From a virus (Duplodnaviria > Caudoviricetes), in the IMG/VR virus record IMGVR_UViG_3300049914_000028, positions 1 to 50,793 of that record: a DNA stretch of 50,793 bases; one strand, written 5' to 3'. Shown here piece after piece: positions 1 to 50,793 of this stretch (the stretch's first letter is position 1; each line of letters begins with the position of its first letter). A program made the translations under genes and the position numbers. A model generated the notes under the pieces. That model searched no databases and was not told the DNA's origin. It was given only the letters and a program-made list of their open reading frames with translations.

Positions 1-1950
1 ATGCAACAGATATCCAAACTTGAAGATTTGCAGAACAGACAACCACCCCTTAAAACAGGCGTCGAAAGAAGGATACCGAGTGACGAGGAGCGCCGTTTAA
101 TCAAACAGGTCGAGGAGGCCAAAAGAAAATACGGGATTCAGAGTGTTGACCCGGCAACTCAGCTTAAATCCTCGTTGGATTCGATCAAGACCAGACTGAC
201 AAATCAGATTGCAGATTTGGAGTCTCAGATTGCCTCCCGCGAGAAGATTGTTAAGGTAAAGTCTAAAATTGCCTATGACGCAGAGGCGAATGCGCTAAAG
301 GCTAAGCGCGATAGCCTGAAGAAACAATATGATTTGATCTTTGAAGGGCCAAAGAAAACCCCGGAACAGATTGCCCTACAGTCGTTAAAAACACGACTGA
401 AGAACGAGGAAACGAAACTCATTGATAAACTCAAAAACCTCGACTTCTCTAAAAAAGACAAACAGGTGATCGAACTCGACCCGGAAGCCGCGAAACTGAA
501 AGCCGCGCATGAACGAGCGAAAGAAAACTATAACGTAGTGGCGAAGGCATCCGGGACGGTAACGAAAGAGGAAGCCGCGACTATCGTTGAATTGTCCAAG
601 GCAACCGCAGAAGCAAGAACGGCAATGGAACAGGGTGGCGACAGGTTGGCCTATGGTGCGGCAAGGGTGGCATTTGAGAAGTATGCCGATAGTCTTAAAA
701 ACGGAAAGCAGACGATTCCGCAGATGATAAAAAGCAGGGTGTTGGAAGCCAAAGCAACCTTCGGGGAAAATAAAGCAAAAGCAGTCATGGACTTATTCAA
801 AGATACCATTACTACCATATCGGACAATGCCATTTCAATCGTGGCATCGGTTGATGATAGTTTCCTTGGCAGACAGGGACTGAACACGTTGATGACACAT
901 CCCTCTGTATGGGGTCCGGCTGCCAAGGCATCTTTTGTGGATATTTATAAAACGATGGTAAGTAAACACGGGGGAGAAGCGGTACGAGATTCCCTGTTGG
1001 CCGATGCGTATTCAAGGCCGAATTACCTGAATGGAAGTTATACCATAGCCAAACTTATTCCTAAAACAGAGGAACAGTTTCCGACTTCATTACCCGAAAG
1101 ATTGCCGTTAGGTGTCGGAAGGGTATTCAAAGCATCCGAAAACGCCTTCTTAAACAGTGGTGTTCGGATGAGGATCAACATGTTTGATCTTATTCAAGAG
1201 ACAGCCAAGAAACAGGGGAAGGATGTTACGGATAAGGTTTGGATCAAAGACGTGGGTACGCTTATTAATTCGGTAACGGCGCGCGGCGACTTAGGTAAGT
1301 TAGGTCAGGGTGGGGCGATTAGACTGGTTTTGTGGGCACCCAAAATGCTGAAAGGTAACTGGGATGTTTTGACGGCACATACCGGGGGAACAGGGTTGCA
1401 AACACCATTCGCCAGAAATCAGGCAAGGACCAATCTGCTGAAAATAGTGGGCGAAACTGCGGCAATTGTAGCGGTGGCTAATGCTTTAAGTCCCGGAAGT
1501 GCAGAGACAGACCCACGCAGTTCTGATTTTCTTAAAATAAAAGTAGGAAACACCAGATTCGATATATCCGGTGGCAAGGGGTCAATTATAACCCTATTGG
1601 CACGGGCAATAACATTGAAGTCAAAAAGTACAGTGACGGGGAAAACGACCCCATTAAACTCCGGCAAATATGGTGCCAAAACACTATTCGACGTTGGTAT
1701 AGATTTCCTGGTCAATAAAACGACTCCTCTTGCGAGGACGGCGGTTGAAATATCCAAAGGGAAGACTTATGCGGGTACAAAGCCAACAGTGGGCAGTGTT
1801 GCTTATGGATTAACCACGCCCATCAGTATTCAGAACTTTGTCCAAAACTTCTACGGACCGGACAAAGACGGATCAGTGGCGGCAGTTGTGGGTAGCATTG
1901 TCGATATTGTTGGAATAAACGCGAATACATACGGTCCACGGAAAAAGTAA
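1..1950 (+). CDS. C-terminal part of a very large internal virion/DNA-ejection protein (continues from 48607..50793 across the circular junction)
   Basis: Open from base 1. The same frame is open from 48607 to the window end (…VQLRDLK | MQQISKLED…). Long helical/coiled-coil protein, last gene of the ejection-protein block, followed by a terminator. Confidence 0.7.
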   Translation: MQQISKLEDLQNRQPPLKTGVERRIPSDEERRLIKQVEEAKRKYGIQSVDPATQLKSSLDSIKTRLTNQIADLESQIASREKIVKVKSKIAYDAEANALKAKRDSLKKQYDLIFEGPKKTPEQIALQSLKTRLKNEETKLIDKLKNLDFSKKDKQVIELDPEAAKLKAAHERAKENYNVVAKASGTVTKEEAATIVELSKATAEARTAMEQGGDRLAYGAARVAFEKYADSLKNGKQTIPQMIKSRVLEAKATFGENKAKAVMDLFKDTITTISDNAISIVASVDDSFLGRQGLNTLMTHPSVWGPAAKASFVDIYKTMVSKHGGEAVRDSLLADAYSRPNYLNGSYTIAKLIPKTEEQFPTSLPERLPLGVGRVFKASENAFLNSGVRMRINMFDLIQETAKKQGKDVTDKVWIKDVGTLINSVTARGDLGKLGQGGAIRLVLWAPKMLKGNWDVLTAHTGGTGLQTPFARNQARTNLLKIVGETAAIVAVANALSPGSAETDPRSSDFLKIKVGNTRFDISGGKGSIITLLARAITLKSKSTVTGKTTPLNSGKYGAKTLFDVGIDFLVNKTTPLARTAVEISKGKTYAGTKPTVGSVAYGLTTPISIQNFVQNFYGPDKDGSVAAVVGSIVDIVGINANTYGPRKK

Positions 1951-1956
1951 ATAGAT

Positions 1957-2034
1957 AGCGGTTAATTTCAGAACCTGATTTCAGGAGCTTTGAAGCCCGT
2001 GTTGAGAGTCAAGAGACTTTCGCACGGGCTTTTT
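1957..2034 (+). terminator. Intrinsic terminator with upstream conserved hairpin (motif copy A)
   Basis: AGCGGTTAA-TTTCAGA-A-CCTGA-TT-TCAGG-AGC-TTTGAAG followed by the CCCGTG…CACGGG stem and a T run. Confidence 0.85.
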
Positions 2035-2102
2035 GTTTTATGGAAAGGAGGACAAGAACCATCAGTTAGGCAACAACGAAAATAGAACAAAGGAGGTCTT
2101 AG

Positions 2103-2294
2103 ATGACGGTACAACTGGTCAACGACAAAAGGGAGTTCATTTGGTTATCTACGGACACCAAACCGACTATTGCTTCGTTCAATCGCGGTGCTAAGGGCAC
2201 TTCGACGGATACGGGTGAAAGGTGGATTTACGACGGTGCGGATTGGGTAGAAGACCTTGAACTGATTTACGCACTTTCACAGGTATTAGAATAG
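2103..2294 (+). CDS. Small putative virion protein
   Basis: Strong RBS (AAAGGAGG). Motif 'STDTKPT…DTGERWIYDGADW' resembles small tail-associated proteins. Confidence 0.6.
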   Translation: MTVQLVNDKREFIWLSTDTKPTIASFNRGAKGTSTDTGERWIYDGADWVEDLELIYALSQVLE

Positions 2295-2306
2295 GAGGAT
2301 TGAAAA

Positions 2307-2900
2307 ATGTTAGTTAGTGGAACGAGTAAAACAACCGGAAGTCCCGTTGGGTTGCAAACGGATGATTCAAGGAATCTTTACGTTTCCGCTTACGGTGGAA
2401 AGTATGCACAGGCTGCGTTAGAGGGCAGACTGTTCTCTGCATGTAATTCTACAAAAGTAGCAACCACGGCCGGTGTTACTGGTGCATGGACGGGGCTTTG
2501 CATATCAAATCTGGTAGGTAGTGGTAAGAAGGTTATCGTTCACGAGTTTGCATGGGGTCTGATGATTGCTTCTGACGCGGCTGGTAACGTTGGACTTATG
2601 ACAGGCTCGATTGCGGCGCCAGCAGCAGGAGTTACGGTACATAACTGCCTTGATGGCGAAAGTGCTTCGCTTGCTGTTTATGCAGATGATGGAGCGACTA
2701 TCGTTACTCCATTACAGGTAAGAACGTATGGAGAATACGGTACAGGGGCCACTAATCTCTTTTCAACTGTCGGACCTCACATTATTAATCTCAATGGTAG
2801 TCTTGTGCTTCCTGCGGGGCGTACTGTGGCTACGTTCACTACGTTAGCAACGACAGCCTGTTTCCAATTCCACTTTTTATGGGAGGAAGTCGCAGCGTAG
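2307..2900 (+). CDS. Putative structural (tail-associated) protein
   Basis: RBS GGAGG; Gly/Ala/Thr-rich beta-type composition; located in the structural region. Confidence 0.55.
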   Translation: MLVSGTSKTTGSPVGLQTDDSRNLYVSAYGGKYAQAALEGRLFSACNSTKVATTAGVTGAWTGLCISNLVGSGKKVIVHEFAWGLMIASDAAGNVGLMTGSIAAPAAGVTVHNCLDGESASLAVYADDGATIVTPLQVRTYGEYGTGATNLFSTVGPHIINLNGSLVLPAGRTVATFTTLATTACFQFHFLWEEVAA

Positions 2901-2914
2901 TATCAGTAACCAAC

Positions 2915-2940
2915 GGGTCTGCCTCTTCGGGGGCAGGCCC
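2915..2940 (+). other. GC-rich UUCG-capped hairpin without a U tract
   Basis: GGGTCTGCCTC-TTCG-GGGGCAGGCCC in the intergenic space. Confidence 0.6.
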
Positions 2941-2956
2941 ATCCATTGAGGATTAG

Positions 2957-5197
2957 ATGGAAGATACATACCGAATAACTGCCCTTGAAGATAAGTATTT
3001 CCGCGTTCCCTGGTATGTGACCGTCACAGCCGGGACGACAGGGACGATTACGCCTCCCACGGGCGGGACGATTGTGATGAACCAGTGGGGGGGCAGTGTT
3101 ACGGCAAAGTCAAGCACAATTACAATAAAGGAAAGGCCGACCGGGATTCCGGCAAAGAACGCTGGCGGGGTCGATATAACCGTCACCATGAGCATCACGG
3201 GCGCATGGGCGTTATCAGATACGCCATCCGCCTATCCCATTGCAATCATCTATTATTACGATGTCAAATTGTTTAATTTCGATAGGAATTATTCTCTCGA
3301 TACGGTTACATCCCCAAGTATTCATGCCGTTGGCGACAGCATCGCCGCCTCTATCTCCGACGCCGACACAACTCATTCCCCTGACGGAAATTCAGTCTTT
3401 GATGCCTTGGCGCTTAAGGCTCCTCTTGCAAGTCCTGTCTTTACGACGCAGATCACCACGCCGCAGATTGTTGCCCCTGCTGCATCCCTGATTATTAAAC
3501 CGACCACAGATGGTACGACGGCCATTCAGATTACTGACAAGGATGGGAATGCAATTCTGGATGTTGACACAACGAATAACAGGATATGGATTCATGGTTC
3601 GGGTAGTACTTTCATTGTTACATCTGATGGAAGTGTTAATAATCTGATTGGTAACTTTGAGTTAAATAACGGAGCGGATGCTGCGATAGGTTTTCAATAC
3701 TATGGTTATCCGGCATCCTACGCAACTGATTACTTAAAAAGCACGGTAGCAATTTATGGAAGTAATGTGGCTGCTTATCTTAATATTATAGCGGGCGGCA
3801 CTGCGGCCATTAGATTTTTAATTGGCGGGTGGAATGCTGTTACTTATGAAAAGATGCGAATTACTTCCGGCGGCAAAATCGGCATGTCCGGTTTCACCGC
3901 CCCACTCTCCGACCTCTGCGTTGATAGTCTTCATGTAGGCAGCGAAACCGATGCAGGGGCAAACAATCTCCTGGTGGATGGGACAATCAACAAGGTAACG
4001 GTCACGGCCCCTGCTACTTCAGCCACTCTTACCGTTGCCGATGGCAAAGAATTACATGTCGAAGACACCACTCATGTCAATCAAGACTTGACCACTGACG
4101 CACAGCCGACATTCGCGCAACTTGCAGGACTTGGCGCACCTGACGCCAACGGTGAGGCTATCCGACAGACGGCGAAGATCACAGAGGCATTGCTTGAAAG
4201 TGCGACGGATTTGAAGCACGCCATTGCAACGGTCTCCGCGCCCATCTCCGTAACAGGCCAGGCCCTTTCCCTCGTCAACGACGCAGCGGCAGCCGTGACG
4301 GAAATCGACACCGGCGCGCTGGCGAACTCAGATACGGTTGTTCCGACGAGTAAGGCGGTGCTAAGCAATCTACCTCATAGGAACATCATCATCAATGGCG
4401 GTTTCACTATCAATCAACGTGCCTATGTTTCTGCTGCCGCTCTTGCGGCAGGAGTCTATGGACATGATAGATGGAAGGGTGGCGCAGGTGGCGGAACTTA
4501 TTCCTTTACTCAACTTGCAGGCCCTACAACTATAACCATTGCCGCCAACAAGACACTCATTCAAGTAATCGAAGATGTTAATGTTTATGGTGGAAGTTAT
4601 GTGCTGAGTTGGACCGGAACCTGTCAGGCACGTTACGCCATAAATAGTGCAACGCCCGCAGGTGCCTATGCCGCCAGTCCTATCGTAATCACAGGGCAAA
4701 CAGCGGGAACAACCATGTCTGTCGAGTTTGGGAATGGTGCTGCTTCGGGAACCCTTGGATTAGTACAACTTGAACTCAGCCCGGTTGTAACACCCTTTGA
4801 GTTTAGACTTTACCCGCAAGAATTGGCATTGTGTCAGAGGTATTGCCAGTTGTTAAAGCCGGGGAATGCCGCAATACAGGGATTTAAGTACGCAACAAAA
4901 TACATAGATGCGATATTAACCATCTCGCCCATGAGAGCCAACCCAACTTTAGTCGGTAATGACATTTTAGCATGGAAAGGCGCAGCTAATCCCGCACTTG
5001 GCGAAATAAATGCTTACAGTATTCTTGGGAGTGCATATTTAACCATAACCGGAGCTTTAACTGTCTCAATACAATTTGTTAGTACAACTTCATTTATATT
5101 TAGATGTGTGGCAGCAACATCGTTTACTGGAACGGATGGTGACTTGGTACTAATGAACGCTTATTCTGCCACCGCCGTACTAAGTGCCGAATTATAA
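2957..5197 (+). CDS. Tail fibre / receptor-binding protein
   Basis: 746 aa, A/T/G-rich. Fibre-type motifs 'LALKAPLASPVFT', 'EKMRITSGGKIG', 'RNIIINGGFTINQR…DRW', 'VQLE…TPFEFR…ELALCQRY', ending 'SAEL'. Confidence 0.85.
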   Translation: MEDTYRITALEDKYFRVPWYVTVTAGTTGTITPPTGGTIVMNQWGGSVTAKSSTITIKERPTGIPAKNAGGVDITVTMSITGAWALSDTPSAYPIAIIYYYDVKLFNFDRNYSLDTVTSPSIHAVGDSIAASISDADTTHSPDGNSVFDALALKAPLASPVFTTQITTPQIVAPAASLIIKPTTDGTTAIQITDKDGNAILDVDTTNNRIWIHGSGSTFIVTSDGSVNNLIGNFELNNGADAAIGFQYYGYPASYATDYLKSTVAIYGSNVAAYLNIIAGGTAAIRFLIGGWNAVTYEKMRITSGGKIGMSGFTAPLSDLCVDSLHVGSETDAGANNLLVDGTINKVTVTAPATSATLTVADGKELHVEDTTHVNQDLTTDAQPTFAQLAGLGAPDANGEAIRQTAKITEALLESATDLKHAIATVSAPISVTGQALSLVNDAAAAVTEIDTGALANSDTVVPTSKAVLSNLPHRNIIINGGFTINQRAYVSAAALAAGVYGHDRWKGGAGGGTYSFTQLAGPTTITIAANKTLIQVIEDVNVYGGSYVLSWTGTCQARYAINSATPAGAYAASPIVITGQTAGTTMSVEFGNGAASGTLGLVQLELSPVVTPFEFRLYPQELALCQRYCQLLKPGNAAIQGFKYATKYIDAILTISPMRANPTLVGNDILAWKGAANPALGEINAYSILGSAYLTITGALTVSIQFVSTTSFIFRCVAATSFTGTDGDLVLMNAYSATAVLSAEL

Positions 5198-5231
5198 GGA
5201 TTTCCGCCAATACGCGTGAAGGAGAAGGCAA

Positions 5232-5492
5232 ATGACAACAGGTGACAGTGGAAACAGTTCTCGGTTTGTATCGGTTAAACTCCTGATTACGATTCTATTG
5301 GCCGTTGTCTTTGCGGCAACAAGTCTGATCCTTAGCGACACGCGATCCAGCGTTTCAAGCGCGCAGGCGGAGTTGAAATCAATCCAACTCTTAAAACTGG
5401 ACAAGGATCAGTATTACCGGGACATGGCGGACGTTAAGGATGTTCTGCAACGGATGGATGTGAAACTTGACAGACTGACCGGGAGAAAGTAA
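5232..5492 (+). CDS. Single-TM coiled-coil protein of the lysis cassette (holin/antiholin-like)
   Basis: N-terminal TM helix followed by coiled coil '…VKDVLQRMDVKLDRL'; upstream of the endolysin. Confidence 0.55.
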   Translation: MTTGDSGNSSRFVSVKLLITILLAVVFAATSLILSDTRSSVSSAQAELKSIQLLKLDKDQYYRDMADVKDVLQRMDVKLDRLTGRK

Positions 5493-5683
5493 TGAAAAAA
5501 TACCTCCTACTCATTGCATTATTGATCGGATTTAAAGACGGGTCAACACTTGCTATTGACGGCTTTCCCCGCGTATTTGTCTCGATACCCACAATGGAAT
5601 TTTTTGTAGAGGGTTTATCTGTCCCCATCCCTATGGCGGATGTTGTGGTTTGGGGATACTGGCCTGATAATCTGGTGATGTAA
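5492..5683 (+). CDS. Small hypothetical protein with signal-like N-terminus
   Basis: TAATG coupling to the previous gene; fills the gap before the endolysin. Confidence 0.5.
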   Translation: MKKYLLLIALLIGFKDGSTLAIDGFPRVFVSIPTMEFFVEGLSVPIPMADVVVWGYWPDNLVM

Positions 5684-5685
5684 GA

Positions 5686-6198
5686 ATGAAAGAGAATTTT
5701 GAACAATCTTTGAACTTTGTTCTTGCCAGTGAGGGCGGATACTCAGACGATTCTGCCGATAAGGGTGGAGAGACTAACTTTGGCATTTCCAAAAAGTCGC
5801 ATCCAGACGAAGACATAGCGAACATGACTCTTGAACGGGCCGCAGAGATATACCAAAAAGACTATTGGATGCCCATCAGAGGCGATGATCTTCCCTCCGG
5901 CGTGGATTATGTGACCTTTGATTCAGCGGTGAATCATGGCCCCGGAAATGCCGGACGATTCTTACAACGGGCATCTAACAGGCAAATTGGGACGCTGACC
6001 ACGGATGGCGTTATTGGTCCTATGACGATTGAGAAAGTGGCAAGGTGTGAACCGCGAGGTCTTATCTGCGACATCCTGCGGGAAAGGGACATCTTCTATC
6101 GCAAGATAGTTGCGCGGGACATTTCACAGTCGAAGTTTATGCGCGGGTGGCTGGCCCGATTAGCAACAGTAGCGGTGAATGTGCGGAATTTTGAGTGA
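5686..6198 (+). CDS. Endolysin, glycoside hydrolase family 108 with peptidoglycan-binding C-terminus
   Basis: 'EGGYSDD…DKGGETNFGIS', 'FDSAVNHG', 'DGVIGPMT', 'F.RGWL.R' motifs. Confidence 0.92.
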   Translation: MKENFEQSLNFVLASEGGYSDDSADKGGETNFGISKKSHPDEDIANMTLERAAEIYQKDYWMPIRGDDLPSGVDYVTFDSAVNHGPGNAGRFLQRASNRQIGTLTTDGVIGPMTIEKVARCEPRGLICDILRERDIFYRKIVARDISQSKFMRGWLARLATVAVNVRNFE

Positions 6199-6297
6199 AG
6201 GGAAGGATAAATGAACCGGAAACGAAAAGGGTAACATATCACGCAAACTATTAGAAATACTAAATGAGAACGGACATGAATAAGGAACTGATTATTG

Positions 6298-6522
6298 ATG
6301 ATGACGAGCCTCCTAATCTTTGGAGCCAACTTCTTAACAGATGTTTTGGCCGTGTCTTTCGTTCAACAGGTAATGCAGGGTCACGCTCTATGGGCGAGTC
6401 TTGTTTCCGTCGCATTGGTAGGTCTATCGGGTTTTTCAATGATAACGATTGTGAGGCGTCCCGTTACTATCTTGTGTGCTATGGCGGGAGCTTTTTGTGG
6501 ATGTTATGTAATGATAATGTGA
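6298..6522 (+). CDS. Small multi-pass membrane protein
   Basis: About three hydrophobic segments, 'GAFCGCY' C-terminal motif; within the lysis cassette. Confidence 0.5.
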   Translation: MMTSLLIFGANFLTDVLAVSFVQQVMQGHALWASLVSVALVGLSGFSMITIVRRPVTILCAMAGAFCGCYVMIM

Positions 6523-6588
6523 GGCGTAAAAAAACATGGCTCTACTGATTCCCATTATTGTTGCAACGATTCTTTACTTGGCGGGTGT

Positions 6589-6897
6589 GTGATGAAAGAA
6601 TTTTTCCTTAAAATGCTTTCCGCAGTCGATCCGTCTATATCGTCGGGACGGTTCCTTTCCGTGACTACCGTGCTGACCATCCTCTATACCTGGATGTGGG
6701 TGAGCATCTATACGCGGACGATCCAGGACATCCCGATTGGGGTTTATACCTTCGCCGGGTTGGTGATTGCGGGTAAGACGGTCGGGATGTTCGCGGAGAG
6801 GCCCAGGGAAGGTGTGACGACAACAACCGAAACAGCGACTAAAACCGTGACAGGAGATACGAAAGATGAAAATCGGCCCGTACGAAATCGCAAATAA
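6589..6897 (+). CDS. Putative holin (2 TM)
   Basis: 'SSGRFL' followed by two TM helices and a charged tail. Confidence 0.6.
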   Translation: MMKEFFLKMLSAVDPSISSGRFLSVTTVLTILYTWMWVSIYTRTIQDIPIGVYTFAGLVIAGKTVGMFAERPREGVTTTTETATKTVTGDTKDENRPVRNRK

Positions 6898-7231
6898 GTG
6901 GCTTGCCGTGGGAGGCGCAATATTGGCGGGAATCCTTGTGCTGGCAATTATCTCAATCCCGTCCTGTAGCAAGCCGCCCGATACCACGGCGGCAATCGCC
7001 GCCATGAAGGTTGAACTCGAAAAGCAATACCAGTCTCAGATCACCGAGAAGGATACGCAGATCACAGACTATAAATCGCGCCTTACGCTCTCAGAAGGGA
7101 AATACAAGGTGCTGGTTTCGCAGTATGTCGATCTGGAAAGGAGAAAAAAGGATGTCAAGCCGCCGACAACGAATAAAGAACTTCGGAATCGTTTTACTGC
7201 TCTCGGTTATCCTCCTCTGGCCTCTAAATAG
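6866..7231 (+). CDS. Putative spanin inner-membrane subunit (Rz-like)
   Basis: N-terminal TM plus coiled coil; overlaps the next gene. Confidence 0.55.
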   Translation: MKIGPYEIANKWLAVGGAILAGILVLAIISIPSCSKPPDTTAAIAAMKVELEKQYQSQITEKDTQITDYKSRLTLSEGKYKVLVSQYVDLERRKKDVKPPTTNKELRNRFTALGYPPLASK

Positions 7232-7619
7232 TTTCGGCCAGGAGGTGTGTAAGACTGATGGGTTGCCTCTGTACACAACGGAAACGGTTTGCTTCGATGC
7301 GGAAACGGCCGGGCAGATGGTCGTGGCATTGGAGCAAGCGAAGATCACAGAACAGATGCTTGTAAATCAGGCTGGGGGTAATGCAGAGCTCCAGCAACAG
7401 GTTGACATCCTCAGGGGCACGATCAAACTCTATGAGGATCAGATAACAGCTTACAAGAATATGTCTGACATGGCTCAGAAGATGAGCGACATGAAGGACA
7501 AGGCTTATCAGGATCAACTAAAGGCCGCAAAGCCTACCTTTATGGATAATCTAAAAAGTAATTTCCTCGCCGGGGGGATAGGGGCAATTATAGCAGTCGT
7601 AGCAATACTTTTGATATAG
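7152..7619 (+). CDS. Putative second spanin component
   Basis: Likely start is ATG 7152. Signal peptide, coiled coil and C-terminal TM; overlaps the Rz-like gene. Confidence 0.5.
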   Translation: MSSRRQRIKNFGIVLLLSVILLWPLNSFGQEVCKTDGLPLYTTETVCFDAETAGQMVVALEQAKITEQMLVNQAGGNAELQQQVDILRGTIKLYEDQITAYKNMSDMAQKMSDMKDKAYQDQLKAAKPTFMDNLKSNFLAGGIGAIIAVVAILLI

Positions 7620-7642
7620 GAATTTCCCCTCCATGCGGGAGA

Positions 7643-7942
7643 CTATGTGGATAGTTTTATCCTAAACCAATAATGTCCGCCGCGTTCGCTTTTAATCCAA
7701 TATAGTGTCCAGAAAATAAAATTGTTTTTCAATGCTCCGACGATTGTCTCGTTTCCCGACCATCCAGCGGTTGACAGGCGTAATCTTAAAACCTTTTTCC
7801 CTTTAAGATCAAAGAAACCACAATCGGCATACAACCATCGATCACGGATATAATCAATAAGACCCGAAACGCCCTTTTTAACAATATCCCATTCGGAAAT
7901 TATTTTCAATTCTTCTCTGGTCGGATAACCATCCAGATCCAT
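7643..7942 (-). CDS. Hypothetical phage protein
   Basis: RBS GGAGG before MDLDGYP; 'STAGWSGNE…W…RGGHYWF' motif. Confidence 0.65.
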   Translation of the reverse strand: MDLDGYPTREELKIISEWDIVKKGVSGLIDYIRDRWLYADCGFFDLKGKKVLRLRLSTAGWSGNETIVGALKNNFIFWTLYWIKSERGGHYWFRIKLST

Positions 7943-8025
7943 AGTCCCTCCTTTCAAATGTACAAGGTGTGTGACATATATCCGCCAAAATTGGGGTTTG
8001 ATTTCATTCAATAAATGGCGGAAAC

Positions 8026-8205
8026 TTAGGCGTCTTTCCATCCATTTAAGCTAAGATTTTTGTGGATATACCTCTCCGCCTCTTCTTTAGTTGAAAATTC
8101 TAAGATGGTCGGACTTCCCCAAAAACTTTTATACCCCCCGAATTTGGTTTGCTGAATCCTGAAAACTTCCCCGTCGGTTATAACCTTAAAACATCCTTCT
8201 TTCAT
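8026..8205 (-). CDS. Hypothetical protein
   Basis: RBS AAGGAGG before MKEGCF; 'EFSTKEEAERYI' motif common in small phage proteins. Confidence 0.55.
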   Translation of the reverse strand: MKEGCFKVITDGEVFRIQQTKFGGYKSFWGSPTILEFSTKEEAERYIHKNLSLNGWKDA

Positions 8206-8282
8206 AAATCCTCCTTTTCTCCTCATGTGAGAGGTATGTCCCTATATTTTGGAAAAATAACATCAATAGTTTCAATAATAAT

Positions 8283-8310
8283 TGGCGGAAGTGCATGGGA
8301 ATCGAACCCG
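8283..8310 (-). other. attP core: 3' end (T arm, acceptor strand, CCA) of a tRNA-Sec-like gene
   Basis: Minus strand reads CGGGTTCGATTCCCATGCACTTCCGCCA, a T-loop plus the …CTTCCGCCA end typical of selC. There is no 5' tRNA half, and the site lies just downstream of the integrase. Confidence 0.8.
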
Positions 8311-8529
8311 CGCACCACGTTTATTTATCAATCATTACAATCCTTTGCATTGCTCATTATCGAAAAGTACCATACGTGTCACTATTTCCCCTAACGACCT
8401 TCCAAACTATCTTTTTGATTATGTTACAGTATTCGGGATGATTTTGACACATTTCGGGATCAACACCAGAGCATCCAATTTCTTGACAGATTTTCTTTAT
8501 TTTATCTAACTGCTCTTCGGTAATTCCAG

Positions 8530-8925
8530 TCATTCGTTCTCCACCTTACTTTTCATCTTAATCACCTTCCCCTGAATCCTTCGCTTTGCCTCAAGCCTGA
8601 TCTCCGTGTAACGCATTACCGAGTCGCGCCGTGCGTGATCCGTGAGCATTTGAAGTTCATCCACGCTGCCCCCCTGCTCGTTTATGAACGCCGTGCAGGA
8701 TGAATGTTTCAGACCGGCGTACATTCGTATATTCTCTCCAAGTCGCTTACACGCATTATTCCAGCAGTCCACGAGATAGTCGTGTTGGTATCGCTTTCCG
8801 TCAAGCCGGGAAGATTCGTGGGTAAAGTAATAAGGGCTGACGCAAAGGTGCCGAACCTGCGCCCGTTGCTTAAATTCAGGGTGACAGGGAATTGTATGGA
8901 TACGGTGCGTTTTGGTGTGATTCTT
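8530..8925 (-). pseudogene. int: Tyrosine integrase, C-terminal catalytic fragment only
   Basis: 'TKT…HTIPCHP', 'YAGLKHS', 'LTDHARRDSVMRY' (box II and catalytic Tyr). The N-terminal domains and first catalytic Arg are absent. Confidence 0.75.
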
Positions 8926-9131
8926 GCCTCCTCTACTTCTTCTCTTTCGATCTCTCGGAAAGGGTTGGTCTCCTTCTTGACTGCGGTAATTAAAGAGATA
9001 ACCCCATTTATCTCTGCCCGATGTCCGCAATAAGAAAGTCTTTGAATTACAGATGTTCCCATACTTAATCCATAATCAGGCCACAGATTGGAAGCGACTC
9101 CACACACAGGACAGATGGCGACGTTACTCAT
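8709..9131 (-). CDS. Small Zn-finger early protein, apparently fused out of frame into the integrase remnant
   Basis: CPVC…CGH N-terminus, overlaps the upstream gene's stop; the 3' half overlaps the int fragment in another frame. Confidence 0.45.
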   Translation of the reverse strand: MSNVAICPVCGVASNLWPDYGLSMGTSVIQRLSYCGHRAEINGVISLITAVKKETNPFREIEREEVEEARITPKRTVSIQFPVTLNLSNGRRFGTFASALITLPTNLPGLTESDTNTTISWTAGIMRVSDLERIYECTPV

Positions 9132-9486
9132 CTTTGGCCTCCTTTAAGAACGCCAGAGCCGCATCCCGGAGTTTTCCGGGGATGAGGATGAAGTCAATGT
9201 TTATACAGTATTTCATGGGTCTTGTACCCTCTTTAAGAGTTCCTAAATCTTTATCCAAAAAGAAACAGCCAAAGTCCTCCCTCTTCATCATCTCCCTCAG
9301 CAGGAGATGGATGCCGTCGGGGGTGGTGAAATCGGGATTGATAGCCCACCGCTGCCCACATTTTTTACAGGTATCGTATGAATCTATCCATTTTTTTCCA
9401 CCTGGTGTTGTCCGTCGCATCTTATGAAATTCCGATTCATGCCAGCACAGCCCCAACCGCAAACAGAGTTCCTTATTCTTGTCCAT
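9124..9486 (-). CDS. Hypothetical phage protein (LGLCWHE…CKKC…NPDF)
   Basis: RBS GGAGG; overlaps both neighbours in the leftward operon. Confidence 0.6.
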   Translation of the reverse strand: MDKNKELCLRLGLCWHESEFHKMRRTTPGGKKWIDSYDTCKKCGQRWAINPDFTTPDGIHLLLREMMKREDFGCFFLDKDLGTLKEGTRPMKYCINIDFILIPGKLRDAALAFLKEAKDE

Positions 9487-9949
9487 CTTTGGCCTCCTTG
9501 AGAGCGTCATTAGCTACCTGCGGAGTATCGCACCCATAATCACATATTCCTGTAAATGTTCCGTCACTATGACACCCATACTTTCTAATTATTTTTAACG
9601 CCTCCCGCAGCCGTTCGTTCTCGGCGGTCAGTCTTTCGCATTCAAATACCTTCTTTGCAAACAGGTCTCCCTTGCGCTTCTCGTCTGCGGTCTTGTATTC
9701 ACGCAGTTCTGTATTGATGGCCGTCAGGGCGGCGATCTGCTCATTCCTTTTTTTGGCTTCGTATATCGTCAGCAAGCCCCATCCGTCTCCATAAAGAGCC
9801 TTCAGCAAATCTTCGAGAAATCTTGAATGATCTTTTTCTGTTTCCAGCTCTGCACCCGCCGCTTCGAGGGTGGCAAGGTGGTCGGATTTCAGAACAAATT
9901 TTCCATCTCCACCATCAACATATTGTCCTTTAGAATCAAATGTCTCCAT
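9473..9949 (-). CDS. Hypothetical coiled-coil protein (Ead/Ea22-like)
   Basis: 'LTAENERLREAL' coiled-coil motif; RBS GGAG. Confidence 0.6.
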   Translation of the reverse strand: METFDSKGQYVDGGDGKFVLKSDHLATLEAAGAELETEKDHSRFLEDLLKALYGDGWGLLTIYEAKKRNEQIAALTAINTELREYKTADEKRKGDLFAKKVFECERLTAENERLREALKIIRKYGCHSDGTFTGICDYGCDTPQVANDALKEAKDGQE

Positions 9950-10488
9950 CTTCTCCTCCTTATCACTCGTTGTCTTATGTTTCCTCTCCGCTCAGAGTAA
10001 TTACCTTCTCGGAATATCCAATATCAAAAGTGTCAACGTCATAATGAATAAACATTTCTTGCTTATAACTAAAGGCTGCAAACCTGACATCAAAATCAGG
10101 ATTCTCTAATAGTATTTCTGCCAGTTCTTTTGATTTCATTTCCCTTCCCTCACCTCCTTTTTATATGGGTTTGCAATAACCATTTCAAAGAAGGTCACGG
10201 CTTTCAGGTCGCTCAGGATGAAAGAGGCCATCGCGGAGGTCAACCCTTAAAGGTCATGGCCGGGCTTGAGTACCGGCTACGGTCCTGCTATTCCACCACC
10301 CTTTAGGTTTCGCGTCTCCGTAATCTCCAAGGGTTTCGGAGAATGCGTGTCCATCCACGCCGCATGACAACCTTTCCTTTTCGCAAATCCTATCTGTGCA
10401 TTTGGCGCACAACACATTCTTGAAAATCATGTCCCCGAAGTGGTGAAACGAGGACAACGGATCAGGGGGCCGCGATGGGTCGGGGGCT

Positions 10489-11457
10489 TCATGCCGCCTT
10501 CGCCTCGCCCGCTGCCCATTTACAAAGTTCATCATAGTCTGATCGCAGAATGTCGGCGGTATGTTCAATTCCCATCTTCCCTAAGTGCGCCTTGATTTCC
10601 TCGGCGGAAAATTCAGTCCCCCGCGCAATCGCCCAAAGTCGTTTTTTCTGAGCTTCGGAAATTTTCATTTTGTCTATCGGAGGGGGAGCCTTTTCAACCG
10701 TTTCGGTCTTTTCAGCATCCGTTGAAATGGGGGGTTCGGGTGAAACATCCTCGATGGTGGTTTCAACAATCGGCGGTTCGTTCTTCTTTAACAGGTGCGG
10801 GGGCAAATCCTCAACGTCCTGGGTGAATAAATCCGACGCCGCCGTACATGTCAACGTAGCGTCAACGTGCGCCCTTTTCTTCGCCATCTTCAGGATGGTA
10901 TTGTAATAATCAGCGGGATCTTCGTATTCCGTTTTCCCCGCAGCTTGGTTCGTAATGGATGGATCATCCGATTTGAATTTCTCTCCGCATCCCCCCTTCT
11001 TCTTGAAGCAAATGAATCCCCCTCCGTATTCCGCCTTCCCGGTTATAATCGCCTCTTTCCCGCACTTCGGGCAAATCCTTTCGGCCTTGCGGTATCGGTA
11101 TTTACTTTCCATTGTGGAGGCGGAACCCACTCCCTGACCGAAGATAGCGCCGGTGGGGATATGGGTAAGGGTACAGGTCAACCGATACTCCCGGTGTCCG
11201 TTAGATAGACTCTTTTCCGTGATGTCATAGGACGGGGCAAGGCGGAACGTGGTGGAGAGCTTTTCTGCTCCGGGTTTCAGTAGGGTTGGTTTGTCGCCGC
11301 ATCCGGGGATTTTCCCGTAGTGCTCCCCCTCGCGCATGACGGATTTCATTACGTCCTGGATGAGTTCAACCTGTTTGACGATTCTCTCGGGGGTCATGGC
11401 GTAATCTTCGTAATTTATGACTGCCCTGTTCTCAATAACCGCTACCGCGTTTTCCAT
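10489..11457 (-). CDS. Putative recombination / single-strand annealing protein
   Basis: 'HYGKIPG..KPTLLKPGAEKL…NTILKMAKKRAHVDATL…SDLFTQDVED'. Lies near an exonuclease in the early arm; function inferred. Confidence 0.6.
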   Translation of the reverse strand: MENAVAVIENRAVINYEDYAMTPERIVKQVELIQDVMKSVMREGEHYGKIPGCGDKPTLLKPGAEKLSTTFRLAPSYDITEKSLSNGHREYRLTCTLTHIPTGAIFGQGVGSASTMESKYRYRKAERICPKCGKEAIITGKAEYGGGFICFKKKGGCGEKFKSDDPSITNQAAGKTEYEDPADYYNTILKMAKKRAHVDATLTCTAASDLFTQDVEDLPPHLLKKNEPPIVETTIEDVSPEPPISTDAEKTETVEKAPPPIDKMKISEAQKKRLWAIARGTEFSAEEIKAHLGKMGIEHTADILRSDYDELCKWAAGEAKAA

Positions 11458-11473
11458 TCTTTATGCCTCCTTT

Positions 11474-12091
11474 TTAAATTCCGTCAGATTCAACTAACGG
11501 TATTTCCTGTATTATTTTCTTTTTTCTTCCGCCTCTTGCGCCGTAATATCTGGCTGAATAACAGGTCAAAATCTTCATAATATCTTCGGCCAATTCTTCT
11601 TCATATTTCTTTTCTTTTGTTTCGATTATTTCCACAGTCACTTCAAGGTTTGTAAAAATAGCATCAAGATATTCATAACCGAAACGGGCAAGCCGATCTT
11701 TGTATTCAATTAAAACCCTTTCAACCTTACCTTCAAAGCACATTTTGATTAATTTATGGATTCCAGCCCGTTTTTCATTTATCCCACTGGCTATTTCATC
11801 AATCAAAGCGTATTTATACCCCTTACTTTCCGCATATTTACGAAGTCTATCCTTTTGCCGTTCAAGATTTTCTTTCTGTTTTGCAGTGGAGCATCTGGCA
11901 TAAATCATTGTTAGTTTTTCTTGTTTAACCTTTTCAACGCCCATATAGGAATCTAAATCCTCTTGACGGAAACGCCTATGCTTTCCAGTCGTGCTAAATG
12001 ATTTGATTTTGCCGTTATTCGCAAGTGTTTTTAGTGAGTTAATCGAAACACCAATATATGCACTTGCTTCTGTAATTTTGTAGATTTTCAT
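11474..12091 (-). CDS. tnpA: IS607-family serine recombinase TnpA (MerR-type HTH plus resolvase catalytic domain)
   Basis: 'YKITEASAYIGVSINSLK…GKHRRF', 'IYARCST..QKENLERQ', 'EIASG', 'YKDRLARFG', 'ELAEDIMKILTCYSARYYGARG'. Confidence 0.92.
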   Translation of the reverse strand: MKIYKITEASAYIGVSINSLKTLANNGKIKSFSTTGKHRRFRQEDLDSYMGVEKVKQEKLTMIYARCSTAKQKENLERQKDRLRKYAESKGYKYALIDEIASGINEKRAGIHKLIKMCFEGKVERVLIEYKDRLARFGYEYLDAIFTNLEVTVEIIETKEKKYEEELAEDIMKILTCYSARYYGARGGRKKKIIQEIPLVESDGI

Positions 12092-12660
12092 TTAATACCC
12101 CACTGTTCAACCATTGCTCTGGCCACGCCAGCGAAAGTAACACTTCTATCCCTTTTTCGTGTCGGACTTGGACCCATTTTCCATATCCGATGTTCACGAC
12201 CTGAGGCTTTATTAGTTGGTTGCAATTTCGGAAGATTGTGGAGTGCAAATCCTGTTTTCTTGGTTTCCCCATGACCAAAATCATACGGTTGAATATATTG
12301 CACATTGGGAAGATACTTAAAAATAACGCTTGTAGGATTTTCCAAAGCAATTTTATCGCTATGTTCGATTGCTAAATCCCAAAGATCGCAAGTCCATTTT
12401 ATTGCCTGCTGTCGCTTGCTATTTAATGGCATTCCCTTCCCGTACCACCTATTTCCACTCAATGACATTGCGGTACAATCAGGGTGGAGGATGATTAAAT
12501 CCCATTTGCGATGGGGGATTACAGTCATAATATCATCTTGAAAGTGCCAATCAGGATTACCGCGAGTAGGGAGTAAATCGCAGGAATAAGCCTCATGGCC
12601 CTTATCACGGAAAGCCTTGCAAACTACCTGGCTTTCCTCACATCCAACCAGAACGATCAT
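12088..12660 (-). CDS. Small phage-type C5 DNA cytosine methyltransferase-like protein
   Basis: 'VLVGCEESQ…AF…GHEAYSCDLLP', 'WDLIILHPDCT' (PPC-like), 'LENP', 'RSVTF.GVA.AM.EQWG'; ATGA-coupled to tnpA. Confidence 0.7.
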   Translation of the reverse strand: MIVLVGCEESQVVCKAFRDKGHEAYSCDLLPTRGNPDWHFQDDIMTVIPHRKWDLIILHPDCTAMSLSGNRWYGKGMPLNSKRQQAIKWTCDLWDLAIEHSDKIALENPTSVIFKYLPNVQYIQPYDFGHGETKKTGFALHNLPKLQPTNKASGREHRIWKMGPSPTRKRDRSVTFAGVARAMVEQWGIK

Positions 12661-12812
12661 TTTCCCCCCATTAATTTTTTAATAAATTTTTCATTAGCAT
12701 CCATAATTTTTTGCATATCTTCAACCGATATGACTTTTTCCAGTGGTTCAAAAAAGTAAATTTTCTCGTTTTCTGTTTCAAAATATTCCTTCGTAACCTT
12801 AATGATCTTCAT
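12657..12812 (-). CDS. 51-aa ORF (MKIIKVTKEYFETENEKIYFFEPLEK…), not in the ORF track
   Basis: Directly behind the element promoter with RBS AAGGGG; ATGA-coupled to the next gene. Confidence 0.6.
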   Translation of the reverse strand: MKIIKVTKEYFETENEKIYFFEPLEKVISVEDMQKIMDANEKFIKKLMGGK

Positions 12813-12827
12813 GTCTTATTCCCCTTT

Positions 12828-12856
12828 AATATAACAATTATTCACCTGAAAGTCAA
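12828..12856 (-). promoter_or_regulatory. Sigma70 promoter at the element's left end
   Basis: TTGACT-17 bp-TATATT. Confidence 0.75.
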
Positions 12857-12895
12857 GTGAATTTAACCGATTTATAATGTATTTGTTGAAATTAA

Positions 12896-13285
12896 TCAAG
12901 CAGTTTCAACCTCCTCCGTTTCGTACTTATTTCCCGACACTAACCCCTCTAAGATTTCCGTAACTACTGCTTCGTGCATGTCGTTTGCCTTATCATCTGC
13001 GTCTATTTCCGATATATACCACGGACTTTCAAAATAAACCTGTCGGTTGACATTGATGTCGTGATAACGCACATCTTCGGGATCGGTGTGAAACGCCATT
13101 GTTTCGTAATACCTCTGATTACCAACAGTTTCAAAACCATTCTTTCCGCTGAATTCCATTAAGCCAACAGTACTTACCACTATCTCAATATCATTATGAT
13201 GCAGTAGGGTATTTCTTCTAAATCTACACCTATTGGCACAGATAAAATGTCCCGCCCATCCCCTTTCTGTGCGTTTAATGTCCAT
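12896..13285 (-). CDS. Hypothetical phage protein
   Basis: 'RTERGWAGHFIC…C.FRRNTLL…YYETMAF'; likely start MDIK, TAATG-coupled to the exonuclease stop. Confidence 0.65.
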   Translation of the reverse strand: MDIKRTERGWAGHFICANRCRFRRNTLLHHNDIEIVVSTVGLMEFSGKNGFETVGNQRYYETMAFHTDPEDVRYHDINVNRQVYFESPWYISEIDADDKANDMHEAVVTEILEGLVSGNKYETEEVETA

Positions 13286-14061
13286 TATGCCGCCTCCAAT
13301 CCTGTTTTCGCGTACCAGAAATCCACCAGCGCATTGAAGCACTTCCAACCCTTACTTAAATCCTCGTCCGGTATCCAGATAAGTCGTGACTCCGCCGTTA
13401 TAGAGTTTACATAAAGTATTCCGCACTTCTTTACGCCGATATTACATCCCCCAAGTCCGATTTCGTAAGCAGCCAACTGCATCGCGTGTTCATCCCATGT
13501 CTTGAGTGTGGCGATGTCCTTGTCTGTTGTTTTGATGTCGATCAGGTGCGTGTTGCTATGGAGATCGACTTTCCCTCCGTATCTGTCCGTGGCAAAGGAT
13601 TGTTCGCAAATCCAGCTATTTTGACAGCCGCACTCGGCATCAAGGGTCTCGCAGGCGGAGATGTAATAACGAGCCTGTTCTTCATCCCACATTCGTGGTC
13701 CCTCAAATCCCGCCTGCACCCATGCGTGAATCTGCGTCCCCCGTTCTGCGGCCTTCCTTGCCTGTTCCTTTGAATCTGCCTTGATACGCGCCATGAAGTC
13801 CGTGTCGTTCTCCCCTTCGAGCCGTGGCAGGGTAAGGGCGGCCATTATCGCCTGATCTATCATCCAGTTCGTCAGACCGGGAGCGGCGGCGCAACGGATA
13901 ATGCTCGTAACGGATGGGACAAGCCCCTCTTTCCGGGCATCCCGTAGGGTTGTCGGACGTTCCGCACCGTTCTTTCCAATCATTGTATAGGCGGGTTCGC
14001 CAGTTTTCCTATACCAATGACCGGCCTCCTTGCCATGATCTGCGGTTAGAATTTCACTCAT
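13285..14061 (-). CDS. PD-(D/E)XK exonuclease (phage recombination exonuclease, Cas4/RecB-like fold)
   Basis: 'VPSVTSII', 'RGTQIH', 'E..F…YGGKVDL…IDIKT', 'MQLAAY'. Confidence 0.85.
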   Translation of the reverse strand: MSEILTADHGKEAGHWYRKTGEPAYTMIGKNGAERPTTLRDARKEGLVPSVTSIIRCAAAPGLTNWMIDQAIMAALTLPRLEGENDTDFMARIKADSKEQARKAAERGTQIHAWVQAGFEGPRMWDEEQARYYISACETLDAECGCQNSWICEQSFATDRYGGKVDLHSNTHLIDIKTTDKDIATLKTWDEHAMQLAAYEIGLGGCNIGVKKCGILYVNSITAESRLIWIPDEDLSKGWKCFNALVDFWYAKTGLEAA

Positions 14062-14419
14062 ACCCCCCTCCTATTCCCACGTTTCATCAATTATTTCGCA
14101 ATCCAAACCCAATCGGGCAATCCAACGTTTTAGGCTAATCTTGGCTTGTTTTTTCGTTGAATAATCCACGTTTGGGTCAATACTTATTTTCTTTCCCCGA
14201 TCTTCAATAATCCAATAGTATGGATTCGCCCATGTTCCATTATATCCGATAGTTGCTTTGTAGGCAGTATTCATGGCTTTCCCTCCTATTCTCCTGCAGC
14301 CTGATATTCCTCCACGTTCCCGACGACGGTCGATTTCCGCACCGGGTTCCTCGATGAGTGATATTTCTTGTGATTCCAAATGATAGTCAACAAAACCCGT
14401 TTACCCCATTTTATTTCGA

Positions 14420-14857
14420 TCATGGTTCAATGTCCTCCTCCCCGAATTGCCCTTCCTGCTCTTTTTGGGAACACGGATGATCTTTCCGTTCCCTTAATAA
14501 ATCCTCATAGTGTTCTGCTTGGGATTTTGATGAATCTGAAAGAACCCGCATATAAGCGTCACCCCAGCACTTTTCACAGGCACCCATCACCTTCTCCTCC
14601 CTTTCTTTTTTCCTCTGCTCTGCGTCCCTAAAACCTTCTGGATCAAGCACGGCGACAATGCTTTTAATATCCGCGATGGCCTTCTGGATGGACCTATCAT
14701 TCTCGGTGTTTTGACGCCATGCACAACACCAATCTGAATCCTTCGGACGGCGGTTCTCCTGCTTATAGACCCGACAGGTCGGCTCCCATCGCTTGCGGCA
14801 GTTGTCGCAGGATTGCAGGCCCATTAGTTTCGCTACGTTAATCGCGGTTAGGGTCAT
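14420..14857 (-). CDS. Cys-rich hypothetical protein (possibly two fused small Zn-binding modules)
   Basis: CDNC…C…CC and CEKC…HPC clusters. Confidence 0.5.
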   Translation of the reverse strand: MTLTAINVAKLMGLQSCDNCRKRWEPTCRVYKQENRRPKDSDWCCAWRQNTENDRSIQKAIADIKSIVAVLDPEGFRDAEQRKKEREEKVMGACEKCWGDAYMRVLSDSSKSQAEHYEDLLRERKDHPCSQKEQEGQFGEEDIEP

Positions 14858-15154
14858 CCCTCCCCCTCCTCCACCCATCCCGCCAGCGCCCGGAAAAGGT
14901 CAACGGGATCGTTCGTGAAGATCGTCTCTTCGTTCTCCAGATAGGGTCGCCCGTTATCGGTCCTGACCGAGAAGCGATCAAAGCCCTTATCGTTTTTCGC
15001 GTCGCGGATAACGAAAGTCCTAATCATCAATGTCCTCTCGCATCTGTCATTTTGTACTGGCTCCAGATCCACGGGTCGCACTTCGGCGGCTCCTGAAGTA
15101 TCCAGAGGGTGAAGATCCAAAGGATCGTCAGGAGAATGATCGCAAGTATGAGGG

Positions 15155-15436
15155 CTATTTTGCGCATAGGGCCTTCTCTTCTCCACACATCTCGCAACAT
15201 AGCCGTGCCGCTTCAGGCGGATAGGTGTGCGTCTTTTGGAAATCATGTTCGCCGCCGTTCAAACAGTCGGCCTTTTGCGGCGAATAACTGAAGAGTATTG
15301 ATGTCCAGAAAACAAACGTCTTTTCACACTTAGAGCACTCCTGTTGATGCAGTTCATCTTCGGCATAACCCTGGCCGTCATCATGGTTTATTTCCTGTCC
15401 TTCTCCGCAATATGGGCACTCAACATCGTTTCTCAT
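15155..15436 (-). CDS. Small Zn-ribbon protein
   Basis: CPYC…CSKC…C…CEMC. Confidence 0.65.
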   Translation of the reverse strand: MRNDVECPYCGEGQEINHDDGQGYAEDELHQQECSKCEKTFVFWTSILFSYSPQKADCLNGGEHDFQKTHTYPPEAARLCCEMCGEEKALCAK

Positions 15437-15812
15437 TTCATCCTTTCAGGCCATGCATCCAGGCCGATGATCGCGGCGAGTAGGGAGAGGCGGCGGATCA
15501 TCCCAGCATCCTCCCGGCAAGGAAGCAGCAGACCATGAGGGCCAGTATCACGGCGGTTATAAGAACCTCGTAAAAATGCTCCCTCCGCTTTTTCCGTCTC
15601 AAACGCGCACCATACGACATATCCGGGTAATACATAGTGGCCTCCTATTTTTTCACCTTTCGTTTCACCGCCACCAACCTTTCGGGTTGCCTTGTAAATT
15701 CAATATCCAAATAATTACTTATTGCCCCATAGAGTTCCGCTAAGTATTTTATTTGAATTTCAAGATTTTCAATTTCCCACAATAAATGCCTCTTTGAAAC
15801 CATGCCCCCTCC

Positions 15813-16181
15813 TTATTCGTGCGGGTTCGCAAAAGTCGGGTCCGCGAACCTCAGCACTTCCAAGACCTCATGCCCGAGCGTTTCAGTAGAATCCACCCGG
15901 ACGCCCTTTTCATCTCTGTACCCCGTCAGCCAGATTTGAGGCGGATCGGTGTTTTTCGCATAGCCGCCGTAATTCCGCGCTGCTGGTCCTGAATTGAAAT
16001 TCCTTGCCGGTGGATAATCGTACATGGTGCGATCCCCGACGACGTGGATTTGAAAAGTTACCGTCTGGACGTAGTGGCCCGTCCGGTCATAATGGGCGCA
16101 ACCGTAAAGGCTAATCCAGTACGCAATCGCTATGACCACGATGCCGATCCAGATCAGAGTATGTTTCAGGTTGCGATCCAT
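15813..16181 (-). CDS. Putative lipoprotein with an HE motif (metallopeptidase-like)
   Basis: TM/lipobox 'LYGC', 'ETLGHEVLE'. Confidence 0.5.
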   Translation of the reverse strand: MDRNLKHTLIWIGIVVIAIAYWISLYGCAHYDRTGHYVQTVTFQIHVVGDRTMYDYPPARNFNSGPAARNYGGYAKNTDPPQIWLTGYRDEKGVRVDSTETLGHEVLEVLRFADPTFANPHE

Positions 16182-16850
16182 TTATTTTATCAATCCAATC
16201 TCTTTCAAATCCTTCTCACCGACGACCTTGCAACGATGGACGCGAAACTTTCCATCCGTTGCTATCGGGATCGCCGCTATATCTTTAGCGGTAAACTCAA
16301 CGATCAGAATCCGATATCCTTCCCGCCATTCCTTCATGCACCAATCAAGCGTTGAAATGTTTATACCAGCGGCGCATTGTTGCGTGTCGTCCGTGTTGGC
16401 ATTGTCCACGCTGGCAATTTTACCCTTTTCGTATTTCACCCCGCCGTTGTATGGCCCCTCCATGTCGTAATTTACGAGTTTATAGGCGCGGATTTTACCG
16501 GGTTGATCCATGAGGATAAGTAACGGCGTACAGCGATTTTTATTGATGCTGTCCGCCCTGGAGAGGTCCGCCCCGGAGAGGTCCGCCCCGGAGAGGTTCG
16601 CCCTGGAGAGGTTCGCCCTGGAGAGGTTCGCCCTGGAGAGGTTCGCCCCGGAGAGGTTCGCCCCGGAGAGGTTCGCCCCGGAGAGGTTCGCCCCGGAGAG
16701 GTTCGCCCTGGAGAGGTCCGCCCCGGAGAGGTTCGCCCTGGAGAGGTTCGCCCCGGCTTTCCATGCCGCCTCAACGCATAACTTCATTGATTCCGTTTCC
16801 AGCGAGAAAATTACCCGTCCATTGAATCTGTTTTTAATCTCAAATTTCAT
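16182..16850 (-). CDS. Pentapeptide-repeat protein
   Basis: Start MKFEIKNRF; about 14 A(N/D)LS(G/R) repeats; C-terminal 'CAAGI…DGKFRV' domain. Confidence 0.9.
16551..16755. repeat. 15-bp tandem repeat (about 13.5 units) encoding the pentapeptide repeats
   Basis: GAGAGGT(T/C)CGCCC(C/T)G units. Confidence 0.95.
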
Positions 16851-16852
16851 GG

Positions 16853-17050
16853 TCACAGCCCCTTCTCCCGCGCTAATTCGTTCATCTTCCCAATGTATGC
16901 CCGGTTCCAACGGGCGAACCAGGCAGCCCTTGCCGCTTCGTTGCCGCCCGAAAAGCGGATCCGCTCCTTTTTGTTTGCGTATTTTTCGGCAAGAGGGATC
17001 AGCTTGTTCCGGGCATGTGCATAATCTTTGTCGATGTCGTCGTCTGTCAT
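16853..17050 (-). CDS. Hypothetical protein
   Basis: ATGA-coupled within the leftward operon. Confidence 0.55.
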
Positions 17051-17331
17051 GCGGCATCCTCATCTTTTTCTTTCCTTATTTTCCCCCGATAAGGCATAAA
17101 CGGGAAAAGGGAACACATTGGCGTCTCGCATGAAAATTTCCCATCGACGTAATATCCCATGCAATCACAACAATGACTTTTGATTGCTCCATCCCTTGTC
17201 AATGTATCTCCACAGAGGTATTTGAGCAGTTTTGTCTTGCCGGACGATGCAGGAGCCGTCTCAAGAGCATCAATTCTCTGGGATGCCAGTTTTTGGGGTA
17301 TAGGGGACTTAGAAACGGACCTTTTAACCAT
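17047..17331 (-). CDS. Cys-cluster hypothetical protein
   Basis: '[11 protein letters not shown]…C…CSLFPFMPY'; RBS AAGGAGG before MVKR. Confidence 0.6.
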
Positions 17332-17420
17332 TGTGCAACCTCCTTTTGTGATCGCCGACCCGGTGGTTTGCCCGACCATCTCGGCAAGGGAGCCTCTCAG
17401 CGAATCGGCGACCAGGTAAA

Positions 17421-17510
17421 TTACTTCTTTTTCTTCGGTTTGAACTTCTTGTCGGGGTACTTGGTCTCAATCTTGTCCTTCTTCGGTGGAACCTTCTTCT
17501 TCGCTGGCAC
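17421..17510 (-). CDS. 29-aa Lys-rich peptide MPAKKKVPPKKDKIETKYPDKKFKPKKKK
   Basis: GTG start with strong RBS AAAAGGAGGGAG; first ORF after the leftward promoter and leader. Confidence 0.55.
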   Translation of the reverse strand: MPAKKKVPPKKDKIETKYPDKKFKPKKKK

Positions 17511-17524
17511 AGTCTCCCTCCTTT

Positions 17525-17900
17525 TGTAGTTTAATGCCGGATTCCAGGTCGCTGGCCTTTCGATGCGCTTCCCAGAGATCACCTTTCGGCGTCCGGTAAG
17601 GATCGCGTACAGCAGACTTGCTGCCACGCCACGTTATCCGCCTCGTAATACGTCTTGTGACGCAACCCCCTCGATGATCCGGCAAGTTTAAAAGATCGTT
17701 ACCTGTTCGCTGCCACCCCACCCTTTCGGGTTTACACGATGGGCCGATGGTTTTCTGAGGACTGCGGTTGATTATTCCTAAAGGATCTCAACGCGCTTTT
17801 CCTCAACCTGTCGCACCCTCAAGCTATGGGGTACTGCTGCCCTCCGATTTTGGTGGTCACGGCCCCGAAGAGCTACACCTGACGGGAGGGGTTTTTCATC
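17525..17900 (-). ncRNA. Candidate large structured leader RNA of the leftward early transcript
   Basis: About 380 nt with no credible gene; nested stems with UUCG/GAAA tetraloops and long-range closing helices. Confidence 0.55.
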
Positions 17901-17910
17901 TTGCGGCCCT

Positions 17911-17939
17911 ATACTGCGCCTTATTCTCCGGCTTGTCAA
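17911..17939 (-). promoter_or_regulatory. Leftward early promoter
   Basis: TTGACA-17 bp-CAGTAT. Confidence 0.65.
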
Positions 17940-17989
17940 GATATTTCTTTGATTATTTTTCAACGGATATTTGGGGGATAAATCTCCCC

Positions 17990-18018
17990 TTGACATTAAT
18001 TCAAAAAGGGCGCAAGAT
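17990..18018 (+). promoter_or_regulatory. Rightward early promoter
   Basis: TTGACA-17 bp-CAAGAT, 7 nt before the ATG at 18026 (near-leaderless). Confidence 0.65.
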
Positions 18019-18025
18019 ATCAATC

Positions 18026-18223
18026 ATGCTGAAAATACATATCGAAAAAATGGAACGGGAACGGGAACGGCTCGGCCTGTCGAAAGCGGAAATTGAGCGC
18101 CGCGCAAAGCTGAAACCTTCAGGATATAGCAAGGTTTTGGTTCGGCGCGTGACATCAATATCCACTTTGAACCGGATTGCCGATGCTCTGTACCTTGACC
18201 CGAAAGACCTTCTTACAAATTAG
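18026..18223 (+). CDS. XRE/Cro-like HTH regulator (65 aa)
   Basis: 'RERLGLSKAEIERRAKL…STLNRIADALYLDPKDLL'. Confidence 0.85.
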   Translation: MLKIHIEKMERERERLGLSKAEIERRAKLKPSGYSKVLVRRVTSISTLNRIADALYLDPKDLLTN

Positions 18224-18231
18224 GAGGCTCC

Positions 18232-18990
18232 ATGAATGATCTATTAGCGATCGAAACTATCCCCGGGAAAATATGCTCGAAGTGCGGAGTATTGAAACCT
18301 GACGATGAATTTTATTTTGACAAAACGGGGATACGTGGAAGGCGTTCCGCATGCAAGGTGTGTCGGGGCGTCGTAGACGCACAATATAGGAAAAACAATC
18401 GCGAAAGAATTGCAGAGAAAAACAAAAAGTGGTTTTCGGAACATTCTGAATACCTTAAAGAATACGGCAAGCAATGGAGGGCAGTTAATAAAGAACGACG
18501 TAAGTATCAAAATAAACGCTGGTGTCAGGAAAACAAAGAGCGTAAGAATGAAATGGATCGGAAATGGCACAAGGAGAACAGAGAAAGAACACTCCTTGCG
18601 GCACGGAAATCATCTCGAAAGCAATACAATACTCCCCAAGGGAAAATAAACTCCAGCATCCGCCGCCTCATGCTCCTCTCTCTGCAAGGTAAATCAAAAA
18701 ATAGAAGCCACTGGGAAGATTTGGTTGGATTTACCGCAGATCAATTAAAGACCCATCTTGAAAAGAGATTTAAACCAGGCATGACATGGGAAAACTATGG
18801 GAGAAATGGATGGCACATTGACCACAAAATTCCCATTGCGGCCTTTAATTATGAAATACCCGGAGATATTGATTTTAAGCGTTGCTGGTCATTAAAAAAC
18901 CTATCCCCCTTAGAATCATCAAAAAATTGCAGCAAGGGGGCAAGAATTGACAAACCGTTTCAGCCATCTTTAGCAATAGGAGTTAATTAA
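18232..18990 (+). CDS. HNH-type homing endonuclease with N-terminal Zn finger
   Basis: CSKC…CKVC, basic helical repeats, 'GMTWENYG..GWHIDHKIP…LKNLSPL…N.SKG'. Confidence 0.85.
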   Translation: MNDLLAIETIPGKICSKCGVLKPDDEFYFDKTGIRGRRSACKVCRGVVDAQYRKNNRERIAEKNKKWFSEHSEYLKEYGKQWRAVNKERRKYQNKRWCQENKERKNEMDRKWHKENRERTLLAARKSSRKQYNTPQGKINSSIRRLMLLSLQGKSKNRSHWEDLVGFTADQLKTHLEKRFKPGMTWENYGRNGWHIDHKIPIAAFNYEIPGDIDFKRCWSLKNLSPLESSKNCSKGARIDKPFQPSLAIGVN

Positions 18991-19308
18991 GTGGGGAAAA
19001 AATCACTCTCAACACCCCGAAGCCAAGTAAGAGCCGCTTTGCGGAGACTCAGTTTAAGATCCCGTGAAAGGGCTTCCTGCCTCAAACGCGATCATTATAC
19101 ATGCCAGCAGTGCGGAGCCAAACAGAGCCGGGCAAAGGGCTTCGAGGTTTATGTGGAGGCCCACCATAAGAACCCCCCGCAATGGGATGTTCTCATAGAT
19201 ACCGTTTATGAGATGCTTTTGTGCCACAGCGACGATCTGACCACGCTTTGTAAATCCTGCCATCAGCGCGAGACGGACGGGGAAATAATCAAGGAGATAG
19301 GGATATGA
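18991..19308 (+). CDS. Small HNH endonuclease
   Basis: 'RDHYTCQQCG…VEAHH…LTTLCKSCH'. Confidence 0.85.
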   Translation: MGKKSLSTPRSQVRAALRRLSLRSRERASCLKRDHYTCQQCGAKQSRAKGFEVYVEAHHKNPPQWDVLIDTVYEMLLCHSDDLTTLCKSCHQRETDGEIIKEIGI

Positions 19309-19556
19309 AAACATCGGCGAAAAGATCGGCAAAACGGAAGATTAAAGACTTGCCGGGAAACCCAAATCTCCGGGGGGTTAAATTCCATGATCCCAAAACA
19401 GGCACAACGGGTTACTGGTTTTCTCAGTGGGGATACGAGGACGGCAAGGCGGGGATATGGTGGAAGAAAGATATGAAATCCGATGCCATTTTCCCGTTAT
19501 TTCTGGATGATCTTAAAGAGGCCCTTGAATTTGAGGTGGTGGAGGTGAGGACATGA
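19305..19556 (+). CDS. Hypothetical protein
   Basis: ATGA-coupled in the operon. Confidence 0.55.
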   Translation: MKTSAKRSAKRKIKDLPGNPNLRGVKFHDPKTGTTGYWFSQWGYEDGKAGIWWKKDMKSDAIFPLFLDDLKEALEFEVVEVRT

Positions 19557-19801
19557 GAGAATCAATCTTGGGTTGCGAGTATGAGGTGGCCGGAGAATTG
19601 GCGCAAGCCGCTGTTGATGCGGCGCAAAAGAAGTTGGAAAAAATAGCGAACAAGACCGGAGACGAGGCGGCATTTTGGGGGTTTCGCGTGACACTGGATT
19701 TTGTCCATCTTGCTGATAAATATTCAAAAATCTCACAAAAAATTCGGGTAACGGAAATCCTGAACTGGAATTACCCGGAAAAACAGGAGCTGAACTCATG
19801 A
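19553..19801 (+). CDS. Hypothetical protein
   Basis: ATGA-coupled, RBS GGAGG. Confidence 0.55.
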   Translation: MRESILGCEYEVAGELAQAAVDAAQKKLEKIANKTGDEAAFWGFRVTLDFVHLADKYSKISQKIRVTEILNWNYPEKQELNS

Positions 19802-20061
19802 AAACCTACGAACTTAACGGCGCGTCGGCAACATCGGCAATGCTCTGGTTTTTGAGGCATGAAAGGTTGCGACATTACCAGGACATTGAAGCGATAGAGA
19901 GGGATATCGAAGGACTGTTAGCGATGAAAGTCAAACTCCCGGACCATCCGCCGCTTGATACCTTCATCACCATACCAGGCGACCATACAACTGTATGTCA
20001 GGACCATATTGCTGACGTCACGGAAATGGTCTATCTGCCGATCTCGAAAGGGCAAACATGA
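19798..20061 (+). CDS. Hypothetical protein
   Basis: ATGA-coupled. Confidence 0.55.
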   Translation: MKTYELNGASATSAMLWFLRHERLRHYQDIEAIERDIEGLLAMKVKLPDHPPLDTFITIPGDHTTVCQDHIADVTEMVYLPISKGQT

Positions 20062-20387
20062 GACGAAAACGTGCGTATATTGCAGGACCATATTCAGGGG
20101 GAGATATTATCACAATTTTGCACAATATCCGGCAGGGAATAAATAAAGCCGCCATGCTCATGCGTGAGGGATACGCGGTTTTTTGCCCTTTTCTCGATTT
20201 CTTAATTGCCCTGATGCCGGGCGAACCCATAGACAAAGCGGTTTATCAGGCCAACAGCATGGCATGGGTTGAGTGCTGCGACGTGATGTACGTTTTGCCG
20301 GGATGGGAAACATCAAACGGCACAAAGCGGGAAATTGCAAGGGCGGAAGAGTTGAATATTCCTGTATTGTATGAGGGGAAAACATGA
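20058..20387 (+). CDS. DUF4406/DUF1937-like (nucleoside deoxyribosyltransferase fold) protein
   Basis: 'YIAGPYS…CDVMYVLPGWETSNGTKRE…A'. Confidence 0.8.
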   Translation: MRRKRAYIAGPYSGGDIITILHNIRQGINKAAMLMREGYAVFCPFLDFLIALMPGEPIDKAVYQANSMAWVECCDVMYVLPGWETSNGTKREIARAEELNIPVLYEGKT

Positions 20388-20710
20388 AGATACCTGACCT
20401 TACAAAAGTGGGGGCAAACGATGTTGCTGTTCAGTATTCTAATGATCTAAAGGATAAAGACGGCGATCATATATTTGGTCTTGCTACCCCCTGGATGAAT
20501 CTGATTGAATTATCAACGCATTATCAAGGCCAAGCATTACCAGAAGGGACGATAACGGATACATATTTCCATGAAATAACGCATATTATCAATGCAACAT
20601 ACGGTTTAGAATTAGAAGAACATCAGATCATTGGATTGACGGGTGCATGGCTTCAGGTCATCCGCGATAACGACCTTGATTTCAGGGGAGATAAAAATGA
20701 CATCAAATGA
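20384..20710 (+). CDS. HExxH metallopeptidase-like phage protein
   Basis: 'DTYFHEITHII…E…VIRDN'. Confidence 0.7.
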   Translation: MKIPDLTKVGANDVAVQYSNDLKDKDGDHIFGLATPWMNLIELSTHYQGQALPEGTITDTYFHEITHIINATYGLELEEHQIIGLTGAWLQVIRDNDLDFRGDKNDIK

Positions 20711-20873
20711 CGCGATAAACCCATCATGCCCCATCTGCCAGGACACAGGATTTACAAAAGGCAAGCTGTGTTTTTGCATAACCGGCGAGAAGCCTTACGA
20801 TTTGCCGGACGGATGGGAGGACATTTTCGGGGACATTTTGCGCGGTAAGAAGGATGAAAAAAGGGGGAAGTAG
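20697..20873 (+). CDS. Small Zn-finger protein
   Basis: CPICQDTG…CFC; RBS GGAG. Confidence 0.5.
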   Translation: MTSNDAINPSCPICQDTGFTKGKLCFCITGEKPYDLPDGWEDIFGDILRGKKDEKRGK

Positions 20874-21223
20874 TGGATAAAAATACCAGCAATGGTCAAG
20901 AATTGCAGGCAAAATCGGAAAAATGCCGACGTTATGTTCCGGTGGGCCTGATTGAGCAATTCATTTTGAATTACAAGGCTGTTCCTCCAGAGTTCGGCGA
21001 AGTAGGGAATGAATGGAGAAACTACCGGATCGAATACGGGGGCCATGCTCAATCATGTTTTATGGAGAAGGTGATTTATCTGCCGAGATATGGTGATTCT
21101 TATGTGATCGAACTGCTTTTCGACTTCTGGCAGGCCGAAGGAAGAAGGAAACGACGGAAGATACTGGCCGATATTATAAACGAACTTGCGAGGGATCTGG
21201 ATGACAAAAACCGAAATAGTTAA
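20873..21223 (+). CDS. Hypothetical protein
   Basis: Coupled ORF filling the operon. Confidence 0.5.
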   Translation: MDKNTSNGQELQAKSEKCRRYVPVGLIEQFILNYKAVPPEFGEVGNEWRNYRIEYGGHAQSCFMEKVIYLPRYGDSYVIELLFDFWQAEGRRKRRKILADIINELARDLDDKNRNS

Positions 21224-22169
21224 AGATGCAATACGGCGGTTTGAGCATTTGCCGACGCGGACGATTGCCCGTTACATTCTGCACAATTACGGGCCGCTAT
21301 TTGATGGGAATCTTGAAAAGATTCGGTCAAATATCCGTTACCATGTTGGGGCAGGAGGAGACAAAAACCGAAAAGATTTGAAACAAAAGATTTCTCATTC
21401 TCCTCAACCCCTCCCCGCCACGTGGCGCAAGACGCGAAATGCTTACAAGCTCCCCCCTGGCCTTTGGCTCATTCTCTCCGATCTCCATATCCCCTTCCAT
21501 GAACCCAAACCTATAGAGGCCGCTGTAAAATTCGGTCAGGCTGAAAAGGTGACGGGAATTCTTTTCAACGGGGATCTACAGGACTGCGCCTCAATATCAT
21601 ATTGGCCGTCAGGCCGGAAACGGGACTTCGATAAAGAAGTGGAAATATTTATAGATTTCCTTGATTTCATAGAAAATGAGTTACCGGGCACGAAAAAGGT
21701 TTATAAACCCGGGAACCATGAATATCGACTACCCCGCTACTACCAGGCAAAAGCCCCAGAGCTGATCGGCCTACCCCTTCAAGCAGTTGACGACATTCTC
21801 GGCCTCGAATACCGGGGGATTGAATTTCTTGATTACTTTCAAATGGTAATGGCTGGCAAGTTGCCAATTTTCCACGGCCATGAATTTCAAAACATATCCA
21901 GAGCGGTCAACCCGGCGCGTGGTCTTTTCCTTAGAACAAAGACCTGGGCTGCCTGCTCGCATTGTCATTCGACATCAGAACACACACCCAAGAATGTTTT
22001 CGGAACCCTACTCACAACATGGTCATTTGGATGTCTCTGTGACCTAAACCCTGACTATAACCCATTTGGGAACGACTGGAACCACGGCTTCGCCCTTGTA
22101 AATGTTGAGAAAAATGGTGATTTTGAGGTTCAGAACCGGAGGATACTACCGAATGGGAAGGTGGTTTGA
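21201..22169 (+). CDS. Calcineurin-like metallophosphoesterase
   Basis: 'SDLHIP', 'NGDLQD', 'GNHE', 'HGHE', 'SHCH', 'GCLC…W.HGFA'. Confidence 0.88.
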   Translation: MTKTEIVKDAIRRFEHLPTRTIARYILHNYGPLFDGNLEKIRSNIRYHVGAGGDKNRKDLKQKISHSPQPLPATWRKTRNAYKLPPGLWLILSDLHIPFHEPKPIEAAVKFGQAEKVTGILFNGDLQDCASISYWPSGRKRDFDKEVEIFIDFLDFIENELPGTKKVYKPGNHEYRLPRYYQAKAPELIGLPLQAVDDILGLEYRGIEFLDYFQMVMAGKLPIFHGHEFQNISRAVNPARGLFLRTKTWAACSHCHSTSEHTPKNVFGTLLTTWSFGCLCDLNPDYNPFGNDWNHGFALVNVEKNGDFEVQNRRILPNGKVV

Positions 22170-22293
22170 GTTTATTTTAGTCGCGTTTTGTGGCCTTGTG
22201 GTGCACGAAACACGCACAAAATCAAACTATTTTACACGCCATAAATAGGCCCCACAGCCTACAAACGGCATGTAAAATATAAAAGGCGCAAAA

Positions 22294-23064
22294 ATGAAAT
22301 GGTTCCGATTTTGGAATGACACGATAAACGATGTAAAGATTCTCCAATTATCTGATTATGAGTATCGGATTTGGACCTATCTGTTATCTTACGCATCGGC
22401 CACGGATTCACTTTCAGGACACTTTCAAATCACTTTCAAACTACTTTCACTTCACTTTCACCAGCGTTTCAACTTGTTTTCACGTGCGATTGAAACGTTT
22501 CAAAGGGTGGGTTTAATCACTGTTGATGAAGATGGATATATCACAATAACAAATTGGAATAAAAGACAGTTTGCTTCTGATAATGCTTATGAACGGGTAA
22601 AGAAACACCGGGAAGTCACACTAAAAAGAAACGTTTCTGTAACGGCACCAGAAGCAGATACAGAAACAGATACAGATAAGAAGAAGAAGAAAACACCTCC
22701 TCGTAAAAAATTAACAGACGAAGAATGGATTGAAAGCCTGAAGTCCAATCCTGCTTATATCGGTTTAGATATACAGGTTATCAAGGGGAAGTGTGAGGCG
22801 TGGTGTTTTAATAAAGGGAAAATGTTTACCAGAGCGCGATTACTGAACTGGTTAAACCGAGAAGAACGGCCAATGGGAGGCGACGGCAATGGATCAGGAG
22901 CTTATCGACGCCCAGGCGCGTCTTTTGAAAAAGCGGGAAGAGGAAAAGATGACGGTGCAAGAGGAGATCGGCTACCAAAAGAATACATCCCCGAAACCCT
23001 ACCAGACATTACCGAGGAGGAAAGACAGCGGAACCTCGAACGCCTCAAAGAGCTTACGGGATGA
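22294..23064 (+). CDS. Replication initiator (replisome-organiser/DnaD-like)
   Basis: 'KWFRFWND…D.KI', 'I.NWNKRQ…ERVKKHR', 'EADTETDTDK', C-terminal 'LLNWLNRE'. Confidence 0.8.
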   Translation: MKWFRFWNDTINDVKILQLSDYEYRIWTYLLSYASATDSLSGHFQITFKLLSLHFHQRFNLFSRAIETFQRVGLITVDEDGYITITNWNKRQFASDNAYERVKKHREVTLKRNVSVTAPEADTETDTDKKKKKTPPRKKLTDEEWIESLKSNPAYIGLDIQVIKGKCEAWCFNKGKMFTRARLLNWLNREERPMGGDGNGSGAYRRPGASFEKAGRGKDDGARGDRLPKEYIPETLPDITEEERQRNLERLKELTG

Positions 23065-23175
23065 TATGGTGCGCATTACCTACATAAGAGGGATTTCACG
23101 AGACCTGACCCATAAAGTAAGGCGTGATATTGCAGAGGATCTTATCAAACACGGATGGGCGCGAGAGGGATATTG

Positions 23176-23526
23176 ATGGATTGCTCCAAATGTGAAAAAT
23201 GGAATAAAGGCCGAGGTCAGAAGGAATGTACCACGAGCTGTAAGCAATACCGTGATTTTCAGCGAAATTCGGTCAAACGTGAATCGATCAGGACGGAGCA
23301 TATCCCCCAAGCGATTCTGGAAAATATAGCAGATCCGCGCACGCGCACTTTGTTAAATCTTATCCAACAATTACCGCCGATTTATTCCGTGCCGCTGATG
23401 ATGAGATCCTTGCTCAACATGTCATACGAGGAGATAGCTTTGTATCATCACGTTTCCCGGTCGCCGATGCAGAGGAGGATCAGCCACGCGATTGTGATAC
23501 TCAAAAAGTCGCTGCTTGATGGGTGA
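23176..23526 (+). CDS. Cys-cluster plus sigma70 region-4-like HTH protein (transcription regulator)
   Basis: CSKC…C…C, then 'IQQLP…MSYEEIA…VSRSPMQRRISHAI..LKK'. Confidence 0.7.
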   Translation: MDCSKCEKWNKGRGQKECTTSCKQYRDFQRNSVKRESIRTEHIPQAILENIADPRTRTLLNLIQQLPPIYSVPLMMRSLLNMSYEEIALYHHVSRSPMQRRISHAIVILKKSLLDG

Positions 23527-23584
23527 ACCGCCGGAAGGGGTGATTGTTCATCCTGGCGCAAATTAGACCATAAAAAAGGCAATA

Positions 23585-23612
23585 AAAAAGGGGAGCCGAA
23601 GCCCCCCTTCCC
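23585..23612 (-). terminator. Intrinsic terminator of the leftward island
   Basis: Minus strand GGGGGC-TTCG-GCTCCC-TTTTTT. Confidence 0.75.
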
Positions 23613-23647
23613 TTCCATTTCCCTCCCTTCTGTTTTATCGGCGGTCG

Positions 23648-23830
23648 TTATCTAAATCTCATATCTCGATCAATATAGTGATCGAGTTTTTCGGCGTAAA
23701 TGGTATCCACCCGGACCCATTGCCGATCATTGTTTGAGTAGCAAGGGATTTTCTCCCGCTTGCAATATGCGCGGAGAATCTTAGTTTCATCAACACTATT
23801 CAACAGATATTTGCTTTTATTCTCTCTCAT
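23648..23830 (-). CDS. Hypothetical protein
   Basis: RBS GGAGGGAAGG. Confidence 0.5.
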   Translation of the reverse strand: MRENKSKYLLNSVDETKILRAYCKREKIPCYSNNDRQWVRVDTIYAEKLDHYIDRDMRFR

Positions 23831-23842
23831 CTTCCTTCCCTC

Positions 23843-24022
23843 CTATTCTGGCCCGGTGGCCAATTTGATTTTATCCGCCTCTTCCTCCAGCGCGGCCTCC
23901 ACGATTGCGCGCGCGCAGTCTGCCAACGTGCGTCGCCGTTCCCTCTTCCTTCTCGCCTCCAATGCCTTCAAAGTCTCGTCGGTCAGGCGCACAAATACGC
24001 GATTGTACTTTTTGGCTGTCAT
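23843..24022 (-). CDS. Ribbon-helix-helix (Arc/CopG-like) DNA-binding protein, 59 aa, not in the ORF track
   Basis: MTAKKYNRVFVRLTDETLKALEARRKRERRRTLADCARAIVEAAL…; RBS GGAGGGAAGG. Confidence 0.75.
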   Translation of the reverse strand: MTAKKYNRVFVRLTDETLKALEARRKRERRRTLADCARAIVEAALEEEADKIKLATGPE

Positions 24023-24207
24023 ACCTTCCCTCCTTCAACTTGCGTTGTGAACCATTCGTTAAATCCGCCGTCCGTCCCATGCTTTCCAATCCATGCCGTC
24101 CGGTATTTATCATACGCCTCTATCAGTTCCCGAACGATTCTTTGTATTTCTTTCGTTTTCATAACTCCTCTTTCTCCCGGCGCATCCCCGCCGGGTGGGG
24201 TGAAAGG

Positions 24208-24807
24208 TTAGGCTGTTGCCTGTTCTTTTGCCGGTCTGATCCATGATTTATCCACTAACCATGTAAACCCGCGATCAAATTTCACCTTGTAAGATTTCTT
24301 GCAAACTTTTACAATTTCACCATTGCCGCCCGAATAATCAAAGACACGGCTGCCGACGCTGAAAACTTTATCGCTCTCTTCTCTATTGGCTTGCCGTTTC
24401 CGTTCTGCATCCCCAGCCACCCGGACGTTAAGAATATTCTCGGCTTTTTCTCTCATCCCTTTGGCAATGTCCAGCGATTCAAAGGCCCGATCATCCGCTG
24501 CGTTCATCCTGGCGCGTGCTGGTATATGTCCTGGCTGCGTGATGAAAGCCCAATCATGCCGATATTCAGGGTGGCTATTTAGTGCCACCTCCGCCCGTTT
24601 CTCGCGTTTATCCGCCCATTCTTGATAACGTCCGGCTTTACGCTCTGCCTTTTCCGTCCTGAATGCCCGGATCTCGTCAACGGTTTTCGGCTCGCATCCG
24701 GGGCAGAATATCCCCGTGGTTTTCTCATACATTGCCAGCGTTCCAATTTCCAATGCCGCGCCGCACTTGGAACATTCGCCTTGATATTTTACCGTCAATT
24801 GTCGCAT
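24208..24807 (-). CDS. DUF3560-like protein with N-terminal Zn ribbon
   Basis: CSKC…CPGC; 'RTEKAERKAGRYQEWA…FITQPGHIPARAR'; SH3-like tail. Confidence 0.55.
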   Translation of the reverse strand: MRQLTVKYQGECSKCGAALEIGTLAMYEKTTGIFCPGCEPKTVDEIRAFRTEKAERKAGRYQEWADKREKRAEVALNSHPEYRHDWAFITQPGHIPARARMNAADDRAFESLDIAKGMREKAENILNVRVAGDAERKRQANREESDKVFSVGSRVFDYSGGNGEIVKVCKKSYKVKFDRGFTWLVDKSWIRPAKEQATA

Positions 24808-24862
24808 GATTAAATCCCTCCTCTCCCCGTCTCTCCGGGGTGCCTCTGGTTAGTTGTTTCGG

Positions 24863-25045
24863 TTAATCTTCTTCCGTAATGAATTGAATGGGTGATCCAT
24901 CTTTTATGTGACATGGTTGTTTTGTCTTTTGATTGATGAAAAACTCCGTACAAACAAGGCTATTATCGCTTTGTTTATATGCTAAAAATCCGACCCCGAC
25001 GTGACAATTAAAAAGTTCACCCGTCTGCTTTTTTGTGATCTTCAT
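24863..25045 (-). CDS. Hypothetical protein
   Basis: RBS GGAGG. Confidence 0.55.
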   Translation of the reverse strand: MKITKKQTGELFNCHVGVGFLAYKQSDNSLVCTEFFINQKTKQPCHIKDGSPIQFITEED

Positions 25046-25152
25046 GGCCTCATCCTCCTATTTGATGGTTTATAATGGCCTGGACAATCCAGACTATTAG
25101 CAAACCATCAAGGTCTGCTGACTAATGGCCTATACAGTACGCCGGATGGGGT

Positions 25153-25668
25153 TTAAGCTGCTGCATTGTTCTGGAGGTCGAATAGCATGACCTTCAATTT
25201 CGTGACTTCGGCGGACAGTGACATTCTTTCCTGAATTACTTCCCGGTGTTCACGGCGTACATCCGCGAGCGCTTCGCTCAGTTCATGGATGTAATCTTCC
25301 TTCAAACCGATCGTTTTGTCCCGCTTGTCAATCTCGGCTTTCGCTAAAATCTTCAAATCTTCCTTATCCTTATTCAGCAGGTTAATCGAGGTTCGGGCTG
25401 TCTGAAGGTCGGCGCTCAAGTTCCGGTTGTTTTCCATCTCCGCTTGATATTCCATGAAAAGGTCGGCGCTGAAATCATCCCGCACTTTCCCATTAAACCA
25501 TTCCACCAGATTTTCGGTGAACAGCATGGAAAGGTATGTCTGCGTACCCTTGAAACGGTTCGTGATACGGTTAAGGATTTCGATCTCTTCACTCTTCCCG
25601 GTCTGTGAATTAATCCCGCTCGGCGCTTCGATGGTTACTTCAATGATGCTCTCGTTAGTTTTTTTCAT
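25153..25668 (-). CDS. Coiled-coil hypothetical protein
   Basis: RBS GGAGG; 'EVTKLKVMLFDL' end. Confidence 0.65.
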   Translation of the reverse strand: MKKTNESIIEVTIEAPSGINSQTGKSEEIEILNRITNRFKGTQTYLSMLFTENLVEWFNGKVRDDFSADLFMEYQAEMENNRNLSADLQTARTSINLLNKDKEDLKILAKAEIDKRDKTIGLKEDYIHELSEALADVRREHREVIQERMSLSAEVTKLKVMLFDLQNNAAA

Positions 25669-25760
25669 GGCATGGCCTCCTATTATTTTATTAGTGCAAT
25701 CCGGCGCACTATGTAAACCATTAGTCTGCTTAGTGAGATCAGCAATGCTCCGGTAAAGGG

Positions 25761-25970
25761 TTAAAATCCGTTATATCCTGCACAATATCCAGCTACGTAA
25801 GCATTTCGATTCTCGGACAGTTTCAAACTTCCCGGATTACATTTGTTCCCATGTTTCGCGGCACGTTTCCCATCATCATAATAACCGACGGTGTCAATTG
25901 TCTCCGGCGGCAATGGGCGGTATTTCATCCGACGTGCTATCCGTTCAAGGTCTTTTGCGCGTGGTCCCAT
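25761..25970 (-). CDS. Hypothetical protein
   Basis: 'AYVAGY..GY' motif; RBS CAGGT. Confidence 0.5.
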   Translation of the reverse strand: MGPRAKDLERIARRMKYRPLPPETIDTVGYYDDGKRAAKHGNKCNPGSLKLSENRNAYVAGYCAGYNGF

Positions 25971-26129
25971 GATCCACCTGCTTTCTGGAGCATTACAAAT
26001 CCCACTAAGTTTTCCCTCTGCTATCCGCCCCGCCGTCTCTCCTCAGACTAACCCTAAGTGCTCCCGGTCAGGTGGTTCTGGTCTCTATATTTAGTTTTCA
26101 GTGAGCTTTGTTTCCTTTGTCATATATAA

Positions 26130-26146
26130 AGCAATGCCCGTGCCAA
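26130..26146 (-). promoter_or_regulatory. Sigma54 (-24/-12) promoter
   Basis: Minus strand TTGGCACGGGCATTGCT, with exact GG-N10-GC spacing. Confidence 0.7.
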
Positions 26147-26240
26147 AGGTAGCGACAGATGATAATAAATCGTAAACCGGCGATATGCAAAGGAATTATA
26201 TTGTTTTGTCGCCCAGCTATCAACACGAGAAAACATGAAC

Positions 26241-26303
26241 TGGATACTAAGTATCTGGATACTGGATACAATGTATCCGAAAATGGTGGATAGAAAGTAT
26301 CCA
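26241..26303. repeat. Three imperfect palindromes TGGATAC-N3-GTATCCA (candidate activator/operator sites)
   Basis: 26241-26257, 26263-26279, 26287-26303. Confidence 0.7.
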
Positions 26304-26481
26304 CTTTTAGTTTACATAATGTCTGGAATTATGGGACATGCCTATTTGGCACACCATTGCACCTCACGCCCAAAAGGGGCGGGTCAAAATAAATCTTTAG
26401 TCGTGATATTAAGAGGATGCACCCGCTAATCAGCGTTTTAGGGGTCGCGAAATGTTGTAACGAAGTAAGGGGGATAATTTT

Positions 26482-26898
26482 ATGAAGGGTTGGAAAAGGT
26501 CATTCTATGCAATCCCGGTTAAATCAAATGAAGCTGATTTGTGTGTCCTATATCCACACTTTCCAAGCGAGTTCGACATTCAAACAGAGCTGTACGGGGA
26601 ATTGTCTTTCCTTTGTTATAGCCTGGACAATAAGACCGAGATCAAAAGCGAAGTAACTGCTTTTTATGACAAGATAAAATCAAGATTTGATTTGATGATA
26701 TTCAAGGATCGCATTCCTATTTGTGCAATCGAAGTTAAACGCTATCAAGACAAATCAGAAAATCAAGAGCATCAACAATACAAACAAAAGATCAGATATG
26801 AAATGTTTGCAAGGGCCTCAGGCATCCCTGTCTTGTATTGTACGGGAATGAAAGACGTGAGGGGTATTGTTGAAAAGGTCAAGGACATAATCATTTGA
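26482..26898 (+). CDS. PD-(D/E)XK nuclease-like protein
   Basis: 'SRFDLMIFK….CAIEVKR…Q..KQ..RY…GIPV'. Confidence 0.65.
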   Translation: MKGWKRSFYAIPVKSNEADLCVLYPHFPSEFDIQTELYGELSFLCYSLDNKTEIKSEVTAFYDKIKSRFDLMIFKDRIPICAIEVKRYQDKSENQEHQQYKQKIRYEMFARASGIPVLYCTGMKDVRGIVEKVKDIII

Positions 26899-27335
26899 AT
26901 CATACCAATCAACTATGGAAACCCTCAGCAGCCCCGAAGCGAGTGCGTCGCCCTGGCCTTATAGTCTATCCAAAAGACGGTCATGACCTGGCTGTGTGTG
27001 CAAGCTGCGCGAATAAAGGCCATTGTGAAAACCCTTGCAGCCCTTTGAAATGGATCAACGGCGACAAACCGTTAAAAGAGAAGATCCTCGATGAACCGAT
27101 GGATGATTTTGAACGCCCCGACTATAACATTGTCCTACATGAACTATCTCAAACCCCTACATCATCAGACAGAATAGAGGAAATCATAAAGGTTCGGGAT
27201 TACCGGCGACGTGCCATCTGTTCGATGCTCGCCGTTCAGATCCCACGGGCCAACATCGCCGCTCTGCTCGGGATCACACGCCAACATCTACATAGATTGA
27301 TCGAACCCATGTTACATGGCAAAAACGGCGATTGA
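26895..27335 (+). CDS. Cys-cluster plus C-terminal HTH protein (candidate late transcription regulator)
   Basis: CASC…C…C; 'IPRANIAALLGITRQHLHRLI'; immediately upstream of the packaging genes. Confidence 0.6.
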   Translation: MNHTNQLWKPSAAPKRVRRPGLIVYPKDGHDLAVCASCANKGHCENPCSPLKWINGDKPLKEKILDEPMDDFERPDYNIVLHELSQTPTSSDRIEEIIKVRDYRRRAICSMLAVQIPRANIAALLGITRQHLHRLIEPMLHGKNGD

Positions 27336-27608
27336 TTAGCATTATTATACCCCTTACAGAGATTTCAGCAGAATAAATGTTACATCCTAACCATATATAA
27401 AGGGCAGAAGATAGTACCGCTCTGCCGAAGGCTGATCTCCAAAGCGTACGCCGTGAGGCGATAGCGCAAGAGGAACGAAAGAGAAACCTAAACCCCAGGC
27501 CAAACAGCCCAGGGCGATAACAGAACGGGTCCAGAAGCTAACTTAATCAGCGGCCACTGGCTACATGCCGACCGACAAAACTAAACAAGCCACGGACCCA
27601 AATAAACT

Positions 27609-28145
27609 ATGACACCAGCTCAAACCGCAATAGCAACAGCTTGCAACCTTAAAGGCGAATCAATATATGAGATCGCTCCCAAGCTCGGCTGTCACCCTTC
27701 CACGGTATATCGTAATCTCAACCGCCCCGAGATCAAAGCCATCATCGAACGAGAAGCAGCCGAAATCATCAACCGAGGCCTCAAACCAGCCCGCAGGACG
27801 CTGACCAGGCTCGCAGCCATCGGCAATACCAAGGACGCAGACAAGGATATGCTCAAACTCTCCTTAGATGCATCAAAGCACATTACCAGCATGGCCGGGC
27901 TCTCAGGAAACGCCCCAGGTACGATCATCAACGCACTGATACAGGTTCACCAAGCCCCAGAACAAACAAGAGAGCTGGACGGCATAGCAGCGTTTCTATC
28001 AGCCCACTGGCAAAGTAACACGATCCAGGACAATCGTGACACGATACAAATGACAGGTATTGAGGCATCACACACACCCATCCAGGATGCGGAGGTGATT
28101 GACATCGAGGCGCAGGATAGCAAGTCAGATCCTGTGGATAACTGA
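27609..28145 (+). CDS. terS: Terminase small subunit
   Basis: N-terminal HTH 'IYEIAPKLGCHPSTVYRNL', helical oligomerisation region, position before TerL. Confidence 0.7.
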   Translation: MTPAQTAIATACNLKGESIYEIAPKLGCHPSTVYRNLNRPEIKAIIEREAAEIINRGLKPARRTLTRLAAIGNTKDADKDMLKLSLDASKHITSMAGLSGNAPGTIINALIQVHQAPEQTRELDGIAAFLSAHWQSNTIQDNRDTIQMTGIEASHTPIQDAEVIDIEAQDSKSDPVDN

Positions 28146-28255
28146 GTTATCAACCCAAGGCATGGCTGTTGATAACTGTAATGGTAATGATAACAGTAAG
28201 ATACGGTCAAGCAATAGACGCATAAGAAGTATTATGTCAACTACCCTGTGGATAA
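28133..28255. promoter_or_regulatory. DnaA-box cluster
   Basis: Perfect TGTGGATAA (reverse complement TTATCCACA) at 28133-28141 and 28247-28255; near matches TTATCAACC and TGTTGATAA between them. Confidence 0.6.
28215..28242 (+). other. dif-like XerC/XerD recombination site
   Basis: TAGACGCATAA-GAAGTA-TTATGTCAACT, versus E. coli dif GGTGCGCATAA-TGTATA-TTATGTTAAAT. Confidence 0.75.
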
Positions 28256-28391
28256 CCAATAGGTGGGGGAGGTAGGGGTGGGGAGGGAGCCGGGATCGGT
28301 CCGGCGCTAACGATATCTAACCAGGTAGCACACAAAAGGTAAAAAAGTGAAGTTCCCGGAACACAAAAGGGGAGAAATTAGGGAGGGGGAT

Positions 28392-28544
28392 ATGCCGGTA
28401 AGGATTAGGAAGGTTGGAGGAAAATATCAGGTTTCGACGCCGAATGGGACCAAATCGAAGGGGACCACATTGAAGAAGGCCAAGGCGCAGGAGAGGCTTT
28501 TGAATGCGGTAGATCATGGTTGGCGACCCCGGAAGAAGAAATAA
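28392..28544 (+). CDS. Small basic protein upstream of TerL
   Basis: MPVRIRKVGGKYQVSTPNG…KAKAQERLLNAV; RBS GGAGG; TAATG-coupled to TerL. Confidence 0.65.
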   Translation: MPVRIRKVGGKYQVSTPNGTKSKGTTLKKAKAQERLLNAVDHGWRPRKKK

Positions 28545-30100
28545 TGCCTGACCCGGTAGAGCAGTACGCGAAGTATTTGAATTTGATTTCGATCAAGATG
28601 CACCCGGTGGCACTTGAGTATATCAAGTCTGAGGCGCAGACGAGGGCGATAATTAAGGGGAATCAAGGTGGGGGGACGCTCTTTTCGGCCTACGATGCGA
28701 CGTTAAGGCTCCTTGGCATACATCCGATCCCGAGAAGGAATGTTTTGAATAAACCCCTGAGGTTTGTTTCCAAGTGCCTTCCGAAGAGTGACACGGATGA
28801 AGAGAACCAGCAGTACGTTGAGTTGAAGCGGCTTTTTCCTGCTGAGTTTATCAGACCACACGGAGACGTGACGGCGCGATGTTCGATTATGAAGGTACGC
28901 GATCCACGAGGCGGAGCTGACCGGAAGGTCGAATTCATGTCGTCCTCGCAGGAACTGGACGCATTTATGTCGGTTCAAAGATCGGCCTACTACCAGGACG
29001 AGGAGATTGAGAAGGTCAAATGGGATGAATCTCATGTCCGACTATTAAAGGAGGGTGGGGATTCGACGATTACCTTAACGCCGGTTCGGGGGATGGATTG
29101 GACGTTTGATTCGATCTGGAAGAAAGCGCGAAAGATACATCGGTCGGGGACGATCTGTCGGAAATTCGGGTTCCCGGCACTGGAAACGACCGATCAGAAG
29201 GCGGATATAGATGTTTTCTGCTGGGCCACGGATGACAATCCGGTGATGGACAAGGCGACGATTGACCGAATCTTTGCCGACATAGACGACCCGGACGAGC
29301 TGGCGATGCGGCGTTATGGGGTATTCCGGCAGGTTTCGGGGCGGATTTACAAGTCATTTGACGAGAAGATTCACAAACAACCGTTTGACAAGGTGTTTGA
29401 TGCCGCTCTTTTCAGGACGTACTGGAATTTCAGGGTGATAGATTTTCATACCAGCAAACCGTGGGATGTTTCGTTTGTCGTCGTGACGCCTCGGAACGAG
29501 TGGATAGTGTGGAATGAACTACACCAGACACATGACAACCGGACGACGCTTGAGTTGAGAGATGAACTAAAAGAGGAGTCTGTATGCGATGAAGATGAGG
29601 AGATGAACAGGGCCACATTGATTGATCCTCTTAGTAAACAAAAACAGGGCAATACCGGATTTTCCGTGTTTGACGACTTGGGGATGGGGGAAAACGGGTT
29701 GCGTCGGATGACTCCTGCGGATACAAAAAATTCTCCCAATGGTGGCCGGATGAATATCAAGATGAGGTTGAAAAATTCCCTGATTTGCGGGGTGCCGGGG
29801 AACAATCTCAACAAGACCGACCTTTCGGAAACGCGGTACGGCCCTTATCTGCCGACACTCTGGTTCTTAGATAATTGCCGGGGGCATATCGAGCATTTCA
29901 AGAGTTGGCGGTATGTGGATTGGAAGCAGGAACACGTGAAGGCGGTGCGGACGGTGAAACGGGAATCGGAGAAATACAGCGACTACTGCCGGAACCTTGA
30001 ATTTCTCGGGGCGCTCAACCCTGCTTTTTACGAGCGCAAACATGATTTTTACGAACCATCGAAACTGTTTCAAGGACGGAAAGCGGCGGGATGGAGATAG
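28544..30100 (+). CDS. terL: Terminase large subunit
   Basis: Walker A-like 'KGNQGGGT', Walker B 'YYQDEE', coupling motif 'TLTP', 'DNP', nuclease 'VIDFH…DP…D..R'. Confidence 0.88.
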   Translation: MPDPVEQYAKYLNLISIKMHPVALEYIKSEAQTRAIIKGNQGGGTLFSAYDATLRLLGIHPIPRRNVLNKPLRFVSKCLPKSDTDEENQQYVELKRLFPAEFIRPHGDVTARCSIMKVRDPRGGADRKVEFMSSSQELDAFMSVQRSAYYQDEEIEKVKWDESHVRLLKEGGDSTITLTPVRGMDWTFDSIWKKARKIHRSGTICRKFGFPALETTDQKADIDVFCWATDDNPVMDKATIDRIFADIDDPDELAMRRYGVFRQVSGRIYKSFDEKIHKQPFDKVFDAALFRTYWNFRVIDFHTSKPWDVSFVVVTPRNEWIVWNELHQTHDNRTTLELRDELKEESVCDEDEEMNRATLIDPLSKQKQGNTGFSVFDDLGMGENGLRRMTPADTKNSPNGGRMNIKMRLKNSLICGVPGNNLNKTDLSETRYGPYLPTLWFLDNCRGHIEHFKSWRYVDWKQEHVKAVRTVKRESEKYSDYCRNLEFLGALNPAFYERKHDFYEPSKLFQGRKAAGWR

Positions 30101-30103
30101 GTA

Positions 30104-32098
30104 ATGGCTAAATCCAAAAAAAATAAAGAAGTAAAATCCGATTGGAATGTTTCGGAAGAGATCCAACAGGCCCTTCTTTCCCATGTGAGTGAAGAACTGA
30201 AGGTTGCAGAACAGAACAGCGAAAAGGCCATTCAGGATTTCAATGCCTATTACGACATGCTGCATGGCGTCCGGGAGGCGAAAACTAACGACTGGGAATC
30301 GGATATCTTCCTTCCTGAATTTGAATCCCGGCTTCTGACACAGGTTGGAAACTTCGTGGCGCAGTATTTTGGCAGTACGGATTACGTTGACACGGCAATG
30401 GAGTCCGAGGATCCCAAAGACGTGGCCGAAGCCAAGGCGTCAAAGAAACTCCTCAACAAACTCCTAAACGACAAGGAGGCTTATTATTATTACAAGATTG
30501 TTCGCAACATCATGTATGTATTCACCTGCGGCCAAGGGATCATAAAGGGTGGGTATAATCAGCGAATCGCCAGCGAATTGTCGCACTATAATCAGGAATC
30601 GGAATATATCACGGACCCGTTAACGGGCGATTACCTTGCTGAAGATGGACAACCCTATACTGATCCCACAATCCAGAAACCCGCCTTCCAAACGGTACAG
30701 AAACCCATGATGATGGATAAGGTTCAGATCGACAAACCCGTTTTTGATGTTTACCCGATCACGAACGTCCATACGTCCCCGGAGTATTGTTACAGTCTGA
30801 ACGACAAGGAATACGTCATTTTTGAGACGGAAAAGACCCTCGACGCCTTAAAGATAGAAGCGGATGAGATGGGATACTTTAATCTCAATTTTCTGGAGGA
30901 GGAAGAACCGGAAGGGCAACGTGGGGAGAAGACCTACGACAAAGATGCGGAATTGGTCCAGCAACCGCGCCCACCCCTGAAAACCTTTGTGGTCATGGAA
31001 CGATGGGGGAAATATCCTGTTGTCGAAAAGGACGGGAAGTTCATTCCCGGATTTGACCCGGACGGCAGTTTTTCTAAAGATGCGGCAAACGAGGAGTGCA
31101 TTGTCCACTATGTCAAACAACGGGAAAAAGACGAACCGGAACGGATCATTGGATTCCGAAAATCAAAGCATTCAAAACGGCCGATGGTCCGATTCCTCTG
31201 CTATGTGGACATGATTAAAGATTGCGGGTTTGGGGATGGGGAGGTCAACCGGGAACTTCAGAAGGCGATTAACGACAATTATAATTTGATGAATTACCGG
31301 ACCAAACTGGCGATCACCCCGGCATTCAAGGGTAAGAGATTCGCCGTTGACGAGAATGTCAAGATCACCCCCGAAAAGGTTATCCTACTTGAAGATCCCG
31401 AGAACGATCTAAAGGAAATCATCATTCAGGACAACATCCAGGGTGGCATCGTACACCAGAACCTTCTTTCGTCCCGGATGGATTATTGCATGGCGACCGC
31501 GCCACAGACGATGGGGGCGTCTCCTGAACGTGCGGAAACCGCAACGATGGCCTCCATCGTCAACCAGAGGGCCAATGTCCGAATCGGTATGAAGTCCATG
31601 AACCTTGAGTTCATCGGATTTACGGAATTTTACGACATGCTTCTGACCCTCTGCAATGACTTCATGCTCCCGGAGACCCTTGAAGAATTGATCGGCAAGG
31701 AAGATGCTGCGGCCTACAACCCAAAACGGAAAGATAAATTCCGGCCTGTTTCGCAAGCCCTTGAAACAGAAGAGAGTAAACAATTCAAGATAAAGTCATG
31801 GCAGGGCATATTGCAGATGGTTGGCGGGATGCAAAACCCAAAGACTCCGATGGTAGTCAATTACATAATCGGTCAAGTGCTTGAACTGATGGGCGGTGGC
31901 TTCAAGACGTTCAAGAAATATATGTTTGAAGAAGATCCGACTACGATGGTTTTGTATCAGTTAGCGACAGGGGGGAAGGGGCAAGGATCGGCTCCGGCGG
32001 GACCACCTCCGGGAATGCCCCCGCAAAACCAGCAAGGGAATCCACAGAGACCGCCGGAACAACAGACGAGGGCGCAAGCCCCGCAACAGGCCGCATAG
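30104..32098 (+). CDS. Portal protein (podovirus-type)
   Basis: 664 aa after TerL; 'GFGDGE…LQ.AIND.YN', 'ETAT'; Pro/Gln-rich tail. Confidence 0.85.
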   Translation: MAKSKKNKEVKSDWNVSEEIQQALLSHVSEELKVAEQNSEKAIQDFNAYYDMLHGVREAKTNDWESDIFLPEFESRLLTQVGNFVAQYFGSTDYVDTAMESEDPKDVAEAKASKKLLNKLLNDKEAYYYYKIVRNIMYVFTCGQGIIKGGYNQRIASELSHYNQESEYITDPLTGDYLAEDGQPYTDPTIQKPAFQTVQKPMMMDKVQIDKPVFDVYPITNVHTSPEYCYSLNDKEYVIFETEKTLDALKIEADEMGYFNLNFLEEEEPEGQRGEKTYDKDAELVQQPRPPLKTFVVMERWGKYPVVEKDGKFIPGFDPDGSFSKDAANEECIVHYVKQREKDEPERIIGFRKSKHSKRPMVRFLCYVDMIKDCGFGDGEVNRELQKAINDNYNLMNYRTKLAITPAFKGKRFAVDENVKITPEKVILLEDPENDLKEIIIQDNIQGGIVHQNLLSSRMDYCMATAPQTMGASPERAETATMASIVNQRANVRIGMKSMNLEFIGFTEFYDMLLTLCNDFMLPETLEELIGKEDAAAYNPKRKDKFRPVSQALETEESKQFKIKSWQGILQMVGGMQNPKTPMVVNYIIGQVLELMGGGFKTFKKYMFEEDPTTMVLYQLATGGKGQGSAPAGPPPGMPPQNQQGNPQRPPEQQTRAQAPQQAA

Positions 32099-32107
32099 GA
32101 GTAATGA

Positions 32108-32434
32108 ATGAAGGAATGGACGAATCAAGACCTGATCGAGTACGTCAGCAAGTTCAAGGATGTTCAGAGAGAGTACGTCCTGAAACAGATCCTTGAAAAT
32201 GATTTGCTGGCGAAGTTTTTGGGGACGACTGAGGGACGACTGATTTTGGGTAATGTCGTCGATGCGATCACTTCAGATACAATGTTGATGGTCCGATTGT
32301 GCGTTGAGGGGGATAAAAAGGGGGAAATATCCCAGGCTGCTCTCAGGATAAGCACCGCCTACAATTTCATGTATTCTATTGCGAAGATGGCCGGAGACGG
32401 TCAGGAACACGTGGAGAAGATGAAAAAGAAATGA
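32108..32434 (+). CDS. Small helical protein following the portal
   Basis: 'FLGTTEGRLIL' motif typical of post-portal proteins. Confidence 0.65.
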   Translation: MKEWTNQDLIEYVSKFKDVQREYVLKQILENDLLAKFLGTTEGRLILGNVVDAITSDTMLMVRLCVEGDKKGEISQAALRISTAYNFMYSIAKMAGDGQEHVEKMKKK

Positions 32435-32610
32435 CGGCATACAAGCAGACCTTTGAAGAGGCGATAAAACAATGGGGATTCAAGAAGGTGCTTGCAGAAC
32501 TCCTCAATGTTGCCAAGTTGACGGATGAAAAGACGGTTGGACAGTTCACCGCAAACCTTAACAGCGGAGGGGTGACAGACGCATTTATAAATAAGAAGAT
32601 TCAGCAGTAG
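32431..32610 (+). CDS. 59-aa DUF2292 (YezD/OscA)-like small protein, not in the ORF track
   Basis: MTAYKQTFEEAIKQWGFKKVLAELLNVAKLTDEKTVGQFTANLNSGGVTDAFINKKIQQ. ATGA-coupled; helix followed by a 'G-x-F-x-A-x-L-x-x-GG-V…K-I' beta hairpin. Family call is by pattern only. Confidence 0.6.
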   Translation: MTAYKQTFEEAIKQWGFKKVLAELLNVAKLTDEKTVGQFTANLNSGGVTDAFINKKIQQ

Positions 32611-32611
32611 C

Positions 32612-32647
32612 GACGGTTGTTTCAAAACCAATAATGGAACTTTGAAA
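32612..32647 (+). ncRNA. Conserved hairpin motif, copy B (no terminator)
   Basis: GACGGTTG-TTTCAAA-A-CCA-ATAA-TGG-AAC-TTTGAAA. Confidence 0.65.
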
Positions 32648-32662
32648 TTCGGGAGGTGAAAA

Positions 32663-32830
32663 ATGGAGTGGTTAAGAAAAAGGATTGTGGCTTGGTTGAG
32701 GGTTCCGACAGAAGTAGATATGTATTACATTCAGAATTGCATGTTCTACCGCGAATCGCCGGAAGATAAACCATATCTTAAAAAAGTTGGAACTGTGGTG
32801 AAGGAACATATAAGTAAAAAGAAAAAATAA
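32663..32830 (+). CDS. 55-aa hypothetical protein between motif copies B and C, not in the ORF track
   Basis: RBS GGAGGT; MEWLRKRIVAWLRVP…. Confidence 0.55.
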   Translation: MEWLRKRIVAWLRVPTEVDMYYIQNCMFYRESPEDKPYLKKVGTVVKEHISKKKK

Positions 32831-32840
32831 CATAGAAAAA

Positions 32841-32913
32841 AGCGGTTAGTCTAAAACCCGCAAGGGAACTTTGGAACCCGTGTCGAAAGAGCAATCTTTC
32901 TTCACGGGTTTTT
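32841..32913 (+). terminator. Intrinsic terminator with upstream conserved hairpin (motif copy C)
   Basis: AGCGGTTAG-TCTAAA-A-CCC-GCAA-GGG-AAC-TTTGGA followed by ACCCGTG…CACGGGT-TTTT. Confidence 0.85.
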
Positions 32914-32944
32914 GTTTTTGGACAACTTAACAGGAGGATTTGAC

Positions 32945-33745
32945 ATGGCAGAGATCGACACTCCTACACCCCCCGCGCCTGCGGGACAGGCACCGGAGCC
33001 GACACCAGAACCAGAAGTACAAACGCAATCAGGATGGATCGAGGAGCCGACCCCGGAACCGGAGCCAGTTCCCGAACCCGTGCCGGAACCAACCCCGCAA
33101 CCGCAACTAACCCCGGACCAGATCATAGAGCAGTCGTCCGAACGAGCCTTTCAGAAAATAGCATCGTGGCAGGGACGGAGAGACAAAGACCTCTTCGACA
33201 ACCTCGGGAATCTGATCGACAGTCGGATGAGGACGCAGATCCCTCCTCCGCAACCTCCCTCGACTGACCCCGCCACGATGCTTGAAAATCCAGACGGATG
33301 GGCAAGAACGGTAGTGCCCCGGATTCTCGACGAAGAAATTTCCCGACGGTCAAAAGCCGATCAGAATTTCAATACCGAACTGATCCGCGAGGCGGCGACC
33401 ATAATGGATGGCGACCCTTTGTTCAAGGACAAAAACCTTGGGGATGCGGTGGTTGCGGAGATTCAGCAGAATTTCAACAATGTCAACCGTCAACTCCATC
33501 CGTCGGTTGCCGCGCAACTTCTCGTGCAGGGAGGTCTGGCGAATGTAGTTCGCAGAGTCGCGGCGACGAAAACAAACGCCTTTGCCGATCACAAACCCGT
33601 TGCGGGACCGATGGGGACCGTGACCCCGCCGCCTCCAAAACCAGCCAAAGCCAAGCCGGTGAAACTTTCCGAATCCGCAGCGGCATTAGCTAAACGGTGG
33701 AATTACAGCGCGGAAGATATAGCAAAGGTATTTGGGGAACAATAA
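32945..33745 (+). CDS. Capsid scaffolding protein
   Basis: Pro/Glu-rich N-terminus, helical core, 'KLSE.AAALAKRW..S.E' C-terminus; RBS GGAGG; between portal and capsid. Confidence 0.75.
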   Translation: MAEIDTPTPPAPAGQAPEPTPEPEVQTQSGWIEEPTPEPEPVPEPVPEPTPQPQLTPDQIIEQSSERAFQKIASWQGRRDKDLFDNLGNLIDSRMRTQIPPPQPPSTDPATMLENPDGWARTVVPRILDEEISRRSKADQNFNTELIREAATIMDGDPLFKDKNLGDAVVAEIQQNFNNVNRQLHPSVAAQLLVQGGLANVVRRVAATKTNAFADHKPVAGPMGTVTPPPPKPAKAKPVKLSESAAALAKRWNYSAEDIAKVFGEQ

Positions 33746-34230
33746 TGAGCGTTTCGGAGTCATTGGTAGCCAAGAATCGGGAATACTACACCTATCGGTG
33801 CAAACAATGCGGATTTGAGTGCCGCAAGAAGGTCATTCCCGGTTCAAGTGTACCCGTGACAGCAAAGGGTAATTACGGAAGCGAAGGGACTCCAACCCCT
33901 GAGTCATTTGCAGATGAGATTTACGAAGCCACCACCATAGGGTTCGTGGCCGCCGTGACAGGCGTAACCCCGGCATATTTAACGGATAGTGCGTACCTGT
34001 TTGGCGTGAAGAATTTCAAGTCTGGAATGACGATCAGGATAGCTGGCAGTACTTCAAACGATAAGGATTGCACCATCGCAACAGGCGGCGTTTCACGAGG
34101 CGAGATACTTCTGAGTGATTCAGACAGTCTCACTACTGAAGGTGCGGGCGATACGGTGACAATCTCACAGATTCTTTACAGTCCAAATATAGTTTCCGGG
34201 TGCCCTTTCTGCGGCTCTCGGAATTCATAA
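33745..34230 (+). CDS. Zn-ribbon virion-associated protein with inserted beta domain
   Basis: CKQC near the N-terminus and CPFC at the C-terminus; TAATG-coupled. Confidence 0.55.
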   Translation: MSVSESLVAKNREYYTYRCKQCGFECRKKVIPGSSVPVTAKGNYGSEGTPTPESFADEIYEATTIGFVAAVTGVTPAYLTDSAYLFGVKNFKSGMTIRIAGSTSNDKDCTIATGGVSRGEILLSDSDSLTTEGAGDTVTISQILYSPNIVSGCPFCGSRNS

Positions 34231-34245
34231 AGAAGGAGGCCAATT

Positions 34246-35022
34246 ATGGCTTTTGAATATGCGGGAGACCTTCGCGGGGGAACCCCCGTAGTAAGGAAAT
34301 TTCAAATTGGAGCATCGGTGTACCAGGGCCAGCTTGCGATGATTGATGAAGGTGCCGCAACCGGCGGGTATATCGTCAAGGCTCCAGTGGCGGCAGCGGG
34401 ACCGGATACGGCGACCCACATTCTCGGGATTATCTCCGGCATTGTGACGAGTCCGACCTATACCGCTGGTTATTACAATGGTGACTTGGGAACCTATTCA
34501 GCAGTACAGGCGACGATTGCGGCTTATGACCCTCCCGGCCCCTGTATGGCGGAAGTGGTCCTTATCACCGATACGACACTCATCAAAGCCCCCCTGTGGC
34601 ATACGACCCCCGGTGTCGCACCGCATTGCCTTGCGGCAACGACTGCGGTGGCTGCGGGAACGACCTATGTAACTTCCGGGTTTGATGCGGCTGTGGACGC
34701 TTTTTCAACGTCTTACTGCCGTTCCGGGGCAAATGCCGGTCAGTACCGCAAGGGTGACGGAACCGGGACGACAACGCAGACGGTGGTTATTCCCTTCACC
34801 TACGGCGTCGGTATCGGAGACAAATTCGTATGCGTGAACGTGGTTGAGGGATACGCCCACATCGATTTCGTTGGAACCTATCTGAACGGAATCGACTCTT
34901 CGGCGGCGTTGTCCAGTTACTACAAAGTCTATGTCCATGAACTCAACCTTAAAGAAGCAGGCAGAGAGTACGCAGTATTTAGTTTCTGCGACTGCCATCT
35001 GATGCTCGGACAGGGGGTGTAA
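34246..35022 (+). CDS. Putative capsid decoration/cement protein
   Basis: Directly before the major capsid gene; 'MAFEYAG.L.GG.P…YQGQL'. Confidence 0.6.
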   Translation: MAFEYAGDLRGGTPVVRKFQIGASVYQGQLAMIDEGAATGGYIVKAPVAAAGPDTATHILGIISGIVTSPTYTAGYYNGDLGTYSAVQATIAAYDPPGPCMAEVVLITDTTLIKAPLWHTTPGVAPHCLAATTAVAAGTTYVTSGFDAAVDAFSTSYCRSGANAGQYRKGDGTGTTTQTVVIPFTYGVGIGDKFVCVNVVEGYAHIDFVGTYLNGIDSSAALSSYYKVYVHELNLKEAGREYAVFSFCDCHLMLGQGV

Positions 35023-35023
35023 T

Positions 35024-35947
35024 ATGAGTAACCCATTAACCGACAAACAATTCGTGCGGCTCCTGGACGATAGACTTACCAAAGTCTTTGTCAACCAGTA
35101 CAAGGGTCTCCCATCCATCAAGGAGAAGTTTTATTCAATCAAGAAATCCAAGAAGGCGTCGGAGGAATATTTCAGCGTCGGGTCCGTGCCTGATCCTGAA
35201 GCGTTTAACGGGATCATCCAGTATCAGGGCGTTGCTCCCGGATACCATACCAAGATCACCCCGGCGGAATACGCGGGCGGCATCACGATCCAGAGAAGGC
35301 TTCTGGATACGGATCGTTATGACGTGATCGAAGGTCTGGCAAAGGGACTCGGAACCGCTGCAAGACGGAAACAGAATAAGATCGCCCATGAAGTTTTCAC
35401 GAACTTCGATTCTACGGCGTTCGACTTCGTTGTTTCCGAGGAAGGCGTTGCCCTGTGTTCCAATTCCCATCTGACCAAGGCCCCGAATGTCTCTACCGCT
35501 TCCGGTTTTGACAACCTTTCCACTCTTGGTTTTGATGCGGTTAACCTCGAAGCACTTCGGATTCAGGGTCTTGGATTCCGGGATGACATCGGAGAACGGA
35601 TCGAAACGAACTTCGATACCATCGTCCACGGAACCAACCTCGAAGCCGATGTGTGGACGGTACTGAACTCTCAGGGCGCCACCGGCGACAATCTCAACGA
35701 CGCCAATTTCCAGAAAGGCCGTTGGAAGGCGATCTGCCTTCCCCTACTCGATGACTACGATACGAACGATTGGTTCATCGTGGATTCTTCGGCCATGAAA
35801 GATGCTCTGATCTGGATCGACAGCATTCCGTTGGAGTTTGGTTCCACGACCGACTTCGACACTATGGTAAGAAAATACAGTTCTTACATGGTTTGTGGTT
35901 GGGGATTTGTTGATTGGCGCTGGATTGTAGGGTCGAGCGTGAGTTAG
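35024..35947 (+). CDS. Major capsid protein (HK97 fold, Mu gpT-like family)
   Basis: 'YAGGITIQRRLLDTD.Y…LG.AA', 'EGVALCSNSH', 'WFIVD', 'GFVDWRWIVGS'; followed by a terminator. Confidence 0.85.
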   Translation: MSNPLTDKQFVRLLDDRLTKVFVNQYKGLPSIKEKFYSIKKSKKASEEYFSVGSVPDPEAFNGIIQYQGVAPGYHTKITPAEYAGGITIQRRLLDTDRYDVIEGLAKGLGTAARRKQNKIAHEVFTNFDSTAFDFVVSEEGVALCSNSHLTKAPNVSTASGFDNLSTLGFDAVNLEALRIQGLGFRDDIGERIETNFDTIVHGTNLEADVWTVLNSQGATGDNLNDANFQKGRWKAICLPLLDDYDTNDWFIVDSSAMKDALIWIDSIPLEFGSTTDFDTMVRKYSSYMVCGWGFVDWRWIVGSSVS

Positions 35948-35974
35948 GCCCCGTAACAATGGTGTGTAAGTAAC

Positions 35975-36047
35975 AGCGGTTAGTTTGTAACCCTTAGGGG
36001 ATCTACGAAGCCCGTGTTGAGTCGAAAGACTTGGCACGGGCTTTTTT
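35975..36047 (+). terminator. Intrinsic terminator with upstream conserved hairpin (motif copy D)
   Basis: AGCGGTTAG-TTTGTA-A-CCC-TTAG-GGG-ATC-TACGAA followed by GCCCGTG…CACGGGC-TTTTTT. Confidence 0.85.
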
Positions 36048-36179
36048 GTTTGTCCCTCCCTGAGTGACGCGGGTCGCTCTTAACCTGTCCTCCCCTCTTC
36101 GTTATCGGGATGAAGGGGGGAGGATCTTAACCCTCTCAATGCTTGTCCGATTCGGGTGTGAGAGAAAAGGAGAATTAAA

Positions 36180-37178
36180 ATGAGTGTAACAAGAGAAATG
36201 AGGGCGCAGGTTGCCAACATTGTTGGCCCCGGCTATGGCGAGATTTATTGCCTTGTTGCAGATCGGGATGATGCCTATGGCAAACTGCTTCGGAAGAGGG
36301 GTGTTACGTTAGGTTCGATTTTCACCACTTTGGCAGAGGCGGAAGATAAGATGGTGACGGATCAGAACGATACCCTTCTTGTATTTCCGGGGAATCATGC
36401 GGTTACGGCTTCGATTCTGTGGGACAAGGATGCCACAAACATCATCGGTGTCGGTAGTCCCAATCAGGGGTATCAGCCATCGACCCTAACCAATGGTGGT
36501 GTTAGGATTAAGTGTGACACTGCCACGGTTGCGGAAATCCTTGACATAACTGGCAACTACGTTTCGATTTACGGTATCGGCACACAGAACACGGCAAACG
36601 ACTCGACGAATGTTTGCGATCTTCGGATCAGAGGCAAGAACACCTACCTGAAACTTTGCGCCCTTCGTGGTGGAACGGGTGCTGCACAGGTCGCGGCTGA
36701 GGGGTCAGGTCTGCCAATCTACGTTGACCAGGATCAAAATGCCGGTGCCGGTAATGCGTTGTGGGTTGATACGTGTCAGTTGGGAAGTTCCGGTAATACT
36801 GCCCGGACGGTTGGAACCAGTTGCTTGATGTCACATTCGGCTTCGGGTGCCTATGCGGGTGGTTTTGGTATGCACTTCACCGATTGCGTATTTTCAATGA
36901 TAAGTTCTACCGCCGGTGTTTTCTGTGTAAACTTCCCACATCCGTTCTCGATTGATCGGGATGCGTATTTCAAAAGATGTCTGTTTTACTGCTATGGCAC
37001 TGCCGCAGCCGTAGATTACGTGTTCAATACCGGATCGAACAACACGGATGTTGTTCTTGATAGTTGCGTCTATCACAATTTCGATTATTGGGCTGCTGCG
37101 GGATCGCATGTTTATGTTGCTTGTGGCCCGGCAAACATCGGTCCTGGTGGTAAATCGGTTGTGTGTGCCAACTCATAG
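36180..37178 (+). CDS. Beta-helix virion protein (head fibre/spike-like)
   Basis: 'FTTLAEA…DTLLVFPGNH…IIGVG' pectin-lyase-like start; repeated 'F..C.F' strands. Confidence 0.65.
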   Translation: MSVTREMRAQVANIVGPGYGEIYCLVADRDDAYGKLLRKRGVTLGSIFTTLAEAEDKMVTDQNDTLLVFPGNHAVTASILWDKDATNIIGVGSPNQGYQPSTLTNGGVRIKCDTATVAEILDITGNYVSIYGIGTQNTANDSTNVCDLRIRGKNTYLKLCALRGGTGAAQVAAEGSGLPIYVDQDQNAGAGNALWVDTCQLGSSGNTARTVGTSCLMSHSASGAYAGGFGMHFTDCVFSMISSTAGVFCVNFPHPFSIDRDAYFKRCLFYCYGTAAAVDYVFNTGSNNTDVVLDSCVYHNFDYWAAAGSHVYVACGPANIGPGGKSVVCANS

Positions 37179-37188
37179 GAGGTAAACC

Positions 37189-37404
37189 ATGCCAGTAGCG
37201 ACTTATGGAATTTTGGAATGCATTGATAATGCGGAATATGCCGCGTTAAGTGCGGATAACAAAATTCTTGTCAACACTCTATTGGGTTGCAGTTTGCTTG
37301 ATATGTCAACGGGATCGAAAGCCAAGACTCTGTTGCTTGCGATATTTCCCGAAGGAACGGCAACCAATACGGCCATTGGTCAACTCATTGGGGACAGTAA
37401 TTAA
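37189..37404 (+). CDS. Hypothetical protein
   Basis: RBS GGAGGT. Confidence 0.6.
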   Translation: MPVATYGILECIDNAEYAALSADNKILVNTLLGCSLLDMSTGSKAKTLLLAIFPEGTATNTAIGQLIGDSN

Positions 37405-37487
37405 CCATTAACCCCGACGGGCAGCGGGTAAACTGCCCACCATTAACCGGGGATACGTCTAACGCCCCCACAACAAAGGAGAGATTT

Positions 37488-37994
37488 ATGGCAGCAAATC
37501 AAGGGTATATCATCATCAAAGACGGAGAGAAAAACAGGAGAAGCACTTACCGGGAATTCTATGGTCCGTTAGACAAGGGATCGGCCAAGCCTTCCTTCTG
37601 CTATCCGAAACGCAAAGAGGCATTGAAGGAAGAAGTGGCGAAAATGGAACGGGTTCTGGATCAGGGCCATATCGCAAAAGAGCATGAAATGAAAGCGCGT
37701 GTCACCCTGAAAACCAAAAAGGACCGCCTGAAGGCCATTGAAACACAGGAAGGCGAGGCCGCGAAACTGTTCACCGACAACAAGGATTCATGGATGAAAC
37801 GGCGTGAGGCATTGAAGGAAGAAATCCGGGAATCCATGCCGACACAGGAAGCAGCCCGAAAACGAAAGGTGAATCCGCACAAGGTTTTGAAGGACGAGAA
37901 GGCCGGACTTGAGGACAAGAAGAGGGAATATATCGTTCTGAGTCGGTTGGCGGGTGAAGATTCTAATGTCAGTTTCCTCCAAAAGGAGAAGTAA
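37488..37994 (+). CDS. Charged coiled-coil protein
   Basis: RBS AAGGAG; K/E-rich. Confidence 0.6.
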   Translation: MAANQGYIIIKDGEKNRRSTYREFYGPLDKGSAKPSFCYPKRKEALKEEVAKMERVLDQGHIAKEHEMKARVTLKTKKDRLKAIETQEGEAAKLFTDNKDSWMKRREALKEEIRESMPTQEAARKRKVNPHKVLKDEKAGLEDKKREYIVLSRLAGEDSNVSFLQKEK

Positions 37995-38849
37995 ATGAGC
38001 CTTGTATCAACGGTTTTGACGGCTGTGGGGTATCGTCTCGGCGGCGGGATCACGATTTCCGCCACTTCGGACCCGTCGCTTGCGGCGTGTCTGCAATGGC
38101 TGAATGAAACCGCCTTGTGGATCACGGGGATTTGCGCGGAACAGAACTCGGATTTGGGCCGTACAATAGGGACCATAACCACGGTCCATGCGGACATTAC
38201 CGCCGCAGACAAATCCGCCGCGTGCGCCATAACCGCCGCGAGTCATGGTCTGATTTCATCGGGAACTTGTGAGGTTCTTGTCAAGGATGTTGTCGGCATG
38301 ACGGAACTTAATGACCACGAATATACCTTCACCTTTGTCAGTACAAGTGCCGGGACGCTTAACGTGGCCTCTACCGCGTACACGACCTACACTTCCGGCG
38401 GTCATGTGATGAAGCGGAAATTCAGCGACCTTGCCACGACCATCTACACGCCATGCCAACAGGGATGGATTGTCGATACCAATTCCCGGACGCCTATACA
38501 ACTCGTTTCGGAGAAATCCCTGCTGGATTACGATCCCGTGGAGGCGACCGAACCATCCGAATTTTACGTTGATGGGTCAAATAATGTTTGTTTCCCCTCA
38601 TACCCGGATGATGCCTACACGATCAAGATTCCTTATTACACGATTCCAACGGCGTTGACGGCTGTTGGCGACACCATGCCGTTCCTGGGCCTCATGGACA
38701 ACGTGTTCATCGAGGACGTGACGATTCGGTCGCAAAACAGGGATGAGTACGACACGGGTGTGGAAATGAAATGGAGATCATTTTTGCATGAAAGAGCAAC
38801 CAGAGTAATTGCCATGAGGAAAAAGATGTCTATCGGAGTGTCCCTATAA
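37995..38849 (+). CDS. Head-tail adaptor-like protein with E1-FCCH-like inserted domain
   Basis: 'LQWLNE', 'P.EFYV…FP.YPDDAYTIKIPYY'; insertion 'ITAADKS…ITAASHGL…VVGMTELND'. Confidence 0.7.
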   Translation: MSLVSTVLTAVGYRLGGGITISATSDPSLAACLQWLNETALWITGICAEQNSDLGRTIGTITTVHADITAADKSAACAITAASHGLISSGTCEVLVKDVVGMTELNDHEYTFTFVSTSAGTLNVASTAYTTYTSGGHVMKRKFSDLATTIYTPCQQGWIVDTNSRTPIQLVSEKSLLDYDPVEATEPSEFYVDGSNNVCFPSYPDDAYTIKIPYYTIPTALTAVGDTMPFLGLMDNVFIEDVTIRSQNRDEYDTGVEMKWRSFLHERATRVIAMRKKMSIGVSL

Positions 38850-39643
38850 TGAAAGTTTCGGGAATCTATAAGATAGAAAACGCCATTGATGGGAAAGTTT
38901 ATGTCGGTAGCGCCGTTAATCTTGCGAAAAGGAGACGCGATCATTTTGCGGCGTTGGCGATTAATAAACACATAAATTATCACCTACAACGAGCATGGAA
39001 TAAATACGGCGCGGAAAACTTCTTATTTGTTGAACTTGAACTGTGCACCCGCGATCAACTCATCACCCGCGAACAGTATTACCTTGATACGCTTAATGCG
39101 TGCGCGTTTGGGTACAATATTGCTCCCACAGCGGGAAGTAGTCTGGGACGGGTACACTCCGAAGATACGAAGAAGAAAATATCCGGTAAGGCAATAGGAA
39201 GAATTACCGGCCCATGTTCTGATGAAAGAAGGAAAAATATATCCTTGGGCCATATCGGGAAAAAACAAACAGAAGAGCATAACCGTAAGGCTATTGAGGG
39301 AAGATTACGCAATGGTGGCTATCACCATACCGCCGAATCAAGAAAAAAAATATCAGAAGCACAAAAGGGAAAAGTAAAACCAGCAGGAATGGGTGAGAAG
39401 GTGTCGATGGCCCTTACTGGAAGACCAAAATCACCAGAGCACAGACAACATTTATCTGAATCAAAAATAGGAAAACCCGGAACGCCGCACACAGCGGAAT
39501 GGAAACGCAAAATGTCCGAGTCGCACAAGGGAGTCGTTTTATCCTTTGAGTCTATCCAGAAAATGCGCGAGACGAAACGAAGGAACTTCTTGTTGAAAAA
39601 ACAAATACAGGATCAACAAACTGGAATTTCGGTGGGGTTGTAA
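38849..39643 (+). CDS. GIY-YIG homing endonuclease with NUMOD3-type repeats
   Basis: 'SGIYKIEN…YVGSA…LQRAWNKYG..NF…REQYYLD…GYN', repeated 'H(S/T)EE…KISE'. Confidence 0.92.
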   Translation: MKVSGIYKIENAIDGKVYVGSAVNLAKRRRDHFAALAINKHINYHLQRAWNKYGAENFLFVELELCTRDQLITREQYYLDTLNACAFGYNIAPTAGSSLGRVHSEDTKKKISGKAIGRITGPCSDERRKNISLGHIGKKQTEEHNRKAIEGRLRNGGYHHTAESRKKISEAQKGKVKPAGMGEKVSMALTGRPKSPEHRQHLSESKIGKPGTPHTAEWKRKMSESHKGVVLSFESIQKMRETKRRNFLLKKQIQDQQTGISVGL

Positions 39644-39644
39644 C

Positions 39645-41846
39645 GTGGCCCAATGGTCAACTAAACATGGAAAACGTGAGCAGAACTTCCCTATCCAGTC
39701 TTTTCCCGACGGATTGAATCAGGAGATTTCTCCGCCGTTTTTGCCGGTCACGGCCCTGTCCCGCTGCAAGAACATGAAGTATGCCTATAACGAATCTGTT
39801 GATGGCAGCAGGGTTGTTACGCTCAAAAAGCGCCAGGGTACGCAGGTAATCACGACAACCGCCCATAGTGCGGCGATTCTGGCCGCAACCTATTATGTTG
39901 CGGATGCCAAATACATTGTTGCAACCGCGACAACGATACATGAGTTGAATGACGGCACAACGACGTTTGCCCCGTCCGCGAGTTTGGGAACCCTGTCCGG
40001 CACCCCTACCTTCACGGAGTTTCACGGGAAACTGATTATCCATGATTCCGGGGTGACAAAGGCGTGGAATGGGACGGACTTTGAATCCCTGAACTGCCTC
40101 TATAAGAATGAAATTATAGGCACGGGTAACGGTGCGACGGTTGACTTTGCCGGGACCGGGACGCTGGATCATCTCGTTCATCCGGCGGTAAAACCTTCAT
40201 CTTTAATTATTACCTACACTTCCGGGGCAGTCGCCAAGACAATCACCTCCAATGCGGCGGGAACGCTATTGGGCGATGTTGCCACCTTTGAATTGATGCC
40301 GAATCAGGTTGACCGTGATTTCTCCGGGGCGAGTGCGTGGTCGAAGGAAACCATGAACTCCTATGACGAGTCAACTGATCTGACCATTACGGCCAATGCC
40401 GCCGGTCAGTATTGCACCTGTCCGGTTCTGAGTGCGCCGACGACAGCGGGGAAACGGTATCGCATGACCTTCTCGGTCGCCAACTTAGTCGCTACATGGA
40501 CGATCAAGTCATTTGACGGGACGCAGACAATAGGCACTGTTTCGACGACTGGGGCGCAATCGTTCGACTGGACGGCAACTACCTCGGGGGGATACCGGAT
40601 CGTGTCCGTAGCGACGAATTCAAGCGGGGATTTTGACAATTTCACGCTGACCACGAATTGCATTGACTACACGACCGGGGTTTACAGTTTCCGCGCCTCC
40701 GGTGCGCCCGACAATACGACCCCTGTTTATGCAGAATATGAGAAGGTGGCAGGAGCGCCGAAGTCAAAGGGGGGATTCGTAAGGGCGAGTCGCCTCTATG
40801 TGTGGGGCGATTCGGATAACCCTTCCCGCCTCTGGTACACCGGGCCAAACGACGAGGATGCTTGGGATGTTTCCAGCAGCGGCGGGTACATCGACATTGA
40901 CCCTCTGGACGGGTATTCCCTGACATCCTGTTTGAACTTCTTCCAGTCGATAATGACGATCAAGGGGAATTCGATCAACCGGATAGACAATTTCCCCGGC
41001 GACAATACTTTTGATGCCGTCCCGTTGGTCAAGGATACGGGCAGTACGGCTTGGCGATCCTGCACAAACGAGGGTAATGTTGTTTCCTATCTTTCGGCCA
41101 AAAAGGGTTGGATTGCCCTTAATCCGGCGGCGACTTTTGGCGACGTGTCTCAGGAAACGGATTTGTCGAAGTATTTCAGGACCGATGCAATCAGGTTCAC
41201 AACGGCGAATTGTTACACCGAATTCAATAAGATCGACAATCAGTTATGGCTTACGATGTACACGGCCACGGTACAGAATCCGACTATCTATGTTGTGAAT
41301 CTTGAAACGGGTGGACAACTGAGCCGGTATCAATTCGCCTTTGGACATACCTGTTACCAGTTTGTCAATAGTGAAATGCTTATCGGGGGAAGCAACGGCC
41401 ACCTTTACCGGCTTTTGGGGGACAATTCCAAGTTCACCGACAATGGTGTTTCGTATGCCGATGATACCTACGTTCGGGGTCCAATGACGAACTTTGGTGC
41501 CCCGTTGCACCGAAAGCACAACAAGAAGATTTATCTTCACCTGTACGGCAAGGCAGGAATGACTGCAACGTTCAACGTCTATACGGATGGTGATTACGAT
41601 AACCCTATCTTTACTAAGGCAATCACTCTTCATGGTGGTACGCAATACATCAACCCGGACGGAAAAGACATTTATATTTACGACATGACCATGCCTATTG
41701 GTTATGAAACCATTGCCGAACGGGATGACAAGATAGACAAGAAGTTCAATTATCGGGAATTGATGTTTGAATTGACGGATATTCACGGGCCGCAGGGCGC
41801 GGAGTTTTTTGGTGTGGAATTCGCGGGAGCAATCCTCGGCGACTAA
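39645..41846 (+). CDS. Tail nozzle / DNA stabilisation protein (P22 gp10/T7 gp12-like) with inserted domains
   Basis: 'F.DGLN', 'RLYVWG…SRLWYT…W' propeller motifs; position after the adaptor. Confidence 0.7.
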   Translation: MAQWSTKHGKREQNFPIQSFPDGLNQEISPPFLPVTALSRCKNMKYAYNESVDGSRVVTLKKRQGTQVITTTAHSAAILAATYYVADAKYIVATATTIHELNDGTTTFAPSASLGTLSGTPTFTEFHGKLIIHDSGVTKAWNGTDFESLNCLYKNEIIGTGNGATVDFAGTGTLDHLVHPAVKPSSLIITYTSGAVAKTITSNAAGTLLGDVATFELMPNQVDRDFSGASAWSKETMNSYDESTDLTITANAAGQYCTCPVLSAPTTAGKRYRMTFSVANLVATWTIKSFDGTQTIGTVSTTGAQSFDWTATTSGGYRIVSVATNSSGDFDNFTLTTNCIDYTTGVYSFRASGAPDNTTPVYAEYEKVAGAPKSKGGFVRASRLYVWGDSDNPSRLWYTGPNDEDAWDVSSSGGYIDIDPLDGYSLTSCLNFFQSIMTIKGNSINRIDNFPGDNTFDAVPLVKDTGSTAWRSCTNEGNVVSYLSAKKGWIALNPAATFGDVSQETDLSKYFRTDAIRFTTANCYTEFNKIDNQLWLTMYTATVQNPTIYVVNLETGGQLSRYQFAFGHTCYQFVNSEMLIGGSNGHLYRLLGDNSKFTDNGVSYADDTYVRGPMTNFGAPLHRKHNKKIYLHLYGKAGMTATFNVYTDGDYDNPIFTKAITLHGGTQYINPDGKDIYIYDMTMPIGYETIAERDDKIDKKFNYRELMFELTDIHGPQGAEFFGVEFAGAILGD

Positions 41847-41855
41847 GGGGGCAAT

Positions 41856-42329
41856 ATGACAGCAAGATTCGGAGTAATCAACACGGCGGACCAGGGCGAC
41901 ACATATTACGCCGGGATGGTCAAGGATGCCGCGAATTGGGCCATCATGGAGACGGACAAGAGGACTGTTTCAATTCAGATTTACGCCGGAACGACCTCGT
42001 GCGCGACGGGCAACGGACAGGCATATTTCCGTGTTCCCTCGGCCCTTAATGGCATGAATCTTGTCAGTGTTGCGGCGGCTGTTGTCACAGCAGGAACTAC
42101 CGGCACGATGGATATTCAGATTGCCAACGTGACGGATGCCGTTGACATGCTTTCAACGAAACTTACGATTGATTCAGCAGAAACGGATTCGAGTACGGCG
42201 ACGGCGGCTGTTATTGATACCACAAAAGACGACGTTGCGACGGGCGATATGTTGCGAATAGACATTGACGCTATTCATTCAGGCACGGCGGCAAAGGGTC
42301 TTGTCGTAGAACTTCAATTCTGGACGTAA
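41856..42329 (+). CDS. Putative tail-associated structural protein
   Basis: 'LSTKLTID..E.DS.TA…V.TGD.LRIDID…AKGL.V'. Confidence 0.6.
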   Translation: MTARFGVINTADQGDTYYAGMVKDAANWAIMETDKRTVSIQIYAGTTSCATGNGQAYFRVPSALNGMNLVSVAAAVVTAGTTGTMDIQIANVTDAVDMLSTKLTIDSAETDSSTATAAVIDTTKDDVATGDMLRIDIDAIHSGTAAKGLVVELQFWT

Positions 42330-42332
42330 GAT

Positions 42333-43130
42333 ATGTCAATAACGGTATATCCAGCGGCAAATGCCGACGACTCTTTTGGTGATCGCCAAAACGGTGCATT
42401 TTATCCGGCTGATTTCTATTGGGCGCGTTCACTGATCGAAAATTACAAGGACGGGGTATGTCGTTTTCCAAATGTGACCATTCCGCAAGGTGCTCTTCTG
42501 GACGTGGCTACAATTACACTGACCCCCAAGGGTTCGATAGACTATAATTGCTCCACGAATGTCTTTGCCGTGGACGAGAATAATGCGGACGCTCCAACCG
42601 ATTATACTACGTTTGCCGCGCTGACTTTAACGACGGCATATACCACCGGAACTCTTATTAAGGATGCCGTTACAACAATAAGCTGTATTGATGCAGCACA
42701 GGAGGTAATAAGTCGAGCAGGATGGGCGAGTGGAAACGCACTTACTTTAATCTTTAGAGTCAATCATTCGGGGGGGCTGCCGTGTTACCGGGGATATTCT
42801 TATAATGATGCAGATGCGGCGAAATACCCTAAACTGATTATTGGTCAGGCCACAATCACGATCAGTTCTTTCACCCCTTCCAGCGGTCCATTTGGTACTC
42901 GAATTACGATTACGGGAACAAATTACAGCACGACTACGACAGACAATACAGTCAAGGTTGGTGGTGTTGCGATGACGGTTATAAGCAGTACGACTACGGA
43001 AATAGTGGCAAGTGTGCCGCCAAATGCCGTTTCGGGTGCCATAACAGTTGACAGAACAGGATACGCACAGGGTGTATCCGCGACAAACTTTACGGTAACG
43101 TATATTCCTTATGTAATGACTATTAGGTGA
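42333..43130 (+). CDS. Structural protein with C-terminal IPT/TIG (Ig-like) domain
   Basis: 'RFPNVTIPQGA….ATITL'; 'ITISSFTPSSGPFGTRITITGTNY…VP..A.SG.ITV'. Confidence 0.75.
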   Translation: MSITVYPAANADDSFGDRQNGAFYPADFYWARSLIENYKDGVCRFPNVTIPQGALLDVATITLTPKGSIDYNCSTNVFAVDENNADAPTDYTTFAALTLTTAYTTGTLIKDAVTTISCIDAAQEVISRAGWASGNALTLIFRVNHSGGLPCYRGYSYNDADAAKYPKLIIGQATITISSFTPSSGPFGTRITITGTNYSTTTTDNTVKVGGVAMTVISSTTTEIVASVPPNAVSGAITVDRTGYAQGVSATNFTVTYIPYVMTIR

Positions 43131-43134
43131 AACC

Positions 43135-44961
43135 ATGAAACGCAAAACGACAGTGAAACATCCAGACGGAACGACAATCACGAAGGAAGAACACGACGAG
43201 GCCCCCGCGATGCACATGAGCAAGGCGAAAGCAGCGGCAACGGCTGCGGAAGGACAACGGGGCGATACTCAACTCGCCCACGTGAACCAATGGGAAGAAG
43301 AACTGCTGAAAAGGCTTGGCGGAGCCGGGACGCGGAACCCACATACGGGACTCAAGCAGTTCTATACCGGAACAGATGAATGGAATACATGGAACATCCA
43401 ACCTGAATCGTGGATGAAGTTTGACAGTACCCCCGCACCGGCAGGTTACGAATACCGTTACAACCCGCAGACAAATGAACGGAAATCGGTTAAGTCTTGC
43501 GACCCACAGATAGGGGGTGTTCACGTTTGGGGGGCAGGTGCTCCGACTGTTACCGGGACCGGCACTAATCCTGATCCTCGATTCCAAACCACAGCGGGAG
43601 GGGGTACTGGCGGGAATACCGGGACAACCCAAGTGCCAATCAGTCCAACCCCTGCCAGTCCATTATCGACCCCCGGTCAACTTACTTCGGCATCCCTCCT
43701 CGGTGGCGATCCAACCGCAAGGACATACTCCCCGCCGGGTACGTCAACTGACTTTGGGGCCAATAGCAATATTCTCAGTCCCGGGCAACTCAATTCTTTA
43801 TCCCTCCTCGCTGGCGGTGGTTCCCAATCGGGTACGGGCGTTGGTTCTGCTAATCGATTAGCGAATACCGGCCTTCCGGTTCAGGGGGGAAACGGCAATG
43901 GGGTATCGTACCAACCTATTGATCCGGCCACAGGGCTACCAAAGGTGAACTATCAAGTCACGGATCAAGGCGGTGCTCCTGTCCCCATGACTCAAGGTCC
44001 AGGTAACGGTAATCCGAATATTGACATGACCACGGGGCAACCGATTGCGGCGGCGGCAACGGGCGGAACTACAGGCACTACCGGAACGACTGCTCCGCCT
44101 CAAATAAACTCTGCTGCGAATCCCTATCCTAACTCGACTATTGCCCAGGACTTTGCAAGTTATTTCAGTACAGCTCAACCGGGTTCGGTAATCGCTTTCG
44201 GAAACGGGACACTTACGATGGGGGCAAACGGTCAGGCAACCTATACTAACCCTACCACGGGCGAAACGTATAGTTTCGCTGCCAACACCCCTTTGAGTAC
44301 CATATACGCAAGTTCGCCGGGAATCAAGGCCGCGTTTGATAATGTTTACGGTCCCAAGACGTCAGGCGGCCCGACATACGACGCATACGGGAATGTTGTT
44401 AATACTGGCGGAACAACGGGTACGACCGCGACATCAGGTACGACTCCGGCAACAGGAGCGGGAACCACTCCAACGGCGACTGCGGCGACTACGGGTGCGG
44501 ATGATTTCTTTAATCTTCCCCTTGACATCATGCCGACTTCATACTCCGGTTTGCCACAGACCTATCAGGATCAGTTGCTGGCATCGCTTATGCCTCAATT
44601 AAACTCTGCCGTTACCAACATGCCGGGGAACATTGACAAGTACACCAACGAAGCCCTTGGTAGTTACCAACAGATGATGCAGAATGCCCTGAGACAGAAC
44701 ATTCCCGAAGCGTTGAGGGGTCTCGCAAACAGAGGGATTCTCAATTCTACAGAAGGGCAGAATGTTCTCGGAAATGTCATGTCCACTGCGGCGACAGACG
44801 CTTCCACTAAGGGATATACGACGGCGATGCAGGCGGCACTGTTAAAAGCCAATATGCCGACCATTCTGGCTCAAATTGCCGACCTTGGTAAATCAAGTAC
44901 TTCACAAGATCCAACGCAAATGTACAAAACTATGGCCGATCTTATAAAAGCTATGATGTAG
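43135..44961 (+). CDS. Internal virion / DNA ejection protein
   Basis: 'GQRGDTQLAHVN..E..LLKRLGGAGTRNP.TGLKQF' motif; low-complexity G/T/P core. Confidence 0.7.
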   Translation: MKRKTTVKHPDGTTITKEEHDEAPAMHMSKAKAAATAAEGQRGDTQLAHVNQWEEELLKRLGGAGTRNPHTGLKQFYTGTDEWNTWNIQPESWMKFDSTPAPAGYEYRYNPQTNERKSVKSCDPQIGGVHVWGAGAPTVTGTGTNPDPRFQTTAGGGTGGNTGTTQVPISPTPASPLSTPGQLTSASLLGGDPTARTYSPPGTSTDFGANSNILSPGQLNSLSLLAGGGSQSGTGVGSANRLANTGLPVQGGNGNGVSYQPIDPATGLPKVNYQVTDQGGAPVPMTQGPGNGNPNIDMTTGQPIAAAATGGTTGTTGTTAPPQINSAANPYPNSTIAQDFASYFSTAQPGSVIAFGNGTLTMGANGQATYTNPTTGETYSFAANTPLSTIYASSPGIKAAFDNVYGPKTSGGPTYDAYGNVVNTGGTTGTTATSGTTPATGAGTTPTATAATTGADDFFNLPLDIMPTSYSGLPQTYQDQLLASLMPQLNSAVTNMPGNIDKYTNEALGSYQQMMQNALRQNIPEALRGLANRGILNSTEGQNVLGNVMSTAATDASTKGYTTAMQAALLKANMPTILAQIADLGKSSTSQDPTQMYKTMADLIKAMM

Positions 44962-44965
44962 GTAT

Positions 44966-45616
44966 ATGAAAACATACGAAAATACCGGAATCTACAAAAT
45001 TGAAAATTTGGTCAATGGAAAGATTTATATTGGCAGTTCTGTAGATATTAAAAACAGGTGGAGACAACACCTTGGATATTTTTCAAGGGGCAAACATGGG
45101 AATGTGTATCTGCAAAGGGCATGGGATAAATACGGTTCTGAAAATTTCAAGTTTGACATAATCGAGAAATGCGATACCGGGATACTTGCGGAAAGAGAAC
45201 AATACTATATAGATTTATTTGATGCCTGTAAGTTCGGGTATAATCTTTCGCCGACAGCAGGAAGTAATTTAGGGATGATTCACTCGGAAGAATTCAGGAA
45301 GAAGATTTCTTTGGCGCAAATGGGTAAAAAACGTGGACCTCATTCCGAAGAACACAAAAGGAAAATATCCCTATCGGAAACCGGAAAAAAGAAAAGACCG
45401 CATACCGAAGAAGAAAAAAAGAAGTTATCATTATTAATGAAAGGCAGACCATGTCCCGCAAACAGGAAACCATCTCCTTTCAAAGGAAAACCCGGAAGAA
45501 AACATACAGAAGAAGAAAAGTTAAAAATTAGTCAAAATCAAGTAACGCAAAGGAAATTACGGTTGATTACTAAAACCGAACCAATGATGGCTGACCTCAT
45601 CGCTAAGATGATGTAA
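44966..45616 (+). CDS. GIY-YIG homing endonuclease with NUMOD3-type repeats
   Basis: 'TGIYKIENL.NGKIYIGSS…LQRAWDKYG.ENF…REQYYID…GYN', 'HSEE..KKIS' repeats. Confidence 0.92.
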   Translation: MKTYENTGIYKIENLVNGKIYIGSSVDIKNRWRQHLGYFSRGKHGNVYLQRAWDKYGSENFKFDIIEKCDTGILAEREQYYIDLFDACKFGYNLSPTAGSNLGMIHSEEFRKKISLAQMGKKRGPHSEEHKRKISLSETGKKKRPHTEEEKKKLSLLMKGRPCPANRKPSPFKGKPGRKHTEEEKLKISQNQVTQRKLRLITKTEPMMADLIAKMM

Positions 45617-45623
45617 GGAGGAC

Positions 45624-47321
45624 ATGATGGCAATAACTAAACCACAACTTGACAGATTGAATTCGATGACAGCAGGAGAACGAAATCTTGTCAAAAATAT
45701 GAACCCCGGACTATACGCAGCAGCAGAAAAATATCTCGGACCGGCTCCTACGGTCAGTCTGGAATACGGGGTGAGACAAGCGGGAAGAGTGGGTGAACCC
45801 ATCCCCTATGAAGAGCCGACAAAACTGACATCTATGACGGATATGGCGTTGTTTGATCCAAATATCGTTGCAATCCGGCCAGCAGGGAGAGGCAACGGAA
45901 GTGAATCACAAATTTATTACAAGGATGGTACATCGAAGTTTATTTCAAAAGAACAGGGCGGTGGTTTTCTGTATTATTTAAGTCCTGATTTAGTGAGAGC
46001 TGAACAGGGCGGAAGTGACACCGATACATTTTACTTTGCGGATGGTACGACAGCAGAAGCACTAAATCCAAGTTCGCAACATAGTGGAAACTTTTTCGAT
46101 GACCAAAATTGGTGTCCCTATTTGATAGGAGGAGCTTACGCAGCTGTCGCTGCATACGTCGCAGTTCCATACGTGTTAGGGGCGGCGGCAGGTGCCGCTG
46201 AAGGAGGTCTTGACGCTGCAATGGCGGCAAGCGCAGCATCTTCAGCGGGAGAATTGGGTGCTATGGGGGGTGCCGGAGCTGGAGCAGCTGGTGCCGGTAC
46301 TGCTGGTTTAACAACGGGATTAAGTGAGACTGCCGGAATGACCGCAGCAGAAATCGCGGCTGAGGGTGCGCCATACGGTTATGGTGCGGCGCAGGCTGTT
46401 ACGCAGGCGGCAGCACAATCCGGCGTTACTTTAACCGCAGAACAGGCGGCGGCGGCAACTACACAGGTGGCAACAGGGGCGGCTGGCGCTGGCGCGGGCG
46501 GTGCGGGAGCGGCGGGTGCATGGACTGCCGGACAGTATCTACAAGCAGCTAACCTCGCAATCACCGCCGTAACTACCGGGGCGGCAATGCTCGGCGGCGG
46601 AGATAAGACTGCAACGGCAACGACGACAACGACCCCTACGGGACCGGGTTCAAATCCGATGCCGGGCGGAGGGGGGGGGACAGCGGGGGCTGCTACATTT
46701 GAGGATTACATAAACGACTTCTATGGACTCGCGGGCGACAAGAGCGTTAAAACGAGGACTTCAGAGGATCAAGTCGCATTGGAAGGGTATCAGAAGGCAC
46801 TCTTAGACTCACTTACTGGACTTGACACTAAACATCTTGCAGACACAAGGGCCGCTGTATTGCCTTATCAGAACCAACTGACCGATATTGGCAATCAATT
46901 AGCCGGTAACACCGGACTGGGGAAACAGGTTGCTTTTGGGTTCGGCGGGAAGCAAATGGCAAGTTTTGTTCCCAAAACCAACCGAGACCTTGCAAATCAA
47001 CTTCTTGGAATTGGCCGGGAAGGGTCGCAAATCAACACCGGACTGGTGGACATGGGGTATAAATCAGGAACGGATTTGGCAACGAGACAGTTCGGATTTA
47101 ACTCTGAAAATCTTCCGAATAAAGCGGCGGATACATATTCTGCCAAGTTGGAAGCGTTGATGAAATATCTCAATCCGAATAGTGGATCGACCTCGACAAC
47201 TACCGGGACGGTTCCCGGCGTTCCGTGGTACACCACGCTTTTGCAGGGACTTAATACAGGCGTGAATCTGTGGTCTGCTATCGAGAACCCGCGCACGAAC
47301 ACGAGCACCAGCACAAAGTAG
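45624..47321 (+). CDS. Internal virion / ejection protein (Ala/Gly-rich, membrane-inserting type)
   Basis: Long AG-rich hydrophobic segment; position in the ejection block. Confidence 0.65.
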   Translation: MMAITKPQLDRLNSMTAGERNLVKNMNPGLYAAAEKYLGPAPTVSLEYGVRQAGRVGEPIPYEEPTKLTSMTDMALFDPNIVAIRPAGRGNGSESQIYYKDGTSKFISKEQGGGFLYYLSPDLVRAEQGGSDTDTFYFADGTTAEALNPSSQHSGNFFDDQNWCPYLIGGAYAAVAAYVAVPYVLGAAAGAAEGGLDAAMAASAASSAGELGAMGGAGAGAAGAGTAGLTTGLSETAGMTAAEIAAEGAPYGYGAAQAVTQAAAQSGVTLTAEQAAAATTQVATGAAGAGAGGAGAAGAWTAGQYLQAANLAITAVTTGAAMLGGGDKTATATTTTTPTGPGSNPMPGGGGGTAGAATFEDYINDFYGLAGDKSVKTRTSEDQVALEGYQKALLDSLTGLDTKHLADTRAAVLPYQNQLTDIGNQLAGNTGLGKQVAFGFGGKQMASFVPKTNRDLANQLLGIGREGSQINTGLVDMGYKSGTDLATRQFGFNSENLPNKAADTYSAKLEALMKYLNPNSGSTSTTTGTVPGVPWYTTLLQGLNTGVNLWSAIENPRTNTSTSTK

Positions 47322-47330
47322 GAGGCTAAC

Positions 47331-48605
47331 ATGCCCGACATTAGTTATCAGCAACGATTACTTGCGGCGATGCAAGACCCGAATTCCGAAAGTTCTCCTA
47401 TGGGCGCATTGCGGGCGCTTGGCGGTTCAATCGGAAACGCATGGCAGGGGTATCAGGGAAGGACCGACGAACAGGATGCGACAAAGTTCTTTATAGATAA
47501 TCCCGCTACCCCGGAGACTATTCAACAATTCGGCGCAGCCCACCCGCAGATGCCGATGGTGGATGTTTATAGAATTGCCGGGTTGATTAAAACCCAAAAG
47601 AAGGCGCAACAGGCAAAAGATATGTTCAAGGCCCTCGATAGTGCTGTTGCAAACGGGGTGGAACTTGACGAAAAGAAACTTGCGGAAATTCATGCACAGT
47701 ACCCGGACGTTCCTCAAACAGATGTAATGCAGTTAATGGAACTCAAACAAAAGGTTGGTCACGGGTTTGATGAAGCGAAGAAACTCAGAGACGAGAATAC
47801 TCGTCAAGTGGGGTTGAGTAAGGAACTCGATAAAATGACTTCTCCTTATCAGGTTGTGGAAGGGGTTGAATCGCAACCCGTTACTGACCCTAATGCCACG
47901 ATGGGCGGAGAAACAAGTTATCCAGCACTTAAAATGAAAACCGTCACGCCGAAAGTAACGGCGGCGGAACTATACCGGGCGGTTATACCTTATTTAGACG
48001 CTAAAGATGCCGCGACATTGGTTGGTAAAATGGCGGAAACTGAAAGAAAAGATCAAGGTCTTACTATAAAGGATGTCTTTGAACATGGGTATAAATATAC
48101 TCCCGAATCCTTAAAGGTATTTAGTAAGTCGTTTGATGTAGGCGATTTGGTGCCGATAGAAAAAGTAACGACCCCGCAAATCCGTTCCGTTGATCGTGGG
48201 GATGTGGTTGACATTTACGAAAATGGCGTGAAGGTTAGGACGGAAAAGAAGGGTATGACGCCAAATCAGGCGGCGAAACCCGAGGAAGGTCCGACCTCTG
48301 CCGACCTGAAACGGTTGGGTGAGATGATAACGGCGGCAACCAATAGTGGAAAAGAAGACCCGAGCGCAAACGACAAAGCACTTATTACAAAGGCCGCGAA
48401 TATGGCCGGATATGACTTTGTAAATACCAAAGGTTCGACTCCGGGTGTTCTGTGGGGCACTAATCCGACAAGTACGTGGGATTTGGTTCCGAAAGTGGCG
48501 ACGACGATTTCCAAGACGGGTGGGAACGGCAAGAAACAAATCGGAACCAAGGGTGGAAAGCCGGTTTATGACCTTGGCAACGGGCAATGGCAGGTAGGGG
48601 ATTAG
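47331..48605 (+). CDS. Internal virion / ejection protein
   Basis: RBS GGAGG; helical; ends '…YDLGNGQWQVGD'. Confidence 0.6.
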   Translation: MPDISYQQRLLAAMQDPNSESSPMGALRALGGSIGNAWQGYQGRTDEQDATKFFIDNPATPETIQQFGAAHPQMPMVDVYRIAGLIKTQKKAQQAKDMFKALDSAVANGVELDEKKLAEIHAQYPDVPQTDVMQLMELKQKVGHGFDEAKKLRDENTRQVGLSKELDKMTSPYQVVEGVESQPVTDPNATMGGETSYPALKMKTVTPKVTAAELYRAVIPYLDAKDAATLVGKMAETERKDQGLTIKDVFEHGYKYTPESLKVFSKSFDVGDLVPIEKVTTPQIRSVDRGDVVDIYENGVKVRTEKKGMTPNQAAKPEEGPTSADLKRLGEMITAATNSGKEDPSANDKALITKAANMAGYDFVNTKGSTPGVLWGTNPTSTWDLVPKVATTISKTGGNGKKQIGTKGGKPVYDLGNGQWQVGD

Positions 48606-48606
48606 G

Positions 48607-50793
48607 GTGGAAATAGTTCAGGCGGATTCCATAGAACTTGATAAGGGGTCAAACATCTTCGCTGCTGGTTCGTTTGAACTGGACGCGCCGAAGTCGAACC
48701 TTGCGCCGTTTGATATTGCCCTGTCTGAGGGGGAGAATCCTACGGAAACTGCCAAGAAGATTGTTGTTGGTGGCGGCAATATAGTCCCTGCCGGATCGTT
48801 GAAACTGGATGAAGGAAACTCTATTGTCGATCAAACCGCAGGTTACGCGCATACCACGAGAGCCATTGCCGAAACTGGCGCGGGACTGGCGACCGGATTC
48901 ATTGCATTCCCCGTTTCGCAACTACGTGGATTATGGGAATACGCGATAACATTAGGTGATAAAAAAGCCGCTGCCGCCGCAGAAGAAGCATGGGCCAAAG
49001 CAATTCAGTTTGAACCGACCACAAAAGAAGCTCAAGGTGTAATGCAGACGGTCAGTATGGCTATTGGACCAATATTCAATACCCTAAAGCAGATGGGGGA
49101 ATCTTCTCCTGCTGGATATCCGGGTGGCGTTGCTGCTCAATTAGGGGGAGCGGTTTTACTCGGAAAGGCCGGAAGGGTCATCAAGGGTGAGATAAAAGGG
49201 GGCATTGCCGACGTAAAGGAATCCCTACGCAGTACGGAAGAGGCGTTGAAGTTTGGAGAGGAACCTATTCCCCGCGCGTTGCCTCCGGCGGAGATCCCCA
49301 TTGAGAGAGGAAAGATTGTCGCCCTTGAGTCCATTAAACTGGACGAGGTTACACCAAAAACACTTGTAGCCGAGACTTTACCGTCCCCCTCCCCCCTGCC
49401 GGAAGTGGGGGCAAAGGGTGAACCATATTGGCCGAAGTCCGATGAGGCAAGATTCGCTTTTGATGAAATGAAAAGTCAACTTGAAGCAGGCGCGCCAAGA
49501 GGCGTCAACGAAATTGAAGGCGAAACTTTTGCGTTTGGTTCGTCTTATCCGCAGTGGTTTAGAGATATTTCTAAAAAGCATGATATGAAGGCAAAAGATA
49601 CCATTTCATTTATCAATAAATATCTGTTAGGAACGGAACCTGTTCCCCGTACATTCAAGGGGCAACTTACCGATAGACAAGGGGCAATATATGATGATAT
49701 AATTAAGGCCGCAAAAAAGGAGGCAGAACCTTATGGCAGAATCCAAGAAGACATTGACGCCCTCGCAGGAGCGGATAAAGAAAGTGTTAAAAATGCGTTT
49801 CTTGAAGAAATTGAAGCAGAAGAGGGACTTACAGAATCAGAACTCGTCTTCGCCGCACGAGACGCAGAAGAGTTCTTAACTCCAAAGAAACCACTCTTCA
49901 CGAATAAAACCGGTGAAGGTAGAGTAACCAAGGCCGCAAACGACATCAATAAGGCGATGGTCGAAAAGGGTTTTGAAGAATTATCCCAAGATCAACTTGC
50001 GATGTATGACCCGATTACAAAAGCGGCGACAACCCAAAAAATTGCAGACATGATGTCTGATACGCAGAAGTCAAAGGATATGGCGGCAGGAAGGGAATCC
50101 TTTCCTTCGGGGACCAATGGAGCAGAAAAACAGGTCTTGTTTAACGCAGTAAAGAAAAAGGCATTCGCAGAGGGCGACGTTGATACAATGATGAATTTGG
50201 CACGGTCGCCGATGGCTACAGAGAGAAGTGTTGCGGCTCAGACCCTGGGAGCATCGGGATGGGATAATAGTCTTGAAGACCCCGTTAAGGTCATGCAGGA
50301 TGTGTCTAAGGCGCGGACGGAACAAATAGCCAAAATAACCGGAAAGAAACCTTCTACGGCGGAAGAAGTGGCAAAACTAAGCCAACATGTGACAGATTTA
50401 GAGGCGGCACTTGCAGAGCGAAGGGCTATCACAACCGTCGAGAAGATAAAAAACGAGGTTGCAAAGGAACAACGCCAGACTAAACGGACATACGCGAAAC
50501 AGGAACTTTCAACCGAATTTGATGGATTGATAAAGGAACTCAATTCTGTCCTCGGCGGTCAATTAAGTATGGGCGTTGACCCGACGGCTGCGTTAATTCT
50601 CGGCAAGATGGCAAAGAACAGAGTCCAGTCGGGTATTATTACAGTCGAAGGGTTAGTGGATTCCATCTATACCGCCGTGAAGAACGCCGGTCTTGATCTG
50701 AGCAAACGCGACATCATGGATGCGATTTCGGGATATGGAAAATATAAGCAACTTTCAAAAGATGAGATATTGGTGCAGTTACGCGACCTCAAA
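48607..50793 (+). CDS. N-terminal part (~729 aa) of the large ejection protein; continues at position 1
   Basis: GTG at 48607; no in-frame stop seen to the window end; absent from the ORF track because it has no stop. Confidence 0.75.
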   Translation, partial: MEIVQADSIELDKGSNIFAAGSFELDAPKSNLAPFDIALSEGENPTETAKKIVVGGGNIVPAGSLKLDEGNSIVDQTAGYAHTTRAIAETGAGLATGFIAFPVSQLRGLWEYAITLGDKKAAAAAEEAWAKAIQFEPTTKEAQGVMQTVSMAIGPIFNTLKQMGESSPAGYPGGVAAQLGGAVLLGKAGRVIKGEIKGGIADVKESLRSTEEALKFGEEPIPRALPPAEIPIERGKIVALESIKLDEVTPKTLVAETLPSPSPLPEVGAKGEPYWPKSDEARFAFDEMKSQLEAGAPRGVNEIEGETFAFGSSYPQWFRDISKKHDMKAKDTISFINKYLLGTEPVPRTFKGQLTDRQGAIYDDIIKAAKKEAEPYGRIQEDIDALAGADKESVKNAFLEEIEAEEGLTESELVFAARDAEEFLTPKKPLFTNKTGEGRVTKAANDINKAMVEKGFEELSQDQLAMYDPITKAATTQKIADMMSDTQKSKDMAAGRESFPSGTNGAEKQVLFNAVKKKAFAEGDVDTMMNLARSPMATERSVAAQTLGASGWDNSLEDPVKVMQDVSKARTEQIAKITGKKPSTAEEVAKLSQHVTDLEAALAERRAITTVEKIKNEVAKEQRQTKRTYAKQELSTEFDGLIKELNSVLGGQLSMGVDPTAALILGKMAKNRVQSGIITVEGLVDSIYTAVKNAGLDLSKRDIMDAISGYGKYKQLSKDEILVQLRDLK

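Follow-up and report, generated by a model that had tools for sequence, protein, structure and literature searches.

A 1,444-bp AT-rich block in a tailed-phage genome (IMG/VR record IMGVR_UViG_3300049914_000028, Duplodnaviria; Caudoviricetes) is best read as an IS607-family mobile element that lacks tnpB, carries passenger DNA, and restores a ribosome-binding site where it inserts, a reading to which we assign a probability of roughly 0.8. We refer to the whole stretch analyzed, 50,793 nucleotides in length, as the window. The element belongs to what is apparently a large, previously undescribed family: We found no published description of it in the literature, none of 50,697 deposited phage genomes carries it, and a DNA search of deposited phages returned only two short chance-like matches.

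The block was re-derived from the minus-strand sequence as first described, with two AGGAGG direct repeats as its bounds; 1,444 bp is the span between the repeats plus one copy (11466..12909). G+C content within it is 0.31–0.42, against ~0.47–0.55 in the flanking genes. Deleting the block in silico, so that 12910 is joined to 11465, reproduced the unoccupied site proposed in the initial annotation: The upstream ORF stays in frame and ends cleanly in …YETEEA-stop, and an AGGAGG lies 8 nt upstream of the ATG of the 322-aa gene. In the occupied site, the upstream ORF instead ends in …EEVETA-stop, its stop codon being an element-derived TGA (12898..12896), and the rebuilt ribosome-binding site (right AGGAGG, 11471..11466) follows the tnpA stop (11476..11474) by 2 nt. 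ATGA overlaps join the three internal ORFs—orf51, cargo, and tnpA—at 12657–12660 and 12088–12091, again as first described (Table 1).

Table 1. Features of the element and its flanks in the window
Feature	Position	Strand	Remarks
Upstream flanking phage gene, 130 aa	12896..13288	-	Last residues and stop now element-derived
AGGAGG, left copy	12910..12915	-	Former Shine-Dalgarno sequence at end of upstream gene; GG crossover core of left junction
Left end (LE), non-coding	12813..12909	-	Starts TTGAAACTGC; conserved in 61 copies, flanks differ
Promoter-like TTGACT-17-TATATT, TG-extended	12828..12856	-	Best regional match, 10/12
orf51, conserved 51-aa protein	12657..12812	-	Family hallmark; upstream of tnpA in 78/99 loci
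Cargo, 190-aa C5-cytosine-methyltransferase-like	12088..12660	-	phrog_757 "DNA methyltransferase", E 8e-51
tnpA, IS607-family serine transposase	11474..12091	-	N-terminal HTH and resolvase-type catalytic domain
Right end (RE)	11466..11535	-	3' end of tnpA and just beyond; ends …GAATCTGACGGAATTTAAAAAGGAGG; 11535 approximate
AGGAGG, right copy	11466..11471	-	Shine-Dalgarno sequence of downstream gene; last 6 nt of RE
Downstream flanking phage gene, 322 aa, phrog_10048	10489..11457	-	ATG 8 nt past right AGGAGG

The flanking genes gave limited context. The downstream gene had been called a recombination gene, a label that found no support: Its sole match is phrog_10048, of unknown function. Its relatives at 67% amino acid identity show a similar junction of gene end, Shine-Dalgarno sequence, and ATG without the element. 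Thirty-nine viral contigs encode homologues of the 130-aa upstream protein in other contexts, with C-termini too variable to tell the original tail. A 6-nt repeat alone carries little weight; the significance of the block rests on comparison across the family and with other metagenomes. The (G)GAGG/GG of the window's left junction recurs in the family alignment.

The assignment of the recombinase to IS607 TnpA was borne out. The protein scores 183 bits against the curated model NF033518 (cutoff 110; residues 8–190), carries PF12728 (residues 4–50) and PF00239 (residues 62–178), and finds the catalytic domains of ISC1926, ISC1904, and IS1535 TnpA as its top sequence matches in the PDB; in the alignment to ISC1926 TnpA (6dgc, E 1.2e-35), its YARCST motif falls on YARVSS. 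Among the 50,697 deposited phage genomes, no IS607-type transposase is more than 36.5% identical to it. The reported lack of tnpB also holds: In every aligned copy, only ~10 nt or less separate the tnpA stop from the right end. As described by Chen et al. (2018), tnpA alone is enough for IS607 transposition, and tnpB is usual yet dispensable.

To place the element in a family, as the initial annotation had proposed, we collected homologues of TnpA and the 51-aa ORF and tabulated cargo and flanks. The survey comprised 99 loci with TnpA relatives at 71–100% amino acid identity, and the 51-aa ORF accompanies tnpA in 78 of them. Full matches to orf51 plus tnpA define 62 copies; 61 of these retain the conserved left end and trace to 54 distinct insertions, whose flanks are unrelated. 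Five of the 99 loci (L083, L091, L108, L109, and L120) have at least 3 kb upstream of tnpA with neither orf51 nor the left-end motif. At one further locus orf51 is present with no recognizable left end (L097), and at another the right end was not recognized (L104).

Both ends have IS607-like features. The left end holds the new stop for the upstream ORF, short AAATC-like repeats, and the promoter-like site; of 53 left ends, 30 carry AAATC at least three times (3–4×) at intervals of ~10 bp, a pattern that is weaker in the window's variant. The right end is likewise conserved across copies, with GAATC/GGAATT 10 bp apart. Terminal inverted repeats are absent: The left end begins TTnnAACTGC, which is not the reverse complement of the TTTAAAAAGGAGG that closes the right end. 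For the promoter claimed in the left end, no other site in the region matches better, and a TTGCTT/TTGACT…TATATT pair occupies the same position in the left-end alignment. Promoter-like sites in the region number 6 against a shuffle mean of 6.0, which is not above chance. An imperfect palindrome (12862..12840) overlaps this site, and 23 of 53 left ends have a palindrome over the −35 hexamer whose 8-bp arms are clear. As an operator in the window's variant, the palindrome was rejected, given that 38 of 100 shuffles reach it.

Presence and absence of a complete unit were observed for a sister element. Its 1,575-bp insertion, which comprises left end, orf51, cargo, and tnpA, is occupied in two contigs (L100 and L101) and missing from seven contigs of the same phage (L151, L152, and L155–L159); empty and occupied flanks differ by 5 mismatches in 1,000 and 4 in 1,500. 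At the junction, five nucleotides (AAGGA) fit either side, with a single GG inside them. AAGGA is not a target duplication because every copy has it as part of its conserved right end. Insertion changes the tail of the upstream ORF from …NIEGPK to …NIEGGCNCL. The check for an empty site proposed at the outset thus returned the predicted kind of junction for a sister element and none for the window phage: Viral-contig searches with the 322-aa protein (1 locus) and the 130-aa protein (39 loci) gave no empty site and no syntenic locus, and the 322-aa protein found 10 loci in metagenome contigs (best 83% amino acid identity, a partial match), none of them an empty site, in collections that may lack close relatives of the window. 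Queries for three other elements (L042, L061, and L055) returned only occupied copies or distant relatives, and a fourth (L082) returned no close relative.

Other metagenomes hold the window's element in other surroundings. Contigs from two runs (X2 and X5) carry it with the same cargo at ~99% identity and with other flanks; one X2 contig shows 11 differences in 872 nt. These contigs leave the window sequence at 11467/11468 and 12912/12915. In run X7, tnpA and the left end with orf51 are present and the window's cargo is absent. Among the assembled contigs compared with the window, no reads or contigs joined across the element or formed a circle junction; in run X1, the likely source run, no contig spans the joined empty site, an absence that carries no weight because contigs drop rare variants. 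Runs X3, X4, X6, and X8–X24 contained 0.20–0.41 of the sampled words and lie outside the evidence used.

These observations bear on two alternatives to transposition of the whole block. One holds that the unit has ceased to transpose and passes between co-infecting phages as a module, through homologous recombination, with TnpA now serving as a phage resolvase or invertase. Such exchange would account for mosaic copies: Three loci (L054, L055, and L279) share a right flank and identical TnpA, with L054 and L055 differing in left end, cargo, and left flank, and the left end of L051 is a hybrid of two left-end types. We nonetheless consider this account improbable, given 54 insertions with unrelated flanks and nucleotide-precise breaks, clean presence and absence within one phage lineage, near-identical copies with different flanks in different habitats, and IS607-type features kept at both ends. 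The other, that only tnpA and the right end are mobile and the 51-aa ORF and methyltransferase-like gene are resident phage genes, draws on 38–47% identical homologues of the 190-aa protein that are ordinary genes in related viral contigs (L002 and L003) and on a cargo G+C of ~0.41, near that of the upstream phage gene, but it is contradicted and scarcely credible: Sixty-one copies share the left end that precedes orf51, with flank homology breaking there, the two other metagenomes hold left end, orf51, cargo, and tnpA together, and the 1,575-bp presence/absence unit includes all four.

The gene between orf51 and tnpA occupies what the survey supports as a replaceable slot, filled mostly with DNA-modification genes. 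Across the 54 insertions, it encodes a DNA methyltransferase or Mom from seven families in 36, a PAPS-reductase-like protein in 9, and an unknown protein in 9; the individual counts are N6_N4_Mtase 15, MT-A70 9, PAPS_reduct 9, C5 methylase 5, phrog_757 3, D12 2, Mom 1, Dam 1, and unknown 9. Families were assigned by Pfam on 20 representative proteins and extended through BLASTP clusters; the Pfam families involved include PF01555, PF05063, PF00145, PF02086, PF05869, and PF25680. Cargo types are spread across the TnpA tree, which requires 30 changes where shuffling gives a mean of 34.8. Between the window and the L122 copy, homology ends at the orf51 stop and restarts at the tnpA ATG, and the codon differences in tnpA are 56 synonymous and 0 nonsynonymous. 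Copies differ in how far the cargo gene and tnpA overlap (4 or 14 nt), and no recombination site was found beside the cargo.

In the window itself, the cargo was described as C5-MTase-like, which holds for its fold and two motifs. The predicted structure (pLDDT 88.1) finds DNMT1, M.HaeIII, DNMT2, and DNMT3 as its top Foldseek folds (E 5.6e-5 to 1e-3, TMq 0.45–0.6). None of 25 sequences varies at P59, C61, or E106-N107-P108; the Pro-Cys and Glu-Asn-x residues are presumably C5-methyltransferase motifs IV and VI. Pfam does not recognize the protein: It has no Pfam (PF00145 included) or NCBIfam match at E up to 0.01, and hence no PF00145 match with a target-recognition domain, and the PDB gave no sequence match, profile search included.

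The conserved 51-aa protein has no Pfam, PHROG, or NCBIfam family, and its Atlas clusters are annotated only as "hypothetical". Its N-terminal 40 residues are conserved. The AF2 model (pLDDT 92.6) has three strands and a helix, with no Foldseek match at E ≤0.001 and a best Z of 3.1 in a wide VIA-align search. Cofolded with TnpA, it gave an ipSAE of 0.45, whereas the best of 3 controls reached 0.00, which amounts to weak support; three runs share at least 81% of contacts, with partner pLDDT of at least 82. Of 80 solved complexes, 58 pass the mark applied to such predictions, as do 2 of 110 mismatched pairs, and the range at or below 0.60 holds only 7 of the 80 solved complexes and both of the passing mismatched pairs. 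We treat a possible orf51–TnpA complex as a lead only.

Insertions are strongly enriched at GGAGG or Shine-Dalgarno-like sites just 5' of start codons. Of 53 predicted targets, 35 have GGAGG at the crossover, compared with 465 of 27,658 control GG sites (1.7%), a ~40-fold difference; for GAGG, the figures are 41 of 53 and 6.3%. A start codon 2–14 nt downstream, opening an ORF of at least 40 codons, follows 24 of 48 testable insertions and 18.9% of controls. The sequence shared at the junctions is usually 5–8 nt and matches the right-end tail (A)AGGA(GG). Junctions other than GGAGG number 12 of 53 on the right and 10 of 53 on the left, those on the left having only GAGG or xxGG, and 4 insertions match neither simple register.

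This preference could reflect choice by the recombinase or survival of harmless insertions. The initial annotation had called the element nondisruptive and targeted to ribosome-binding sites; the enrichment agrees, and it would fit either active targeting or survival bias. An element of the same structure without active targeting, for which GG suffices and only intergenic insertions that restore a ribosome-binding site survive in packed phage genomes, has close to even odds in our estimate. Chen et al. (2018) describe IS607 as inserting at (G)GG, its targets being otherwise unrelated. Consistent with so permissive a target, the left junctions with only GAGG or xxGG, the single GG within AAGGA at the verified empty site, and the 24 of 48 testable insertions with no qualifying start codon within 14 nt all speak for this account. 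The 5–8 nt of junction sharing and the GGAGG enrichment speak against it, but they do not separate the two models because real ribosome-binding sites have that same sequence. A more ambitious combination—that the right end mimics a ribosome-binding site and the transposase picks such sites thereby, that the 51-aa protein is a new transposase partner replacing TnpB in the control or direction of movement, and that the slot captures DNA-modification genes—is a tentative proposal that we judge unlikely as a whole. If true, the element could enter almost any phage gene junction harmlessly and would form a gene-exchange platform for anti-restriction genes.

The tnpB-less IS607-family element that we favor would operate as follows. 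The left-end promoter would drive a single operon of orf51, one replaceable cargo gene, and TnpA. By analogy with IS607, TnpA would pair the ends, excise the element, probably as a circle, and rejoin it at a target GG without target duplication. In this family, the right-end tail is …AAAAAGGA-GG and the left end follows GG, and the junction therefore resembles a Shine-Dalgarno sequence. Insertions fall in ribosome-binding sites of the GGAGG or AAGGA type and share the orientation of the phage genes. Harm is low: The clipped upstream ORF gains a new stop from the left end within a few codons, and the right end restores the site from which the downstream gene is translated. Modification of phage DNA is the most likely role of the cargo, and the resulting protection against host restriction would pay for the element's upkeep.

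Several known systems share parts of this design. With the IS607 family (IS607 of Helicobacter pylori, IS1535, ISC1926, and ISC1904), the element shares an HTH plus serine-recombinase transposase, the lack of terminal inverted repeats and target duplication, GG at both ends and in the target (in the window, GG at both junctions), and short direct repeats in the ends. Unlike that family, the window's element has no tnpB and places orf51 and variable cargo upstream of tnpA, the right-end tail of its family mimics a Shine-Dalgarno sequence, and insertions cluster in phage ribosome-binding sites. Tn4451 and Tn5397 resemble it in that a serine recombinase (TnpX or TndX) moves passenger genes via a circle with joining at a fixed dinucleotide. 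Their enzymes, in contrast, are large serine recombinases with C-terminal DNA-binding domains (TnpX matches the window's TnpA weakly, E 9e-5), and the elements are several kilobases long and reside in bacterial chromosomes and conjugative elements. Integron gene cassettes are alike in having a conserved promoter-bearing platform that expresses exchangeable single-gene units useful to the carrier, but the present family has no tyrosine integrase, attC, or attI, and the whole platform moves. Phage orphan DNA methyltransferases and Mom-type genes belong to the same families as the cargo, with protection from restriction expected; here, by contrast, the cargo rides a transposable unit across many unrelated phage contexts.

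The 51-aa marker forms 1,258 distinct clusters in the protein collection, none of them named, and the family is thus not rare. It offers a naturally occurring IS607 relative in which tnpB is gone, cargo has been added, and the target likeness is far longer than the GG of IS607. A scarless, promoter-carrying unit that restores the ribosome-binding site and measures 0.8 kb plus cargo may find use in phage engineering. Phages must evade restriction in each new host. A small element able to deliver a ready-to-express methyltransferase, Mom, or related gene into the ribosome-binding site of nearly any phage gene would explain the free movement of these genes among unrelated phages, and it would add a transposon layer to phage–host arms races.

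Read on the minus strand, the block proposed in the initial annotation holds up: it is 1444 bp long, is bounded by AGGAGG, and leaves a precise in-frame junction on deletion. After in silico excision of 11466..12909, the upstream ORF stays in frame (...YETEEA-stop) and AGGAGG precedes the downstream ATG; when the block is in place, a TGA within it terminates the ORF as ...EEVETA-stop. The sequence also confirms that the three internal ORFs are ATGA-coupled and that AGGAGG is regenerated 2 nt past the tnpA stop. G+C content is 0.31–0.42 in the block vs. ~0.5 in adjoining sequence, and the block occurs once in the window, a complete viral record. The suggested promoter, TTGACT-17-TATATT (12856..12828, minus strand), is the region's top promoter-like match, the number of such matches being not above chance.

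Layout of the element and its neighbors in the window
Feature	Position	Strand	Remark
Upstream 130-aa ORF	12896..13288	-	Enters AGGAGG at 12915..12910
Non-coding stretch after left AGGAGG, 97 nt		-	Ahead of 51-aa ORF
51-aa ORF (orf51)	12657..12812	-	ATGA overlap with next ORF
190-aa ORF (cargo)	12088..12660	-	ATGA overlaps on both sides
205-aa ORF (tnpA)	11474..12091	-	Stop 2 nt ahead of second AGGAGG
Right AGGAGG	11471..11466	-	8 nt before ATG of 322-aa gene
322-aa downstream gene	10489..11457	-	

The label "recombination gene" for the 322-aa gene had no basis beyond the location of that gene next to an exonuclease-like one and is not retained: the protein, which contains Cys-x2-Cys pairs, has phrog_10048 (unknown function) as its sole match. 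When window 12896..14061 (minus strand) is compared with relatives at ~55–67% amino acid identity (L142 and L143), the 130-aa gene is missing from the latter, and their exonuclease-like gene (258-aa homologue, phrog_298) directly adjoins the 322-aa gene. The window's 130-aa gene may therefore also have inserted there, at an earlier time.

TnpA is, as proposed, an IS607-type serine recombinase. It scores 183 bits against NF033518, the NCBI curated IS607 transposase model (cutoff 110), and an HTH (PF12728) precedes its resolvase catalytic domain (PF00239). Its top solved relatives by profile search are the catalytic domains of the IS607-family proteins ISC1926, MJ0014, ISC1904, and IS1535 TnpA, whose YARVSS pairs with its YARCST.

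Viral contigs gave 120 confirmed TnpA relatives, of which the best 80 were taken; 19 further loci came from metagenome-assembled-genome contigs labeled with many different phyla. Amino acid identity across the set is 71–100%. In 78 of these 99 loci tnpA is preceded by the 51-aa ORF; of the other 21, two are partial, 14 offer <700 nt of upstream sequence, and five (L083, L091, L108, L109, and L120) offer at least 3 kb in which both the ORF and the left-end motif are missing. Of L083, L091, and L120, L091 has a co-oriented 362-aa ORF that shares 14 nt with the start of tnpA, like the cargo of normal copies, and may be a variant architecture. L108 and L109 belong to one 58,583-bp viral contig with a tnpA near each end, which would fit either two copies or a terminally repeated contig.

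Full-length orf51 plus tnpA hits gave 62 copies including the window's; L097, with no recognizable left end, was dropped, and merging 7 with identical flanks reduced the remaining 61 to 54 distinct insertions (53 for flank counts, the right end of L104 not being recognized). Aligned copies are conserved from TTnnAACTGCTT..., directly after a GG, to ...GAATCTAATGGAATTTAAAAAGG(AGG), and are unrelated just outside. Neither end is an inverted repeat of the other. In 30/53 left ends AAATC is repeated three or four times, ~10 bp apart, and right ends carry GAATC and GGAATT spaced 10 bp apart. All aligned copies lack tnpB, since their right end extends into the 3' end of tnpA; this agrees with the initial annotation. 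Left ends of 23/53 elements (e.g., L048 and L100) contain an inverted repeat, GGTTAAAA-N9-TTTTAACC, around the −35 hexamer, possibly an operator for self-regulation; in L128 the two arms are altered in concert, and the window has a different, weaker palindrome at 12840..12862. L088 and L090, both 1698 bp with a 281-aa C5-methylase cargo, have unrelated flanks; each sits at AGGAGG with an ATG following within a few nt, and the pair appears to represent separate insertions of a single element type.

Contigs from four public metagenome runs (X1, X2, X5, and X7, of which X1, possibly the source sample, is not independent) were aligned to window 10800..13600. One X2 contig (labeled groundwater) matches 12044..12915 with 11 differences and then diverges; a second X2 piece departs from the window at 11467, and AGGAGG, seven nt, and ATG follow the right end. 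X5 contigs (labeled wastewater) match 11468..12118, 12109..12746, and 12766..12912, beyond which they diverge. The same element, with the same cargo, therefore occupies other flanks elsewhere, and X2 and X5 homology ends at the AGGAGG repeats named in the initial annotation, giving independent limits for the window's copy. X7 contigs (labeled soil) match tnpA and the left end/orf51, and not the window's cargo.

Flanking-protein searches of viral and metagenome contigs found no empty site for the window's phage, but the predicted kind of junction was recovered for a sister element in another phage (L100/L101). With its downstream gene as query, a 100% identical protein turned up in nine contigs: those of L100 and L101 themselves, both occupied, and seven that lack the element (L151, L152, and L155–L159). 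Occupied and empty forms differ by a 1575-bp insertion, with flank differences at 5/1000 and 4/1500 positions. The empty site, ...CATAG[AAGGA]CCTAAGTAATG, is a ribosome-binding site 9 nt before ATG, and occupation changes the upstream ORF tail from ...NIEGPK-stop to ...NIEGGCNCL-stop. AAGGA (five nt) fits both sides of the junction; as it is present in the right end of all copies, even where the left flank lacks it, it is shared sequence and not a target duplication. In L142 and L143 (67% amino acid identity), a gene-end/GGAGG/ATG junction like the predicted one links the exonuclease-like gene directly to the 322-aa gene.

The left flank ends in GGAGG in 43/53 insertions and in GAGG or xxGG in the remainder, and right-end AAAAAGG is followed by AGG in 41/53. 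Among the other 12 right flanks, the next base is A in 11 (ACC 4, ATG 3, ACG 2, AAA, and AAG), and L066 has GGG. The pattern fits a GG-A-GG junction in which either GG could serve as the crossover: seven insertions lacking AGG in the right flank, the verified L100 among them, carry GGAGG on the left, as does L066, and six lacking GGAGG in the left flank carry it on the right. Neither register fits L076, L114, L129, or L131. In targets reconstructed on this model, with the register chosen by the analyst, which lowers the GGAGG count, GGAGG lies at the crossover in 35/53, vs. 465/27658 (1.7%) of GG sites in the same flanks (binomial P = 4e-49); the corresponding figures for GAGG are 41/53 and 6.3% of control GG sites (binomial P = 8e-39). 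A start codon 2–14 nt downstream, opening an ORF of ≥40 codons, is present in 24 of the 48 targets with enough flank, vs. 18.9% (binomial P = 1e-6). The sequence common to left flank and right end spans 3–13 nt and is mostly (A)(A)GGAGG, 4/53 script calls being clearly spurious. The proposed AGGAGG/ribosome-binding-site targeting is thus supported as an enrichment, which may reflect either recombinase preference or the survival of only such insertions.

The window's 190-aa cargo protein is C5-methyltransferase-like in its predicted fold, because it matches phrog_757 "DNA methyltransferase" (E 8e-51), its model (pLDDT 88.1) is nearest the catalytic domains of DNMT1, M.HaeIII, DNMT2, and DNMT3 (E from 5.6e-5, TMq ~0.5), and Pro-x-Cys and Glu-Asn-Pro are invariant in the 25 sequences compared. 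The annotation's label stands to that extent, but Pfam and NCBIfam searches gave no family and the protein has no recognizable target-recognition domain. Homologues number at least 7991, a few named DNA cytosine methyltransferase by NCBI.

Tabulating cargo and flanks of homologues, the check suggested at the outset, revealed a variable slot. The gap from orf51 stop to tnpA start measures 429–1905 nt and is filled in every copy by one or more co-oriented open frames. Cargo proteins were clustered by BLASTP, with Pfam run on 20 representatives, and counted per distinct insertion by main gene (n = 54). N6_N4_Mtase (PF01555) leads with 15, followed by MT-A70 (PF05063) and PAPS-reductase-like genes (PF01507, phrog_424) with 9 each, C5 DNA methylase (PF00145) with 5, phrog_757 with 3 (the window among them), D12 methylase (PF02086) with 2, and Mom (PF25680), Dam (PF05869), and a 158-aa unknown with 1 each; the remaining 8 hold sets of small ORFs, most of which belong to no family. 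Methyltransferase and Mom genes together account for 36/54. L123 combines N6_N4 and PAPS-reductase-like genes, and L130 adds YopX. L129 has an extra NUMOD3 endonuclease-like gene with an REase-like domain (3400–3996), and L105, in the small-ORF group, an HNH endonuclease (3232–3567); these homing-endonuclease-like genes are mobile genes nested within a mobile element.

On the TnpA tree, cargo labels change 30 times (minimum 9, shuffled mean 34.8), close to random, and three sets of copies combine identical TnpA with different cargo. In one set, the window and L122 are 89% alike in DNA from the left AGGAGG to 11 nt beyond the orf51 stop and 91% alike over tnpA, starting at its ATG, as far as the right AGG; they are unrelated between these blocks. 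Their tnpA genes have 56 codon differences, all synonymous, which argues that the identical proteins reflect strong selection, not recent exchange. No conserved site flanks the cargo in the compared copies.

The 51-aa protein, strongly conserved over its first 40 residues, matches no family in the Pfam, PHROG, or NCBIfam libraries and defines 1258 database clusters, none of them named. Its model (pLDDT 92.6) comprises three short strands and one long helix, and a structural search returned no convincing relative. A predicted complex with TnpA scores 0.45 vs. 0.00 for the best control, weak support for pairing; our working guess, put at well under even odds, is a regulator or cofactor of transposition.

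Chen et al. (2018, eLife) describe IS607-family ends that lack inverted repeats, carry short direct repeats, have GG at the termini as in the target, and leave no target duplication. The present ends share all of these features. The element operates in the manner of IS607, and TnpA is a member of that family. Unlike the family, the element lacks tnpB, carries two genes upstream of tnpA, has a swappable cargo, and shows a long, Shine-Dalgarno-like junction. Among 50,697 deposited phage genomes, no transposase exceeds 36.5% identity, and the nearest ones come from ordinary IS607-type insertions, such as a Helicobacter phage copy with tnpB. A full-text literature search, with most subscription journals outside its reach, found no published account of such elements. 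The IS607 family itself is known; the tnpB-less, cargo-swapping form with a Shine-Dalgarno-like junction appears new among the literature and phage genomes searched.

Three loci (L054, L055, and L279) share an identical TnpA and a common downstream gene, and L054 and L055 differ in left end, left flank, and cargo (MT-A70 vs. five small ORFs); the five-ORF cargo of L055 recurs in L128 with different flanks. These copies suggest that recombination inside the element reshuffles phage genomes.

Follow-up and report, generated by a model that had tools for sequence, protein, structure and literature searches.

A recurrent RNA hairpin that competes with late-gene terminators in an uncultured phage genome, and the small-protein gene that accompanies it

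The locus considered here raises the question of whether a short RNA fold standing next to several terminators of a phage genome, and a small protein encoded immediately upstream of one of its copies, could together decide how far the late genes are transcribed. The window, i.e. the whole stretch of DNA analysed, is an IMG/VR record corresponding to a complete virus genome of 50,793 bp (CheckV completeness 100%), and this record is circularly permuted, since one ORF leaves its 3' end and resumes at base 1. The head genes all lie on the + strand, a PHROG match is absent for most structural proteins, and homing endonucleases are abundant in the genome. Besides, megablast of the 8.7-kb head region against 50,697 GenBank phages revealed no relative, and tblastn with three variants of the small protein against GenBank phages gave no match, so that no cultured relative is available for comparison. 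The genes that matter for the argument are the following:

Across the record ends: ORF of about 1380 aa, whose stop lies 7 nt before copy A of the RNA element
2957-5197: tail-fibre gene
5686-6198: GH108 endolysin gene
23155: gene of a 123-aa protein with a sigma-70 region 4 (E 3e-10)
27609, + strand: small-terminase-like gene
28520-30100, + strand: 526-aa ORF, putative large terminase
30104-32098, + strand: 664-aa ORF, putative portal
Between the putative portal gene and the 59-aa ORF, + strand: 108-aa gene
32431-32610, + strand: 59-aa small-protein gene, whose start overlaps the stop of the 108-aa gene (ATGA)
32663-32830, + strand: orphan 55-aa ORF between copies B and C
32945-33745, + strand: ORF of the scaffold-like gene, whose place downstream of the module is conserved in the clade of the window
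35024-35947, + strand: major capsid gene (Pfam Phage_capsid_4, E 1e-11)

A single RNA fold of about 44 nt occurs four times in this genome, at 1958, 32614, 32842 and 35976, with the CGGTTA/G motif starting at 1959, 32614, 32843 and 35977. A preliminary description of this DNA had claimed four copies of one architecture, which is borne out down to the P1 and P2 arms that it listed; it had also placed copy B 1 nt past a stop codon, which has to be corrected, the CGG actually lying 4 nt after the TAG at 32608-32610. The covariance model built from the four copies and searched without filters against both strands of the 50.8-kb genome retrieved these four and nothing else (E 2.6e-15 to 1.1e-11), E rising to 1 for the best of the remaining matches:

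1958-2000, + strand: copy A of the sensor (E 1.1e-11), 7 nt after the stop of the ORF of about 1380 aa that wraps around the record ends
32612-32652, + strand: copy B of the sensor, without terminator (E 1e-11)
32842-32881, + strand: copy C of the sensor (E 3.8e-15)
35976-36015, + strand: copy D of the sensor (E 2.6e-15), 28 nt after the stop of the major capsid gene

Folds truncated where the terminator starts give the same P0-P1-P2 stack for each of the four copies. This stack consists, in order, of P0, a basal helix of 3-4 bp (GCGG/CCGU, or CGG/UCG in copy B), an internal loop UUAG, P1 of 6-7 bp, a bulged A, P2 of 3-4 bp capped by a tetraloop, and a bulge of 3 nt, A-N-C. Copy B thus combines its CGG/UCG with P1 UUUCAAA/UUUGAAA, the A, P2 CCA/UGG and AAC, and copy C combines GCGG/CCGU with UUAG, P1 UCUAAA/UUUGGA, the A, P2 CCC-GCAA-GGG and AAC. 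Compared with Rfam 15, the element lies outside every family: no covariance model reached its gathering score anywhere in the window, and the best matches to the elements in E-value mode (E 0.07-0.12) were far below gathering and biologically unrelated. Two other ideas on the conserved bases were discarded, an antisense role since the plus-strand complement of CGGUUAG does not occur beyond chance, and a promoter because the stems vary in sequence while their pairing persists.

The element is also present in 12 other uncultured phage contigs. Thirteen loci were retrieved by the relatedness of their capsid proteins, and the four-copy model was run on these 13 and on the locus L022; it matched two of the 14 (L004 and L005), no element stood directly after the capsid gene in the capsid-related loci (0/13), and neither the surroundings of the capsid genes in 11 of the 13 relatives nor the complete relatives G001 and G002 contained a match to the model. 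In L004, the element is placed between the homologue of the 59-aa ORF, which it directly follows, and the scaffold gene, and in L005 it follows an extra gene downstream of the capsid gene, its terminator differing from that of copy D by a compensatory pair. Among metagenome loci that encode homologues of the small protein, the element was likewise recognised in L026 and L031, and a weak variant of it in L028. When IMG/VR was then scanned for exact matches to the sensor consensus, independently of the terminator sequence, 11 contigs were retrieved, nine of them new, and the match is directly followed by an intrinsic terminator in all 11; the exact scan with the element joined to this phage's own terminator sequence gave five matches, all unrelated by eye. 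According to a second covariance model, R2, built from 16 copies, one copy is present in each of four other phages, two in L042 and four in the present genome. Further afield, G001 and G002 encode homologues of 41 and 43 aa that are followed, by eye and without statistical support, by diverged hairpins and terminators, and the distant element-like leaders of L069, L070 and G001 score E about 2 with the model, below significance.

Pairing is maintained in these copies although the stems differ, as had been proposed from the present genome, and compensatory changes are seen across the 16 copies (12 contigs and this genome). In their alignment, the fraction of paired cells is 90.7%, compared with 78.6 +/- 1.5% after shuffling, both partners have changed in 8 of 13 pairs (mean of 3.9 in the shuffles), and none of 500 shuffles reaches any of these measures, figures that are to be read knowing that the alignment was fitted to the model and that the sequences are related. 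Slid registers pair at 53% at most, and an alignment of 17 sequences including one probable false positive gives the same picture. P1 pairs at only 84%, its U-U mismatches being concentrated in a second clade, and RNAalifold on an independent MAFFT alignment recovered P0 and P2 but not P1. The frequent G-U pairs, which would be A-C on the other strand, indicate that the selected structure is in the sense-strand RNA. In addition, the unpaired nucleotides UUAG, A and A-N-C are conserved between phages whose small proteins form clades only 26% identical, and the loops are variable tetraloops.

Three of the copies had been described as leading into CCCGTG...CACGGG terminators at module boundaries, and both points hold. 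Such hairpins followed by T-runs are found at 1996-2028, 32877-32908 and 36011-36040, i.e. three matches against 0.09 expected, and they correspond to strong intrinsic terminators:

1993-2039, + strand: intrinsic terminator of copy A (-30 kcal/mol, T5)
32875-32919, + strand: intrinsic terminator of copy C (-22 kcal/mol, T5-G-T5), whose 5' arm includes the 3' strand of P0
36007-36047, + strand: intrinsic terminator of copy D (17 pairs, -37 kcal/mol, T6)

Terminator A follows the ORF of about 1380 aa and precedes the tail-fibre and GH108 endolysin genes, terminator C lies 25 nt before the scaffold-like gene, and terminator D comes after the major capsid gene. In all 14 terminator-linked copies, the 5' arm of the terminator starts with the 3' strand of P0, (A/G)(A/G)CCCG, while the rest of the stems differs. 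Since the 3' strand of P0 makes up the first bases of this arm, the RNA element and the intrinsic terminator next to it are mutually exclusive conserved folds, which is the anatomy of the antiterminator/terminator switch put forward earlier. When the two are co-folded, the terminator wins (-22 to -37 against -8 to -15 kcal/mol). Moreover, the first pair of P0 covaries with the terminator arm (GC in 6 copies, GU in 4, UG in 2 and UA in 2). The more specific suggestion that a conserved GGTT pairs with the start of the arm stands in part: the GGUU/A(A/G)CC register can pair in all 16 aligned copies and overlaps the arm, but its changes are one-sided only, and the thermodynamically preferred basal register in the four truncated folds is one step off, NCGG/CCGN, which holds the only covarying basal pair. 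Either register overlaps the 5' arm of the terminator. Intrinsic termination requires the hairpin to close right up to the U-tract, and holding the basal 4-6 nt of the 5' arm should therefore suffice to block it. It must be added that P0 is only 4 bp long and that P1 contains U-U mismatches in the second clade.

The element is linked to a gene as well as to a terminator. It lies downstream of a homologue of the 59-aa ORF in 13 of 13 phages that can be judged (the window, L004, L026, L031, L034-L038, L040 and L042-L044, L005 being too short), in line with the co-occurrence that had been anticipated for phages. Among the 11 exact-pattern contigs, ten have such a homologue within about 330 nt upstream and the eleventh is too short. 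In seven of the nine new matches, an ORF ending 2-10 nt before the element encodes a protein of about 59 aa with the end ...IDCNQGGITALTRTEKIR, and the clade formed by these proteins is homologous to the family of the window (hhalign 95%, E 2.7e-8). The genomic surroundings of the two clades differ: in the clade of the window, the portal and 108-aa genes lie upstream and the scaffold gene downstream, scaffold-like N-termini homologous to that of the window following the element in L004, L026, L036 and L042, whereas in the second clade an IstB-like replication ATPase is encoded upstream, and a Terminase_2 small terminase and the large terminase downstream. From these neighbours, the second-clade pair is situated at the boundary between early and late genes, the usual position of a late regulator. 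As the linkage is kept in two different contexts, gene and RNA travel as a unit, although shared inheritance can mimic a functional link because the two are adjacent. The converse association fails, the L022-type lineage (5-6 loci) having kept the small gene with a different, larger multi-hairpin RNA and a terminator that the model does not match. In the distant L069 and L070-72, the gene-leader pair is also found between portal and scaffold. In L070-72, a near-consensus sigma-70-like promoter (TTGACT-16-GATAAT) was noticed by eye between the gene and the element-like leader, in which GCGG...CCGC flank a hairpin before the terminator, with a model E of only 1.9; this order of gene, promoter, leader and terminator corresponds to the classic attenuator layout.

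The 59-aa ORF, unannotated until now, is a real conserved gene. It has 21 homologues, all unnamed, and an HMM of 25 members retrieved 116 representative clusters (50% identity) at E <= 1e-3 among 1.84 billion proteins, all of them of 44-113 aa. An AlphaFold model computed with the resulting alignment confidently predicts an alpha-alpha-beta-hairpin (pLDDT 86.7), the AF2 model from only 21 sequences having been poor (pLDDT 65). The protein is not notably basic, and its predicted structure has no recognisable RNA-binding fold. The ORF has no match in Pfam and PHROG, Foldseek of the model against the PDB gave no significant neighbour (best E 2.2), a sequence search of the PDB returned nothing for the phage family or for DUF2292, and a protein-atlas search produced no usable match.

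Its pattern had been compared to DUF2292, the family that presumably includes YezD and OscA, and this resemblance is weak, showing mainly in comparisons between profiles. The Pfam model (PF10055, gathering threshold 22 bits) did not match the 59-aa ORF at E <= 1, nor the window in six frames or any of seven small proteins (the 59-aa ORF and six relatives) at E <= 10. Over the whole family, it matched 2 of 117 members at E <= 0.01 (best 0.0019), DUF2292 being the top family; for comparison, nine true members from bacterial genomes score 39-60 bits. With hhalign, the probability of a match to DUF2292 is 26% for the second phage clade (P 7.2e-4, 42 columns), 0.9% for the clade of the window, 11% for both clades merged and 30.5% for a 117-sequence profile (P 5.4e-4), all the profile alignments following one colinear register of 36-42 columns. 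The two families share a length of about 55-75 aa, a helix followed by a beta-hairpin, and the register G-x-hydrophobic-x-I ... I-x-x-I ... E-K-x-R, whereas the phage match stays under every Pfam threshold and the invariant GQ and N-x-GG-x-T motifs belong to the phage family itself. A weak signal with P about 5e-4 in a single register is at most suggestive of remote kinship. The expected co-occurrence of the element with bacterial DUF2292 genes was not found, since model R2 gave no match at 11 such loci.

To what extent does this arrangement resemble known systems? The closest in layout are the RAT elements bound by BglG, LicT and SacY (CAT-PRD proteins), which are likewise imperfect hairpins of about 30-45 nt with asymmetric loops that overlap the 5' arm of a terminator, as observed here in 14 of 14 terminator-linked copies, and whose counterpart here, if stabilised by a protein, would give local read-through. 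This part of the earlier comparison stands; however, a six-frame search of the genome gave no match to CAT_RBD (PF03123) at E <= 1, the RNA is related to RAT neither in sequence nor in the layout of its loops, the 59-aa candidate protein is predicted to be an alpha-alpha-beta-hairpin, and the setting is that of phage late genes with the sensor repeated at several terminators. Lambda N/nut, Q/qut and HK022 put also control late or delayed phage genes by terminator read-through, and the small gene in terminase context is placed like Q, just before a terminator and the late operon. N, Q and put act processively, through a single modification of RNA polymerase near the promoter. Compared by layout, each of the three terminators has here its own adjacent competing hairpin instead of a single promoter-proximal site, and a search of Rfam revealed no similarity to nut or put RNA. 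TRAP, PyrR, HutP and ANTAR proteins choose between RNA folds too, and TRAP, like the present sensor, is associated with both transcriptional and translational platforms, but there is no protein or RNA similarity and the present case is a phage; ANTAR (PF03861) has no match in the genome at E <= 1, and the loops are variable tetraloops rather than dual hexaloop hairpins. Finally, in the conAn system of Gram-positive conjugative plasmids (PMC8191782), a protein gene and the RNA directly downstream of it jointly antiterminate on a mobile element. There, however, the RNA is large, occupies one site and acts processively on many terminators with the protein as processivity factor (PMC8191782), whereas here a 44-nt hairpin competes directly with the adjacent terminator.

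Copy B differs from the others in what it adjoins. The 3' strand of its P0 abuts the Shine-Dalgarno sequence GGGAGGUG (32651-32658) of the 55-aa ORF, for which only itself was found among 5.8 billion proteins and which is probably inserted cargo, judging from sequence comparison. L004 and L026 have no inserted ORF, the small gene being directly followed by the element and terminator. In L042, a B-type hairpin at 177-219 (P2 CCA/UGG, then GAGGUGA-N-AUG) precedes an unrelated 86-aa ORF, after which come a C-type copy and a terminator. The same sensor is joined to two expression platforms, usually a terminator and, in copy B and its L042 counterpart, an adjacent Shine-Dalgarno sequence; the latter position suggests control of translation there. 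As for the additional copies, L004, with a capsid protein 86% identical, lacks the block of about 105 nt carrying copy D at the corresponding site, and copies A, D and that of L005 share the whole module of about 100 nt, including the upper stem of the terminator. The resemblance of the upper stem of terminator A to those of D and L005 implies that the whole module was duplicated, and together with the block missing in L004 it indicates that the extra copies arose by such duplication.

Our best reading, held with slightly less than even confidence, is that of a terminator-specific antiterminator stabilised by a factor, the small protein being the leading candidate effector. A weak stack that forms first and has conserved unpaired nucleotides, opposed by a far stronger terminator, has the anatomy of such antiterminators of the RAT/LicT kind. 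As polymerase leaves the upstream gene, the three-helix stack P0/P1/P2 would form first. Unaided, this weak stack (-8 to -15 kcal/mol) would give way to the terminator (-22 to -37 kcal/mol), ending transcription; if a trans-acting factor clamped P0 and the conserved loops, the terminator stem could not close at its base beside the U-tract, and polymerase would read into the scaffold/capsid, post-capsid and tail-fibre/lysis genes. Since each terminator has its own sensor, such antitermination would be local, terminator by terminator, and not processive like that of N, Q and put. What we infer here is that the switch is off by default, that it depends on a factor, and which factor this is, the likeliest candidate being the protein of about 59 aa encoded immediately upstream, because its gene is the only one to accompany the RNA in both contexts. 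The protein with the sigma-70 region 4 could, for its part, drive late transcription alone.

It is rather unlikely, in our estimation, that the switch is real and responds to another effector, be it a different phage protein (the scaffold in an autoregulation, the 108-aa protein or a sigma region-4 partner), a factor of the host or a small molecule. Morphogenesis genes, scaffold or small terminase, invariably follow the element, its conserved unpaired nucleotides and two platforms would fit any ligand, the small protein lacks a recognisable RNA-binding fold, and the L022-type lineage has the protein without this RNA; yet the small-protein gene alone adjoins the element in both contexts, the scaffold, 108-aa and portal genes are not beside it in the terminase-context clade, and a 44-nt stack whose loop varies offers little room for a metabolite pocket and matches no Rfam riboswitch. 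A comparably low probability is given to the absence of any regulation, in which case the hairpin would tune a fixed partial termination, or protect or process 3' ends, and thereby set the ratios of the late blocks. T7 T-phi and the T7 RNase III sites are precedents for set expression ratios, and stoichiometry is commonly adjusted by a terminator placed behind the major capsid gene. Terminator C lies 25 nt from the scaffold start, which leaves no room for a promoter, and some read-through is therefore obligatory; the shortness of P0, only 4 bp, also fits a passive role. Nevertheless, a passive hairpin would not need UUAG, A and A-N-C to be conserved across protein clades that are 26% identical, the terminator-less copies keep the fold beside a Shine-Dalgarno sequence, and P0 covaries with the terminator arm.

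Two further explanations appear much less probable. Translation-coupled attenuation, with a ribosome at the upstream stop covering the 5' strand of P0/P1 and no dedicated factor, would agree with the position of the stop codon, which in most copies falls between -8 and +12 nt, counted from CGG, and is even inside CGGUUAG/CGGGUAA in L026 and L028, but copy D is 28 nt from its stop, the leader of L069 and L070-72 lies about 55 nt downstream with a promoter between, and the conserved loop sequences would be left unexplained; we regard this mechanism as very improbable. The least probable of all is a role at the DNA level, with the block of about 100 nt as the end of a portable cassette or a recombination hot spot marking moron insertion. 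Such mobility would account for the block being an indel relative to L004 and ending the extra gene in L005, for the module shared by A, D and L005 down to the upper stem of the terminator, and for the unrelated ORFs between two copies in the window and in L042, in a genome rich in homing endonucleases. On the other hand, the G-U pairs, like the compensatory changes, point to the sense-strand RNA as the target of selection, a single copy at a fixed position in four other genomes is unlike a mobile element, and mobility of the block is in any case compatible with a regulatory role.

If the antiterminator reading is true, a local switch between hairpin and terminator, present at several of the late terminators and served by a dedicated tiny protein, would be a different way of ordering portal, scaffold/capsid and tail/lysis expression, and would provide a testable function for widespread unannotated small phage proteins as well as a clue to how DUF2292 proteins work. 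With about 100 nt and a 180-nt gene, the module is short and portable, and it might serve as a compact orthogonal switch. The element represents a candidate RNA family absent from Rfam 15, and the literature search revealed no description of it and no function for DUF2292. This motif may already be listed among the more than 10,000 candidate phage RNAs of a published catalogue (PMC10690425).

A bolder proposal, which we consider doubtful, is that the family of proteins of about 59 aa (at least 116 clusters) would comprise new RNA-binding, terminator-specific antiterminators that time the morphogenesis genes, each recognising the hairpin after its own gene, and would offer, via kinship, the first mechanism for DUF2292, an ACCAG-N4-CUGGAA hairpin following bacterial DUF2292 genes and sometimes forming the 5' arm of a terminator. 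Concerning these bacterial loci, the block ACCAG-N4-CUGG(A/G)A, for which no covariation was seen among the related genomes and no match in Rfam, is conserved downstream of the DUF2292 gene in six of six aligned loci. It forms the 5' arm of a terminator-like hairpin in three of these six, and a GCGG-AUAA-CCGC hairpin often precedes it.

Past the copy of the ~44-nt sensor element that follows the major capsid gene (copy D), and ahead of the 332-aa gene at 36180, the window carries a further RNA:

36088-36166: second conserved structured RNA

This RNA comprises two hairpins, one of them long and with a loop, UUCGUUAUCGGGAUGA, that is conserved, and is also present in the related metagenome phage loci L004, L005, L006, and L016. 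When the window and these four loci are compared, covariation is found in 9 of the 25 pairs, and a search of Rfam with this RNA matched no family.

Structured RNAs were also found downstream of small-protein or DUF2292 genes in other loci. In one phage lineage (L022, L023, L029, L030, and L032), the small-protein gene is followed by a predicted multi-hairpin structure of ~120 nt and a terminator, in place of the 44-nt element, these five sequences being too alike for covariation to show. As for the bacterial loci encoding true DUF2292 proteins, an ACCAG-N4-CUGG(A/G)A hairpin motif is conserved 20-80 nt 3' of the DUF2292 gene in all six that were aligned (L047, L049, L050, L052, L053, and L055), often with GCGG-AUAA-CCGC upstream of it, and constitutes the 5' arm of a terminator-like hairpin in half of them (3/6). 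No covariation was seen in this hairpin among the six aligned loci, and Rfam gave no match for the RNA downstream of the bacterial DUF2292 genes.

The gene context in the relatives was considered as well. In L005 (1994-2786), L011, and L009/L010, additional genes separate the capsid gene from the module after it, and appear by eye to have their own sigma-70-like promoters (TTGAC..); the one of L005 ends with the element and a terminator. Besides, the window contains the following features:

32431-32434: ATGA overlap between the stop of the 108-aa gene and the start of the 59-aa small-protein gene
23155-23526: 123-aa protein having region 4 of sigma-70 but no other sigma-70 region (Pfam E 3e-10)
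22407-22482: 11-nt direct repeats, at least 4 copies (..CACTTTCA..)
16506-16801: 15-nt unit in tandem, at least 14 copies, in a coding region, minus-strand side
18232-18990: HNH/EndoVII-like nuclease, early region
38849-39643: GIY-YIG homing endonuclease, within the late operon
44966-45616: second ORF, also within the late operon, having a 46-nt repeat in common with the GIY-YIG gene

Since the same ATGA overlap recurs in L004 and L006, translational coupling of the 108-aa and 59-aa genes is suggested. The sigma-70 region 4 protein is likely an activator of late transcription, and could possibly be a partner of, or an alternative to, the proposed antitermination switch. Finally, the 11-nt repeats, situated within or beside a DnaD-like replication-initiator gene (22294-23064), look like the iterons of a replication origin, and the 15-nt unit would encode a pentapeptide repeat.
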